Part shown: piece by piece, positions 1-16,246 of the stretch
Numbering within the stretch: the stretch's first letter is position 1
How the letters are laid out: each line of letters opens with the position of its first letter
Made by a program: the position numbers and the translations under genes
From: Naegleria gruberi
Lineage: Eukaryota
Length of the DNA: 16,246 nucleotides
Strand: one strand, 5' to 3'
Assembly: GCA_000004985.1 (NCBI GenBank)
Contig: GG738971.1
Notes under the pieces: model-generated
Told to the model about the DNA's origin: nothing
The model's input: only the letters and a program-made list of their open reading frames with translations
Databases searched by the model: none

Positions 1-804
1 ATTTTTGAGTTTAAAGTTATTAAGGTGCTTAACTTGTGAAATGTTAACACATTTGCCTATTTTCATCAAATGTTTCTTTCAATACTGTTGGTGGTCAATG
101 CCCATAGGGTAAAGAAAGATTCCCACAGTTTCTTTTTGGTATTGCTAGCATGGCAGAATCAAAATTAGAAATAAATTCTTTGAATTGTTGTCGAGTGATT
201 GTGGAAAATATATTCCAAATAATTTGATTATAAATTTATAAATTGGCGATCCAAAGACATGATTTTATTCGATTCCAATAATTTAATAATGATTATTTAT
301 GTGGTTGGAGATTTGAAAATTAACTTGGGAAAAGATAATTTCATAATAACGATCCAACCAATTAGCTTCCAGGATGAAAATTAACATGATATCATGTTGA
401 GATGATGATAATGAACATTGGAGATAATTTCAAAAAGTGAAATCAACAATATTTGTTAATTCCAATTAGGTTGAACATGTTCTCGGAAGGAGTTCTTCTT
501 CTTTTCCGTTGCTCATCATCACTGATAGGTTTGTTTTAATTTCATCTTCATCAATTGTTCAATTCCAATTCTCTGTTCAACTATTACTTCAGTGATGATA
601 AGAAACTTGAACCTCCTGAAAACACTTTCAACTTGTCAACACCATCCTCCAATGAACCTTTTTCAAACCTTATAGTGCTATTGTGCACGAATCTTTATTG
701 GAAACAAAGACTAAACATGGAATTTTCAACGTTCGTAATGCACAACAACAAAAGGTTCGAAAGTTTGTGTTGATGGAGAACACCACTTCAACAATTCAAA
801 AAAT

Positions 805-1120
805 ATGCAACAACAACATTCTTTGAAAGTTTCCATAATAAAATGTACTGACCTGCCTAAAGTTGACTTGTTGGGATCATGTGATGCGTATGTGCAGGTG
901 TGGGTTGCTCACTCAGATCCAAACAAATTTAAACAAGCACAGACTGATAATGAGGAGGGAATTAAACAGACAAGAGTGATTACTAGTTTAAATCCAGAAT
1001 TTAATGAACAATTTCAATTCAAATTTCCTCAAGTCAATTCTGGTATGGAGAAGAAAGATCCAATGGATAAATATTTGGTTGTGAGAGTGGTGGATAAGAA
1101 TGCCATATTGAAGGATGAAG
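805..1120 (+). CDS. Exon 1 of a gene encoding a protein with an N-terminal C2 domain. The start codon is at 805, and the exon ends in phase 1 immediately before a GT donor.
   Basis: The ATG at 805 sits in an A-rich context. The translation MQQQHSLKVSIIKCTDLPKVDLLGSCDAYVQVWV...TRVITSLNPEFNEQFQFKF...KYLVVRVVDKNAILKDE matches the C2-domain consensus (L.V.V..A..L...D..G.SDPYV.V ... T.v.....P.wNE.F.F ... L...V.D.d). A GT follows at 1121. Confidence 0.7.
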
Positions 1121-1172
1121 GTTCGTTTAAATTTATATATATTGGAAAGTATTGATTGACTTGTTTCTCAAG
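1121..1172 (+). other. A 52-nt spliceosomal intron (GTTCGT...TTGTTTCTCAAG) within the C2-domain gene.
   Basis: GT/AG boundaries with a pyrimidine-rich 3' end. Removing it joins ...AILKDE to VIGFVMIQFFGLNLKVGKPLRRTYPLIDAKSGSIELCFEAVP in frame, restoring the conserved C2 DE.IG / G.I.L.L.F.P strands. Unspliced, the frame hits a stop at 1153. Confidence 0.65.
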
Positions 1173-1299
1173 TTATTGGATTTGTAATGATACAATTTTT
1201 TGGATTGAATTTAAAGGTGGGAAAACCATTGAGAAGAACCTACCCATTAATTGATGCCAAATCTGGAAGTATTGAATTGTGTTTTGAAGCAGTTCCAAG
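1173..1299 (+). CDS. Exon 2 (partial) of the C2-domain gene. It runs into the N-masked block, so the 3' end is not visible.
   Basis: The open frame continues from the splice junction to the edge of the N run. The encoded strand matches the C-terminal beta-strands of a C2 domain. Confidence 0.65.
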
Positions 1300-4200
1300 N
1301 NNNNNNNNNNNNNNNNNNNNNNNNNNNNNNNNNNNNNNNNNNNNNNNNNNNNNNNNNNNNNNNNNNNNNNNNNNNNNNNNNNNNNNNNNNNNNNNNNNNN
1401 NNNNNNNNNNNNNNNNNNNNNNNNNNNNNNNNNNNNNNNNNNNNNNNNNNNNNNNNNNNNNNNNNNNNNNNNNNNNNNNNNNNNNNNNNNNNNNNNNNNN
1501 NNNNNNNNNNNNNNNNNNNNNNNNNNNNNNNNNNNNNNNNNNNNNNNNNNNNNNNNNNNNNNNNNNNNNNNNNNNNNNNNNNNNNNNNNNNNNNNNNNNN
1601 NNNNNNNNNNNNNNNNNNNNNNNNNNNNNNNNNNNNNNNNNNNNNNNNNNNNNNNNNNNNNNNNNNNNNNNNNNNNNNNNNNNNNNNNNNNNNNNNNNNN
1701 NNNNNNNNNNNNNNNNNNNNNNNNNNNNNNNNNNNNNNNNNNNNNNNNNNNNNNNNNNNNNNNNNNNNNNNNNNNNNNNNNNNNNNNNNNNNNNNNNNNN
1801 NNNNNNNNNNNNNNNNNNNNNNNNNNNNNNNNNNNNNNNNNNNNNNNNNNNNNNNNNNNNNNNNNNNNNNNNNNNNNNNNNNNNNNNNNNNNNNNNNNNN
1901 NNNNNNNNNNNNNNNNNNNNNNNNNNNNNNNNNNNNNNNNNNNNNNNNNNNNNNNNNNNNNNNNNNNNNNNNNNNNNNNNNNNNNNNNNNNNNNNNNNNN
2001 NNNNNNNNNNNNNNNNNNNNNNNNNNNNNNNNNNNNNNNNNNNNNNNNNNNNNNNNNNNNNNNNNNNNNNNNNNNNNNNNNNNNNNNNNNNNNNNNNNNN
2101 NNNNNNNNNNNNNNNNNNNNNNNNNNNNNNNNNNNNNNNNNNNNNNNNNNNNNNNNNNNNNNNNNNNNNNNNNNNNNNNNNNNNNNNNNNNNNNNNNNNN
2201 NNNNNNNNNNNNNNNNNNNNNNNNNNNNNNNNNNNNNNNNNNNNNNNNNNNNNNNNNNNNNNNNNNNNNNNNNNNNNNNNNNNNNNNNNNNNNNNNNNNN
2301 NNNNNNNNNNNNNNNNNNNNNNNNNNNNNNNNNNNNNNNNNNNNNNNNNNNNNNNNNNNNNNNNNNNNNNNNNNNNNNNNNNNNNNNNNNNNNNNNNNNN
2401 NNNNNNNNNNNNNNNNNNNNNNNNNNNNNNNNNNNNNNNNNNNNNNNNNNNNNNNNNNNNNNNNNNNNNNNNNNNNNNNNNNNNNNNNNNNNNNNNNNNN
2501 NNNNNNNNNNNNNNNNNNNNNNNNNNNNNNNNNNNNNNNNNNNNNNNNNNNNNNNNNNNNNNNNNNNNNNNNNNNNNNNNNNNNNNNNNNNNNNNNNNNN
2601 NNNNNNNNNNNNNNNNNNNNNNNNNNNNNNNNNNNNNNNNNNNNNNNNNNNNNNNNNNNNNNNNNNNNNNNNNNNNNNNNNNNNNNNNNNNNNNNNNNNN
2701 NNNNNNNNNNNNNNNNNNNNNNNNNNNNNNNNNNNNNNNNNNNNNNNNNNNNNNNNNNNNNNNNNNNNNNNNNNNNNNNNNNNNNNNNNNNNNNNNNNNN
2801 NNNNNNNNNNNNNNNNNNNNNNNNNNNNNNNNNNNNNNNNNNNNNNNNNNNNNNNNNNNNNNNNNNNNNNNNNNNNNNNNNNNNNNNNNNNNNNNNNNNN
2901 NNNNNNNNNNNNNNNNNNNNNNNNNNNNNNNNNNNNNNNNNNNNNNNNNNNNNNNNNNNNNNNNNNNNNNNNNNNNNNNNNNNNNNNNNNNNNNNNNNNN
3001 NNNNNNNNNNNNNNNNNNNNNNNNNNNNNNNNNNNNNNNNNNNNNNNNNNNNNNNNNNNNNNNNNNNNNNNNNNNNNNNNNNNNNNNNNNNNNNNNNNNN
3101 NNNNNNNNNNNNNNNNNNNNNNNNNNNNNNNNNNNNNNNNNNNNNNNNNNNNNNNNNNNNNNNNNNNNNNNNNNNNNNNNNNNNNNNNNNNNNNNNNNNN
3201 NNNNNNNNNNNNNNNNNNNNNNNNNNNNNNNNNNNNNNNNNNNNNNNNNNNNNNNNNNNNNNNNNNNNNNNNNNNNNNNNNNNNNNNNNNNNNNNNNNNN
3301 NNNNNNNNNNNNNNNNNNNNNNNNNNNNNNNNNNNNNNNNNNNNNNNNNNNNNNNNNNNNNNNNNNNNNNNNNNNNNNNNNNNNNNNNNNNNNNNNNNNN
3401 NNNNNNNNNNNNNNNNNNNNNNNNNNNNNNNNNNNNNNNNNNNNNNNNNNNNNNNNNNNNNNNNNNNNNNNNNNNNNNNNNNNNNNNNNNNNNNNNNNNN
3501 NNNNNNNNNNNNNNNNNNNNNNNNNNNNNNNNNNNNNNNNNNNNNNNNNNNNNNNNNNNNNNNNNNNNNNNNNNNNNNNNNNNNNNNNNNNNNNNNNNNN
3601 NNNNNNNNNNNNNNNNNNNNNNNNNNNNNNNNNNNNNNNNNNNNNNNNNNNNNNNNNNNNNNNNNNNNNNNNNNNNNNNNNNNNNNNNNNNNNNNNNNNN
3701 NNNNNNNNNNNNNNNNNNNNNNNNNNNNNNNNNNNNNNNNNNNNNNNNNNNNNNNNNNNNNNNNNNNNNNNNNNNNNNNNNNNNNNNNNNNNNNNNNNNN
3801 NNNNNNNNNNNNNNNNNNNNNNNNNNNNNNNNNNNNNNNNNNNNNNNNNNNNNNNNNNNNNNNNNNNNNNNNNNNNNNNNNNNNNNNNNNNNNNNNNNNN
3901 NNNNNNNNNNNNNNNNNNNNNNNNNNNNNNNNNNNNNNNNNNNNNNNNNNNNNNNNNNNNNNNNNNNNNNNNNNNNNNNNNNNNNNNNNNNNNNNNNNNN
4001 NNNNNNNNNNNNNNNNNNNNNNNNNNNNNNNNNNNNNNNNNNNNNNNNNNNNNNNNNNNNNNNNNNNNNNNNNNNNNNNNNNNNNNNNNNNNNNNNNNNN
4101 NNNNNNNNNNNNNNNNNNNNNNNNNNNNNNNNNNNNNNNNNNNNNNNNNNNNNNNNNNNNNNNNNNNNNNNNNNNNNNNNNNNNNNNNNNNNNNNNNNNN

Positions 4201-6460
4201 NNNNNNNNNNNNNNNNNNNNNNNNNNNNNNNNNNNNNNNNNNNNNNNNNNNNNNNNNNNNNNNNNNNNNNNNNNNNNNNNNNNNNNNNNNNNNNNNNNNN
4301 NNNNNNNNNNNNNNNNNNNNNNNNNNNNNNNNNNNNNNNNNNNNNNNNNNNNNNNNNNNNNNNNNNNNNNNNNNNNNNNNNNNNNNNNNNNNNNNNNNNN
4401 NNNNNNNNNNNNNNNNNNNNNNNNNNNNNNNNNNNNNNNNNNNNNNNNNNNNNNNNNNNNNNNNNNNNNNNNNNNNNNNNNNNNNNNNNNNNNNNNNNNN
4501 NNNNNNNNNNNNNNNNNNNNNNNNNNNNNNNNNNNNNNNNNNNNNNNNNNNNNNNNNNNNNNNNNNNNNNNNNNNNNNNNNNNNNNNNNNNNNNNNNNNN
4601 NNNNNNNNNNNNNNNNNNNNNNNNNNNNNNNNNNNNNNNNNNNNNNNNNNNNNNNNNNNNNNNNNNNNNNNNNNNNNNNNNNNNNNNNNNNNNNNNNNNN
4701 NNNNNNNNNNNNNNNNNNNNNNNNNNNNNNNNNNNNNNNNNNNNNNNNNNNNNNNNNNNNNNNNNNNNNNNNNNNNNNNNNNNNNNNNNNNNNNNNNNNN
4801 NNNNNNNNNNNNNNNNNNNNNNNNNNNNNNNNNNNNNNNNNNNNNNNNNNNNNNNNNNNNNNNNNNNNNNNNNNNNNNNNNNNNNNNNNNNNNNNNNNNN
4901 NNNNNNNNNNNNNNNNNNNNNNNNNNNNNNNNNNNNNNNNNNNNNNNNNNNNNNNNNNNNNNNNNNNNNNNNNNNNNNNNNNNNNNNNNNNNNNNNNNNN
5001 NNNNNNNNNNNNNNNNNNNNNNNNNNNNNNNNNNNNNNNNNNNNNNNNNNNNNNNNNNNNNNNNNNNNNNNNNNNNNNNNNNNNNNNNNNNNNNNNNNNN
5101 NNNNNNNNNNNNNNNNNNNNNNNNNNNNNNNNNNNNNNNNNNNNNNNNNNNNNNNNNNNNNNNNNNNNNNNNNNNNNNNNNNNNNNNNNNNNNNNNNNNN
5201 NNNNNNNNNNNNNNNNNNNNNNNNNNNNNNNNNNNNNNNNNNNNNNNNNNNNNNNNNNNNNNNNNNNNNNNNNNNNNNNNNNNNNNNNNNNNNNNNNNNN
5301 NNNNNNNNNNNNNNNNNNNNNNNNNNNNNNNNNNNNNNNNNNNNNNNNNNNNNNNNNNNNNNNNNNNNNNNNNNNNNNNNNNNNNNNNNNNNNNNNNNNN
5401 NNNNNNNNNNNNNNNNNNNNNNNNNNNNNNNNNNNNNNNNNNNNNNNNNNNNNNNNNNNNNNNNNNNNNNNNNNNNNNNNNNNNNNNNNNNNNNNNNNNN
5501 NNNNNNNNNNNNNNNNNNNNNNNNNNNNNNNNNNNNNNNNNNNNNNNNNNNNNNNNNNNNNNNNNNNNNNNNNNNNNNNNNNNNNNNNNNNNNNNNNNNN
5601 NNNNNNNNNNNNNNNNNNNNNNNNNNNNNNNNNNNNNNNNNNNNNNNNNNNNNNNNNNNNNNNNNNNNNNNNNNNNNNNNNNNNNNNNNNNNNNNNNNNN
5701 NNNNNNNNNNNNNNNNNNNNNNNNNNNNNNNNNNNNNNNNNNNNNNNNNNNNNNNNNNNNNNNNNNNNNNNNNNNNNNNNNNNNNNNNNNNNNNNNNNNN
5801 NNNNNNNNNNNNNNNNNNNNNNNNNNNNNNNNNNNNNNNNNNNNNNNNNNNNNNNNNNNNNNNNNNNNNNNNNNNNNNNNNNNNNNNNNNNNNNNNNNNN
5901 NNNNNNNNNNNNNNNNNNNNNNNNNNNNNNNNNNNNNNNNNNNNNNNNNNNNNNNNNNNNNNNNNNNNNNNNNNNNNNNNNNNNNNNNNNNNNNNNNNNN
6001 NNNNNNNNNNNNNNNNNNNNNNNNNNNNNNNNNNNNNNNNNNNNNNNNNNNNNNNNNNNNNNNNNNNNNNNNNNNNNNNNNNNNNNNNNNNNNNNNNNNN
6101 NNNNNNNNNNNNNNNNNNNNNNNNNNNNNNNNNNNNNNNNNNNNNNNNNNNNNNNNNNNNNNNNNNNNNNNNNNNNNNNNNNNNNNNNNNNNNNNNNNNN
6201 NNNNNNNNNNNNNNNNNNNNNNNNNNNNNNNNNNNNNNNNNNNNNNNNNNNNNNNNNNNNNNNNNNNNNNNNNNNNNNNNNNNNNNNNNNNNNNNNNNNN
6301 NNNNNNNNNNNNNNNNNNNNNNNNNNNNNNNNNNNNNNNNNNNNNNNNNNNNNNNNNNNNNNNNNNNNNNNNNNNNNNNNNNNNNNNNNNNNNNNNNNNN
6401 NNNNNNNNNNNNNNNNNNNNNNNNNNNNNNNNNNNNNNNNNNNNNNNNNNNNNNNNNNNN
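1300..6460. other. N-masked block or assembly gap of 5161 nt. Nothing can be inferred here. The giant X-filled ORFs in the track are artefacts.
   Basis: A contiguous run of n characters. Confidence 1.
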
Positions 6461-8452
6461 ATTGTTCAAGTTATAATAATGTTTATTGGTCTGTTAGTTT
6501 ATTGCAAATGAGGGAAGATTCTGAAATTCATGGAAATATTTTGGCCACAGAAGTGACAGCTTCGAATTCAAAAATTTATGGAACTCTGATTATACCAGAT
6601 TCGGCAACGATGGTAACTATATTCGAAACTACTCAGTTCATGAATTTTACTAATTGGGATCCTTATTCACCATTTGTTGATTCGAAATGTATTTCTTCTC
6701 AATCAGTAGTTTCGTCTAATGTTTCTTCCAATTCGACTGTGGTTACAAACAGTTCAGTTTCAGTCAATCAAACTATTATTAATTCCAACTCGTCAATGAT
6801 TAAGAACAATACTGTTTACAATAGTACAGTATTAAATAATTCCACATTGAATAATTATTCATCAATAGTTAACACTACTCAAGTTTCTAATAATATTACA
6901 GTTGGTAATTCAACAACTTTATCAAATTCTACAAACGTATTGAATAATTCCTCAATGAGTGGTAATTCGACCTTTTCCAATTCTACTAATTATGGAAATG
7001 GCTCACTTTCGAATACAACACAAGTGGTTTCTAATAATGTTACAGTTGGTAATTCAACAACTTTATCAAATTCTACAAAAGTAATGAATAATTCCTCAAT
7101 GAATGGTAATTCAACATTTTCCAATTCTACTAATTATGGAAATGGCTCACTTTCGAATACAACACAGGTAGTTTCTAATAATAATACAGTTGGTAATTCT
7201 TCAAATTTATCAAATACTACGATTGTACTGAATAATTCCTCAATGGAAAGTAATTCTTCACAAACAATTTCCAATTCCACTGTTGCCAATACTACAAATA
7301 TTCACGGAAATGACTCACTGTCGAATACAACGCAAAATGTTGCTAATAATAATACACTAGGAAATTCCACACAATTACTGAATATTTCAATGAACAGCAA
7401 TAGTACAAGCAATTATTCCAGTATTACCAACTCTACTAATTATGGAAATGAATCATTTGTGAATTCAACAAATAATTCAGTGAACAGCACTACTAATTCT
7501 ACTTTTATGGGAAATAGTTCAAATATTTCACAACAAGTGAATACAACCACAAATTCATCAATTGGAGTTGTTGATAACGAAACGACTATTCTTATGAATG
7601 AAACAAATGTTTCGAATAATAGCATTGTTGAAACTAATCAAACTCTGAATAATTCACAAATTGTTAACGAAACATCAACAGAATCCAATAATAATGGAAC
7701 AATTCAAAACAACTCTTCCCAAACTATTATTTCCAATAATTCATCCATTGTTAACGAAACTTCCAATACTTCTAATACTACAGAACTAATTTCTAATAAC
7801 ACAATAAGTGATTCAAATAACACATTTATCAATCAGTCAACTGTGGAACATCAAAATTCAACACTTAATCAAACTCTAATTAACAATCAAACTACTTTTG
7901 GAAATAGTTCAGTAATTGAAGTTCAAAACCAGGTCAATCAAACATCAAATATCTCTAACAGCACAAACAACACTTTAATTATTAATTCAACAATTATTTC
8001 TAACAATACAATTTCCAATTATAGTAATTCAGTATTACCAAGTAATGTCACAAATAATTCGACATTATCAATCAATAATACAATTCTAAATAATCAAAGC
8101 ACTGTAAATTCAACAACATCTAACCTGAATAATGAAACATTCAATAATCAGAATTCCAGTTTAAATAATTGTGACAGACATGTCAATTGCTCAAATCATG
8201 GCGATTGTAATTCAGAAGGACAATGCATATGTTCTTCAAATTATGAAGAAGGTTTCTGGTCTGGAACTAAGTGTGAATTTTGTGCGATTAACTTTTATGG
8301 AAAATTATGTAATACTAAAATTGTTGGTCCAGCTTTGATTTCACCAGATTTTACAGGCGTTACATTTATATTACATTCTGCACAGATGAATGATTCAATT
8401 CCTTGTGAAAAGATTATCAATCCACTTGATTTATCTATTTTTGGAAGTAAGC
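6461..8452 (+). CDS. Internal fragment, open at both ends into masked sequence, of a secreted or surface glycoprotein. It is Asn/Ser/Thr-rich and hyper-sequon-dense, with tandem repeats and a C-terminal EGF-like module.
   Basis: A 664-codon open frame without stops from the mask edge at 6461 to the mask edge at 8452. The track's start at 6502 is a TTG; the first ATG is at 6508 and there is no signal peptide, so the real 5' end is probably upstream in the masked region. There are dozens of N-x-S/T sequons (NST, NSS, NTT, NIS, NVT, NQT, NET and others), repeated about 48-aa units, and an 8-Cys module CDRHVNCSNHGDCNSEGQCICSSNYEEGFWSGTKCEFCAINFYGKLC. Confidence 0.75.
6883..7338 (+). repeat. Coding tandem repeat of three nearly identical 144-bp (48-aa) units starting at 6883, 7027 and 7171. 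More degenerate copies lie upstream (about 6790) and downstream (7339 to about 7510).
   Basis: Units 1 and 2 differ at about 8 of 144 nt. Unit 3 is about 80% identical. The encoded unit is VSNN[IVN]TVGNSTTLSNSTNVLNNSSM[SN]GNSTFSNSTNYGNGSLSNTTQV. Confidence 0.85.
8170..8310 (+). other. EGF-like module with eight cysteines (laminin/tenascin-type spacing) at the C-terminal end of the visible glycoprotein fragment.
   Basis: The cysteine pattern C-x5-C-x5-C-x5-C-x-C-x13-C-x2-C-x8-C, with the conserved G and aromatic positions (HGDC, GQCIC, GFWSG, YG..C). Confidence 0.7.
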
Positions 8453-11400
8453 NNNNNNNNNNNNNNNNNNNNNNNNNNNNNNNNNNNNNNNNNNNNNNNN
8501 NNNNNNNNNNNNNNNNNNNNNNNNNNNNNNNNNNNNNNNNNNNNNNNNNNNNNNNNNNNNNNNNNNNNNNNNNNNNNNNNNNNNNNNNNNNNNNNNNNNN
8601 NNNNNNNNNNNNNNNNNNNNNNNNNNNNNNNNNNNNNNNNNNNNNNNNNNNNNNNNNNNNNNNNNNNNNNNNNNNNNNNNNNNNNNNNNNNNNNNNNNNN
8701 NNNNNNNNNNNNNNNNNNNNNNNNNNNNNNNNNNNNNNNNNNNNNNNNNNNNNNNNNNNNNNNNNNNNNNNNNNNNNNNNNNNNNNNNNNNNNNNNNNNN
8801 NNNNNNNNNNNNNNNNNNNNNNNNNNNNNNNNNNNNNNNNNNNNNNNNNNNNNNNNNNNNNNNNNNNNNNNNNNNNNNNNNNNNNNNNNNNNNNNNNNNN
8901 NNNNNNNNNNNNNNNNNNNNNNNNNNNNNNNNNNNNNNNNNNNNNNNNNNNNNNNNNNNNNNNNNNNNNNNNNNNNNNNNNNNNNNNNNNNNNNNNNNNN
9001 NNNNNNNNNNNNNNNNNNNNNNNNNNNNNNNNNNNNNNNNNNNNNNNNNNNNNNNNNNNNNNNNNNNNNNNNNNNNNNNNNNNNNNNNNNNNNNNNNNNN
9101 NNNNNNNNNNNNNNNNNNNNNNNNNNNNNNNNNNNNNNNNNNNNNNNNNNNNNNNNNNNNNNNNNNNNNNNNNNNNNNNNNNNNNNNNNNNNNNNNNNNN
9201 NNNNNNNNNNNNNNNNNNNNNNNNNNNNNNNNNNNNNNNNNNNNNNNNNNNNNNNNNNNNNNNNNNNNNNNNNNNNNNNNNNNNNNNNNNNNNNNNNNNN
9301 NNNNNNNNNNNNNNNNNNNNNNNNNNNNNNNNNNNNNNNNNNNNNNNNNNNNNNNNNNNNNNNNNNNNNNNNNNNNNNNNNNNNNNNNNNNNNNNNNNNN
9401 NNNNNNNNNNNNNNNNNNNNNNNNNNNNNNNNNNNNNNNNNNNNNNNNNNNNNNNNNNNNNNNNNNNNNNNNNNNNNNNNNNNNNNNNNNNNNNNNNNNN
9501 NNNNNNNNNNNNNNNNNNNNNNNNNNNNNNNNNNNNNNNNNNNNNNNNNNNNNNNNNNNNNNNNNNNNNNNNNNNNNNNNNNNNNNNNNNNNNNNNNNNN
9601 NNNNNNNNNNNNNNNNNNNNNNNNNNNNNNNNNNNNNNNNNNNNNNNNNNNNNNNNNNNNNNNNNNNNNNNNNNNNNNNNNNNNNNNNNNNNNNNNNNNN
9701 NNNNNNNNNNNNNNNNNNNNNNNNNNNNNNNNNNNNNNNNNNNNNNNNNNNNNNNNNNNNNNNNNNNNNNNNNNNNNNNNNNNNNNNNNNNNNNNNNNNN
9801 NNNNNNNNNNNNNNNNNNNNNNNNNNNNNNNNNNNNNNNNNNNNNNNNNNNNNNNNNNNNNNNNNNNNNNNNNNNNNNNNNNNNNNNNNNNNNNNNNNNN
9901 NNNNNNNNNNNNNNNNNNNNNNNNNNNNNNNNNNNNNNNNNNNNNNNNNNNNNNNNNNNNNNNNNNNNNNNNNNNNNNNNNNNNNNNNNNNNNNNNNNNN
10001 NNNNNNNNNNNNNNNNNNNNNNNNNNNNNNNNNNNNNNNNNNNNNNNNNNNNNNNNNNNNNNNNNNNNNNNNNNNNNNNNNNNNNNNNNNNNNNNNNNNN
10101 NNNNNNNNNNNNNNNNNNNNNNNNNNNNNNNNNNNNNNNNNNNNNNNNNNNNNNNNNNNNNNNNNNNNNNNNNNNNNNNNNNNNNNNNNNNNNNNNNNNN
10201 NNNNNNNNNNNNNNNNNNNNNNNNNNNNNNNNNNNNNNNNNNNNNNNNNNNNNNNNNNNNNNNNNNNNNNNNNNNNNNNNNNNNNNNNNNNNNNNNNNNN
10301 NNNNNNNNNNNNNNNNNNNNNNNNNNNNNNNNNNNNNNNNNNNNNNNNNNNNNNNNNNNNNNNNNNNNNNNNNNNNNNNNNNNNNNNNNNNNNNNNNNNN
10401 NNNNNNNNNNNNNNNNNNNNNNNNNNNNNNNNNNNNNNNNNNNNNNNNNNNNNNNNNNNNNNNNNNNNNNNNNNNNNNNNNNNNNNNNNNNNNNNNNNNN
10501 NNNNNNNNNNNNNNNNNNNNNNNNNNNNNNNNNNNNNNNNNNNNNNNNNNNNNNNNNNNNNNNNNNNNNNNNNNNNNNNNNNNNNNNNNNNNNNNNNNNN
10601 NNNNNNNNNNNNNNNNNNNNNNNNNNNNNNNNNNNNNNNNNNNNNNNNNNNNNNNNNNNNNNNNNNNNNNNNNNNNNNNNNNNNNNNNNNNNNNNNNNNN
10701 NNNNNNNNNNNNNNNNNNNNNNNNNNNNNNNNNNNNNNNNNNNNNNNNNNNNNNNNNNNNNNNNNNNNNNNNNNNNNNNNNNNNNNNNNNNNNNNNNNNN
10801 NNNNNNNNNNNNNNNNNNNNNNNNNNNNNNNNNNNNNNNNNNNNNNNNNNNNNNNNNNNNNNNNNNNNNNNNNNNNNNNNNNNNNNNNNNNNNNNNNNNN
10901 NNNNNNNNNNNNNNNNNNNNNNNNNNNNNNNNNNNNNNNNNNNNNNNNNNNNNNNNNNNNNNNNNNNNNNNNNNNNNNNNNNNNNNNNNNNNNNNNNNNN
11001 NNNNNNNNNNNNNNNNNNNNNNNNNNNNNNNNNNNNNNNNNNNNNNNNNNNNNNNNNNNNNNNNNNNNNNNNNNNNNNNNNNNNNNNNNNNNNNNNNNNN
11101 NNNNNNNNNNNNNNNNNNNNNNNNNNNNNNNNNNNNNNNNNNNNNNNNNNNNNNNNNNNNNNNNNNNNNNNNNNNNNNNNNNNNNNNNNNNNNNNNNNNN
11201 NNNNNNNNNNNNNNNNNNNNNNNNNNNNNNNNNNNNNNNNNNNNNNNNNNNNNNNNNNNNNNNNNNNNNNNNNNNNNNNNNNNNNNNNNNNNNNNNNNNN
11301 NNNNNNNNNNNNNNNNNNNNNNNNNNNNNNNNNNNNNNNNNNNNNNNNNNNNNNNNNNNNNNNNNNNNNNNNNNNNNNNNNNNNNNNNNNNNNNNNNNNN

Positions 11401-11876
11401 NNNNNNNNNNNNNNNNNNNNNNNNNNNNNNNNNNNNNNNNNNNNNNNNNNNNNNNNNNNNNNNNNNNNNNNNNNNNNNNNNNNNNNNNNNNNNNNNNNNN
11501 NNNNNNNNNNNNNNNNNNNNNNNNNNNNNNNNNNNNNNNNNNNNNNNNNNNNNNNNNNNNNNNNNNNNNNNNNNNNNNNNNNNNNNNNNNNNNNNNNNNN
11601 NNNNNNNNNNNNNNNNNNNNNNNNNNNNNNNNNNNNNNNNNNNNNNNNNNNNNNNNNNNNNNNNNNNNNNNNNNNNNNNNNNNNNNNNNNNNNNNNNNNN
11701 NNNNNNNNNNNNNNNNNNNNNNNNNNNNNNNNNNNNNNNNNNNNNNNNNNNNNNNNNNNNNNNNNNNNNNNNNNNNNNNNNNNNNNNNNNNNNNNNNNNN
11801 NNNNNNNNNNNNNNNNNNNNNNNNNNNNNNNNNNNNNNNNNNNNNNNNNNNNNNNNNNNNNNNNNNNNNNNNNNNN
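8453..11876. other. N-masked block or assembly gap of 3424 nt. It hides the 3' part of the glycoprotein gene and the 3' two-thirds of the NirK gene.
   Basis: A contiguous run of n characters. Confidence 1.
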
Positions 11877-12623
11877 ATACGAATGTTCCATTAATTTTGG
11901 ATCATCATCTGATGGTTCACAATAGAATTCACTTTGCATGACATAGAATTCCTTATCTACTTTTGGTAATCCCTCTTCTGGCTCAACTAACATTAATCCA
12001 TACATGCCATTACTTATGTGTGAAGGAACTGGACCTGCAGCACAGTGATAGATAAATAAACCTGAAGTTAATAATTTGAAAAATCCTGTTTTTTCTTCAT
12101 CTTTTTCAGCCAATAACATTTCTGCACCTCCTCCTGGTCCTGTCACACAGTGAAAATCAATATTGTGAGCCATACCGGTTTCGTCCAAGTTTAGGTAATT
12201 GACTTGCATGACATCTCCAACTCTTGCTCTGATAAATGGTCCAGGAACTGTTCCATTAAATGTCCAATATGGATACTTGTACTGTTTGCTGATTGGTTTC
12301 ACTTCAATTGTGGTATCTAGATTAACAACTAATTGAACTGGATAATCACGGTCAATTGGTGGAGGAATTCCAGGAGCTTTTGTTAAAATTGCTTCAACAA
12401 CTGGCAACTCCAAATTTAATTCAGGAGCTTTCTTGAATTTCTTCATCATATTTTCAGGAAACAAACTATGTTTCTTTTGTGTTTCTTGTGCTTCAAGTAA
12501 ACTATCACATTGGTATTTGTAGTATTGATAAACACCTGTTCCAACAGCACAGGTTAGACCTAGGGATAATGCAATGTCAAAAGTCTTTGGTTTGACAGTT
12601 CTTAGTCTGTGGAACAGTTTCAT
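11877..12623 (-). CDS. nirK: Copper-containing nitrite reductase (NirK, NO-forming). This is the 5' portion only: the N-terminal targeting/anchor extension plus cupredoxin domain I. Domain II lies in masked sequence.
   Basis: The ATG is at 12623-12621 on the minus strand. The translation contains the diagnostic NirK motifs WTFNGTVPGP, HNIDFH (T1Cu His and T2Cu His), YHCAAGPVPSHISNGMYG (His-Cys, His at +9 and Met at +5, which are the T2/T1 ligands) and KEFYVMQSEFY. These align with bacterial NirK (TFNGSVPGP / HNIDFHAATGALGGGA / [24 protein letters not shown] / KIYYVGEQDFY). The first roughly 90 aa (MKLFHRLRTVKPK + hydrophobic FDIALSLGLTCAVGTGVY...) have no bacterial counterpart. Confidence 0.9.
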
Positions 12624-12717
12624 TAGTGTTGTATTGTTATTTTTTAATTGAAATGTTGAATAAGACTTTTTTTATGATTCTTTGAATTTCCATTTGTCCT
12701 CAAACATAATCCCATTA

Positions 12718-12785
12718 CTGTGGTTACGCAATGAAGTGCAAGCAATTCTACAATGAAATGCAAGCAATTATTTTTTGAACTGCAA
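12718..12785. repeat. Left terminal inverted repeat (68 bp). It contains TGCAAGCAATT subrepeats at 12737-12747 and 12759-12769, and a degenerate third copy at 12781-12791.
   Basis: Its reverse complement equals 15859-15926 at 68 of 68 positions, checked base by base. Confidence 0.9.
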
Positions 12786-12959
12786 CGAATAATTTAATGA
12801 ATTGAAAGTTTCTTGAACCACAATTCTTAAAATAGATCAAAGAGAAGTCACACTGTAAGATCAAGCTGTAGTTCTGCTTGTTTCGAATATTGATAATGAA
12901 TTTGTTTATTATATAAGATATTTTGTATTGTTATTAAGATGATTGATCACTCTTCATGT

Positions 12960-15722
12960 TCATTGAATTTTCTTTCCGAAAATTGAATCCTCCCATGACT
13001 CATTAAATAATTCATCTAATTCTTCGTCATAATCGCCAAGCTCAATTTTAGAGCTCTTCTTGGGTTCAGATTGAAAACCTTCTGATTCCGAAAGTGGGCT
13101 TTGTGGTTCAAATTCTACTACATGTAAATGTTGCAATCTAGCAACAAGTATAGCTCTGTAATTTGAAATAGAAAATGGTTTGGTCATAATATCGACGGCA
13201 TCAGATAGTGAAAATCCTGCTGAAAGAAAATCCATTAGTAATACACAATAATCACCACAATGATTTCCATCCACTTGAATTTTTTTTTGTAATGTTTTTC
13301 GAACAGTCTTTGGTTTTACAATAAATGATGGCAACATTTCAAATAATTCACTAGTCTCTGATTCTATCACTGAAAAATCCTTAGCGAAAGAATCAAAAAG
13401 AAACCAATCAGTGGATTGACAATCATAGATTAGTAAGTACCAGTGTAATGATCTTGCCACAGGAAAAATTATAAATCCTTTTGATGTAAATTTCATACTC
13501 TTTGGTAAGTTTGTTTCTATGAATTTTTTGGATTGGTTAGTAACTCTTTGAGAGAAATCAGACGGTATGTATTGTAAATATTGTGAGCTGATTTTGGAAA
13601 AACAAATTCCAAATATATCAAAAGTATTTCCAGGTAAGAATACAGTGTCATCTTTGATAGTCTCCAATGCCTCAGTAGATAAAGTGATTGAACAAGCAAT
13701 TGTTTCTGTTGAAAGAACGTACAATTGTAGATTGGCAGCATTTTGTTGGATGTTATAGTTAAATTCTGTTTTGTTTTGTATGTGAAGTATTATTTTAGAT
13801 ATTTGTTCTACCTGTTTTTGGTCAAAATTTTCTTTCATGGAATCACTATCAATCCAAGGATTGTTTACATCATCTAAGATGGGATCTTGATCTAATTTCT
13901 CATCTGTCTCTACCTTAACTGATGGTGTAGGTAGTTCTACATAGAATTGACCAATACACATAGGATTAAATTCTCTGATATATAAATCATACAAATCATT
14001 ATTCATTTTCAGTGAAGCTCTGACATACTTCAAGTATTCCTCTTCTGAATCATAATTCCAAATATCCATTAAACATTTTCTAAAACTGTTTACAATCACA
14101 TCTGGATTCATGTTAGAAATAATCTGCTCAAATGCTGCATTTCTTGATTTTCTATCAGAATTAGAATTATTCTTTTTCCAATCAGCTAATTCTCTTTTTG
14201 CATATCTGAAACACATATTATCCAATGGTGATTGATGGTGCCCACCTACAGGAAGTAAAATGTTAATTCTATTATGTTGTTTCAAAATCTTTTGAACTGA
14301 TTTACACTTATGATGAGAGAGATTATCCCATAATAAAATGTCTCCTTCTTTTGAATTAGGAATATAAACTTTTTCAACCCATTGCTCAATATGTTCAATA
14401 TGAACACCAGCAATTTTTTCCTCAACAGTTACCTTATTACCATTAATAGTTGATTTCTTTCCTGGCACTGACTCAACAATAGACACTGGTAATACACCTC
14501 CTTCTGCCGTTACAGCAACTAAAAAAGTATCCTTAATATCATCAGCCAATTGTAAAACAACTGCATCATCGTCCTTGATTGGAGTATTTGTTCTTTCCGT
14601 CGCCTTAGTATTTGTTCCAGTTTCATCAAAAACCACAATTTTACTTCTATCAATGGATTTTAAATTTCTAAACATTATTGCTGCATAGAAGCAATAATAA
14701 TAGTAGGTTCTATATAATTGCTCATAAGCTGTTTCAATTCTTTCTCTCTTGGTAATTGTTGTTTTGATCTTCCTTTTATAAAGAAACTTCTTGGAAAATT
14801 TGGAAATATAATCTACTGAAGGTGTTTTCTTTAATCCTGCAACTTCCTTCATTATTTCTCCAAGTCTTATATTACTAACTTGTTTTTTCTCACTCCGTTC
14901 CTTACGAGTAATATCAATAACCTGTAAAATTTGGTCTTTCAATAATAATGGAGGTGGGTGACCACGTTCAACCTTTAATGTTAGTTCATTCCTCTTGCAT
15001 GCCGATAAATATCTGCTAAATTGTGAAGGTGAGATATTATTTTGTTTAGCAAATTCCTGTTGTGATCCACGGTCGGGTGTTGAATATTGTTCTTTATACT
15101 TCTCAACAAGTTTAATTTGTTCTTCTCTTGTTTTTTGAACATAACCAACTTTTCTTTTGTTTTTAAACCCTATCAATACTATTTTATCATCAGGATTTTC
15201 CTTTTTTTCTGTCTCCTCCAGGTTTACCAGTTTTGCTTTCTTTGCTTGACTTTCATTGTATGTTTCTTGATTCCGTTCAACAATTAATAGGGCTTTTTTT
15301 TTGATGTTGTCTTCGAATGACTCATCTCTTTCATCCGTCTCTTCCTCAACAGAAGAACAAATTCTAGTTACCAATTTTGCTACCAGAGCATCTTTTCTAA
15401 GATTACCTCCTGTCTCTCCAAATTCACTCTTCAAAAACTCCTTCAAAAACTTGACATTTTTCATTGTCAATTGATCACGGATTGCCTCTTCCACATTCTC
15501 AAACTTTCGTTTTGTTCCTTTTTTTAGCTTCTTTGGTTTTTCTTCTTTTTTCTTGCCTGGTGTTTTTTCATCTTTCTTTTTACTGGGTGTGTTATCTGGT
15601 TGATCTTGTGTACAGGTCCATGAAGGAACTTGAGATACTGAAGGTAGCAAATCTATTAAATTGCTATAGCTGGAGAAGCTTTGTGGTGAAGTGTCATAGC
15701 TACTCGATTGCTTGTTTGACAT
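12960..15722 (-). CDS. Transposase fused to a Ulp1-like protease. From the N terminus: a basic NLS-like region, CENP-B/pogo-type HTH domains, a DDE_1 catalytic core, and a C-terminal Ulp1/C48 cysteine peptidase domain. It is 920 aa long and ends with a TGA stop.
   Basis: Residues 47-73 are KKKDEKTPGKKKEEKPKKLKKGTKRK. HTH-like segments lie around aa 195-300. The DDE_1 motifs are VVFDETG (D366), ILLWDNLSHH (D466) and QSPLDNMCFRYAK (D501), which gives D-D-35-D spacing and the pogo DNxxH / QPLD signatures. The Ulp1 motifs are SLHWYLLIYD (H760), WFLFDS (D777) and KIQVDGNHCGDYC (Q816, C822), with His-Asp spacing of 17 and Gln-Cys spacing of 6 as in Ulp1. Confidence 0.9.
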   Translation of the reverse strand: MSNKQSSSYDTSPQSFSSYSNLIDLLPSVSQVPSWTCTQDQPDNTPSKKKDEKTPGKKKEEKPKKLKKGTKRKFENVEEAIRDQLTMKNVKFLKEFLKSEFGETGGNLRKDALVAKLVTRICSSVEEETDERDESFEDNIKKKALLIVERNQETYNESQAKKAKLVNLEETEKKENPDDKIVLIGFKNKRKVGYVQKTREEQIKLVEKYKEQYSTPDRGSQQEFAKQNNISPSQFSRYLSACKRNELTLKVERGHPPPLLLKDQILQVIDITRKERSEKKQVSNIRLGEIMKEVAGLKKTPSVDYISKFSKKFLYKRKIKTTITKRERIETAYEQLYRTYYYYCFYAAIMFRNLKSIDRSKIVVFDETGTNTKATERTNTPIKDDDAVVLQLADDIKDTFLVAVTAEGGVLPVSIVESVPGKKSTINGNKVTVEEKIAGVHIEHIEQWVEKVYIPNSKEGDILLWDNLSHHKCKSVQKILKQHNRINILLPVGGHHQSPLDNMCFRYAKRELADWKKNNSNSDRKSRNAAFEQIISNMNPDVIVNSFRKCLMDIWNYDSEEEYLKYVRASLKMNNDLYDLYIREFNPMCIGQFYVELPTPSVKVETDEKLDQDPILDDVNNPWIDSDSMKENFDQKQVEQISKIILHIQNKTEFNYNIQQNAANLQLYVLSTETIACSITLSTEALETIKDDTVFLPGNTFDIFGICFSKISSQYLQYIPSDFSQRVTNQSKKFIETNLPKSMKFTSKGFIIFPVARSLHWYLLIYDCQSTDWFLFDSFAKDFSVIESETSELFEMLPSFIVKPKTVRKTLQKKIQVDGNHCGDYCVLLMDFLSAGFSLSDAVDIMTKPFSISNYRAILVARLQHLHVVEFEPQSPLSESEGFQSEPKKSSKIELGDYDEELDELFNESWEDSIFGKKIQ
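13113..13625 (-). other. Ulp1 / SUMO-protease-like cysteine peptidase domain (C48 family) at the transposase C-terminus.
   Basis: The catalytic His-Asp-(Gln)-Cys arrangement HWYLL...FLFDS...QVDGNHCGDYC has canonical spacing and is followed by an acidic tail. Confidence 0.75.
14088..14690 (-). other. DDE_1 (pogo/Tigger/Fot1-type) catalytic domain of the transposase.
   Basis: The D366 / D466 / D501 triad lies within the characteristic motifs DETG, LLxDNxxxH and LPxxxxxxxSPLD. Confidence 0.8.
14823..15140 (-). other. Helix-turn-helix DNA-binding region of the transposase, of the CENP-B/pogo N-terminal type (two HTH units).
   Basis: Segments QQEFAKQNNISPSQFSRYLSACKR and HPPPLLLKDQILQVIDITRKERSEKKQVSNIRLGEIMKEV resemble psq/HTH_Tnp_Tc5-like helices. 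This is assigned by pattern, not by alignment. Confidence 0.5.
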
Positions 15723-15797
15723 TTTATAAATTTATTGCTTCTTCTGCTGATTGGAAGTTTTGATGTGTGTTTTGCAAGTTTCTTGATCAAAGTGGAA

Positions 15798-15804
15798 ATT
15801 TATA
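15798..15804 (-). promoter_or_regulatory. Candidate TATA box (TATAAAT on the minus strand) about 76-82 nt upstream of the transposase ATG, inside the element.
   Basis: The motif appears on visual inspection in the 136-bp region between the right TIR and the ATG. This region is AT-rich, so specificity is low. Confidence 0.2.
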
Positions 15805-15858
15805 TTTAGACTTTCTTGCAGTTCGTCAGCAAGTAATTGTACTACATTGTAGAATTGC

Positions 15859-15926
15859 TTGCAGTTCAAAAAATAATTGCTTGCATTTCATTGTAGAATT
15901 GCTTGCACTTCATTGCGTAACCACAG
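15859..15926. repeat. Right terminal inverted repeat (68 bp). It contains AATTGCTTGCA subrepeats at 15853-15863, 15875-15885 and 15897-15907, which is 22-bp phasing.
   Basis: It is a perfect reverse complement of 12718-12785. The internal 19-bp CATTGTAGAATTGCTTGCA occurs at 15845-15863 and 15889-15907. Confidence 0.9.
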
Positions 15927-16246
15927 TAGTACAGAGAACGGCTGTTTTTTAAAATATATAAAAAAGGTTCTGAGCGATGGATTATGATTTATTGGATTAT
16001 GAATTGATATTTAGAGTATTTGGATAATTGGATGTTGCTCATTGTTAAGTTCAGTTTAATTTTTGATTAATTTGAATTCAAAAAATTGGCCAAGTCTCCA
16101 GGGAATCGATCTCGTAGGATTCTGGTGTTGTTGGCTTGTTGTTTATTCAATTCAATGACAAACTGTATGGGGTTCACATAAAAAATTCCCAGAGATGGGT
16201 TGAGCTTTGCTTAATTGCTTGTGCATGTAATGAATAGTTACTGAAA

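What the first reader, a model, noticed from the sequence alone, without database searches (positions are those of the whole stretch)
6461..8452. Hyper-N-glycosylation-type mucin-like protein: a sequon-saturated Asn/Ser/Thr domain built from 144-bp tandem repeats and capped by an 8-Cys EGF module
About 500 consecutive residues are made almost entirely of N, S, T, V, I, Q and G, with an N-x-S/T sequon roughly every 4-6 residues. Three units are about 94% identical at the DNA level, which indicates recent expansion or concerted evolution and likely allelic copy-number variation. The domain ends abruptly in a cysteine-rich EGF/laminin-type module followed by a different, more hydrophobic domain. 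Such architecture is typical of cell-surface adhesion or coat glycoproteins in amoebozoan-like protists. The extreme sequon density is itself unusual and suggests a heavily glycan-shielded stalk.
Basis: seen in the sequence. Interest (0 to 1): 0.5.

Follow-up and report, generated by a model that had tools for sequence, protein, structure and literature searches.

The report
Sequon-packed stalk of Naegleria surface receptor
This stretch encodes a roughly 490-residue spacer, crammed with N-glycosylation sites, in the outer part of a very large, uncharacterised single-pass membrane protein of the amoeboflagellate Naegleria gruberi; its site density is unusual, but it is a variant of the familiar sugar-coated stalk.

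Summary
Window 6463-8451 (+) is one open frame of 663 codons; the other five frames carry 30-89 stops. Residues 77-569 (6691-8169) are 64% Asn/Ser/Thr. They hold 92 N-x-S/T sequons, against 48 +/- 5 in composition-matched shuffles, while the reverse motif sits at chance (43). Only two 144-bp units are 94% identical, not three.

The window is Naegleria gruberi. The fragment is 97% identical to XP_002669085 (2641 aa, "predicted protein"). That protein has a signal-peptide-like N-terminus, many teneurin-type EGFs, a REJ domain, a GPS-like motif, one transmembrane helix and a cytosolic tail. It lacks exactly two of the 144-bp units, so copy number differs between the two sequences.

Four N. gruberi paralogues carry a sequon-rich stalk of 45-247 aa at the same position, just before the same 8-Cys EGF. 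One has a quite different composition (39 of 40 sites are N-x-T) but the same enrichment.

Best reading: a heavily N-glycosylated, length-variable stalk in a REJ/GPS-family type I surface receptor. Glycosylation itself is inferred, not shown. A folded hexapeptide beta-solenoid is a weaker rival. This is a new variant of a known kind, of moderate interest.

The parts
6463..6690 (+). [quoted passage not shown] It ends in ...FMNFTNWDPYSPFVDSKC. The fold is unknown.
   Evidence: Aligns to P0121 residues 979-1054. The only Pfam hit is a weak Ice_binding/DUF3494 match, E=0.11.
6691..8169 (+). Sequon-saturated stalk of 493 aa. It holds 92 N-x-S/T sites (53 NxT, 39 NxS), and hydrophobic residues recur with a period of six.
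   Evidence: Composition and shuffle test. Autocorrelation peaks at lags 6, 12, 18, 24 and 30. P0121 has 73 sequons in its 398-aa stalk, against 1.1 per 100 aa in the rest of the protein.
6880..7023 (+). Tandem unit U1 (144 bp, 48 aa, eight hexads).
   Evidence: TRF array 6882-7256, period 144. 94% identical to U2.
7024..7167 (+). Tandem unit U2 (144 bp). It differs from U1 at 10 nt (5 nonsynonymous and 3 synonymous codon changes), and every sequon is kept.
7168..7335 (+). Tandem unit U3 (168 bp; diverged, with 24 extra nt).
   Evidence: 62% ungapped identity to U1. The gapped alignment shows the insertions.
7336..7470 (+). Degenerate unit U4. Beyond it the DNA shows no detectable repeat structure.
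   Evidence: Alignment. Pairwise identity of later 144-nt blocks is 25-43%.
6897..7200 (+). The 288-bp (two-unit) segment that is absent from the reference protein P0121. The junction can lie anywhere in the 17-nt stretch shared by U1 and U3: the deleted segment starts at 6897-6913 and ends at 7184-7200.
   Evidence: A 96-aa gap in the pairwise alignment. None of the 17 possible offsets gives GT..AG ends, so it is not a mis-called intron.
8170..8310 (+). 8-Cys EGF-like (laminin/teneurin-type) module that caps the stalk.
   Evidence: Cys at aa 570, 576, 582, 588, 590, 604, 607 and 616, with a relaxed laminin-EGF pattern match. Pfam EGF families give E 0.003-0.009, below threshold. The module is conserved in P0122, P0123, P0135 and P0143 and in other protists.
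8311..8451 (+). Start of the conserved module after the EGF (NTKIVGPALISPDFTGVTF...) that leads into the PKD-like/REJ region. The continuation is masked in the window.
   Evidence: Query residues 568-658 align to P0122 at E=2e-20. In P0121 the REJ domain (57.5 bits, gathering score 25) starts about 240 aa further on.

Best explanation
The finding is the middle of the ectodomain of a very large type I membrane protein of Naegleria gruberi. It is a haplotype, strain variant or very recent duplicate of NAEGRDRAFT_75960 / XP_002669085.

The inferred layout, from N to C terminus, is:
- signal peptide;
- teneurin-type EGF repeats, interleaved with three copies of an unknown module of about 215 aa;
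- the 493-aa sequon-saturated stalk;
- an 8-Cys EGF;
- a PKD-like/REJ region, then a further EGF;
- a GPS-like motif, one TM helix and a cytosolic tail.

Proposed mechanism (inferred). As the chain enters the ER, oligosaccharyltransferase modifies most of the N-x-S/T sites, which are spaced about 5-6 residues apart. The segment becomes a glycan-sheathed, protease-resistant, hydrated spacer: an N-linked functional analogue of a mucin stalk. It holds the distal EGF and adhesion-type modules away from the membrane-proximal REJ/GPS unit.

Selection appears to act on sequon density and spacing rather than on the exact sequence. Length is changed by gain and loss of 144-bp units through unequal recombination or slippage.

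Shown: the ORF, composition, sequon excess, repeat anatomy, a two-unit difference from the reference protein, the family architecture, and conservation of a sequon-rich stalk at the same position in paralogues.
Inferred: topology of this particular copy (its ends are masked), actual glycan occupancy, and the spacer function.
For: - ORF and composition.
- Sequon excess: 92 against 48 +/- 4.8 (z about 9), with the reverse motif at chance (43).
- Organism: the NirK fragment is 247/249 identical to N. gruberi.
- Full-length relative: P0121 scores E=0 and 1023 bits, is 97% identical over 562 aligned aa, and is annotated as an N. gruberi predicted protein.
- Topology of P0121: hydrophobic N-terminus, one TM at 2522-2540 (Kyte-Doolittle mean 3.14), and the GPS-like CTCVRLTNVFAME just before the TM.
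- Domains of P0121: EGF_Teneurin 124 bits and EGF_2 121 bits; REJ 57.5 bits against a gathering score of 25. Paralogues P0122 and P0123 also hit REJ.
- Paralogue stalks, all directly before the same EGF:
  - P0135: 247 aa, 40 sequons against 12.5 +/- 2.7 expected, 39 of them NxT, Ser only 4%.
  - P0123: 101 aa, 9 against 3.2.
  - P0143: 45 aa, 7 against 4.8.
  - P0122: 8 aa, no sequons.
  Outside the stalks, density is 1.1-2.0 per 100 aa.
- Between the window and P0121, 74 of 77 sequons in aligned columns are shared, with a few gains and losses.
- N. gruberi encodes a near-complete N-glycosylation pathway (PMC4973528).
- A spacing of 5-6 leaves 2-3 residues between sequons. This is at or above the separation reported to allow modification of neighbouring NXS sites; adjacent NXT sites can also be modified (PMC6761772).
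Against: - No experimental evidence of glycosylation or expression was found, and no paper mentions the gene.
- Both ends of the gene are masked in the window, so the signal peptide, TM and REJ are read from a 97%-identical relative, not from this copy.
- Only about 1000 codons separate 8452 from the inferred NirK stop (about 11454), whereas P0121 has 1095 aa after this point. P0121 and NirK also lie on different NEG-M scaffolds. This copy may therefore have a different or shorter 3' part.
- Full occupancy of 92 closely spaced sites is unproven, and 7 pairs are overlapping N-N-S/T sites.
- The hexad periodicity and weak similarity to hexapeptide-repeat proteins allow a folded alternative.
- AlphaFold2 gave no usable model (pLDDT 31 and 36).
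Confidence: 0.7

Rival explanations
1. The segment, or at least its first, tandem-repeat half, folds into a rigid hexapeptide-repeat beta-solenoid (left-handed beta-helix-like) rod. On this view the h-x-N-x-[ST]-x hexad is a structural motif, and its overlap with the sequon is secondary. The stalk would then be short (about 10 nm) and stiff, and only sparsely glycosylated.
For: - Hydrophobic residues recur every 6 positions (autocorrelation 0.42 at lag 6 and 0.33 at lag 12 in the first half).
- V-G-N-S-T-T-type hexads fit the classical [LIV]-[GAED]-x2-[STAV]-x consensus (consensus from my own knowledge).
- The exhaustive phmmer search returned bacterial proteins that match the stalk only, at E 1e-7 to 1e-3. 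These are bona fide Hexapep/LbH/YdcK-solenoid proteins, and they align in hexad register.
- The low-confidence AlphaFold2 models placed short strands at spacings of about 18-24 residues.
Against: - Pfam Hexapep scores only 11.5 bits (gathering score 27) and Pentapeptide_3 19.8 (gathering score 27).
- The register drifts, and periodicity is weak in the second half (0.14 at lag 6).
- Sequon spacings range from 1 to 11.
- Ala, the commonest small inward residue in such helices, is almost absent, while 71% of Asn have S/T at +2.
- In paralogue P0135 the hydrophobic residue sits at N+3 rather than N-2. This puts Glu or other residues at the 'small inward' position, yet N-x-T is kept in 39 of 40 sites.
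- pLDDT of 31-36 means there is no structural support.
- Dense co-translational glycosylation would hinder such a fold (inference).
Confidence: 0.17
2. The segment is a neutral low-complexity expansion. In a genome of about 30% GC, slippage produces Asn/Ser/Thr-rich tracts, and the sequons are a by-product of composition and of amplifying a unit that happened to contain N-x-T.
For: - The region is AT-rich (GC 26-31%).
- There is recent 144-bp tandem duplication.
- Length differs between the window and P0121.
- Individual sequons are gained and lost between the two sequences.
Against: - Composition alone gives 48 +/- 5 sequons, not 92, and the mirror motif is at chance.
- Outside U1-U4 the DNA has no detectable repeat identity (25-43%), yet sequon density is the same in the second half (45 in 239 aa).
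- Ser at the +2 position uses both TCN and AGY codons.
- Paralogue stalks with a different composition show the same or stronger excess, with a strong NxT preference.
- The tract always sits at the same architectural position between Cys-rich modules.
Confidence: 0.08
3. The tandem array or the whole tract is an assembly or annotation artefact, or the ORF is a pseudogene fragment.
For: - P0121 has one unit where the window has three.
- The window's copy may not have room for the full 3' part.
Against: - U1 and U2 differ at 10 of 144 nt, so they are not a duplicated read pile.
- The missing 288 nt cannot be a GT..AG intron.
- There are 663 codons without a stop in 30% GC DNA, while the other frames have 30-89 stops.
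- Identity to an independently assembled protein is 97%.
Confidence: 0.05

Closest known systems
REJ-domain / polycystin-1 family, especially single-pass sea-urchin receptor for egg jelly type proteins
   Same: A large ectodomain with EGF-type modules, a REJ domain (57.5 bits in P0121), a Cys-x-Cys...L-T-x-F GPS-like motif directly before the membrane, and a type I orientation. SpREJ proteins are described as PKD1-family members in PMC1934368.
   Different: There is only one TM-like segment. No PLAT domain and no 11-TM channel-like part were found. The GPS match is below threshold (12.5 bits against 22.5). No member of that family known to me carries a sequon-saturated stalk of about 500 aa.
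Mucin-like (Pro/Thr/Ser) stalks of cell-surface glycoproteins
   Same: A low-complexity, tandem-repeat-derived, length-polymorphic spacer in the ectodomain, and a presumed dense glycan sheath.
   Different: There is essentially no proline (1 of 493). The enriched motif is the N-linked sequon, not bare S/T clusters, and hydrophobic residues appear every sixth position.
Glycan-shielded viral envelope proteins such as HIV-1 gp120
   Same: A sequon excess over compositional expectation, interpreted as selection for N-glycans. gp120 has 5.02 sequons per 100 aa, about 3.8 times the prediction (PMC2920574).
   Different: Here the density is 18.7 per 100 aa over 493 aa, in a non-globular repeat tract rather than on a folded domain. 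The host is a free-living protist.
Bacterial hexapeptide-repeat (left-handed beta-helix) proteins, Pfam PF00132
   Same: Six-residue periodicity with an aliphatic residue at position i and a small or hydroxyl residue at i+4, plus weak direct sequence similarity.
   Different: The segment fails the Pfam threshold, its register is irregular, it has no Ala or Gly signature, and it lies in a secreted eukaryotic context.

Membership tests
REJ-domain (PKD1/suREJ-like) proteins | REJ domain (Pfam PF02010) above the gathering score | tested here: met
   P0121 residues 1743-2097 score 57.5 bits, E=1.2e-15, against a gathering score of 25. Paralogues P0122 and P0123 score 61.2 and 49.5 bits. The test was run on the 97%-identical relative, because the region is masked in the window.
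REJ-domain (PKD1/suREJ-like) proteins | GPS motif immediately before the first TM | tested here: inconclusive
   Pfam GPS scores 12.5 bits against a gathering score of 22.5. However, C-x-C-x2-L-T-N-V-F plus two upstream Cys is conserved in five paralogues, 20-30 aa before the TM.
Polycystin-1 proper | PLAT domain and an 11-TM C-terminal region | tested here: not met
   P0121 has a single TM-like segment and no PLAT hit.
EGF-like domain (laminin/teneurin type) | Match above threshold to an EGF profile with the conserved Cys pattern | tested here: inconclusive
   The cap module alone gives EGF_Teneurin 18.1 bits (threshold 24.3) and EGF_laminin 17.1 (threshold 21). It has 8 Cys and a relaxed laminin-EGF pattern. 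P0121 as a whole gives EGF_Teneurin 124 bits.
Mucin (PTS) domain | Pro/Thr/Ser-rich tandem repeats | tested here: not met
   Pro is 0.2%, while S+T is 37% and N is 26%.
N-glycoprotein | N-x-S/T sequons located in a lumenal or extracellular segment | tested here: met
   There are 92 sequons. The stalk lies between the signal-like N-terminus and the only TM in P0121. Topology is inferred from a hydropathy scan and the N-terminal sequence of P0121.
N-glycoprotein | Demonstrated glycan occupancy | not testable with these tools
   This needs PNGase F or Endo H shift assays, or glycoproteomics.
Hexapeptide-repeat left-handed beta-helix (PF00132) | Profile match above the gathering score and a regular hexad register | tested here: not met
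   Hexapep scores 11.5 bits against 27. The register drifts. AlphaFold2 pLDDT is 31-36.
Type I membrane protein | N-terminal signal peptide plus a single C-terminal TM | tested here: inconclusive
   P0121 meets it by N-terminal sequence and a hydropathy scan for the TM. No dedicated signal-peptide predictor was available, and the ends of the window's own copy are masked.

The most novel reading that the evidence does not exclude
The stalk is a true 'N-linked mucin': a glycan brush of about 500 residues carrying on the order of 60-90 N-glycans, more than three times the sequon density of HIV gp120. Its hexad spacing would be tuned to what oligosaccharyltransferase can fill, and its length would be set by gain and loss of 144-bp units in a REJ/GPS receptor family of a free-living amoeboflagellate. 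An even less expected variant is that the same hexads form a glycosylated left-handed beta-helix rod, a fold not known to me from eukaryotic surface stalks.
Probability: 0.3. Interest if true: 0.6.

Novelty: new variant of a known kind. Interest (0 to 1): 0.4.

Why it matters
If the sites are really occupied, this would be among the most densely N-glycosylated natural polypeptide segments described. It would offer a natural substrate for asking how many neighbouring sequons an oligosaccharyltransferase can fill, and how an N-glycan brush compares physically with O-linked mucins.

It also shows that REJ/GPS-type single-pass receptors exist as a paralogue family in a heterolobosean. The stalk length in this family ranges from 8 to 493 residues and differs by two 144-bp units between two near-identical N. 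gruberi sequences, which suggests rapid tuning of surface architecture.

The gene is already in public databases as an unnamed predicted protein, and heavily glycosylated stalks are a familiar idea, so the advance is incremental rather than categorical.

Tried and rejected
- Word-indexed protein searches found nothing, both with the whole fragment and with only its non-repetitive ends. This was despite P0121 being in that collection.
- An exact 50-mer from the EGF region was absent from the genome, viral and metagenome collections.
- Attempts to unmask the locus by exact-protein look-up all returned 'not on record': the transposase ORF, N. gruberi NirK P0001 and P0121.
- NirK loci of N. lovaniensis (L001) and an environmental Naegleria relative (L002, L003) were fetched. 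tblastn found no trace of this gene there, so there is no usable synteny.
- AlphaFold2 without an alignment gave pLDDT 31.0 on the whole fragment and 35.7 on the tandem part, so no structural conclusion was drawn and no fold search was run.
- I tested whether the 288 nt missing from P0121 could be a mis-called intron. No GT..AG solution exists.
- I tested whether P0121's C-terminal tail could be encoded antisense to the 3' end of NirK, which would explain the tight spacing. No compatible stretch longer than 6 codons was found in any phase.
- An intracellular low-complexity protein was rejected on the topology of P0121.
REJ and PKD-like matches were found instead.
- Literature searches found no paper on this gene, and nothing on REJ-type proteins in Naegleria among the 15 best of 267 papers listed.
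Full report
**What is in the window.** Only three stretches of the window are unmasked: 1-1299, 6461-8452 and 11877-16246. The finding covers the whole middle island. Frame 6463-8451 (+) is open for all 663 codons, while the other five frames contain 30-89 stops. In DNA of about 30% GC, that alone marks it as coding. The ORF runs into masked sequence at both ends, so the island is an internal piece of a larger gene.

**Check of the observation.**
- Between two cysteines (aa 76 and 570) lies a 493-aa tract at window 6691-8169. It is N 26%, S 22%, T 16%, V 8%, I 7%, L 5%, Q 5% and G 3%, with one Pro and two Ala.
- The tract has 92 N-x-S/T sequons (53 NxT, 39 NxS), or 18.7 per 100 aa, with a mean spacing of 5.4. 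The commonest spacings are 6 (27 times) and 5 (19 times).
- Two thousand composition-preserving shuffles give 48.0 +/- 4.8 sequons, with a maximum of 67.
- The mirror motif [ST]-x-N occurs 43 times, which is at chance. 71% of all Asn are in a sequon.
- The excess is therefore real, directional and not explained by composition. For scale, HIV-1 gp120 has 5.02 sequons per 100 aa (PMC2920574).
- Hydrophobic residues recur every six positions, with autocorrelation peaks at 6, 12, 18, 24 and 30. The signal is stronger in the first half. The underlying unit is a hexad, roughly h-x-N-x-[ST]-x.

**The repeats.** TRF finds one array at 6882-7256, with period 144, 2.6 copies and 90% matches.
- In codon phase, U1 (6880-7023) and U2 (7024-7167) differ at 10 of 144 nt. 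There are 5 nonsynonymous and 3 synonymous codon changes, and every sequon is retained.
- U3 is 62% identical without gaps and carries 24 extra nt. U4 is weaker still.
- Further downstream, 144-nt blocks are 25-43% identical, which is background. Yet sequon density is unchanged there, at 45 in 239 aa.
- Ser at the sequon +2 position uses both TCN and AGY codons.
Two units are 94% identical, and they sit in a graded series of older units.

**The cap.** At 8170-8310 lies CDRHVNCSNHGDCNSEGQCICSSNYEEGFWSGTKCEFCAINFYGKLC, with 8 Cys. It matches a laminin-EGF-type pattern if one loop is allowed to be longer. Scored alone, it gives only sub-threshold Pfam hits: EGF_Teneurin 18.1 bits, EGF_laminin 17.1 and EGF_2 16.8.

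**Organism.** The convergent neighbour at 12623-11877 (-) is a copper nitrite reductase. It is 247/249 identical to the N. gruberi protein P0001, and the next best hits are other Naegleria at 72-77%. A C2-domain gene at the left end has a GT..AG intron of about 52 nt. The window is therefore Naegleria gruberi (Heterolobosea). The two NirK substitutions show it is not identical to the reference NEG-M gene models.

**The full-length protein.** The two word-indexed searches found nothing. The exhaustive HMMER search, however, returned P0121 (2641 aa) at E=0 and 1023 bits. P0121 is XP_002669085 / NAEGRDRAFT_75960, a 'predicted protein' of N. gruberi. A global alignment shows 546/562 identical residues (97%). 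Reading P0121 from N to C terminus:
- a hydrophobic N-terminus, MFLIQVICTLVFAHT|C, which looks like a signal peptide;
- many teneurin-type EGFs (EGF_Teneurin 124 bits, EGF_2 121 bits);
- three copies of an unknown module of about 215 aa, the third of which ends at window 6690;
- the stalk (398 aa, 73 sequons), then the 8-Cys EGF;
- a PKD-like/REJ region (REJ 57.5 bits, E=1.2e-15, against a gathering score of 25), then a further EGF;
- a GPS-like motif, SCGDF...DC...CTCVRLTNVFAME (Pfam GPS 12.5 bits, below threshold);
- one strong TM segment at 2522-2540, followed by KLRKNRKK and a tail of about 100 aa.

The stalk therefore lies in the extracellular or lumenal part of a type I membrane protein.

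**Copy number.** P0121 lacks exactly 96 aa, or 288 nt, which is two 144-bp units. Its junction reads QVSNNI|TVGNSSNL, that is, the head of U1 joined to the tail of U3. The breakpoint can lie anywhere in a 17-nt stretch shared by U1 and U3, and none of the 17 solutions has GT..AG ends, so it is not a mis-called intron. Two further small indels (4 and 3 aa) and 10 substitutions lie in the stalk.
- Of the sequons in aligned columns, 74 are shared, 3 are specific to the window and 1 is specific to P0121.
- This is the pattern expected from unequal recombination or slippage in a tract where bulk properties, not individual sites, are maintained.
- Collapse of the array in the older assembly cannot be excluded.
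- Whether P0121 is an allele or a very recent paralogue is open. P0121 and NirK P0001 lie on different NEG-M scaffolds, of 195 kb and 381 kb.
- Only about 1000 codons fit between 8452 and the inferred NirK stop at about 11454, while P0121 has 1095 aa left after this point.
- P0121's tail cannot be encoded antisense to NirK.

**Paralogues.** Other N. gruberi proteins share the architecture: EGFs, the 215-aa module, the 8-Cys EGF, PKD/REJ, the GPS-like motif and one TM. Between the last upstream Cys and the cap EGF they carry a stalk of very different length:

| Protein | Stalk length (aa) | Sequons observed | Expected from shuffles | Note |
|---|---|---|---|---|
| P0122 | 8 | 0 | 0 | no stalk |
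| P0143 | 45 | 7 | 4.8 | |
| P0123 | 101 | 9 | 3.2 | all NxT |
| P0135 | 247 | 40 | 12.5 +/- 2.7 | 39 are NxT |

- P0135's stalk has only 4% Ser, and its sequons read NET, NAT, NVT or NIT. Its hydrophobic residue sits at N+3 instead of N-2, but spacing 6 is again the mode.
- Outside the stalks all these proteins have 1.1-2.0 sequons per 100 aa.
- What is conserved across paralogues is therefore the sequon, its spacing of about 6 residues, and its position in the architecture. Composition and hexad register are not conserved.
- The preference for NxT in three of the four paralogue stalks also fits selection for glycosylation, because OST prefers NXT to NXS sites (PMC6761772).
- N. gruberi has a near-complete N-glycosylation pathway (PMC4973528).
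- With a spacing of 5-6, consecutive sequons are separated by 2-3 residues. This is at or above the separation reported to allow modification of neighbouring NXS sites, and adjacent NXT sites can also be modified (PMC6761772).

**Mechanism proposed.** The tract is modified co-translationally at most sites. It then forms a glycan-sheathed, protease-resistant spacer that projects the distal EGF and adhesion-type modules away from the REJ/GPS unit at the membrane. Its length is adjustable in 48-aa steps. The anatomy and the selection signature are shown; occupancy and spacer function are inferred.

**Rival: a folded hexapeptide solenoid.**
- In favour: the hexads fit the [LIV]-[GAED]-x2-[STAV]-x consensus (my own knowledge). 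The exhaustive search also returned bacterial proteins matching only the stalk at E 1e-7 to 1e-3. These are genuine Hexapep/LbH/YdcK-solenoid proteins, and they align in register.
- Against: Pfam Hexapep reaches only 11.5 bits. The register drifts and weakens in the second half. Ala is virtually absent. P0135's register is incompatible with the consensus while its sequons are kept. AlphaFold2 gave pLDDT 31 and 36.
- I rate this rival at about 0.17. It is not fully exclusive of partial glycosylation.

**Other rivals.** Neutral AT-driven low complexity is contradicted by the shuffle test, the directional asymmetry and the paralogue comparison. An assembly artefact is contradicted by the divergence between U1 and U2 and by the match to an independently assembled protein.

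**Comparison with known systems.**
- The protein is a REJ-domain family member by the Pfam test. It has a GPS-like motif and a single TM, which makes it closest in layout to single-pass sea-urchin REJ-type proteins (PMC1934368 describes that family). It is not polycystin-1 proper, as there is no PLAT domain or 11-TM part.
- The stalk works like a mucin domain but fails the defining Pro/Thr/Ser composition.
- The stalk resembles viral glycan shields in sequon excess, but at more than three times the density and in a non-globular tract.
- I found no paper on this gene, and nothing on REJ-type proteins in Naegleria among the papers listed.

**Verdict.** The feature is a new variant of a known kind: an N-linked, hexad-spaced, length-variable glycan stalk in an uncharacterised REJ/GPS receptor family. 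Interest is moderate (0.4), because the density is striking and testable, while the gene is already deposited and the general concept is familiar.

Noticed in passing
window 12716-15928: An apparently intact DNA transposon. It has 84-nt terminal inverted repeats (12716-12799 and 15845-15928, 93% complementary) built from 22-bp subrepeats. They flank a 920-aa ORF (12960-15722, minus strand) that combines a DDE_3 transposase domain (26.3 bits, gathering score 28.6) with a C-terminal Ulp1/Peptidase_C48-like domain (19.7 bits, gathering score 20.7). The element sits about 90 nt upstream of the NirK start codon.
   Followed up: partly
window 11877-12623 (minus strand; continues into masked sequence to about 11454): A copper-containing nitrite reductase (NirK) gene, 247/249 identical to the N. 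gruberi protein P0001. It is convergent with the glycoprotein gene and very close to, or overlapping, its inferred 3' end.
   Followed up: partly
window 8452-11454 versus P0121 residues 1547-2641: There is room for only about 1000 codons between the end of the island and the NirK stop, but P0121 has 1095 further residues. P0121 and NirK also lie on different NEG-M scaffolds (195 kb and 381 kb), and P0121's tail is not antisense-compatible with NirK. The window's copy may be a distinct haplotype or paralogue with a shorter or different 3' part.
   Followed up: partly
window 6463-6690; P0121 residues about 95-305, 430-640 and 880-1054: An unannotated module of about 215 aa (…NPFQGYS…NCASYNxIYW…IHGT…FSNFSxWDPYQ…) occurs three times in the ectodomain and also appears in paralogues P0123 and P0143. 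The only hint to its nature is a weak Ice_binding/DUF3494 match (E=0.11), which suggests a right-handed beta-helix adhesin-like fold.
   Followed up: partly
window 805-1299: A C2-domain gene (Pfam C2, E=1.9e-14) with a short GT..AG intron of about 52 nt near 1121-1172. It continues into the masked region.
   Followed up: no
P0124, P0127, P0128, P0140 (other protists and metagenomes): The 8-Cys EGF plus the following (I/V)(V/I)GP... module that leads into PKD/REJ is conserved outside Naegleria. It occurs in Papus ankaliazontas transcripts and in environmental eukaryotic contigs, sometimes as several copies per protein.
   Followed up: partly
L001 (N. lovaniensis), L002 and L003 (environmental Naegleria relative): The NirK neighbourhoods in these relatives contain no homologue of the glycoprotein gene or of the transposon. 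The arrangement seen in this window is not conserved there.
   Followed up: yes

Follow-up and report, generated by a model that had tools for sequence, protein, structure and literature searches.

A nuclear nirK gene of Naegleria gruberi predicted to encode a class II copper nitrite reductase with a putative mitochondrial leader

A reading frame resembling a copper nitrite reductase (NirK) on a small scaffold of Naegleria gruberi raises the question of whether it is a working gene of the eukaryote and, if so, where its product would act. We analyzed the scaffold over its full 16,246 bp, hereafter the window. The frame starts with an ATG at 12621-12623 on the minus strand, with an in-frame TAA 17 codons upstream, and continues without interruption for 249 codons down to position 11877, where it adjoins a run of N (8453-11876) that covers codon 250 onward.

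11877-12623, minus strand: codons 1-249, the visible part of the nirK coding sequence; open frame with a NirK match and 99% identity to XP_002674759

No competing open reading frame of at least 60 aa was found on the opposite strand. The 249 visible residues were 99% identical, over 100% of the query, to N. gruberi XP_002674759 (XP_002674759.1, equivalent to NAEGRDRAFT_50708, EFC42015.1, and UniProt D2VM78), which is annotated as "Copper-containing nitrite reductase". By comparison with this 389-aa reference allele, the window gene is expected to end near position 11454, inside the N-run. Judged by this alignment, the window holds the 5' two-thirds of an N. gruberi nuclear nirK gene.

Profile and structure-based comparisons assign the visible translation to the NirK family far beyond chance. 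It matched TIGR02376 (Cu_nitrite_red) over residues 73-239 (E=1.6e-49, 169 bits), with a Cu-oxidase_3 match covering residues 115-217, and aligned without gaps to Neisseria AniA (1kbv) over residues 72-236 (E=8.9e-55); a further PDB match to AniA had an E-value of 4.9e-94. The features recognized in this region were as follows.

11877-12407, minus strand: cupredoxin domain I and the start of the inter-domain region, residues 73-249, from the TIGR02376, Cu-oxidase_3, and AniA alignments
12150-12167, minus strand: HNIDFH, residues 153-158, from the sequence; aligns to HNVDFH of AniA
12003-12047, minus strand: H193-C194...H202....M207, from the sequence, the AniA alignment, and a 102-sequence alignment

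Within HNIDFH, His153 is a type-1 copper (T1Cu) ligand, Asp156 is catalytic, and His158 is a type-2 copper (T2Cu) ligand; H193 is a further T2Cu ligand, and C194, H202, and M207 are T1Cu ligands. The window accordingly contains a complete type-1 site (H153/C194/H202/M207), two of the three type-2 ligands (H158 and H193), and Asp156 of the catalytic pair. The reference allele adds domain II, with the third type-2 ligand (His349) and the catalytic histidine (His298). The catalytic aspartate and histidine beside the type-2 copper (AspCAT and HisCAT) set NirK apart from other multicopper oxidases. All domain-I ligands and Asp156 were invariant in the 102-sequence alignment. The preliminary description of this locus had stated that every copper ligand of domain I is present, with HC...H....M at the bacterial spacing, and our alignments bear this out: the type-1 loop, C-x7-H-x4-M, is spaced identically to AniA. 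This loop spacing is that of class II, and in a class test by E-value the gene matched AniA (8.9e-55) and the R. pickettii enzyme (1.3e-52) far more strongly than the class I enzymes of Achromobacter/Alcaligenes (about 1e-23). Taken together, these features predict a class II (AniA-type) copper nitrite reductase as the product of the window gene, with domain I visible.

The full-length reference allele scored 288.8 bits on TIGR02376 across model positions 3-321 of 326, below the curated cut-off of 296.3. We attribute this 7.5-bit shortfall to divergence of the eukaryotic clade from the bacterial model and not to a missing feature. Its AlphaFold2 model had a mean pLDDT of 92, and the monomer gave a target-normalised TM-score of 0.94-0.96 against AniA, such that the full-length protein is predicted to fold like AniA. 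The two-domain class II enzyme of Neisseria gonorrhoeae (1kbv, 5tb7, 5ue6) is about 48-50% identical to the Naegleria protein, with a gap-free core, and shares its copper ligand spacing and its catalytic Asp and His.

The reference gene lies on a separate contig of 381,539 bp, and the window copy differs from it at two of the 249 visible residues (A18V and Q49P), the leaders and ligands of the two proteins being otherwise alike. Since identity is 99% and the reference gene is on a different contig, the window nirK is best read as allelic to NAEGRDRAFT_50708 or as a very recent duplicate of that gene. The 90% cluster of XP_002674759 has a single member, indicating that the protein of the window copy is absent from that collection. 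This absence, together with the separate 16-kb scaffold, the two residue differences, and the masking of the 3' third by N, would also fit a copy that does not work, namely an unmerged haplotype fragment or a truncated or silenced duplicate, with NAEGRDRAFT_50708 being the functional gene. In such a duplicate the promoter might have been displaced by a transposon, and a 3.2-kb element of the Tc1/IS630 type with perfect 68-nt terminal repeats does end 94 bp upstream of the nirK ATG.

12624-12717, minus strand: 94 bp separating the transposon end from the nirK start codon, the sole remaining immediate 5' region on the scaffold

However, the visible frame is open throughout its 249 codons and retains every catalytic residue, the two substitutions are conservative or fall within the non-conserved leader, and a heterozygous genome could well have alleles that differ at two of 249 residues. 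We therefore regard a non-working copy as unlikely and treat the window nirK as an allele or very recent duplicate with an intact visible frame.

Because the gene has no intron and its family is mainly bacterial, we considered whether the locus could come from contaminating bacterial DNA or have been acquired very recently from one bacterial species. A neighboring C2-domain gene carries a 52-nt GT-AG intron (1121-1172), whose removal raised the Pfam C2 score from 53 to 64 bits and extended coverage from positions 2-80 to 2-102 of 104. The translation of a neighboring ORF matches an N. gruberi protein at 100% identity. GC content was 36% for nirK and 32% for the neighboring ORF, GC3 was 0.25 and 0.24, respectively, and codon fractions correlated at r=0.88. 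Elements flanking nirK include, besides the spliced C2-domain gene, a transposon of eukaryotic type and an N-glycoprotein-like gene, and a scan of the window found no sigma-70-type promoter or terminator signals above chance. Rfam and tRNA scans of the window returned no matches. Across 185,579 species genomes, the best prokaryotic relative was 57% identical, compared with up to 56-77% for eukaryotic orthologues. Intact, single-exon orthologues were present in N. lovaniensis and on another Naegleria-like contig, in both cases on eukaryotic contigs. When the window, much of which is N, was compared by tblastx with these two loci, nirK alone matched and no conserved flanks were detected around it.

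Bacterial contamination was rejected on the basis of the 57% best prokaryotic identity, the eukaryotic flanks, the codon usage, and the promoter and terminator scan, and we consider it, like a very recent single-species transfer, extremely improbable. The nirK of the window is a genuine eukaryotic gene. Both the intron-containing neighborhood of matching composition and the rejection of contamination had been proposed from first inspection of the DNA, and both were upheld.

A neighbor-joining tree united all 29 named eukaryotic sequences, Naegleria among them, in one clade that contained no named bacterium. Bootstrap support for this eukaryote-containing clade was weak (40), whereas a larger clade of tail-bearing eukaryotic and bacterial sequences was supported at 99%. 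In a published phylogeny (Pold et al. 2024, PMC10999283), Naegleria fowleri NirK is reported to cluster with clade 1g, which holds fungal and protist sequences. In these trees, Naegleria nirK groups with fungal and protist NirK ("clade 1g") and not with any bacterial lineage, so the phylogenetic check proposed in the preliminary description did not place the gene inside a bacterial species clade. The same description had called the gene a candidate ancient horizontal acquisition. That is one published reading of the origin of eukaryotic nirK, but as stated it went too far, as inheritance from the mitochondrial ancestor is the other.

The tail borne by the larger clade is a C-terminal CxxCxxH motif, which was invariant in the NirK clade of Naegleria and reads CxxCKLH in the reference allele, where its two cysteines and the histidine are C382, C385, and H388 and PDB alignments end before it, at residues 373-379. 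We rejected the idea that the tail is specific to eukaryotes, because it occurs as CxGCLVHP in bacteria that belong to the same subclade. Our literature search on nematode NirK and on the C-terminal tail found nothing relevant.

The part of the protein that precedes the core bears on where it would act. Bacterial enzymes align from residues 72-76 onward, leaving a leader of 72 residues that can be divided into three parts.

12582-12623, minus strand: residues 1-14, MKLFHRLRTVKPKT, a basic, acid-free stretch with 5 Lys/Arg and 1 His and no Asp or Glu
12519-12581, minus strand: residues 15-35, FDIALSLGLTCAVGTGVYQYY, a helix of moderate hydrophobicity, predicted to serve as membrane anchor or sorting segment
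12408-12518, minus strand: residues 36-72, a charged linker from the anchor to the catalytic core, with no alignment to bacterial enzymes

The basic residues K2, H5, R6, R8, K11, and K13 followed by FDIALSLGLTCAVGTGVYQYY are as originally described, and an N-terminal extension is indeed present. It is shorter than the "about 90 aa absent from bacterial enzymes" first given, and in bacterial relatives the corresponding position is occupied by a signal peptide, with a median of 32 residues before the core and a hydrophobic stretch from about residue 6. The linker also differs, with a median of about 40 residues in eukaryote-clade homologues versus 9 in bacterial ones. The bacterial export signal would appear to have been replaced by a 72-residue leader that opens with a short basic stretch, continues as a weakly hydrophobic helix, and reaches the core through a linker of ~40 residues. 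AlphaFold2 predicted a helix over residues 14-44, with residues 1-13 modeled as coil at low confidence. An internal start at Met59 or Met60, which would give a soluble form, was rejected, since neither residue is conserved among orthologues.

The design of a basic stretch followed by a helix was found in 34 of 76 eukaryote-clade homologues, many of which have Arg-rich, acid-poor presequences of 40-60 residues before the helix, as is typical of mitochondrial import. It is conserved in kind among heteroloboseans, including homologue P0002 once its truncated gene model was extended upstream. Many fungal NirK gene models in the database have no N-terminal helix, probably because these models are truncated. 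The FDIALSLGLTCAVGTGVYQYY helix reached 1.55 in a 17-residue Kyte-Doolittle window, and its rough Hessa-scale sum was +5.7, whereas the signal peptides of bacterial family members ranged from -2.5 to +2.2; such weak hydrophobicity is the expectation for mitochondrial sorting segments. A bipartite presequence combines a basic, acid-free N-terminus, an amphipathic helix, and a moderately hydrophobic segment. The first and last of these were found, while the amphipathic helix was not: residues 1-14 gave a helical hydrophobic moment of 0.34, while shuffled versions averaged 0.32 and 42% of them scored at least as high as the real segment, in a test that is weak owing to the very short segment. The earlier proposal of a mitochondrial presequence and anchor draws support from the basic stretch, the moderate helix, and the recurrence of this design among homologues, but not from a significant amphipathic moment, and we consider it plausible that the leader is a putative presequence plus anchor.

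Type II signal anchors of the secretory pathway, however, have this same arrangement of a basic stretch and then a helix. With such an anchor, NirK would face the ER or Golgi lumen or the exterior, where it might act, for example, on phagosomal nitrite from ingested bacteria. The positive-inside layout of five Lys/Arg and then a helix fits this topology equally well, as does the lack of a significant amphipathic moment in residues 1-14, and homologue P0004 starts with a segment resembling an ER signal peptide. In addition, neither XP_002674759 nor its locus tag or UniProt identifier matched in the searched part of the N. gruberi mitochondrial and peroxisomal proteome table (PMC8134430). Against a signal anchor are the weak hydrophobicity of the helix relative to bacterial signal peptides, the Arg-rich presequences of many homologues, and the mitochondrial localization of NirK determined experimentally elsewhere. 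According to PMC4686598, which cites Kobayashi 1996 and Kim 2009, NirK is mitochondrial in Fusarium and its activity in fungi is coupled to respiration in that organelle, and Acanthamoeba NirK was detected in an experimental mitochondrial proteome (PMC13632651). For foraminiferal NirK, an intermembrane-space location has been proposed (PMC6783311). We judge secretory targeting to have a low probability, and by analogy with fungi and Acanthamoeba the best inference is that Naegleria NirK would be anchored in the mitochondrial intermembrane space. Taken as a whole, the evidence makes it probable, though well short of certain, that this is a nuclear nirK gene for a class II, AniA-type enzyme held by its leader in the intermembrane space.

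If the Naegleria enzyme follows the chemistry of its family, it would form a trimer in which an electron enters at the type-1 copper and passes over the Cys194-His193 bridge to the type-2 copper at the subunit interface, where nitrite would be reduced to nitric oxide. What an enzyme so placed would do for the cell can be read in two ways. Mitochondrial NirK may serve no respiratory purpose, supplying NO as a hypoxia signal or removing nitrite as a detoxification step; energy would then not be conserved, and a dedicated NO reductase would be missing. For the mitochondrial enzyme of Acanthamoeba, the function is stated as unknown (PMC13632651), and the literature searched contained no Naegleria NO reductase. 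In fungi, the enzyme is coupled to the respiratory chain and to ATP synthesis (PMC4686598). None of our results argues against this non-respiratory reading, which differs from the intermembrane-space reading favored above in physiological role only and is a real possibility, if less than probable.

More tentatively, an inner-membrane-anchored NirK that faces the intermembrane space and is fed by cytochrome c might constitute a nitrite-reducing respiratory branch, producing NO under hypoxia in the nominally aerobic Naegleria, and the invariant CxxCxxH tail, shared only with a bacterial subclade of the Planctomycetota/Omnitrophota type, might form an extra, lineage-specific metal or redox site. 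We found no functional study of nitrite reduction, NO reductase, or denitrification in Naegleria in the literature searched, and a systems paper on N. fowleri does not mention nitrite or NO. The "organellar denitrification step" implied in the preliminary description thus finds no support, as neither an NO reductase partner nor nitrite-dependent activity is known for Naegleria.

Comparison with characterized systems places these readings in context. AniA has a bacterial lipoprotein signal for export and is tethered to the outer membrane. Naegleria NirK instead has a leader of 72 residues that includes a helix, and the reference allele carries the CxxCKLH tail, which AniA lacks. Fungal NirK was reportedly studied by Kobayashi and Shoun in 1995 and by Kim et al. 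in 2009, and eukaryotic nirK is said to have been under discussion since the latter study. The enzymes of Fusarium oxysporum and other fungi belong to the same eukaryote-containing clade as Naegleria NirK, have the same CxxCKLH tail, and are 55-63% identical to it. Fungal NirK has been purified and is active, coupled to mitochondrial respiration, with P450nor as its partner (PMC4686598); activity, respiratory coupling, and the P450nor partner are features of the fungal system, whereas Naegleria NirK is known from sequence.

Acanthamoeba castellanii, compared here by description, is a free-living amoeba whose aerobic mitochondrion has anaerobic extras and contains NirK (AcMitoCarta, PMC13632651), although Acanthamoeba belongs to Amoebozoa and Naegleria to Discoba, which are different supergroups. 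Foraminiferal NirK (Globobulimina) is likewise encoded by the eukaryote and proposed to act in the intermembrane space, as we propose for Naegleria NirK, but it belongs to clade 1b, which branches deeply, apart from the others, and arose independently, and its genes have introns (PMC6783311, PMC8153729). In foraminifera, a Nor homologue and measured denitrification accompany NirK (PMC6783311, PMC8153729).

As a discovery, the gene carries little weight: Naegleria nirK is already annotated, under its own name in UniProt, and already present in published trees of eukaryotic NirK, including its placement with clade 1g (PMC10999283), and mitochondrial NirK has been found experimentally in Acanthamoeba. 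The novelty claimed for the locus at the outset was accordingly overstated. The leader architecture that recurs across eukaryotic NirK provides a concrete, testable prediction for localization. The physiology of NirK in amoebae, where it may conserve energy, make signaling NO, or remove nitrite, and with it the use of nitrite and the fate of NO, is of some medical interest, since the pathogen N. fowleri has the same gene.

The window contains two N-runs (1300-6460 and 8453-11876), and the nirK frame remains open up to the second of these, with an in-frame TAA 17 codons 5' of its ATG and no competing ORF on the opposite strand. The frame and the copper-site motifs of its translation are as follows:

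12623 to 11877, minus strand: nirK frame, ATG at 12621-12623, 249 open codons up to the second N-run
Residues 153-158: HNIDFH, comprising a type-1 copper His, the catalytic Asp and a type-2 copper His
Residues 193-207: H193-C194-x7-H202-x4-M207 in class II spacing, comprising the second type-2 copper His and the remaining type-1 ligands

Residues 73-239 of the translation matched NCBIfam TIGR02376 (E=1.6e-49), a Pfam Cu-oxidase_3 match was also obtained, and the alignment to AniA, the class II NirK of Neisseria, ran without gaps (E=8.9e-55). Class II enzymes (AniA, Ralstonia pickettii and Pseudoalteromonas) outscored class I enzymes by ~30 orders of magnitude. Both copper motifs named in the preliminary description were present at the residues listed, and the copper ligands and catalytic Asp of the visible part were invariant among 102 aligned relatives. 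Judged from its sequence, the gene is a class II member of the NirK family that belongs to a eukaryote-containing clade, and the visible part encodes the entire electron-entry site of such an enzyme together with most of its catalytic site. The preliminary description was correct in substance.

The top database match for the translation, at 99% identity over the whole query, was the annotated N. gruberi protein XP_002674759.1 (EFC42015.1, NAEGRDRAFT_50708; 389 aa), which carries the name "Copper-containing nitrite reductase" in UniProt (D2VM78). The window protein differs from this reference at two residues, A18V and Q49P, and the reference gene lies on a 381,539-bp contig, whereas the window is a separate 16,246-bp scaffold. 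There are hence two nearly identical copies of nirK in the assembly, the second being either the other haplotype (an allele) or a very recent duplicate. The reference allele supplies the part masked in the window, namely domain II, His298 as the catalytic His and His349 as the third type-2 copper ligand; these two residues align to AniA and are invariant. The target-normalised TM-score between its AlphaFold2 model (mean pLDDT 92) and AniA was 0.94-0.96. The full reference protein scored 288.8 bits on TIGR02376, slightly under the curated 296.3-bit cut-off; since no defining residue is missing, we read this shortfall as divergence of the eukaryotic clade from the bacterial model.

All 102 aligned members of the NirK subclade end in a C-x-x-C-x-x-H tail, which is masked in the window but is found in the reference protein as C382, C385 and H388 (residues 382-388) and also at the homologous loci L004-L007. 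It takes the form CxxCKLH in eukaryotes and CxGCLVHP in bacteria (Planctomycetota, Omnitrophota and others). AlphaFold2 pLDDT exceeded 90 at the tail, alignments to solved structures ended ahead of it such that none covered it, and a literature search found no description of it. The tail may provide an additional site for a metal or for redox chemistry.

Several observations bear on whether the gene is eukaryotic, among them a spliced gene on the same scaffold:

805-1299, plus strand: C2-domain gene, interrupted at 1121-1172 by a phase-1 GT-AG intron of 52 nt

Splicing out this intron extended the Pfam C2 match from positions 2-80 to 2-102 of 104 and raised its score from 53 to 64 bits. The composition of nirK resembled that of a neighbouring ORF (GC 36% versus 32%; GC3 0.25 versus 0.24), and their codon fractions were correlated (r=0.88). 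Intact orthologues with 74-77% identity over the core occur on eukaryotic contigs of N. lovaniensis and a second Naegleria-like organism, both single-exon since gene length equals three times the number of residues plus 3, while the closest match among 185,579 prokaryotic species (one genome per species) was 57% identical. In a neighbour-joining tree (188 sequences, 292 columns, 100 bootstraps), the Naegleria-type sequences clustered together (bootstrap 57), and all 29 named eukaryotic sequences, from Naegleria, fungi, a chytrid, nematodes and EukProt protists, fell into one clade without any named bacterium, albeit with a weak bootstrap of 40. This clade joined a bacterial group including Planctomycetota and Omnitrophota with 99% bootstrap. 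The placement agrees with Woehle et al. 2018 (PMC6783311) and with Pold et al. 2024 (PMC10999283), in which Naegleria fowleri and other protist NirKs fall with fungal clade 1g. Because the spliced neighbour, composition, Naegleria orthologues, distance to prokaryotes and tree concur, the nirK in the window is eukaryotic; the preliminary description had likewise argued against contamination, and the tree did not place the gene within a single bacterial species clade, a position which that description had named as refuting it.

The conserved core begins at residue 73, so the leader comprises 72 residues rather than the ~90 first proposed, in three parts:

Residues 1-14: five Lys/Arg, one His and zero acidic residues
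Residues 15-35: moderately hydrophobic segment (Kyte-Doolittle 17-residue window, 1.55)
Third part: charged linker of ~40 residues

AlphaFold2 predicted a helix over residues 14-44. The leader had also been described as absent from bacterial enzymes, but a classical signal peptide occupies this position in all 18 bacterial subclade members whose N-termini are complete; its hydrophobic part begins near residue 6, the linker has 9 residues, and a median of 32 residues precedes the conserved core. The long design occurs in 34 of 76 proteins of the eukaryote-type group (medians: 83.5 residues before the core, helix from residue 21, 40-residue linker, and five basic and zero acidic residues ahead of the helix), many of which, from fungi, nematodes and protists, have an obviously mitochondrial-type, Arg-rich presequence of 40-60 residues ahead of the helix. 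The remaining 42 have short N-termini and no helix, and many are probably truncated gene models. One of them, the homologous model P0002, begins within the hydrophobic segment; its ORF runs 40 codons further upstream (to L002, about 9881-10000) as far as an ATG and the sequence MNTIPRFFKSVSSSLHHRVWSSFKKRVPNTKTAFGWTSVGLGMGSLYLF, which regains the basic stretch and helix (MNTIPRFFKSVSSSLHHRVWSSFKKRVPNTKTAFGWTSVGLG...) of the long design.

Eukaryotic NirK helices were far less hydrophobic than bacterial signal peptides (rough Hessa sums of +4.3 to +6.6 versus -2.5 to +2.2), a difference that one would expect of mitochondrial sorting segments rather than of ER signal anchors. Three observations count against a classical presequence. 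The amphipathic moment of the 14-residue basic stretch was not significant, and the reference accession was not among the entries examined of the N. gruberi organelle proteome table. In addition, P0004, a close relative on a 4.5-kb ENA contig, starts with an ER-type signal peptide (MKGIIRFCLVLLLCGIFTCNVGA) and has a Gly-rich helix further on; either the organism targets the protein differently or the gene model is artefactual.

Following the family's established chemistry, the enzyme would be trimeric, and its type-1 copper would hand an electron to type-2 copper by way of the Cys194-His193 bridge; at type-2 copper, nitrite would be protonated by Asp and His and NO released. The protein would be imported into mitochondria, where an anchor in the inner membrane would keep the enzyme within the intermembrane space. 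This compartment, which contains cytochrome c, corresponds to the periplasm in which NirK acts in bacteria. We infer this location from the leader and from precedents: in fungi, NirK is coupled to the respiratory chain of mitochondria (PMC4686598, citing Kobayashi 1996 and Kim 2009), the experimental mitochondrial proteome of Acanthamoeba includes NirK, its function stated to be unknown (PMC13632651), and an intermembrane-space location has been proposed for foraminiferal NirK (PMC6783311). Going from a leader-bearing NirK to denitrification in an organelle is likewise a step that we infer; a literature search found no study of nitrite reduction, NO reductase or denitrification in Naegleria. 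The gene itself is not a new finding: it is already annotated in N. gruberi and in published trees, and eukaryotic genes of this kind have been discussed since 2009.

Directly upstream of nirK lies a transposon, whose end is 94 bp from the nirK start codon:

12716-15928: Tc1/mariner-IS630-type DNA transposon, 3.2 kb
12718-12785 and 15859-15926: perfect terminal inverted repeats, 68 nt
12716-12717 and 15927-15928: TA target-site flanks
12960-15722, minus strand: transposon ORF, 920 aa, enclosed by the terminal inverted repeats

The ORF matched the IS630-family transposase (1.4e-14) and DDE_3 (5.8e-5) models, both under curated cut-offs. Another N. gruberi protein matches it at 100% identity, and a word-indexed protein search found no other relative. 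The transposon may be the reason that the haplotype scaffold was assembled separately, and it may have affected or displaced the nirK promoter.

NirK homologues were also found in the nematodes Ditylenchus, Aphelenchoides and Panagrolaimus (P0008, P0010, P0011 and P0029), which are plant-parasitic and fungus-feeding, on contigs of at least 200 kb; their leaders combine a mitochondrial-type, Arg-rich presequence with a helix. In D. destructor, a protein of 420 aa is encoded over 3,146 bp (L084, 6001-9146), so the gene has introns; upstream of it is a P450 gene. A literature search found no paper on nematode NirK.

The window holds one further open frame:

6463-8452, plus strand: 663 codons, between both N-runs

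Asn makes up 22% of its translation and Ser+Thr 33%; there are 95 N-x-S/T sequons, the Cys-rich end is EGF-like, and the frame contains a 144-nt tandem repeat (6882-7256; 2.6 copies, 90% matches). These features suggest a surface or secreted protein with heavy N-glycosylation.

Follow-up and report, generated by a model that had tools for sequence, protein, structure and literature searches.

A single long gene enclosed by inverted repeats in a 16.2-kb contig of Naegleria gruberi appears to join a transposase to a cysteine peptidase of the Ulp1/SUMO-protease type, which raises the questions of what kind of transposon this is, whether the two domains belong to one protein, and what the peptidase would contribute.

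Boundaries and termini of the element

Read inward from 12716 and 15928, the window (the whole stretch of DNA analysed, 16,246 nucleotides) gave the same sequence over 70 nt, i.e. TA plus a 68-nt perfect terminal inverted repeat (TIR), past which identity between the ends dropped off sharply. The limits were as follows:

12716..15928, minus strand, complete element with its TA flanks (3213 bp; identical 70-nt inverted ends)
12716..12717, left-hand TA, a candidate target-site duplication
12718..12785, plus strand, left 68-bp TIR (on the 3′ side of the gene; no mismatch to the right TIR)
15859..15926, minus strand, right 68-bp TIR (on the 5′ side of the gene; no mismatch to the left TIR)
15927..15928, right-hand TA, likewise a candidate target-site duplication

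A repeat finder returned the TIR pair as 84 nt with 93% identity, and a 26-nt probe of the terminus matched at the two element ends only, 0 matches being expected from shuffles. The mismatch-free 68-bp TIRs with TA at each end, as described in the initial annotation, were borne out. Since TA is its own reverse complement, the TA adjoining both TIRs, although a candidate target-site duplication, is inseparable from the last two TIR bases without an empty site. The GC content was 32.0% in the element versus 31.3% in the remaining contig. The contig itself is a short one with many gaps, N runs occupying 1300-6460 and 8453-11876.

A sub-repeat, TGAANTGCAAG, was found five times in the window (0.04 expected), every copy lying in the TIRs: two in the left TIR (at 12732 and 12754) and three at the right end (15858-15868, 15880-15890 and 15902-15912), with a spacing of 22 bp at both ends. 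The innermost right copy starts one base to the inside of the perfect repeat. The same motif was present three times (2553-2651; 0.01 expected) in the metagenomic locus L001, the first copy being about 50 bp past the ORF stop; it is thus a putative binding-site motif conserved between the window element and L001.

Coding region and transposase domain

The single ORF of 920 aa was confirmed to be uninterrupted on the minus strand, and its product was 100% identical to a "predicted protein [Naegleria gruberi]". The protein runs from a basic N-terminal tail through a bipartite helix-turn-helix region, a DD34D core and a flexible acidic linker to a C48 domain, and the following features were located:

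12960..15722, minus strand, transposase-peptidase ORF with its stop codon (920 aa, beginning with ATG and free of internal stops)
15504..15581, minus strand, lysine-rich stretch, residues 48-73, KKKDEKTPGKKKEEKPKKLKKGTKRK (possible nuclear localisation signal, present as initially annotated)
14763..15143, minus strand, pair of helix-turn-helix motifs for DNA binding, residues about 194-320
14043..14660, minus strand, DDD catalytic (RNase H-like) domain, residues about 355-560
14625-14627, 14325-14327 and 14220-14222, minus strand, catalytic codons of D366, D466 and D501, respectively
13686..14042, minus strand, conserved post-catalytic helices (CLMDIWNY...EYLKYV) followed by the acidic linker, residues about 561-679
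13128..13685, minus strand, C48 (Ulp1/SENP-type) cysteine peptidase domain, residues about 680-865
13443-13445, 13392-13394, 13275-13277 and 13257-13259, minus strand, key C48 codons of H760, D777, Q816 and C822, respectively

In the predicted structure, the helix-turn-helix region formed two three-helix units with blockwise mean pLDDT mostly above 90, while the acidic linker had pLDDT below 50. The transposase fold matched those of SB, Mos1 and SETMAR, and the Foldseek comparison with full-length Mos1 aligned about 400 columns (E=1.9e-7). The catalytic aspartates lie in the motifs VFDETG (D366), WDNLSHH (D466) and SPLDN (D501), whose columns were conserved in 82-100% of 51 relatives; the CLMDIWNY...EYLKYV motif behind them was common to proteins P0002, P0007 and P0010. 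Having both the N-terminal bipartite helix-turn-helix and the Tc1/mariner-fold DDE/D RNase H-like domain of the ITm (IS630/Tc1/mariner/pogo) supergroup, the TIR-bounded, TA-flanked element is supported as a cut-and-paste transposon of this supergroup.

Its affiliation within the supergroup is less clear-cut. A third Asp in (S/Q)PLD with Lys at +8 is a pogo-type pattern, and the element protein has this arrangement together with the DDxD triad of the pogo superfamily. The initial reading of D-D-35-D with SPLD was right in its motifs, whereas 34 residues separate D466 from D501, therefore DD34D by the usual count. For 46 of 49 relatives the count is 35, and Fot, Fot-like and Passer elements typically have DD35D (PMC7386202). 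Pogo DNA-binding motifs are CENP-B_N, HTH_Tnp_Tc5, HTH_psq, BrkDBD or HTH_ABP1_N (PMC7386202). The predicted matches to DDE_1 (PF03184) and to CENP-B/Tc5 helix-turn-helix families did not materialise: against Pfam the 920-aa protein had no DDE_1 match at E<=1 and no HTH_Tnp_Tc5, CENP-B_N or psq match. From the transposase part only DDE_3 was obtained, with 23.4 bits for the whole protein and 28.7 bits for the isolated domain (threshold 28.6), and P0002, encoded by L001, reached 19.6 bits on DDE_1, under the threshold of 22. DDE_1 and DDE_3 were each matched by 55 of 65 relatives, and the family consensus favoured DDE_3 (69 bits) over DDE_1 (51 bits). In addition, the element protein was as far from P0064, a canonical pogo protein, as from P0063, which is IS630-like (phmmer E about 4e-4), and a neighbour-joining tree of the matches was uninformative on placement inside pogo. 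Thus, of the label "pogo-like" the catalytic spacing class (DD34/35D) and the SPLD...K pattern stand but the Pfam signature does not, and the pogo affiliation appears to be partly supported.

C-terminal C48 peptidase domain

The C-terminal domain carries the motifs HW (H760), FDS (D777), Q816 and HCGD (C822) in canonical order, with Asp 17 residues after His and Cys 6 residues after Gln, a spacing that matches Ulp1 H514/D531/Q574/C580. On Peptidase_C48 (PF02902) the isolated domain gave 19.7 bits (E=8e-4), about one bit short of the threshold of 20.7, whereas the related protein P0020 scored above it (29.6 bits). A four-sequence family profile had SENP8 as its best solved-structure match (E=1.2e-6), and at E<0.01 it returned clan-CE peptidases only, namely SENP8, XopD (6.9e-5), ChlaDub2, poxvirus I7L (matches at E=0.005-0.04) and a Chlamydia-type DUB. 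The expected PF02902 match was obtained above threshold for P0020 and just under it for the element's own domain. The His, Asp-Ser and Cys of SENP8 aligned with the HW, (D/S)S and HCGD motifs of the family; His, Gln and Cys were unchanged in all four aligned relatives. In L001 and L004 Ser takes the place of the Asp at His+17 (FSSF), so that not every relative has the acidic residue of the triad; it is retained in the element protein and in L006. With significant family-level matches and H760, D777 and C822 in place, the domain is supported, as judged from its sequence, as a C48 peptidase of clan CE whose His/Asp/Gln/Cys set is complete.

Conservation of the fusion in relatives

The order transposase-then-C48 was found at four metagenomic loci (L001, L004, L005 and L006) from three further samples, at 23-41% identity, all of them truncated, deleted or frameshifted. 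L001 has one unbroken 461-aa ORF (P0002, 38% identity) that encodes the latter half of the DDE domain together with the C48 domain; L004 and L005 show the domain order of the window element with deletions and frameshifts; and in L006 a 23%-identical transposase is directly followed by a C48 ORF with the canonical motifs NHY..FDSL..QHNGIDCG. The unbroken reading frame across the DDE-C48 junction in P0002 bears out a fusion as opposed to a chimera of two genes. Between the C48 domains of L001 and L004, pN was 0.27 and pS 0.78, and dN/dS between the window element and L001 was about 0.26. Nonsynonymous divergence far under the saturated synonymous divergence points to purifying selection, and the shared order appears to have been inherited and kept by selection in a small lineage that also occurs in environmental protist DNA, and to be no local accident.

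Possible function of the peptidase and alternatives

Taken as a whole, we favour, with reasonable though not high confidence, a structurally intact autonomous ITm transposon whose transposase is fused to a C48 peptidase and works as follows. By analogy with the family, the helix-turn-helix region would bind the 22-bp-spaced TGAANTGCAAG sub-repeats (two left, three right), the transposase would pair the element ends, and the DDD site would cut the element out and reinsert it at TA. The C48 domain may be an isopeptidase for ubiquitin-like modifiers, most likely removing SUMO or NEDD8, a role to which we give somewhat less than an even chance; the sequence itself does not point to one substrate among SUMO, NEDD8, ubiquitin and the 920-aa protein. 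Held at the transposon ends by its link to the transposase, the domain could remove modifiers there, either from the transposase or from local chromatin, silencing or DNA-repair proteins, which might help the element to transpose or the donor site to be repaired. Deconjugation is preferred over polyprotein cleavage mainly because distant transposase homologues carry a USP/UCH-like domain, which is of deubiquitinase type and structurally unrelated to C48, at the same C-terminal place. One of these, P0011, matched UCH above the Pfam threshold (E=2e-9) on a contig bounded by 81-nt inverted repeats, and another, P0018, did so weakly and below threshold (E=0.0027). A functional proposal of the same kind, with a precedent, has been made for Ginger1 transposases with Ulp1 or OTU (PMC2836005).

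Clan-CE processing proteases cleave after Gly-Gly-type sites, and it is conceivable, if improbable, that the domain cuts the 920-aa product itself, as adenain, I7L and Polinton Ulp1-like proteases do, e.g. to free the transposase from its N-terminal tail or C-terminal domain. The I7L matches of the profile, the long disordered linker between two enzymatic domains and a Gly-Gly at residues 105-106 of the N-terminal tail are in line with this; however, the linkers of the 920-aa protein and of P0002 contain no Gly-Gly, the best profile matches are the cellular deconjugating enzymes SENP8 and XopD, and the known role of the USP/UCH-like domains in related transposases is deconjugation, not polyprotein processing. 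About as unlikely is a domain that no longer cleaves, acting instead as a module that binds SUMO, ubiquitin-like or other proteins and thereby directs or regulates the transposase. The Asp to Ser change in L001 and L004 would fit such a module, as would the high divergence from cellular Ulp/SENP: phmmer, run exhaustively against 1.84 billion proteins, returned no cellular C48 protein; but His, Gln and Cys are invariant in the aligned relatives, the Asp persists in the element protein and L006, and L001 and L004 are damaged copies.

The initial annotation had called the element apparently active; the perfect TIRs and intact ORF behind this reading hold, but a single copy is visible. In the 5.8-billion-protein database only one 90%-identity cluster, from one contig, matched, with no N. 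gruberi paralogue among the matches. This fits a host gene that has been domesticated and no longer moves, or a dead relic present once, as do the damage to all metagenomic relatives and P0020, which keeps the helix-turn-helix and C48 parts without a DDE domain or detectable TIRs. We nevertheless consider such an origin quite unlikely, as mismatch-free TIRs, TA on either side, an uninterrupted ORF and a full set of catalytic residues give the look of a young insertion, and perfect TIRs are not expected to persist around a domesticated gene; recent activity seems plausible from these features. That the long ORF is a chimera, by misassembly or insertion of a transposon into an unrelated Ulp gene, was also examined in view of the short, gap-rich contig and was unsupported; it is extremely improbable, since both domains lie within one perfect TIR pair and their order recurs at the four loci, once in a junction-spanning unbroken ORF.

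Comparison with other protease-bearing mobile elements

Transposases of pogo and Tc1/mariner elements are usually about 350-600 aa long. Pogo/Fot-like and Tc1/mariner elements likewise are TA-flanked with TIRs, a bipartite helix-turn-helix and an RNase H-like core, but the element protein is far longer because of its C48 domain and N-terminal tail. The word "protease" was absent from the main text of two large surveys of pogo and Tc1/mariner (one being PMC7386202), and in the literature searched no report of a Tc1/mariner/pogo element with a C48 domain was found; it is thus plausible that the element represents an undescribed family.

Ulp1-, OTU- and USP-type proteases recur in unrelated mobile elements, including Mutator, Ginger1, Crypton, NeSL/Utopia, Helitron and Polinton, and we know of no experiment that has shown what they do in transposition. 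The present element extends protease-transposase fusions to the ITm supergroup, which has the best-developed biochemical and cell-based transposition assays (Mos1, Sleeping Beauty). Being compact (3.2 kb, one ORF) and intact-looking, it is therefore convenient for asking what a transposase-tethered SUMO-type protease does.

The anticipated occurrence of Ulp1 fusions in other superfamilies was verified for Mutator, Ginger1, Crypton and NeSL. The closest architectural analogue is Ginger1 of Hydra and other animals, in which a DDE-type transposase and a C-terminal Ulp1 (PF02902) share one protein, although that transposase is Gypsy-integrase-like, not ITm (PMC2836005), and the host range differs. 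Ulp1-containing Mutator-like elements of Arabidopsis, melon, rice, maize, hydra and lancelet are DNA transposons with a C48/Ulp1 domain (PMC2836005), but they differ in having a Mutator-superfamily transposase and other TIRs and target-site duplications. Oomycete Cryptons (PMC3212892) and NeSL/Utopia retrotransposons (PMC4640811) independently recruited an Ulp1-like peptidase; they move by tyrosine recombinase or reverse transcriptase, and the protease either lies N-terminally or is a protein of its own. Cellular Ulp1/SENP/NEDP1 enzymes share the catalytic motifs and spacing of the element, SENP8/NEDP1 being the closest solved structure, whereas the C48 domain of the element is very diverged and fused to a transposase.

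Sister elements of Ginger1 carry OTU instead of Ulp1 (PMC2836005), which mirrors the alternation of C48 and USP among the element's homologues; the latter would be a second case of one transposase lineage alternating between two unrelated deconjugating enzymes. More speculatively, and with considerable doubt, an unnamed deep ITm lineage of heterolobosean and other protists may have repeatedly built proteases for ubiquitin-like modifiers, C48 or USP/UCH, into its transposase. If so, taking SUMO or ubiquitin off at the element ends would be a step of cut-and-paste transposition that is selected for and perhaps required, or would serve as counter-defence against SUMO-dependent silencing, and Ginger1 and Mutator elements would have reached the same solution independently. 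A rough tree is compatible with one acquisition shared with the element as well as with separate ones, both for the C48 of L006 and for the USP-bearing proteins. In such a lineage, C48 would be carried by the window element, L001, L004, L005 and L006, and USP/UCH by P0011 and perhaps P0018.

Termini and coding region of the element

The physical features that the initial annotation had listed for the transposon at 12716-15928 were all present, and the observation was confirmed with minor corrections. A single uninterrupted ORF was located on the minus strand (12960..15722), and its 920-aa product was 100% identical to "predicted protein [Naegleria gruberi]". Inward reads from 12716 and 15928 were identical over 70 nt, comprising TA and a perfect 68-nt terminal inverted repeat (TIR), beyond which the two ends diverged abruptly; a 26-nt terminus probe was found at these two ends only, with none expected by chance. 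Within the TIRs, the 11-nt motif TGAANTGCAAG was repeated at exact 22-bp intervals, and all five of its occurrences in the window (0.04 expected) were at the TIRs, as located by motif search.

Copies of TGAANTGCAAG in the window
12732-12764, left TIR, two copies
15858-15912, right TIR, three copies

These sub-repeats are probably the sites at which the transposase binds. Tc3/Sleeping Beauty-type ends carry multiple such sites, a layout which the TIRs of the present element resemble. The TA at each end fits the target duplication of the IS630/Tc1/mariner/pogo (ITm) type, but, as TA is palindromic, the duplication as annotated is formally ambiguous.

Not one mismatch was seen over the 2 x 68 nt of the TIRs, the ORF was intact and the catalytic sets were complete, which together point to a young insertion. 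The GC content of the element was 32.0%, compared with 31.3% for the host contig. What stands against current activity is that one copy is visible and that all environmental relatives are damaged. A word-indexed search with the whole 920-aa protein, in which paralogues would be easily found, recovered the query only.

Transposase domain and relationship to pogo

When 1.84 billion representative proteins were searched exhaustively with phmmer, 68 matches to the 920-aa protein were obtained. The columns of the catalytic residues D366, D466 and D501 were conserved in 82%, 100% and 98% of 51 aligned relatives, respectively, within the motifs (M)DETG, DNLxxH and SPLDNxxFxxxK. The triad and motifs of the D-D-35-D signature first assigned were present, but the "35" was one off, since the second and third Asp are 34 residues apart in the N. 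gruberi element, compared with 35 in 46 of 49 relatives. In Pfam, DDE_3 was the sole report for the whole protein, below threshold, and the threshold was just reached with the isolated domain (28.7 vs 28.6 bits). A single-sequence AlphaFold model was discarded (pLDDT 34.6); the usable model, with an input alignment of 66 sequences, had blockwise mean pLDDT mostly >90 over residues 194-580, with dips to ~50-80; in it, an RNase H-like domain comes after two HTH units of three helices each. Foldseek aligned about 400 columns with full-length Mos1 (E=1.9e-7). Based on the conserved DDD motifs, the HTH and RNase H-like model and the alignment to Mos1, membership of the transposase in the ITm supergroup is secure.

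Whether the element belongs to pogo was a separate matter. The Pfam domains expected from the initial annotation (DDE_1, HTH_Tnp_Tc5 and CENP-B_N) had no match in the 920-aa protein. Among the relatives, DDE_1 and DDE_3 were each matched by 55 of 65, and the family consensus scored 69 bits with DDE_3 and 51 bits with DDE_1, with no match to the mariner Transposase_1 profile of Pfam. A canonical pogo protein (P0064, with full-length DDE_1 and HTH_Tnp_Tc5) and an IS630-like protein (P0063, with HTH_23/33 and DDE_3) were equally distant from the query, both at E about 4e-4. On the side of pogo, the third catalytic Asp lies within SPLD and a Lys follows eight residues on, a pattern of pogo and not of Tc1 or mariner. 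In Fot, Fot-like and Passer, the typical arrangement is DD35D (PMC7386202). We therefore assign the element to ITm and describe its catalytic motifs as pogo-type, membership of pogo itself being a possibility. The earlier interpretation is partly supported, in that the transposon and its fusion to a C48 peptidase hold and neither pogo membership nor current activity is proven.

It was also noticed that residues ~84-118 (~15369-15473) show by eye a SAP-like helix-extended-helix pattern (KFLKEFLKSEFGETGGNLRKDALVAKL), and Pfam SAP was significant in one relative (E=2e-12). A SAP motif is not claimed for the 920-aa protein, in which no supporting Pfam match appeared at E<=10.

C-terminal C48 peptidase domain

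Pfam analysis of the isolated C-terminal 280 residues gave Peptidase_C48 at E=8e-4 (19.7 bits vs the 20.7 threshold). A family profile was made from four C-terminal domains: those of the 920-aa protein, of P0002 and P0004 (encoded by the environmental loci L001 and L004, respectively), and of P0020, which by itself exceeded the Pfam threshold (29.6 bits). Among solved structures, all matches of this profile at E<0.01 were clan-CE peptidases, best SENP8/NEDP1 (E=1.2e-6) and XopD (6.9e-5), then ChlaDub2, poxvirus I7L and a Chlamydia-type DUB; SENP7 and Dub1 narrowly missed the 0.01 cut-off. In the profile alignment, the HW, (D/S)S and HCGD motifs fell on the catalytic His, Asp-Ser and Cys of SENP8. 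The residues in the 920-aa protein are H760, D777 (+17), Q816 and C822 (+6 from Gln), and those of Ulp1 are H514, D531, Q574 and C580, the His-to-Asp and Gln-to-Cys spacings being the same. In view of the Pfam match, the clan-CE profile matches and the Ulp1-like spacing, the annotated C48 domain with its triad stands. The His, Gln and Cys were invariant across the four aligned relatives, and the triad Asp (His+17) was replaced by Ser in P0002 and P0004 (motif FSSF; L001 ~2140-2150, and L004). Word-indexed searches with the C48 and DDE profiles returned two and five proteins, respectively, with no named relatives.

Conservation of the fusion in related loci

The order of transposase followed by C48 recurred at four other loci, on which ground a chimeric or misassembled ORF was excluded. 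L001 (ENA metagenome, 3840 bp) matched residues 194-863 with 36-40% identity and had a 1-bp frameshift within the DDE domain, and one unbroken 461-aa ORF covered the second half of DDE, the linker and the whole C48. No frameshift or stop thus separates the two parts in this copy, the finding by which the initial annotation would have been refuted. The 5' end of the element is missing from this contig. Three copies of TGAANTGCAAG (2553-2651; 0.01 expected) were found in this 38% identical relative from ~50 bp past the stop, oriented as they should be in a 3' TIR; they were detected by short motif search, whereas aligning the window with L001 and L004 at their 3' ends was uninformative. L004, from the same sample as L001, and L005, from a different sample, kept the domain order, with internal deletion and frameshifts. 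In L006 (JGI metagenome, JGI 3300002220, 1082-3236), the transposase was just 23% identical and a C48 ORF with textbook motifs (NHYVVAWYD...LFDSL...QHNGIDCG) came immediately after it, overlapping its stop by 8 nt; this separate frame could be due to a frameshift or to an intron that escaped recognition, or the element could truly have two ORFs. Two metagenome scans and one viral scan for further loci confirmed none.

Comparison of the C48 domains of L001 and L004 gave pN 0.27 and pS 0.78. Synonymous sites were saturated between copies and nonsynonymous divergence was much lower, which shows that selection has retained the C48 domain.

P0020 (377 aa; L002 2713-3846, Logan SRR25266747) has an N-terminal HTH joined directly to C48, with no DDE domain and no TIRs detected; it may have arisen by internal deletion or may represent a domesticated gene.

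Alternation of C48 and USP and the role of the protease

A more distant transposase homologue, P0011 (973 aa), has a C-terminal USP/UCH domain (E=2e-9), and in another, P0018, UCH scored more weakly and stayed under the Pfam threshold. P0011 is encoded by the following contig.

L003 (ENA ERZ15610583), 1-4762, 4762-bp contig, ends formed by 81-nt inverted repeats, 86% complementary

The inverted repeats of L003 contain their own sub-repeat, TTCATTTGCAGCAATCAA, and beside P0011 the contig codes for a 491-aa ORF without Pfam match. In this pattern, one transposase lineage bears either of two unrelated deconjugating proteases, C48 or USP/UCH, which is similar to the choice between Ulp1 and OTU in Ginger1, from which Bao and colleagues inferred ubiquitin-like pathways in transposition (PMC2836005). 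The initial annotation had proposed that the protease either processes the transposase itself or removes SUMO from host factors. Mainly because of the C48/USP alternation, and also because the linker of the 920-aa protein has no Gly-Gly, we infer that the C48 domain would deconjugate ubiquitin-like modifiers, in preference to self-processing. In a rough neighbour-joining tree, only the core group of the element, L001 and L005 was supported (59% bootstrap), and the number of protease acquisitions was not separable.

C48/Ulp1 domains have been documented in Mutator-like elements, Ginger1, oomycete Cryptons and NeSL/Utopia retrotransposons (PMC2836005, PMC4640811, PMC3212892), and both the components and the idea of a protease-transposase fusion are already known. 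In the literature searched for Ulp1/C48 with pogo, mariner or Naegleria, no ITm element with such a domain was found, and the word "protease" is absent from the main text of two large surveys, of pogo and of Tc1/mariner (one being PMC7386202). The combination of an ITm transposase with C48, and the C48/USP alternation in that lineage, appear to be new.

Host contig

The window is a small, AT-rich scaffold (~31-32% GC) of the heterolobosean amoeba N. gruberi, more than half of which is taken up by two N runs.

1300-6460, N run, 5161 nt
8453-11876, N run, 3424 nt

Several listed "ORFs" of >1000 aa were rejected as artefacts of translation through N. A scan with bacterial promoter and terminator models, which have no bearing on a eukaryote, gave matches no better than shuffles. 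A multicopper-oxidase / copper nitrite reductase-like gene (11877-12623, minus strand; Cu-oxidase_3, E=7e-7; NirK-like) has its middle part masked by an N run; the left end of the transposon (12716) is 93 bp upstream of its ATG, on the same strand, and the insertion sits within the likely promoter region. At 6502-8452 (plus strand), a long repetitive Asn/Ser/Thr-rich ORF with an EGF-like Cys-rich end enters an N run and is probably a surface glycoprotein-like gene. A 116-aa ORF at 805-1155 (plus strand) has, by eye, a likeness to the C2 domain (LKVSIIKCTDLPKVDLLGSCDAYVQVWV).

What the first reader, a model, noticed from the sequence alone, without database searches (positions are those of the whole stretch)
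12624..15970. Transposon inserted about 93 bp upstream of the NirK start codon, in the same orientation, possibly splitting the promoter
The element's left end (TA at 12716-12717) lies only about 93 nt 5' of the nirK ATG at 12623, on the coding strand. The transposase ORF points toward nirK and ends 245 bp before the element boundary, so read-through or outward transcription from the TE could drive or perturb nirK. Just outside the other TE end, on the nirK strand, is a TATATAT motif (15954-15962). After conceptual excision this would lie about 120-130 nt upstream of the ATG, a plausible position for the original TATA box, which is now displaced 3.2 kb from its gene. The perfect TIRs suggest the insertion is recent and possibly polymorphic.
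Basis: inference. Interest (0 to 1): 0.6.

Follow-up and report, generated by a model that had tools for sequence, protein, structure and literature searches.

The report
Mariner-like transposon upstream of amoeba nirK
A recently active 3.2-kb mariner-type jumping gene sits 92 bases upstream of one copy of the copper nitrite reductase gene of the amoeba Naegleria gruberi. This is an ordinary kind of event, and its effect on the gene is unknown because a conserved promoter-proximal motif still sits next to the gene.

Summary
The window is a whole 16,246-bp Naegleria gruberi scaffold.

- **The gene:** positions 11877-12623(-) encode the first 249 residues of a copper nitrite reductase (NirK). 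The rest lies in an N gap.
- **The element:** a 3,209-bp element (12718-15926) lies 92 nt upstream. It has TA on both sides, 68-bp perfect terminal inverted repeats with 22-bp subrepeats, and an intact 920-aa ORF on the nirK strand.
- **The protein:** it is a mariner-like DD34D transposase. Mos1 is the best match by sequence profile and by fold. A C-terminal Ulp1/SENP-like cysteine peptidase domain is fused to it.
- **Recent activity:** a second copy, 916/920 identical, lies on another scaffold.

- **Conserved motif:** AGGACAAATGG is the only upstream motif shared by three Naegleria nirK loci (≥11-mer shared in 1 of 3,000 shuffles). It lies at -77, between the element and the gene, 15 nt from the insertion.
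- **The TATATAT:** it is at the stated place but is no more frequent than chance.
- **Second nirK:** a copy differing at 2 of 249 residues sits on a 381-kb scaffold. No transposase of this ≥90%-identity cluster is recorded there. A heterozygous insertion is plausible but unproven.
- **Expression:** no data could be obtained.

Verdict: a real, ordinary transposon insertion of low to moderate interest.

The parts
11877..12623 (-). Visible 5' part of nirK (codons 1-249). It has an N-terminal presequence or transmembrane-like extension and the first cupredoxin domain. The rest of the gene is hidden in the N run 8453-11876.
   Evidence: Translation. Pfam Cu-oxidase_3. PDB AniA/NirK at E = 9e-55 with copper-ligand motifs aligned. 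99% identical to N. gruberi XP_002674759.
12624..12715 (-). The 92 nt between the nirK ATG and the transposon's target TA. This is the retained proximal upstream region, probably 5'UTR plus core promoter.
   Evidence: Direct reading. It contains the conserved motif.
12690..12700 (-). AGGACAAATGG, an 11-mer conserved upstream of nirK in three Naegleria loci. It sits at -77 here, -86 in N. lovaniensis, and -128 in L004 from a re-called ATG. It is a candidate nirK-specific cis element and lies 15 nt from the insertion point.
   Evidence: It is unique in the window and in loci L001 and L004, always on the nirK strand. It is the only invariant block in the alignment. A three-way common substring of 11 or more occurred in 1 of 3,000 dinucleotide shuffles.
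12716..12717 (.). TA target-site duplication, nirK-proximal copy.
12718..12785 (.). Terminal inverted repeat at the 3' end of the element, perfect for 68 nt. It contains two copies of TGCAAGCAA (12737 and 12759) within 22-bp tandem subrepeats (12729-12801).
12905..12910 (-). AATAAA about 50 nt downstream of the transposase stop codon. This is a candidate poly(A) signal inside the element.
   Evidence: consensus match only.
12960..15722 (-). 920-aa transposase gene, without introns. Its parts are a Lys-rich N-terminus, an SAP-like helix pair, HTH domains, a DD34D catalytic core (D366, D466, D501) and a C-terminal clan-CE (Ulp1/SENP-like) peptidase domain (H760, D777, Q816, C822). It corresponds to XP_002668708 / NAEGRDRAFT_54650.
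   Evidence: Weak Pfam DDE_3 hit. Family profile against Mos1 at E = 9e-7 with the three Asp aligned. AlphaFold2 core pLDDT above 90, and Foldseek top hits are all Mos1 or SETMAR. C-terminal profile against SENP8 at E = 1.1e-6. Relatives pass the Pfam Peptidase_C48 threshold.
15859..15926 (.). Terminal inverted repeat at the 5' end of the element, perfect for 68 nt. 22-bp subrepeats (3.6 copies) span 15837-15915.
15927..15928 (.). TA target-site duplication, distal copy.
15929..16246 (-). Distal flank of 318 bp, running to the scaffold end. It has no long ORF in any frame. It is presumably the former upstream region of nirK, now 3.2 kb away.
   Evidence: Six-frame translation. No similarity to the N. 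lovaniensis neighbouring genes.
15954..15960 (-).
   Evidence: Present, but not enriched. No positional counterpart in the other species.
16017..16037 (-). CAACATCCAATTATCCAAATA, a weak second block similar to N. lovaniensis CACCATCCATTTTTCCAAATA upstream of nirK. If real, the transposon has separated it from the gene.
   Evidence: 18 of 21 identical; best local alignment p = 0.034 against shuffles. Weak evidence.

Best explanation
An autonomous cut-and-paste DNA transposon of the IS630-Tc1-mariner superfamily has inserted at a TA dinucleotide 92 nt upstream of the start codon of one nirK copy in Naegleria gruberi NEG-M. The element is 3,209 bp long, has DD34D catalytic spacing, and its transposase is fused to a Ulp1/SENP-like peptidase.

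Shown: the element's anatomy, its family, its position and orientation, and that the family has at least two almost identical intact copies, so the insertion is evolutionarily recent.

Inferred:
1. The insertion landed 15 nt upstream of a nirK-specific conserved motif (AGGACAAATGG at -77). The proximal promoter and 5'UTR therefore stayed attached to the gene, while everything further upstream moved 3.2 kb away. The moved sequence includes a weakly conserved block and the TATATAT. The expected effect is altered regulation of this copy, not a knock-out.
2. The 4.4-kb contig carrying it has only 841 bp and 320 bp of flank (TA included) around the element. It is most likely the transposon-bearing haplotype of a heterozygous site. 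The 99%-identical nirK on the 381-kb scaffold would then be the empty allele.
For: - TA duplication, 68-bp perfect repeats and 22-bp subrepeats.
- Intact 920-aa ORF.
- Catalytic D366/D466/D501 aligned to Mos1 D156/D249/D284.
- Family profile hits Mos1, SETMAR and Sleeping Beauty.
- The AlphaFold2 core is confident and its best Foldseek hits are all Mos1, E = 1e-9.
- Second copy 916/920 identical on a 196,593-bp scaffold.
- A 98%-identical fragment occurs in a metagenome whose Naegleria DNA is only 93% identical elsewhere.
- NirK identity.
- The conserved 11-mer is unique per locus, on the nirK strand, at -77, -86 and -128 in three species. Shuffles reach this in 1 of 3,000.
- A second nirK differs at only A18V and Q49P and lies on a 381,539-bp scaffold. 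The transposase cluster has members only on the 16,246-bp and 196,593-bp scaffolds.
- Naegleria is described as mainly a heterozygous diploid (PMC9928731).
Against: - No expression or transcription-start data exist here, so the effect on nirK is pure inference.
- The DNA of the 381-kb scaffold could not be fetched. The empty site is therefore not demonstrated, and allele versus paralogue is open.
- The C2-domain gene at the other end of the window has no counterpart among annotated N. gruberi proteins. This argues that the scaffold as a whole is not a simple duplicate haplotig.
- With two 99%-identical 3.2-kb copies and Sanger-length reads, the two flanks might have been joined through the repeat by the assembler.
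- Conservation of the distal block is weak (p = 0.034).
- The function of the 11-mer is unknown.
Confidence: 0.65

Rival explanations
1. The transposon split the nirK promoter and moved the original TATA box (TATATAT) 3.2 kb away. Transcription reading out of, or through, the element now drives or perturbs nirK.
For: Same orientation, with the 3' end of the transposase gene facing nirK about 240 nt from the element end. TATATAT would lie at -120 to -126 after excision. A weakly conserved block lies beyond the element.
Against: TATATAT is no more frequent than chance in this 32% G+C sequence. It is not matched in position in N. lovaniensis or L004. The one robustly conserved upstream motif is on the gene side of the insertion. 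An AATAAA follows the transposase stop codon inside the element. There is no transcript evidence.
Confidence: 0.15
2. The nirK in the window is a recently duplicated second locus (paralogue) rather than an allele. The transposon insertion is homozygous or fixed at that locus, and the 381-kb copy provides normal function.
For: The C2-domain gene 11 kb away in the same scaffold has no match among annotated N. gruberi proteins, so the scaffold contains unique sequence. The neighbours of nirK differ between Naegleria species, so the locus is mobile in evolution.
Against: Only 2 of 249 residues differ, which is compatible with allelic divergence. The contig holding nirK and the element is separated from the rest of the scaffold by a 3.4-kb gap. 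Its short flanks are typical of a haplotype-specific contig (inference).
Confidence: 0.25
3. Assembly artefact. The contig joins the nirK flank of one transposon copy to the distal flank of another copy through the 99%-identical 3.2-kb repeat, so the 'reconstituted upstream region' is chimeric.
For: At least two near-identical copies exist. The element is longer than a Sanger read. TA on both sides is uninformative because every insertion has it.
Against: The distal flank shares a block in the same order with the N. lovaniensis nirK upstream region (18 of 21, p = 0.034). The nirK-proximal junction itself would still be real.
Confidence: 0.1

Closest known systems
Mos1 / mariner (IS630-Tc1-mariner superfamily, DD34D)
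   Same: TA target duplication, terminal inverted repeats and a single intronless transposase gene. The three catalytic Asp have 34 residues between the second and third, aligned to Mos1 D156/D249/D284. Mos1 is the best structural match, including the N-terminal DNA-binding region.
   Different: The element is 3.2 kb rather than 1.3 kb. The repeats are 68 bp with 22-bp subrepeats rather than about 28 bp. The protein has 920 residues, with a Lys-rich/SAP-like N-terminus and a 250-residue C-terminal peptidase region. Sequence identity to Mos1 is about 13%. Pfam DDE_1 (pogo type) and DDE_3 score about equally in relatives, so the subfamily is not settled.
Transposases fused to Ulp1 (C48) or other deubiquitinase-type peptidases: Ginger1 elements, Mutator-like elements of plants and hydra, and an IS5-like/C19 fusion in Trichomonas (PMC2836005)
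   Same: A cysteine peptidase of the ubiquitin/SUMO-deconjugating type lies C-terminal to a DDE transposase. Some relatives of this family carry a UCH domain in the same position (P0133 and P0140).
   Different: Those published cases belong to the Ginger, Mutator and IS5-like groups. The 2010 survey I read does not list a Tc1/mariner-type carrier. I could not check Repbase.
Eukaryotic mitochondrial-type copper nitrite reductase (NirK), e.g. Fusarium oxysporum; class II AniA-like bacterial NirK
   Same: Cupredoxin domain with all type-1 and type-2 copper ligands visible in residues 150-215 and an N-terminal targeting-like extension. 60-77% identity to other protist, fungal and nematode NirK.
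   Different: Nothing unusual in the visible part. The C-terminal 140 residues are in the assembly gap.
Transposon insertions in 5' regulatory regions that change expression of the adjacent gene (a general, well-documented class; own knowledge)
   Same: A class II element lies within about 100 bp of a start codon.
   Different: No expression phenotype is known here.

Membership tests
IS630-Tc1-mariner (ITm) DNA transposons | TA target-site duplication flanking terminal inverted repeats | tested here: met
   TA|CTGTGG...CCACAG|TA, with 68 nt perfect. The boundary rests on this one copy only, because no DNA of a second full copy was available.
IS630-Tc1-mariner (ITm) DNA transposons | RNase-H-fold catalytic domain with a DDE/D triad at the family spacing | tested here: met
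   D366, D466 and D501 (34 residues between the last two) align to Mos1 D156/D249/D284. The profile hits Mos1 at E = 9e-7. Foldseek finds Mos1 at E = 1e-9, with TM 0.67-0.70 on the catalytic domain. Pfam DDE_3 on the protein itself scores 23.4 bits, below the 28.6 cut-off.
IS630-Tc1-mariner (ITm) DNA transposons | N-terminal paired helix-turn-helix DNA-binding domain | tested here: inconclusive
   Helical region 199-314 is modelled with high confidence. The full-length Mos1 alignment covers about 400 columns. Some relatives hit HTH_32 or HTH_23. There is no significant HTH hit for the protein itself.
IS630-Tc1-mariner (ITm) DNA transposons | Multiple copies, as evidence of mobility | tested here: met
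   Second 920-aa copy, 916/920 identical, on a 196,593-bp scaffold. A 98%-identical fragment occurs in ENA assembly ERZ929261.
Peptidase C48 (Ulp1/SENP), clan CE | Catalytic His-Asp-Cys triad with the oxyanion Gln in the conserved order (HW...DS...Q...CG) | tested here: met
   H760-W, D777-S, Q816 and C822-G align with the SENP8 catalytic motifs.
Peptidase C48 (Ulp1/SENP), clan CE | Significant match to the family model | tested here: inconclusive
   The window protein gives no Pfam C48 hit. Its relatives P0126 (21.4 bits) and P0142 (29.6 bits) pass the 20.7 cut-off. A four-sequence profile hits SENP8 at E = 1.1e-6, plus XopD and ChlaDub. The structure model of this domain has low confidence, pLDDT 50-70.
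Copper-containing nitrite reductase (NirK) | Two cupredoxin domains with type-1 and type-2 copper ligands | tested here: met
   The first domain and the ligands HNIDFH, H-C, H and M are present and aligned to AniA at E = 9e-55. The second domain lies in the N gap of the window, but it is present in the 99%-identical P0002.
TATA-box core promoter displaced by the insertion | A TATA element at a fixed distance upstream of the mapped transcription start, conserved in orthologues | tested here: not met
   No transcription start is known. TATATAT is not enriched and has no counterpart at a similar distance in N. lovaniensis or L004. Function is not testable with these tools.

The most novel reading that the evidence does not exclude
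The insertion is heterozygous in the sequenced clone and lies between two nirK-specific cis elements: a distal block at about -200 and the AGGACAAATGG motif at -77. One allele of this anaerobic-respiration gene would then be uncoupled from its upstream regulation. That would give a natural allele-specific test of Naegleria promoter architecture. Separately, the element would represent an undescribed clade of mariner-type transposons whose transposases carry ubiquitin-like-modifier peptidases (Ulp1-like or UCH) at the C-terminus.
Probability: 0.2. Interest if true: 0.45.

Novelty: new member of a known kind. Interest (0 to 1): 0.27.

Why it matters
If the insertion is heterozygous, it is a ready-made natural experiment. 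Two nirK alleles, distinguishable by A18V and Q49P, would differ by 3.2 kb of foreign DNA inserted 15 nt upstream of a conserved motif. This is in an organism where promoter structure is essentially unmapped and genetic tools are scarce. It also shows that N. gruberi harbours a mariner-type family that looks recently active. That family's transposase carries a SUMO/NEDD8-protease-like domain, which adds to the recurring, unexplained association between transposases and deubiquitinase-type peptidases. Otherwise it is one more transposon next to a gene.

Tried and rejected
- **Fetching N. gruberi DNA for the empty site.** Exact-protein look-ups for P0002 (the main nirK), P0001 and P0122 returned 'not on record'. 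The empty site could not be inspected.
- **Metagenome scans.** Scans for the proximal flank (25-mer) and for the repeat end (26-mer) found nothing.
- **Testing whether the scaffold is a haplotig of the 381-kb scaffold.** I searched its C2-domain gene. The only hit was an ENA metagenome protein, with no N. gruberi protein. That leaves the question open and mildly argues against a whole-scaffold haplotig.
- **Synteny with N. lovaniensis (L001).** Only nirK is shared; the neighbours are not.
- **Relative P0124 (locus L008).** No clear terminal repeats, so it gave no independent confirmation of TA or repeat boundaries.
- **The bacterial sigma-70 and terminator scan.** Not meaningful for a eukaryote, and the counts were near shuffle expectation.
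- **Rfam and tRNA scans of 11877-16246.** Nothing found.
- **Literature searches.** Locus tags and accessions returned zero papers. No paper held describes N. gruberi nirK regulation or Naegleria promoters. The genome paper (PMID 20211133) is not held.
- **The conserved motif's ATG as an upstream ORF or first exon.** Rejected as the explanation. The downstream peptides are not conserved, and the frame differs from the main ORF in N. lovaniensis and L004 (my own reading of the sequences).


Full report
**Where the window comes from.** The 920-aa ORF is 100% identical to a Naegleria gruberi predicted protein, XP_002668708 / NAEGRDRAFT_54650. Its only contig in the collection is 16,246 bp long, so the window is one whole small scaffold of the NEG-M assembly. 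More than half of it is N: 1300-6460 and 8453-11876. The finding lies in a contiguous 4,370-bp stretch, 11877-16246, at 32.6% G+C.

**Checking the observation.**
- Reading the sequence and the repeat search show TA at 12716-12717 and 15927-15928.
- These flank inverted repeats that are perfect for 68 nt (12718-12785 and 15859-15926). Similarity extends to 84 nt at 93%.
- Each end carries 22-bp tandem subrepeats around a TGCAAGCAA core: 2-3 copies on the left and 3.6 on the right. These are the expected transposase-binding sites (inference).
- The element is 3,209 bp long.
- Exactly 92 nt lie between the TA and the nirK ATG, whose A is at 12623 on the minus strand.
- The transposase ORF (12960-15722) is on the same strand, and its stop codon lies about 240 nt (12960 vs 12718) from the element end.
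- The TATATAT is at 15954-15960 and would lie at about -120 to -126 after excision.

**The gene.** Residues 1-249 translate without interruption.
- From residue 72 on they match AniA-type NirK structures at E = 9e-55. The copper-ligand motifs HNIDFH and YHCA...H...NGM are aligned.
- Pfam gives Cu-oxidase_3.
- The first 70 residues look like a targeting or membrane extension. They are not conserved in N. lovaniensis.
- The remaining 140 or so codons fall in the assembly gap.

**The element.**
- Pfam on the protein gives only a sub-threshold DDE_3 hit.
- An exhaustive HMMER search of 1.84 billion representatives found just 68 relatives. Of the 34 I aligned, 25 match DDE_1 and 25 match DDE_3.
- A profile of the family hits Mos1 mariner transposase (E = 9e-7), SETMAR and Sleeping Beauty.
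- The alignment places D366, D466 and D501 on Mos1 D156, D249 and D284. That is DD34D spacing.
- An AlphaFold2 model has pLDDT above 90 over residues 200-580. All of its top Foldseek hits are Mos1, at E = 1e-9. About 400 columns align to full-length Mos1, and the TM-score is 0.67-0.70 on the catalytic domain.
- With the TA duplication, this places the element in the IS630-Tc1-mariner superfamily.

**The C-terminal domain.**
- The C-terminal 250 residues are conserved in three relatives. Two of them pass the Pfam Peptidase_C48 threshold.
- A four-sequence profile hits SENP8 (E = 1.1e-6), XopD and ChlaDub. H760, D777, Q816 and C822 fall on the catalytic positions.
- The structure model of this domain has low confidence.
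- Two more distant relatives carry a UCH domain in the same position.
- Ulp1 and OTU domains are documented in Ginger1, Mutator-like and Helitron elements (PMC2836005). I found no report of one in a mariner-type element, but I could not consult Repbase.

**Recency.** The cluster of this protein contains a second 920-aa N. gruberi protein, NAEGRDRAFT_75468, on a 196,593-bp scaffold. It is 916/920 identical. A 177-aa fragment comes from ENA assembly ERZ929261. Its DNA is 98.2% identical to 12868-13626. Another contig of the same sample matches window 459-1299 at only 93.4%. Perfect repeats, an intact ORF and near-identical copies all point to recent activity.

**Is the promoter split?** I compared the upstream regions of nirK in N. 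lovaniensis (L001) and in an unnamed Naegleria-like Logan assembly (L004).
- In L004 the called start is too short. An in-frame ATG at 3875 restores the N-terminus.
- One motif, AGGACAAATGG, occurs exactly once in the window, once in L001 and once in L004. It is always on the nirK strand, at -77, -86 and -128 from the ATG.
- A three-way common substring of 11 or more arose in 1 of 3,000 dinucleotide-preserving shuffles.
- It is absent from the upstream regions of the other genes in those loci, so it looks nirK-specific rather than a generic core-promoter element.
- In N. gruberi it occupies 12700-12690, 15 nt inside the insertion point. The transposon did not separate it from the gene.
- Beyond the element, the distal flank shares CAACATCCAATTATCCAAATA with N. 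lovaniensis CACCATCCATTTTTCCAAATA, in the same order relative to the 11-mer. This is only p = 0.034.
- The TATATAT is not enriched and has no positional counterpart in the other species.

My reading is that the proximal element and probably the core promoter are retained, and that distal regulation may be displaced by 3.2 kb. An AATAAA about 50 nt after the transposase stop codon would favour termination inside the element rather than read-through. This is only a consensus match.

**Is it polymorphic?** The protein database holds a complete 389-aa N. gruberi NirK, XP_002674759 / NAEGRDRAFT_50708, on a 381,539-bp scaffold. It differs from the window copy only by A18V and Q49P. The transposase cluster has no member on a scaffold of that length.
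- The contig here has only 841 bp and 320 bp of flank (TA included) around the element. That is what a haplotype-specific contig of a heterozygous insertion would look like (inference).
- Naegleria is regarded as mainly a heterozygous diploid (PMC9928731).
- Against a simple haplotig, the C2-domain gene at 805-1299 has no annotated N. gruberi counterpart.
- I could not retrieve the 381-kb scaffold. Metagenome scans for the flank and the repeat end were empty.
- Allele, recent paralogue and repeat-mediated assembly chimera therefore all remain possible. I rank them about 0.65, 0.25 and 0.10.

**Comparison with what is known, and verdict.** A class II transposon near the 5' end of a gene is a well-known kind of event. 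NirK in Naegleria and other eukaryotes is already annotated. The element itself is a new member of the Tc1/mariner superfamily, and its peptidase fusion may be a noteworthy variant. Nothing here is categorically new, and no functional consequence can be shown from sequence. Its mechanistic interpretation is partly supported for recency and possible polymorphism, and weakened for the TATA box and the promoter split. Interest is low to moderate.

Noticed in passing
window 12690-12700 (-); L001 5915-5925; L004 3747-3757: An 11-mer, AGGACAAATGG, is conserved upstream of nirK in three Naegleria genomes and is unique in each locus. It is a candidate nirK-specific regulatory element of unknown function. 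It contains an ATG in all three, but the downstream peptides are not conserved.
   Followed up: partly
window 12960-13700 (-), protein residues about 675-920: The mariner-type transposase carries a C-terminal Ulp1/SENP-like (clan CE) peptidase domain with an intact H-D-Q-C set. More distant relatives (P0133, P0140) carry a UCH domain there instead. A mariner-type carrier is not listed in the 2010 survey of peptidase-bearing transposons (PMC2836005).
   Followed up: partly
window 1300-6460 and 8453-11876: Two long N runs (5,161 and 3,424 bases) make up 53% of the scaffold. They hide the 3' third of nirK and most of two other genes. ORFs listed across them are artefacts of N translation.
   Followed up: yes
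window 805-1120 + 1173-1299 (+): A C2-domain gene with a 52-nt GT-AG intron (1121-1172) runs into the first gap. It has no annotated N. gruberi protein in the database. Its only match is a 100%-identical segment of an ENA metagenome protein (P0191, sample ERZ929261), whose contig is 93% identical in DNA.
   Followed up: partly
window 6502-8452 (+), repeat at 6882-7256: A long Asn/Ser/Thr-rich ORF contains a 144-bp tandem repeat (2.6 copies, 90% identical). It ends in a Cys-rich, EGF-like stretch before the second gap. There is no Pfam hit.
   Followed up: no
L004 3875-4000: The called nirK start in the Logan contig (SRR29240419) appears about 126 nt too far downstream. An in-frame ATG at 3875 restores an N-terminal extension similar to that of N. 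lovaniensis.
   Followed up: partly
L005 3014-3322: The contig carrying the 72%-identical NirK P0005 (ENA ERZ27233573) has a small ORF with an IS66-type transposase hit right after nirK. The organism is unknown.
   Followed up: no
L003 1-70: The first 70 nt of the 832-bp ENA transposon fragment do not align to the window copy. The rest is 98% identical, so that copy may be rearranged or internally deleted.
   Followed up: no

Follow-up and report, generated by a model that had tools for sequence, protein, structure and literature searches.

Mos1 is a transposon of about 1.3 kb that encodes a 345-aa protein and has inverted repeats of about 28 bp with a single transposase site each. The IR/DR ends of Sleeping Beauty, Tc3 and Minos (DD34E transposases) hold one site at the outer and one at the inner edge of an inverted repeat of about 200–250 bp, some 165 bp from each other, and the ends of Tn7 (bound by TnsB) and phage Mu (bound by MuA) are asymmetric, with several direct sites of about 22 bp that are partly contiguous (Tn7 right end; Mu R1–R2). 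In Arabidopsis, proteins of the pogo-like Lemi1 bind cooperatively to the TIR2 end of the Emigrant MITE, where the TIR site and two contiguous subterminal repeats of the TIR's inner half, all in one orientation, make up a single 56-bp footprint (Loot et al. 2006, PMC1636448). Multi-site ends govern protomer number and influence both the order of end pairing and the mobilization of non-autonomous derivatives. Our literature search for Tc1/mariner/pogo elements of Naegleria found nothing specific, and to our knowledge few DNA transposons have been characterized in heteroloboseans. Here we analyse a window of 16,246 nucleotides from Naegleria gruberi, of which positions 12718–15926 are an intact cut-and-paste DNA transposon of the IS630/Tc1/mariner (ITm) superfamily.

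The element is 3209 bp long and is bounded at 12718 and 15926 by a perfect 68-bp inverted repeat (CTGTGGTTACGC...CTGCAA), between whose arms lies one intact 920-aa ORF. Both ends begin with the tip CTGT, and TA stands outside both tips in this single insertion (n = 1). A preliminary description of this DNA had reported the 68-bp terminal inverted repeat (TIR) and a degenerate continuation beyond it, and both are confirmed, with 68 of 68 positions complementary and 8 of the next 14 matching. The parts of the element are:

12716..12717, no strand: TA target-site duplication, left copy, directly outside the TIR tip
12718..12785, + strand: left TIR, perfect 68-bp part, on the ORF 3' side, 68/68 complementary to 15859–15926
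12960..15722, − strand: 920-aa ORF with no internal stops, encoding the DD34D transposase with its candidate C-terminal Ulp1/C48-like domain
15859..15926, − strand: right TIR, perfect 68-bp part, on the ORF 5' side, complementary to the left TIR
15927..15928, no strand: TA target-site duplication, right copy, directly outside the TIR tip

The encoded protein, named in databases 'predicted protein [Naegleria gruberi]', belongs by profile and modelled fold to the Tc1/mariner superfamily as a DD34D transposase; it has two predicted helix-turn-helix (HTH) domains, and Mos1 is its best structural match. Its regions map to the window as follows:

14784..15128, − strand: predicted bipartite DNA-binding region, residues 199–313 (AlphaFold model)
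14043..14645, − strand: catalytic RNase-H-like DDD domain, residues about 360–560 (Pfam, profile, Foldseek)
13128..13490, − strand: candidate Ulp1/C48-like cysteine-protease domain, residues about 745–865 (Pfam, Foldseek)

The catalytic triad is D366, D466 and D501, the last two aspartates being separated by 34 residues. A profile search against the PDB returned Mos1 (E = 0.0023) as well as SETMAR and SB100X, aligning D466 and D501 opposite the Mos1 HDN and PSD motifs, and Foldseek matched Mos1, SETMAR and Metnase with E values of 4e-9 to 5e-5 (full-length Mos1, 4e-9). The top Foldseek alignments to full-length Mos1, reported without coordinates, run to about 400 columns and exceed the catalytic-domain-only matches, which suggests that the HTH region (199–313) is covered too. 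The AlphaFold model places three-helix bundles at 199–243 and 262–313, upstream of the catalytic core (pLDDT mostly 70–95). The TA flanks, Mos1-like fold and two predicted HTH domains agree with the preliminary description of Tc1- and pogo-like ends bound by HTH domains; the 'N-terminal 300 aa' that it proposed as the DNA-binding piece cuts through the predicted second HTH. Pfam DDE_3 matched the query at 5e-6, under its gathering score, and 38–39 of 48 relatives matched DDE_1 and DDE_3; Transposase_1 matched neither the query nor any of the 48. Pfam HTH models gave no match to the query itself, while matches among relatives were to HTH_32/33/23/29 (IS630-type), not to HTH_Tnp_Tc5 or psq, and CENP-B/Tc5-type HTH models matched neither the query nor the 47 relatives scanned alongside. 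A SAP motif noted by eye at residues ~85–120 was rejected, having no Pfam match even as an isolated segment.

An 11-bp motif, AATTGCTTGCA, had been described as recurring three times at 22-bp spacing in each TIR; the repeat is real but was overstated. The three right-end copies are exact (15853, 15875 and 15897, + strand), but the left end is not their full mirror, holding only two exact copies (12737 and 12759, − strand) and a degenerate third (TGCAACGAATA versus TGCAAGCAATT, 8/11). Likewise, a 19-mer, CATTGTAGAATTGCTTGCA, said to recur at 44-bp spacing, does so on the right (15845, 15889) but occurs once on the left. At ≤1 mismatch the window contains six AATTGCTTGCA matches against 0.32 expected (0/200 shuffles reach six), five of them in the TIRs. 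The 11-mer is the invariant run of a tandem 22-bp unit, CAATGAAnTGCAAGCAATTCTA, and for this element alone, such a run of 11 bp in three 22-bp copies that vary at 6 positions reaches only weak significance (P about 0.075). Units of ~22 bp, each a 12-bp core ATGAAnTGCAAG plus a variable linker of ~10 bp, run head-to-tail from 14 bp inside the tip, in five positions on the right (offsets 14, 36, 58, 80 and 101 from the tip, the fourth degenerate) and four on the left (14, 36, 58 and 80, the last two with 2 and 1 mismatches):

12731..12742, + strand: left core site 1, ATGAAGTGCAAG, offset 14
12753..12764, + strand: left core site 2, ATGAAATGCAAG, offset 36
12775..12786, + strand: left core site 3, degenerate TTGAACTGCAAC, 2 mismatches, offset 58; the third left 11-mer fails here
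12797..12808, + strand: left core site 4, ATGAATTGAAAG, 1 mismatch, offset 80, beyond the perfect TIR
15815..15826, − strand: right core site 5, ACGAACTGCAAG, 1 mismatch, offset 101
15836..15847, − strand: right unit 4, degenerate ATGTAGTACAAT, offset 80, 7/12 identical to the fourth unit of L001
15858..15869, − strand: right core site 3, TTGAACTGCAAG, offset 58
15880..15891, − strand: right core site 2, ATGAAATGCAAG, offset 36
15902..15913, − strand: right core site 1, ATGAAGTGCAAG, offset 14

The sole informative relative is L001 (the same locus as L002), a fossil copy carried by a metagenome contig, whose protein is 38% identical over 698 aa; the copy is 5'-truncated and frameshifted, and the cross-element comparison rests on one end. 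Its tip is placed to within about 1 nt, with no TA adjoining it as placed. The L001 array is at the 3' end and follows the stop codon, with sites at offsets 14/37/60/[83]/102 against 14/36/58/[80]/101 in the window; the core matches four times with at most one mismatch where 0.32 matches are expected (0/200 shuffles). Between the two elements, core identity is 49/60 (~82%) and that of the linker or rest of the unit 16/50 (32%); their 125-nt ends have 50 10-mers in common at ≤1 mismatch against 0.65 expected (0/5000 shuffles), all on cores or their immediate flanks. Only the 12-bp core is common to both, and it overlaps the original 11-mer by only 6 bp (TGCAAG). The expectation that the repeats would be conserved beyond the spacers in another element is borne out, at this one end, for layout and core, and fails for the element-specific CAATT half, which differs as the spacers do. 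Because the period changes from 22 bp in the window to 23 bp in L001, the strict same-face phasing that had been proposed is not conserved; footprints that abut, each about two helical turns long, are the better fit. L007, a more distant relative, has tandem direct units within inverted ends at a 35-bp period.

Relatives are rare: a set of 1.8 billion representative proteins gave 69 matches at E ≤ 1e-3. Word-indexed protein searches returned only the query itself for the full 920-aa ORF and for P0002, no paralogues at 50–90% identity, and no match for the DDE core, for which the source protein itself was also missed; no other contig encoding the window protein was found. Scanning metagenome contigs with a protein pattern from the window and L001 alignment gave 600 matches, none confirmed. 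When metagenome contigs were scanned at the DNA level for two phased cores, tblastn found no encoded relative among the 90 matches listed (L008–L097); these were mostly in-frame coding repeats of period 21 or 24, and the few of period 22–23 were unrelated tandem repeats. Among the remaining loci, L003 and L004 are degraded internal family copies with no end retained; clear TIRs are lacking at L098 and L099, and L005 offers no more than a 20-bp satellite upstream of the ORF. No transposase gene is called near the C48 protein that L100 encodes, and L101 is too short.

The anatomy, the transposase class and the recurrence of core and layout in a single distant relative are demonstrated. To these we add a reading, probable in our judgement, of the array as the multi-site transposase binding sites of a Tc1/mariner element, with binding, cooperativity and stoichiometry inferred. 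Each core would dock the transposase that the element itself encodes, through its DNA-binding region (two predicted HTH, residues ~199–313). The tip-proximal site would place a protomer for cleavage at the CTGT/TA junction, like the single site of Mos1, and two to four further sites may load extra protomers side by side, raising local concentration and favouring cooperative assembly of a paired-end complex, for which Lemi1/Emigrant is the biochemical precedent. The ~22-bp period, about two helical turns, is probably set by the length of DNA that one bipartite DNA-binding region covers and not by exact helical phasing. The preliminary interpretation of transposase sites in Tc1/mariner-type ends is partly supported; its likeness to Sleeping Beauty IR/DR ends is not, as a layout of two sites ~165 bp apart is absent.

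Only the tip-proximal site might be functional, the other units being a minisatellite, with no role in transposition, that arose by slippage of a 22-bp stretch in which the binding site lay by chance. Neutral duplication of this kind would suit units that are strictly head-to-tail and, in the window, 73–86% identical over the full 22 bp including linkers, as it would a core-versus-linker contrast that is not significant within this element alone and a left end that tolerates degenerate third and fourth units. L001, however, has the same unit number and positions at 38% protein identity, with linkers randomized (32%) and cores held at ~82%, and independent slippage is unlikely to recreate the 14/36/58/80/101 layout; we judge this explanation improbable. 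We give similarly little credence to the array serving host factors, or as promoter or enhancer of the transposase gene. The right-end array does lie 93–190 bp upstream of the ATG at 15722, and this promoter-side end has more good copies than the left, but the array is also present, inverted, at the ORF-distal left end, sits downstream of the stop codon in L001, where it would be useless to a promoter, and begins at the same 14-bp distance from the cleavage tip in the window element and in L001.

An ordinary, immobile host gene lying within a chance or structural inverted repeat would be in keeping with the one visible copy, with a protein named just 'predicted protein' and with protein databases that gave no paralogue. 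This reading is hardly credible when the 68-bp inverted repeat is perfect and flanked by TA, the enclosed ORF has a Mos1-like DDD fold, and a homologue from another organism ends in the same motif array. For a mobile element, the expected empty-site sequence is ...CCCATTAGTACAG....

Classed by its parts, the transposon has the TA duplication, the TIRs around one transposase gene and the DDE/D catalytic homology of the ITm superfamily, whose N-terminal bipartite HTH is predicted here from the model. It has the DD34D spacing of mariner sensu stricto but neither the Transposase_1 signature nor the compact form (~1.3 kb, ~30-bp IR), and we reject mariner proper on the missing Transposase_1 match, 12–14% identity to Mos1, 3209-bp length, 920-aa protein and multi-unit ends. 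DDE_1, which characterizes pogo together with CENP-B/Tc5-type HTH domains, does not match the query; 39 of 48 relatives match DDE_1 and equally often DDE_3. An IR/DR Tc1 element (Sleeping Beauty, Tc3, Minos) is likewise rejected, given contiguous sites from offset 14, a 68-bp perfect IR and D as the third catalytic residue. The Lemi1/Emigrant-like multi-site end, a tip-proximal site with adjacent same-orientation repeats, is present here and conserved in L001.

The transposase also bears a candidate Ulp1-like protease domain at its C terminus. Its putative catalytic residues are H760, D777, Q816 and C822, with an H–D spacing of 17 and a Q–C spacing of 6, which we take to match yeast Ulp1. Pfam Peptidase_C48 scores 20.6 bits here against a gathering score of 20.7 (E = 4e-4), a cut-off that the relatives P0004 and P0015 pass, and Foldseek matches the NEDD8 protease 2bkq (E = 8e-3) in a part of the model whose pLDDT is only 60–68. 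The C48-like domain is conserved in L001 and P0004, both with Ser at the Asp position, and UCH/C19 domains are found in the relatives P0011 and P0019. A possibility that we regard as doubtful is an undescribed, very rare Tc1/mariner lineage of transposases fused to SUMO/ubiquitin-type cysteine proteases (C48 here and in L001; UCH/C19 in P0011 and P0019), whose ends, arrays of abutting units (22–23 bp; 35 bp in L007), might nucleate filament-like assembly with more than four protomers per end, and whose protease could link transposition to the SUMO/ubiquitin signalling of the host.

The Naegleria element is a compact, apparently intact example of multi-site ends in a heterolobosean, a deep-branching eukaryote; its 12-bp core is defined and its five-position layout conserved. 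Because the architecture is already known from Lemi1/Emigrant, Sleeping Beauty, Osmar and pogo, the gain is incremental. More unusual is that a mariner-type transposase bears a candidate Ulp1-like domain and that relatives bear UCH, which would extend the recurrent link between transposases and deubiquitinases or deSUMOylases to another superfamily. Known protease-bearing DNA transposons include Ginger1 (Ulp1 or OTU), Ulp1-carrying Mutator-like elements, OTU Helitrons and IS4-like elements with C19 in Trichomonas (PMC2836005). They resemble the Naegleria element in having a SUMO/ubiquitin-type cysteine protease C-terminal of or next to the transposase, but belong to other superfamilies; in the full-text literature, with Repbase outside the search, we found no Tc1/mariner-superfamily transposase described as fused to a C48 domain.

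Among known multi-site ends, the Tn7 and Mu lineages are unrelated to the Naegleria element beyond the DDE fold (TnsB is a weak Foldseek match, E about 1e-4) and differ in target duplications and accessory proteins. Mos1 (PDB 3hos, 4u7b and 5hoo) is the best profile and fold match, with DD34D, two HTH (predicted here) followed by an RNase-H-like core and a TA target in common, but the Naegleria element has 3.2 kb, multi-site ends and a 920-aa protein that is 12–14% identical in structure-based alignment. IR/DR elements likewise repeat the transposase site in direct orientation at each end, and their bipartite HTH is of the fold class predicted here, whereas the Naegleria element has abutting sites from position 14, a perfect TIR of 68 bp and a DD34D triad. 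Compared with Lemi1/Emigrant, the Naegleria array, known from sequence, has three to five ~22-bp units reaching ~112 bp from the tip and a different core, and its transposase is not recognizable as pogo and carries the candidate C48-like domain. Lemi1/Emigrant nevertheless has the same superfamily, TA duplication and asymmetric ends, and for contiguous subterminal motifs it is a closer precedent than the Sleeping Beauty IR/DR.

Delimited by positions 12718 and 15926, the element is 3,209 bp long, with 68 bp of perfect complementarity between its left and right ends (CTGTGGTTACGC...GAACTGCAA) and a TA directly outside each (12716–12717 and 15927–15928). TA duplication is the expectation for a Tc1/mariner/pogo insertion; the corresponding empty site would read ...AATCCCATTAGTACAGAG.... 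The inverted repeat does continue in degenerate form past the 68 bp, as the preliminary description had it, with 8 matches in the next 14 positions. Within the element, the − strand ORF at 12960–15722 is 100% identical to the database entry 'predicted protein [Naegleria gruberi]'.

The surrounding sequence is ~32% G+C where readable, and more than half of the window, a 16,246-bp scaffold, is N-masked (1300–6460, 5,161 bases; 8453–11876, 3,424 bases); long ORFs listed across these two runs are artefacts. The start codon of a multicopper-oxidase-domain gene (11877–12623, − strand; Pfam Cu-oxidase_3, E = 7e-7) lies 95 bp from the element, which is on its upstream side. The gene runs into masked sequence, and its product, judged by eye, resembles a copper nitrite reductase that has a targeting or transmembrane segment at its N terminus. 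Further off on the + strand are a C2-domain gene fragment (805–1299; Pfam C2, E = 4e-14; likely short intron near 1124–1170) and a repetitive ORF (6502–8452), very rich in Asn, Ser and Thr, with weak EGF-like Cys-rich motifs at its end that fall below Pfam cut-offs.

Each end of the element, read in register from its tip, consists of an 11-nt leader followed by 22-bp units arranged head-to-tail (CAATGAAnTGCAAGCAATTCTA). At the right end units 1–3 are good, the fourth is degenerate and the fifth is good but displaced by one base; at the left end two good units are followed by two progressively degenerate ones. Three copies of an 11-mer (AATTGCTTGCA) had been described at 22-bp spacing in each TIR. 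All three are exact at the right end (15853, 15875 and 15897), and the claimed mirroring on the left is partly true: two copies are exact (12737 and 12759, − strand), and the third reads TGCAACGAATA against TGCAAGCAATT at the right end (8/11). A longer 19-mer, also described as recurrent, has two occurrences at the right end and one at the left. The observation itself is real, with six matches to the 11-mer at ≤1 mismatch in the window against 0.32 expected, a count reached in none of 200 shuffles. The sole off-target near-match (7404, one mismatch) is inside the Asn/Ser/Thr-rich ORF. The 11-mer is the longest invariant run of the unit. With six of the 22 positions variable, an invariant stretch of 11 is not particularly improbable (P about 0.075 for the window alone), and the window on its own cannot demonstrate selection on the 11-mer.

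Comparison with a related element redefines the site. The two closest relatives of the window protein (P0003 and P0002) are encoded on a single metagenome contig, L001 (ENA ERZ27315067), whose locus recurs at 99.9% identity in a second metagenome (L002; JGI 3300002220). L001 holds a fossil copy (301–2665) in which a 2-nt AT insertion near position 1096 shifts the frame; without it, a 733-aa ORF shares 38% identity with the window protein in a 698-aa alignment that spans the DNA-binding, catalytic and C-terminal domains. The copy is 5′-truncated, lacking the 5′ TIR and any counterpart of the first 190 residues, but it retains its 3′ end. There, past the stop codon, one strand carries a 12-bp core, ATGAAnTGCAAG, four times within 2553–2652 (≤1 mismatch), against 0.32 expected and with none of 200 shuffles reaching four. 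Beyond these copies the sequence runs ...GGGATTAACAG up to a putative tip at 2665, whose position could be off by about 1 nt and which, as placed, has no directly adjoining TA.

Measured from the CTGT tip, cores stand at 14, 37, 60, 83 (degenerate) and 102 in L001, and at 14, 36, 58, 80 (degenerate) and 101 at the right end of the window element. Compared unit by unit, the two elements agree at 49/60 positions of the 12-bp core, 16/50 of the next 10 bp (background level) and 6/13 of the leader. The two 125-nt ends have 50 10-mers in common at ≤1 mismatch (0.65 expected; 0/5,000 shuffles), all of them on cores or their immediate flanks. These core and linker identities and the near-equal offsets lead us to conclude that repeats and layout have been conserved while the rest was randomised. 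The expectation that other copies would conserve the 11-mers above their spacers is thus borne out in L001 for the sites and their layout, and fails for the CAATT half of the 11-mer, which is peculiar to the Naegleria element. Judged from this one related end of a fossil copy, the constrained site appears to be ATGAAnTGCAAG, which overlaps the 11-mer only at TGCAAG. The preliminary description is accordingly confirmed in part as an observation and supported in part as an interpretation, with its site definition corrected.

The same comparison bears on what else the repeats might be. If the inner units were a neutral 22-bp minisatellite, their layout would have to have been conserved although the linkers were randomised, and we disfavour this reading for that reason. 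Promoter or host-factor sites are disfavoured because the ORF-distal end also carries the array, which in L001 lies beyond the stop codon. A non-mobile inverted repeat is very unlikely. Binding sites for the transposase are the most probable reading of the repeats.

The 920-aa ORF itself matches Pfam DDE_3 weakly. Only 69 relatives at E ≤ 1e-3 were recovered from 1.84 billion representative proteins, and DDE_1 and DDE_3 are matched by 39 and 38, respectively, of 48 sequences scanned. A profile of the closest relatives matches Mos1 mariner transposase, SETMAR and SB100X in the PDB, aligning the second and third catalytic Asp to the Mos1 motifs; the triad D366/D466/D501 is DD34D. An AlphaFold model built with 48 sequences (mean pLDDT 68; >90 through the catalytic core) has two three-helix bundles (residues 199–243 and 262–313) followed by an RNase-H-like domain, and the predicted last DNA-binding helix (303–313) would be cut by a 1–300 construct. 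Foldseek places full-length Mos1 top (E = 4e-9, about 400 aligned columns) and SETMAR/Metnase next. Given the triad and the profile, model and Foldseek matches to Mos1, the element is a member of the IS630/Tc1/mariner superfamily. Mariner proper was rejected because Transposase_1 gave no match, identity to Mos1 in the structure-based alignment is 12–14%, the element measures 3.2 kb and its protein 920 aa. Nor is the element demonstrably pogo. The N-terminal residues 1–190 (15722–15153, − strand) are Lys/Glu-rich and absent from L001. Residues ~85–120 look SAP-like by eye, with no Pfam match there; a SAP domain is clear (E = 2e-12) in one relative in the protein alignment.

A less ordinary feature, outside the repeat finding, is located towards the C terminus by Pfam and Foldseek:

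13128–13490, − strand: Ulp1/C48-like cysteine-protease domain (residues ~745–865)

Its Pfam score (20.6 bits) is just under the cut-off of 20.7, and the Foldseek match to NEDD8 protease is weak (E = 8e-3). Candidate catalytic residues are H760, D777, Q816 and C822, spaced as in yeast Ulp1. The domain is kept in L001 and in a further relative, P0004, both with Ser at the Asp position; in more distant relatives a UCH domain takes its place. Protease fusions are known in Ginger1, Mutator-like elements, Helitrons and an IS4-like transposase (PMC2836005). In full-text literature searches we found no report of a Tc1/mariner-superfamily transposase fused to a C48-like domain.

One such distant relative, on contig L007, is a 973-aa protein (P0011; identity of about 28% across the DDE region) with DDE_3/DDE_1 and a C-terminal UCH domain (PF00443). 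It is preceded by a 491-aa ORF (ORFs at 184–1659 and 1677–4598), and the contig both starts and ends within an inverted repeat (1–107 and 4677–4762) of 35-bp tandem units (TGCAGCAATCAA...TCTTCATT; core TCATTTGCwGCAATCAA). Direct tandem units within inverted ends thus occur again in this clade, at another period. The other fragments (L003, L004 and L098–L101) were uninformative, and searching metagenome contigs for pairs of phased cores gave unrelated repeats only. In P0019 (L099), too, a weak UCH match accompanies a DDE domain. At 1–500, L005 has a 20-bp unit (ATGAATAATCAATGAAATAC) repeated in tandem more than 20 times, upstream of a 365-aa DDE_1-like ORF (P0006); these repeats could form a subterminal array or be unrelated satellite DNA. 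L098 has two tandem 23-bp units (TCCmGAATGAATTTGGGrTTT) at 914–959, 120–170 bp upstream of the P0007 ORF; a third, weaker unit is at 2747, and the contig showed no inverted partner.

The window thus holds a TA-flanked element with a Mos1-like DDD transposase and, at both ends, 12-bp cores about every 22 bp from 14 bp off the tip; the transposase is predicted from the model to have a bipartite HTH region. One such DNA-binding region may dock on each core, with the tip-proximal site positioning the catalytic protomer and the inner sites cooperatively loading further protomers. The proposal that 22-bp spacing sets all copies on one face of the helix does not survive comparison, since units repeat every 22 bp in the window element and every 23 bp in L001 (2.1–2.2 helical turns) and exact phasing is not conserved; abutting footprints of the bipartite HTH region would be a simpler account of the spacing. 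The suggested resemblance to Sleeping Beauty ends does not extend to the IR/DR geometry itself, which the window element lacks. A precedent for its contiguous, same-orientation sites is found in Emigrant, in which Lemi1 proteins bind cooperatively and protect a single 56-bp block made up of the TIR and two contiguous subterminal motifs in the same orientation (PMC1636448); for Osmar, Sleeping Beauty and pogo, too, subterminal sites are cited in that paper. The multi-site end architecture is a further example of this known kind.

Follow-up and report, generated by a model that had tools for sequence, protein, structure and literature searches.

A stretch of Naegleria gruberi DNA of 16,246 nucleotides (contig GG738971.1 of GenBank assembly GCA_000004985.1; "the window" in what follows) appears to contain, at positions 12718-15926, a complete transposon of the IS630/Tc1/mariner superfamily whose 920-aa transposase, probably pogo-like and of the D..D..D type, ends in a predicted peptidase C48 domain that would be competent to cleave ubiquitin-like modifiers (Ubl) and would act at the element itself; we put the probability of this reading at roughly 60%. 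Judged by its sequence, the C-terminal domain is a very divergent representative of the Ulp1/SENP type (peptidase C48, clan CE) that seems to have kept the whole catalytic set and is most likely a catalytically competent thiol peptidase or isopeptidase. The association of a Ulp1-like domain with an IS630/Tc1/mariner-type transposase, in this host lineage, appears unreported in the literature searched. The coordinates of the features on which this reading is based are collected in Table 1.

Table 1. Features of the N. gruberi element (window positions; residue numbers refer to the 920-aa protein)
Feature	Position	Strand	Remarks
Left TA target-site duplication	12716-12717		read from the sequence; matched by the right-hand TA in the end-to-end alignment
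Left TIR	12718-12799	+	terminal 68 nt (12718-12785), beginning CTGTGGTTACGC, same as right end
19-nt motif CAATGAARTGCAAGCAATT, two copies, left TIR	12729-12769	+	22 nt apart; candidate transposase-binding sites
ORF	12960-15722	-	single, intronless, 920 aa, stop codon included; transposase plus Ulp1-like domain
Acidic C-terminal tail	12963-13112	-	aa 871-920; D/E 14/50; poorly conserved (19% identical to L001)
Ulp1/SENP-like clan CE cysteine peptidase domain (predicted)	13119-13676	-	aa ~683-868; structured part of the AF2 model
Cys822 codon	13257-13259	-	aligns to Ulp1 Cys580 nucleophile; helix N-terminus in model; invariant
Gln816 codon	13275-13277	-	aligns to Ulp1 Gln574, oxyanion-hole residue; invariant
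Asp777 codon	13392-13394	-	aligns to Ulp1 Asp531; conserved in 3/5 family members and replaced by Ser in the L001/L002 lineage
His760 codon	13443-13445	-	counterpart of Ulp1 His514 in the alignment; opens a beta-strand in the model; the same in all five members of the family
Linker between transposase and protease	13677-13922	-	aa ~601-682; poorly conserved, 18% identity to L001
DDE/D catalytic core (putative)	13923-14702	-	aa ~341-600; NCBIfam IS630 and Pfam DDE_3 matches
Helical DNA-binding (HTH-type) region (putative)	14703-15143	-	aa ~194-340; within the IS630 profile match
Lys/Glu-rich N-terminal extension	15144-15722	-	aa 1-193; charged residues 38%; missing from relative L001
Right TIR	15845-15926	-	terminal 68 nt (15859-15926) same as left end
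19-nt motifs, right TIR	15875-15893 and 15897-15915	-	inside the right TIR
Right TA target-site duplication	15927-15928		directly outside the right TIR

The Ulp1-like feature lies on the minus strand, a point on which the first-pass annotation was silent; it had placed the domain at 13113-13625, an interval that corresponds to aa 700-870 of the protein and whose plus-strand translation is interrupted by stops throughout, so that a plus-strand gene at this location is ruled out. On the minus strand the asserted lack of stops and frameshifts proved correct, the 920 codons being free of internal stops, and the product agrees over its entire length (100% identity) with XP_002668708.1 (NAEGRDRAFT_54650), annotated in N. 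gruberi as a "predicted protein", so that no introns need to be postulated. N. gruberi has a second 920-aa copy or allele that differs at 4 residues; the pair may reflect an unmerged haplotig, with two alleles, instead of recent transposition. Visual inspection had suggested a SAP domain at aa ~88-120, for which Pfam gives no match even at E≤10.

The element spans ~3.2 kb and possesses both the terminal inverted repeats (TIRs) and the flanking TA duplication that characterize IS630/Tc1/mariner transposons. A repeat search returned an inverted pair of 84 nt with 93% complementarity, the outermost 68 nt of which are perfect in an end-to-end alignment, and the 19-nt motif is matched four times in the window, as opposed to 0.01 expected, with a symmetric placement in both TIRs; the paired motifs are candidate sites for transposase binding. 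The terminal 12-mer has no copy in the relatives L001-L005. The earlier view that the domain is carried by a transposon is upheld by the TIRs, the TA duplication and the IS630-type transposase, but must be amended in that there is no separate cargo gene, the domain being the C-terminus of the transposase polypeptide itself.

The transposase matches the NCBIfam IS630 profile NF033545 over 274 residues (aa 220-493) with E=1.8e-15 and a score of 57 bits, which is under the bacterial equivalog cut-off of 100, and Pfam DDE_3 with E=7e-6 (26.3 bits, under the cut-off of 28.6); these matches indicate homology to the IS630/Tc1 enzymes. A weak match to DDE_1 was seen in the relative P0002 alone (E=7e-4, below cut-off). 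The TA duplication, the TIRs with internal repeated motifs, the N-terminal HTH region and the motifs DE(T), DN..H and QxPLD are shared with pogo, Tigger, Fot1 and other IS630-Tc1-mariner elements, whereas the Naegleria protein scores under the curated cut-offs of both the Pfam DDE_3/DDE_1 and the NCBIfam IS630 models. The motifs point to D366 (VVFDETG), D466 (LLWDNLSHH) and D501 (QSPLD, the third-Asp motif of the pogo group being QPxD) as a candidate triad, with 34 residues between D466 and D501. For the transposase region the AF2 model is poor (pLDDT 44), apart from the helices of the HTH-type region, which reach pLDDT 70-85. No CENP-B-type HTH was detected by Pfam search, and the transposase profile found no match among PDB sequences.

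As for the C-terminal domain, the codon positions confirm that H760, D777, Q816 and C822 follow each other in the order of Ulp1, with His-Asp and Gln-Cys spacings of 17 and 6 residues, and the DE-rich acidic tail that had been described does follow the domain. Taken alone, this bare pattern (H-x16-D...Q-x5-C) is weak evidence, since it arises in 547 out of 20000 shuffles of the 920-aa protein (2.7%); this frequency, and the fact that Pfam reports no C48 domain for the full-length protein, might suggest that the four residues occur by chance in a C-terminal region that is not a protease. This hardly credible reading is refuted by the profile, residue-mapping and fold evidence. The extended motif HW...D...Q-x5-CG was obtained in none of the 20000 shuffles, and hhalign pairs H760/D777/Q816/C822 with Ulp1 H514/D531/Q574/C580, as anticipated by the claim of a complete catalytic set; the same four residues align also with their catalytic counterparts in SENP8 and XopD.

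The C48 signal becomes visible only with the isolated domain or with the family profile, the full-length 920-aa protein yielding no C48 match in either the Pfam or the PDB sequence searches. The isolated N. gruberi domain matches Pfam PF02902 with E=5.9e-4 and 20.2 bits, i.e., 0.5 bit under the gathering score of 20.7, a threshold that is passed by three of the four relatives (P0003, P0004 and P0005, with 21.4, 29.6 and 40.5 bits, respectively), and the profile built from the five sequences matches SENP8 (7e-8), XopD (1e-7) and Ulp1 (1EUV; 1.5e-5). Furthermore, the check by structure prediction that had been recommended gave an AlphaFold-type model with a predicted fold of the Ulp1/SENP type in which, as in clan CE enzymes, the nucleophile is placed at the N-terminus of a helix and the His and Asp on adjacent strands. 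Profile and model together support the assignment of the domain to this fold. An origin of the protease from viruses or Polinton-type elements was ranked lower because the viral CE proteases score well below SENP/Ulp.

Clan CE comprises also deneddylases, deubiquitinases and polyprotein-processing proteases and, since it is a deneddylase, SENP8, that gives the best sequence match of the family profile, the label "deSUMOylase" originally given to the domain is an overstatement. In Ulp1 (1EUV) the substrate Gly-Gly is clamped by two Trp residues, W448 and W515. The second has its counterpart in W761, invariant in the family, whereas the first, which flanks the Gly-Gly tunnel on one side, is matched by Trp in P0002, P0003 and P0005 and by Phe in N. 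gruberi. The Naegleria domain is further set apart from yeast Ulp1 and human SENP1-8 (PDB 1EUV, 2BKQ, 9GNN and others) by an identity of only 14-19% and by its fusion to a transposase. The Phe, the Ser that replaces the third triad residue in two relatives (L001/L002 lineage) and the extreme divergence of the domain, for which only 4 relatives were found at E<1e-3 among 1.84 billion representatives, speak for a Ulp1 fold that is catalytically dead and serves as a SUMO/Ubl-binding or protein-interaction module tethering the transposase to modified chromatin. We consider this unlikely. Indeed, the relatives' domains are merely 23-33% identical to that of N. gruberi and the five-member family has just 12 invariant columns, but these include H760, W761, Q816, C822 and G823, which lie in the active-site motifs, and the Asp is kept in N. 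gruberi; the invariance of His, Gln and Cys and of the flanking Trp and Gly in sequences so divergent argues for retained catalysis rather than for binding alone.

The environmental relatives share the transposase-plus-Ulp architecture, with the proviso that they were retrieved by a search of predicted proteins, which is biased towards intact ORFs. N. gruberi and L001 are 41% identical in the HTH region, 46% in the catalytic DDE core and 36% over the Ulp domain; as judged from this alignment, the latter is far better conserved than the surrounding linkers, for which the values are 18% (linker) and 19% (tail). Between the Ulp domains of L001 and L002 dN is ~0.3 with synonymous sites saturated and, since this saturation affects every pair of relatives and the estimates come out negative or fail, dN/dS is uninterpretable. 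A near-identical variant, L004, has two indels, both in frame, and 2 synonymous plus 2 nonsynonymous changes, too few for a test of selection. Neither the metagenome contigs, scanned with the domain alignment, nor the viral contigs yielded any match. A protein homology search recovered the query alone with the full-length sequence and, with the domain alignment or the transposase fragment, not even the query, so that these searches do not speak for an absence of homologues.

The condition of some of these relatives bears on whether the locus has lost its mobility, having been domesticated as a host gene or being a dead relic, in which case the protease would not be functionally carried by a transposon. 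L001/L005 has a real 2-nt frameshift, the DDE region is decayed in L002 and altogether missing in L003, and clear TIRs are found in none of L001-L005; the TIR 26-mer is absent from the JGI metagenome contigs and the annotated N. gruberi copies are only two, possibly alleles. In the N. gruberi copy itself, on the other hand, the TIRs are perfect over 68 nt, the TA duplications are intact, the 19-nt motifs are arranged symmetrically and the ORF is uninterrupted and includes all the transposase motifs, as one would expect if the copy were young or active. Domestication or decay is very improbable, and the element is probably still functional.

What we infer of the catalytic activity, of its substrate and of its benefit to the element is the following. 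The transposase would bring its protease domain along to the DNA, where the latter would cleave a ubiquitin-like modifier, most likely SUMO but possibly NEDD8 or ubiquitin, thereby releasing it from its targets, which would be either the transposase or chromatin and repair proteins present at the element; this cleavage may in turn favor transposition or allow escape from host repression. A different assignment, based on analogy, would have the protease act in cis, cutting the 920-aa precursor, for instance after a Gly-Gly, so as to release or activate the transposase; the CE proteases of adenovirus, poxvirus and ASFV offer models for such a role, which has been proposed also for the NeSL-type retrotransposons, and the linker (aa ~601-682) contains no Gly-Gly. 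We regard cis-processing as rather improbable.

Cleavage of a modifier at the element could also be given a more specific meaning, namely that an undescribed heterolobosean lineage of Tc1/mariner/pogo type recruited an active SUMO-type protease into its transposase as an effector directed against the host, with chromatin, silencing or repair factors of the latter as targets, and that this protease is of sufficient use to be kept in an intact ORF even where the DDE region has decayed (L002) or been lost (L003). This is a tentative proposal, possible though doubtful; if true, the element would represent a compact and tractable system in which to ask why transposons keep capturing Ulp1 domains. 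Having a length of 3.2 kb, a single intronless ORF and perfect ends, the element could be transferred to a heterologous transposition assay. Should the domain turn out to be inactive or dispensable, the finding would shrink to an additional annotation of a "predicted protein".

The suggestion that a protease of this type is an unusual cargo for a transposon is, as a generalization, wrong; Ulp1/C48 domains recur in mobile elements such as MULE, CACTA, Ginger1, Crypton and NeSL/Utopia (PMC2836005, PMC2528002, PMC3212892, PMC4640811, PMC13317346), and a 2026 review considers their function still unknown (PMC13317346). Mobile elements of at least five kinds have each acquired such a domain independently, and the Naegleria element would be one more independent acquisition, extending a known theme to another transposon class and host lineage; acquisition in a different superfamily and in a deep-branching eukaryote (Discoba) strengthens the case that transposons derive a general advantage from Ubl deconjugation. 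No report of a protease domain in canonical IS630-Tc1-mariner transposons was found in the literature searched and, to our knowledge, none of these elements possesses one.

The transposase of the Ginger1 DNA transposons has an Ulp1 (pfam02902) domain at its C-terminus (Bao, Kapitonov & Jurka 2010, PMC2836005); the function of this domain is unknown and a role in transposition or repair has been proposed (PMC2836005). Like Ginger1, the Naegleria element would be a cut-and-paste, TIR-bounded transposon having a DDE-type transposase with an in-frame C-terminal C48 domain. However, Ginger1 has a Gypsy-integrase-like transposase and a 4-bp target-site duplication and is found in animals (e.g., Hydra), whereas the Naegleria element has an IS630/Tc1/mariner-type enzyme and a TA duplication, resides in a heterolobosean amoeba and has a far more divergent C48 domain, below the Pfam threshold. 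Since its transposase matches IS630/Tc1 profiles only, and neither the Gypsy-integrase-like (Ginger1) nor the MURA type (MULE), the element may be said to work like Ginger1 or KI-MULE without being a member of either group.

The ULP-carrying MULEs (KAONASHI/KIU-VANDAL, CUMULE) and CACTA-ULP elements of plants (PMC2528002, PMC13317346) are comparable in that a Ulp1-like domain has spread inside DNA transposons and has long been conserved, with a function still unknown. The plant domain is considered to derive from host ULP genes by transduplication (PMC2528002, PMC13317346), and its usual place is next to Tnp2 or, in non-TIR MULEs, in an ORF that is separate or accessory (VANC-type); that of Naegleria, by contrast, is part of the sole ORF and has no close similarity to any cellular ULP. 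Independent associations of a Ulp1-like protease with a mobile element are represented also by CryptonF and CryptonS of oomycetes, which have C48 peptidases, and by the NeSL/Utopia non-LTR retrotransposons, whose Ulp1-like proteases are N-terminal (PMC3212892, PMC4640811). Unlike the Naegleria element, Cryptons encode a tyrosine recombinase and NeSL/Utopia a reverse transcriptase with a restriction-like endonuclease, the order of the domains is also different, and the NeSL protease is presumed to process a polyprotein.

The carrier of the Ulp1-like domain is a transposon: the ORF is flanked by 84-nt inverted repeats, whose terminal 68 nt (CTGTGGTTACGC...) proved identical in an end-to-end alignment and each abut a TA, thereby defining an element of 3,209 bp. 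Each inverted repeat contains two copies, 22 nt apart, of a 19-nt motif (four matches as against 0.01 expected), which are probably transposase-binding sites. Amino acids 220-493 score against the NCBIfam model of IS630 transposases with E=1.8e-15, a Pfam DDE_3 match (E=7e-6) being also obtained, and the motifs VVFD366ETG, LLWD466NLSHH and QSPLD501 display a D..D-34-D arrangement, the third of them resembling the pogo/Fot1 "QPLD". The AlphaFold2 model of the transposase part being too poor, D366, D466 and D501 are candidate catalytic residues assigned from these motifs only. A weak DDE_1 match was found in the relative P0002.

Features of the scaffold and of the transposon (window coordinates)
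Feature	Position	Strand	Remarks
C2-domain gene	805-1299	+	Pfam C2, E=1.9e-14; extends beyond a probable intron; cut by first N run
N run	1300-6460		5,161 nt
Open frame, 650 codons	6502-8452	+	enters N gap
N run	8453-11876		3,424 nt
Multicopper-oxidase gene	ATG at 12623	-	Cu-oxidase_3, E=7e-7
Interval from ATG to transposon left end	12623-12717		~95 bp
Transposon	12718-15926
Match to metagenome contig L004	12868-13626		98.2% identity
Transposase/Ulp1-like ORF	12960-15722	-	920 aa
VVEF and Ser/acidic stretch	13080-13121	-	aa 868-881
Segment of the Ulp1-like domain	13113-13625	-	aa 700-870; plus-strand translation gives stops
ETGG, followed by N	15405-15416	-	aa 103-106, N-terminal extension

The protein matches XP_002668708.1 (NAEGRDRAFT_54650) from end to end with 100% identity. 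The first-pass annotation had credited it with a complete Ulp1-type catalytic set and, indeed, in the minus-strand translation H760, D777, Q816 and C822 are found where it had placed them, with the His-Asp (17) and Gln-Cys (6) spacings that it had described; the acidic tail that it had mentioned comprises aa 871-920, with 14/50 D/E. Since the bare spacing pattern is not rare, turning up in 2.7% of the shuffles of the same protein, this correct observation still needed independent support; the extended motif HW..D..Q-x5-CG occurs in 0/20,000 shuffles.

Searched as a whole, the protein yields only the sub-threshold DDE_3 match in Pfam and, by phmmer against the PDB sequences, nothing relevant. 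When aa 630-885 are scanned alone, Peptidase_C48 (PF02902) is matched with E=5.9e-4 and 20.2 bits, 0.5 bit below the gathering score, and an exhaustive phmmer search with this region of 1.84 billion cluster representatives returned only four relatives (P0002, P0003, P0004 and P0005), three of which pass the Pfam C48 threshold. The profile of the five aligned domains matches the solved structures of SENP8 (7e-8), XopD (1e-7), SENP7 (7e-6) and Ulp1 (1EUV, 1.5e-5) and, furthermore, SENP1/2/5, ChlaDUBs and poxvirus I7, the alignments pairing the motifs HW, (Y/F)DS and Q..(Y/H)(D/H)CG. With hhalign, H760/D777/Q816/C822 fall on H514/D531/Q574/C580 of yeast Ulp1 403-621, the numbering of which agrees with the published catalytic positions. 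AlphaFold2, run on the same alignment, modelled aa 675-885 well enough for use (pLDDT 73.4, and 81-86 near the catalytic residues; pTM 0.75), His760 being predicted to start a strand, Asp777 to follow the next strand and Cys822 to occupy the N-terminus of a helix. With this model, Foldseek retrieves from the PDB SENP5, Ulp2, SENP2 and Ulp1 with probability 1.0.

The best-supported reading is that of a transposase bearing its own CE-clan thiol peptidase; by analogy with its nearest structural relatives, the latter would strip a ubiquitin-like modifier either from the transposase itself or, at the element, from chromatin and repair factors. The modifier would most likely be SUMO, but specificity is not fixed to it, the best sequence match being the deneddylase SENP8.

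The HTH (41% identity), the DDE core (46%) and the Ulp domain (36%) are better conserved between N. gruberi and the environmental locus L001 than the linker (18%) and the tail (19%). In the five-domain alignment no more than 12 columns are invariant, H760, W761, Q816, C822 and G823 among them, and comparison of L001 with a second such locus, L002, gives dN ~0.3 and dS above 1.8, with synonymous sites saturated and hence no clean omega. Taken together, these data argue that purifying selection has long acted on the Ulp domain and, in particular, on its active-site motifs. It is possible, on the other hand, that the domain is a pseudo-enzyme, insofar as N. gruberi has Phe at the Trp448-equivalent and the position of Asp777, which is Asp also in P0005 and P0004 (allowing a 2-residue hairpin insertion), is Ser in P0002 and P0003, the products of L001 and L002; the fact that His, Gln and Cys do not vary speaks against this. 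The latter two proteins, which read VFSSF at this place, may have either a working Cys-His dyad or lost activity.

Processing of the protein in cis by its own protease is less likely than removal of a modifier, since the linker is not conserved and has no Gly-Gly, and the sole SUMO-like ETGG is in a stretch that L001 lacks. This ETGG, which resembles the mature SUMO C-terminus (QTGG), could be cut by the protease domain of the protein itself or may be due to chance. Immediately after the protease fold, VVEF followed by EPQSPLSESE resembles, by eye, a SUMO-interacting motif; VV and acidic runs occupy the same place in the relatives (L001, RVVTNDSGEDDSPVEF; L002, DVVDDIEF).

The 90% cluster to which the transposase/Ulp1-like protein belongs includes another 920-aa protein of N. 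gruberi (XP_002669668.1, NAEGRDRAFT_75468), encoded on a 196,593-bp contig, which differs only by S47I, R82H, Y656H and Q864K and may derive either from a separate insertion or from the alternative haplotype. The 832-bp metagenome contig L004 differs in its coding part by two synonymous and two nonsynonymous substitutions and by two in-frame indels, one being a 6-nt deletion (Arg-Ser, L004 239-244) two residues ahead of His760; its similarity ends abruptly upstream of 13626, positions 1-70 having no match in the window. Either the copy could have undergone rearrangement or deletion, or the assembly could be chimeric. L001 (ENA) and L005 (JGI) are one locus (99.9% identity), whose product is 36-40% identical to that of N. 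gruberi and retains the HTH-DDE-linker-Ulp order without the Lys/Glu-rich N-terminus. A 2-nt insertion (L001 nt 1098-1100) interrupts its transposase ORF after the first catalytic Asp and before the second and, being shared by two independent metagenome assemblies, is real and not an assembly error; downstream, a 461-aa frame with the second and third Asp and the Ulp domain stays open. In L002 the DDE region is decayed and internally deleted and the Ulp ORF (671-1318, 215 aa) intact. L003 (2713-3846) has no DDE domain, its HTH being followed immediately by the Ulp domain, and lies among neighbors resembling ordinary eukaryotic host genes (F-box). L002 and L003 may each represent a non-autonomous derivative or a protease gene that has been domesticated. 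All these relatives were found via predicted proteins, an ascertainment favoring intact ORFs.

The qualification of the protease as an unusual cargo does not hold in general. Ginger1 transposases bear a Ulp1/C48 domain at their C-terminus, and such domains occur also in the Mutator elements of plants, Hydra and lancelet (PMC2836005), in KAONASHI/KIU-VANDAL elements, with a function still unknown in 2026 (PMC13317346), in CryptonF/S (PMC3212892) and in NeSL/Utopia retrotransposons (PMC4640811). Full-text literature searches revealed no report in which C48 is combined with a transposase of the Tc1/mariner/pogo type, nor any that concerns Naegleria, and XP_002668708.1 is annotated only as "predicted protein"; thus, C48 in mobile elements is known, and its association with this type of transposase appears unreported.

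The window is one entire N. gruberi scaffold of 16,246 bp, 53% of which consists of the two N runs, with G+C of ~31% throughout and no compositional break at the element; small and rich in gaps, it may represent a haplotype that was not merged with the 196,593-bp scaffold bearing the near-identical NAEGRDRAFT_75468. The insertion, whose left end is situated upstream of the ATG, may be located in the promoter of the adjacent multicopper-oxidase gene, whose product resembles, by eye, a NirK-type copper nitrite reductase. The product of the 650-codon frame is repetitive and extremely Asn/Ser/Thr-rich, with many N-x-S/T sequons and a Cys-rich EGF-like stretch at its end (no Pfam match in the last 184 residues), and is probably a glycosylated surface protein.
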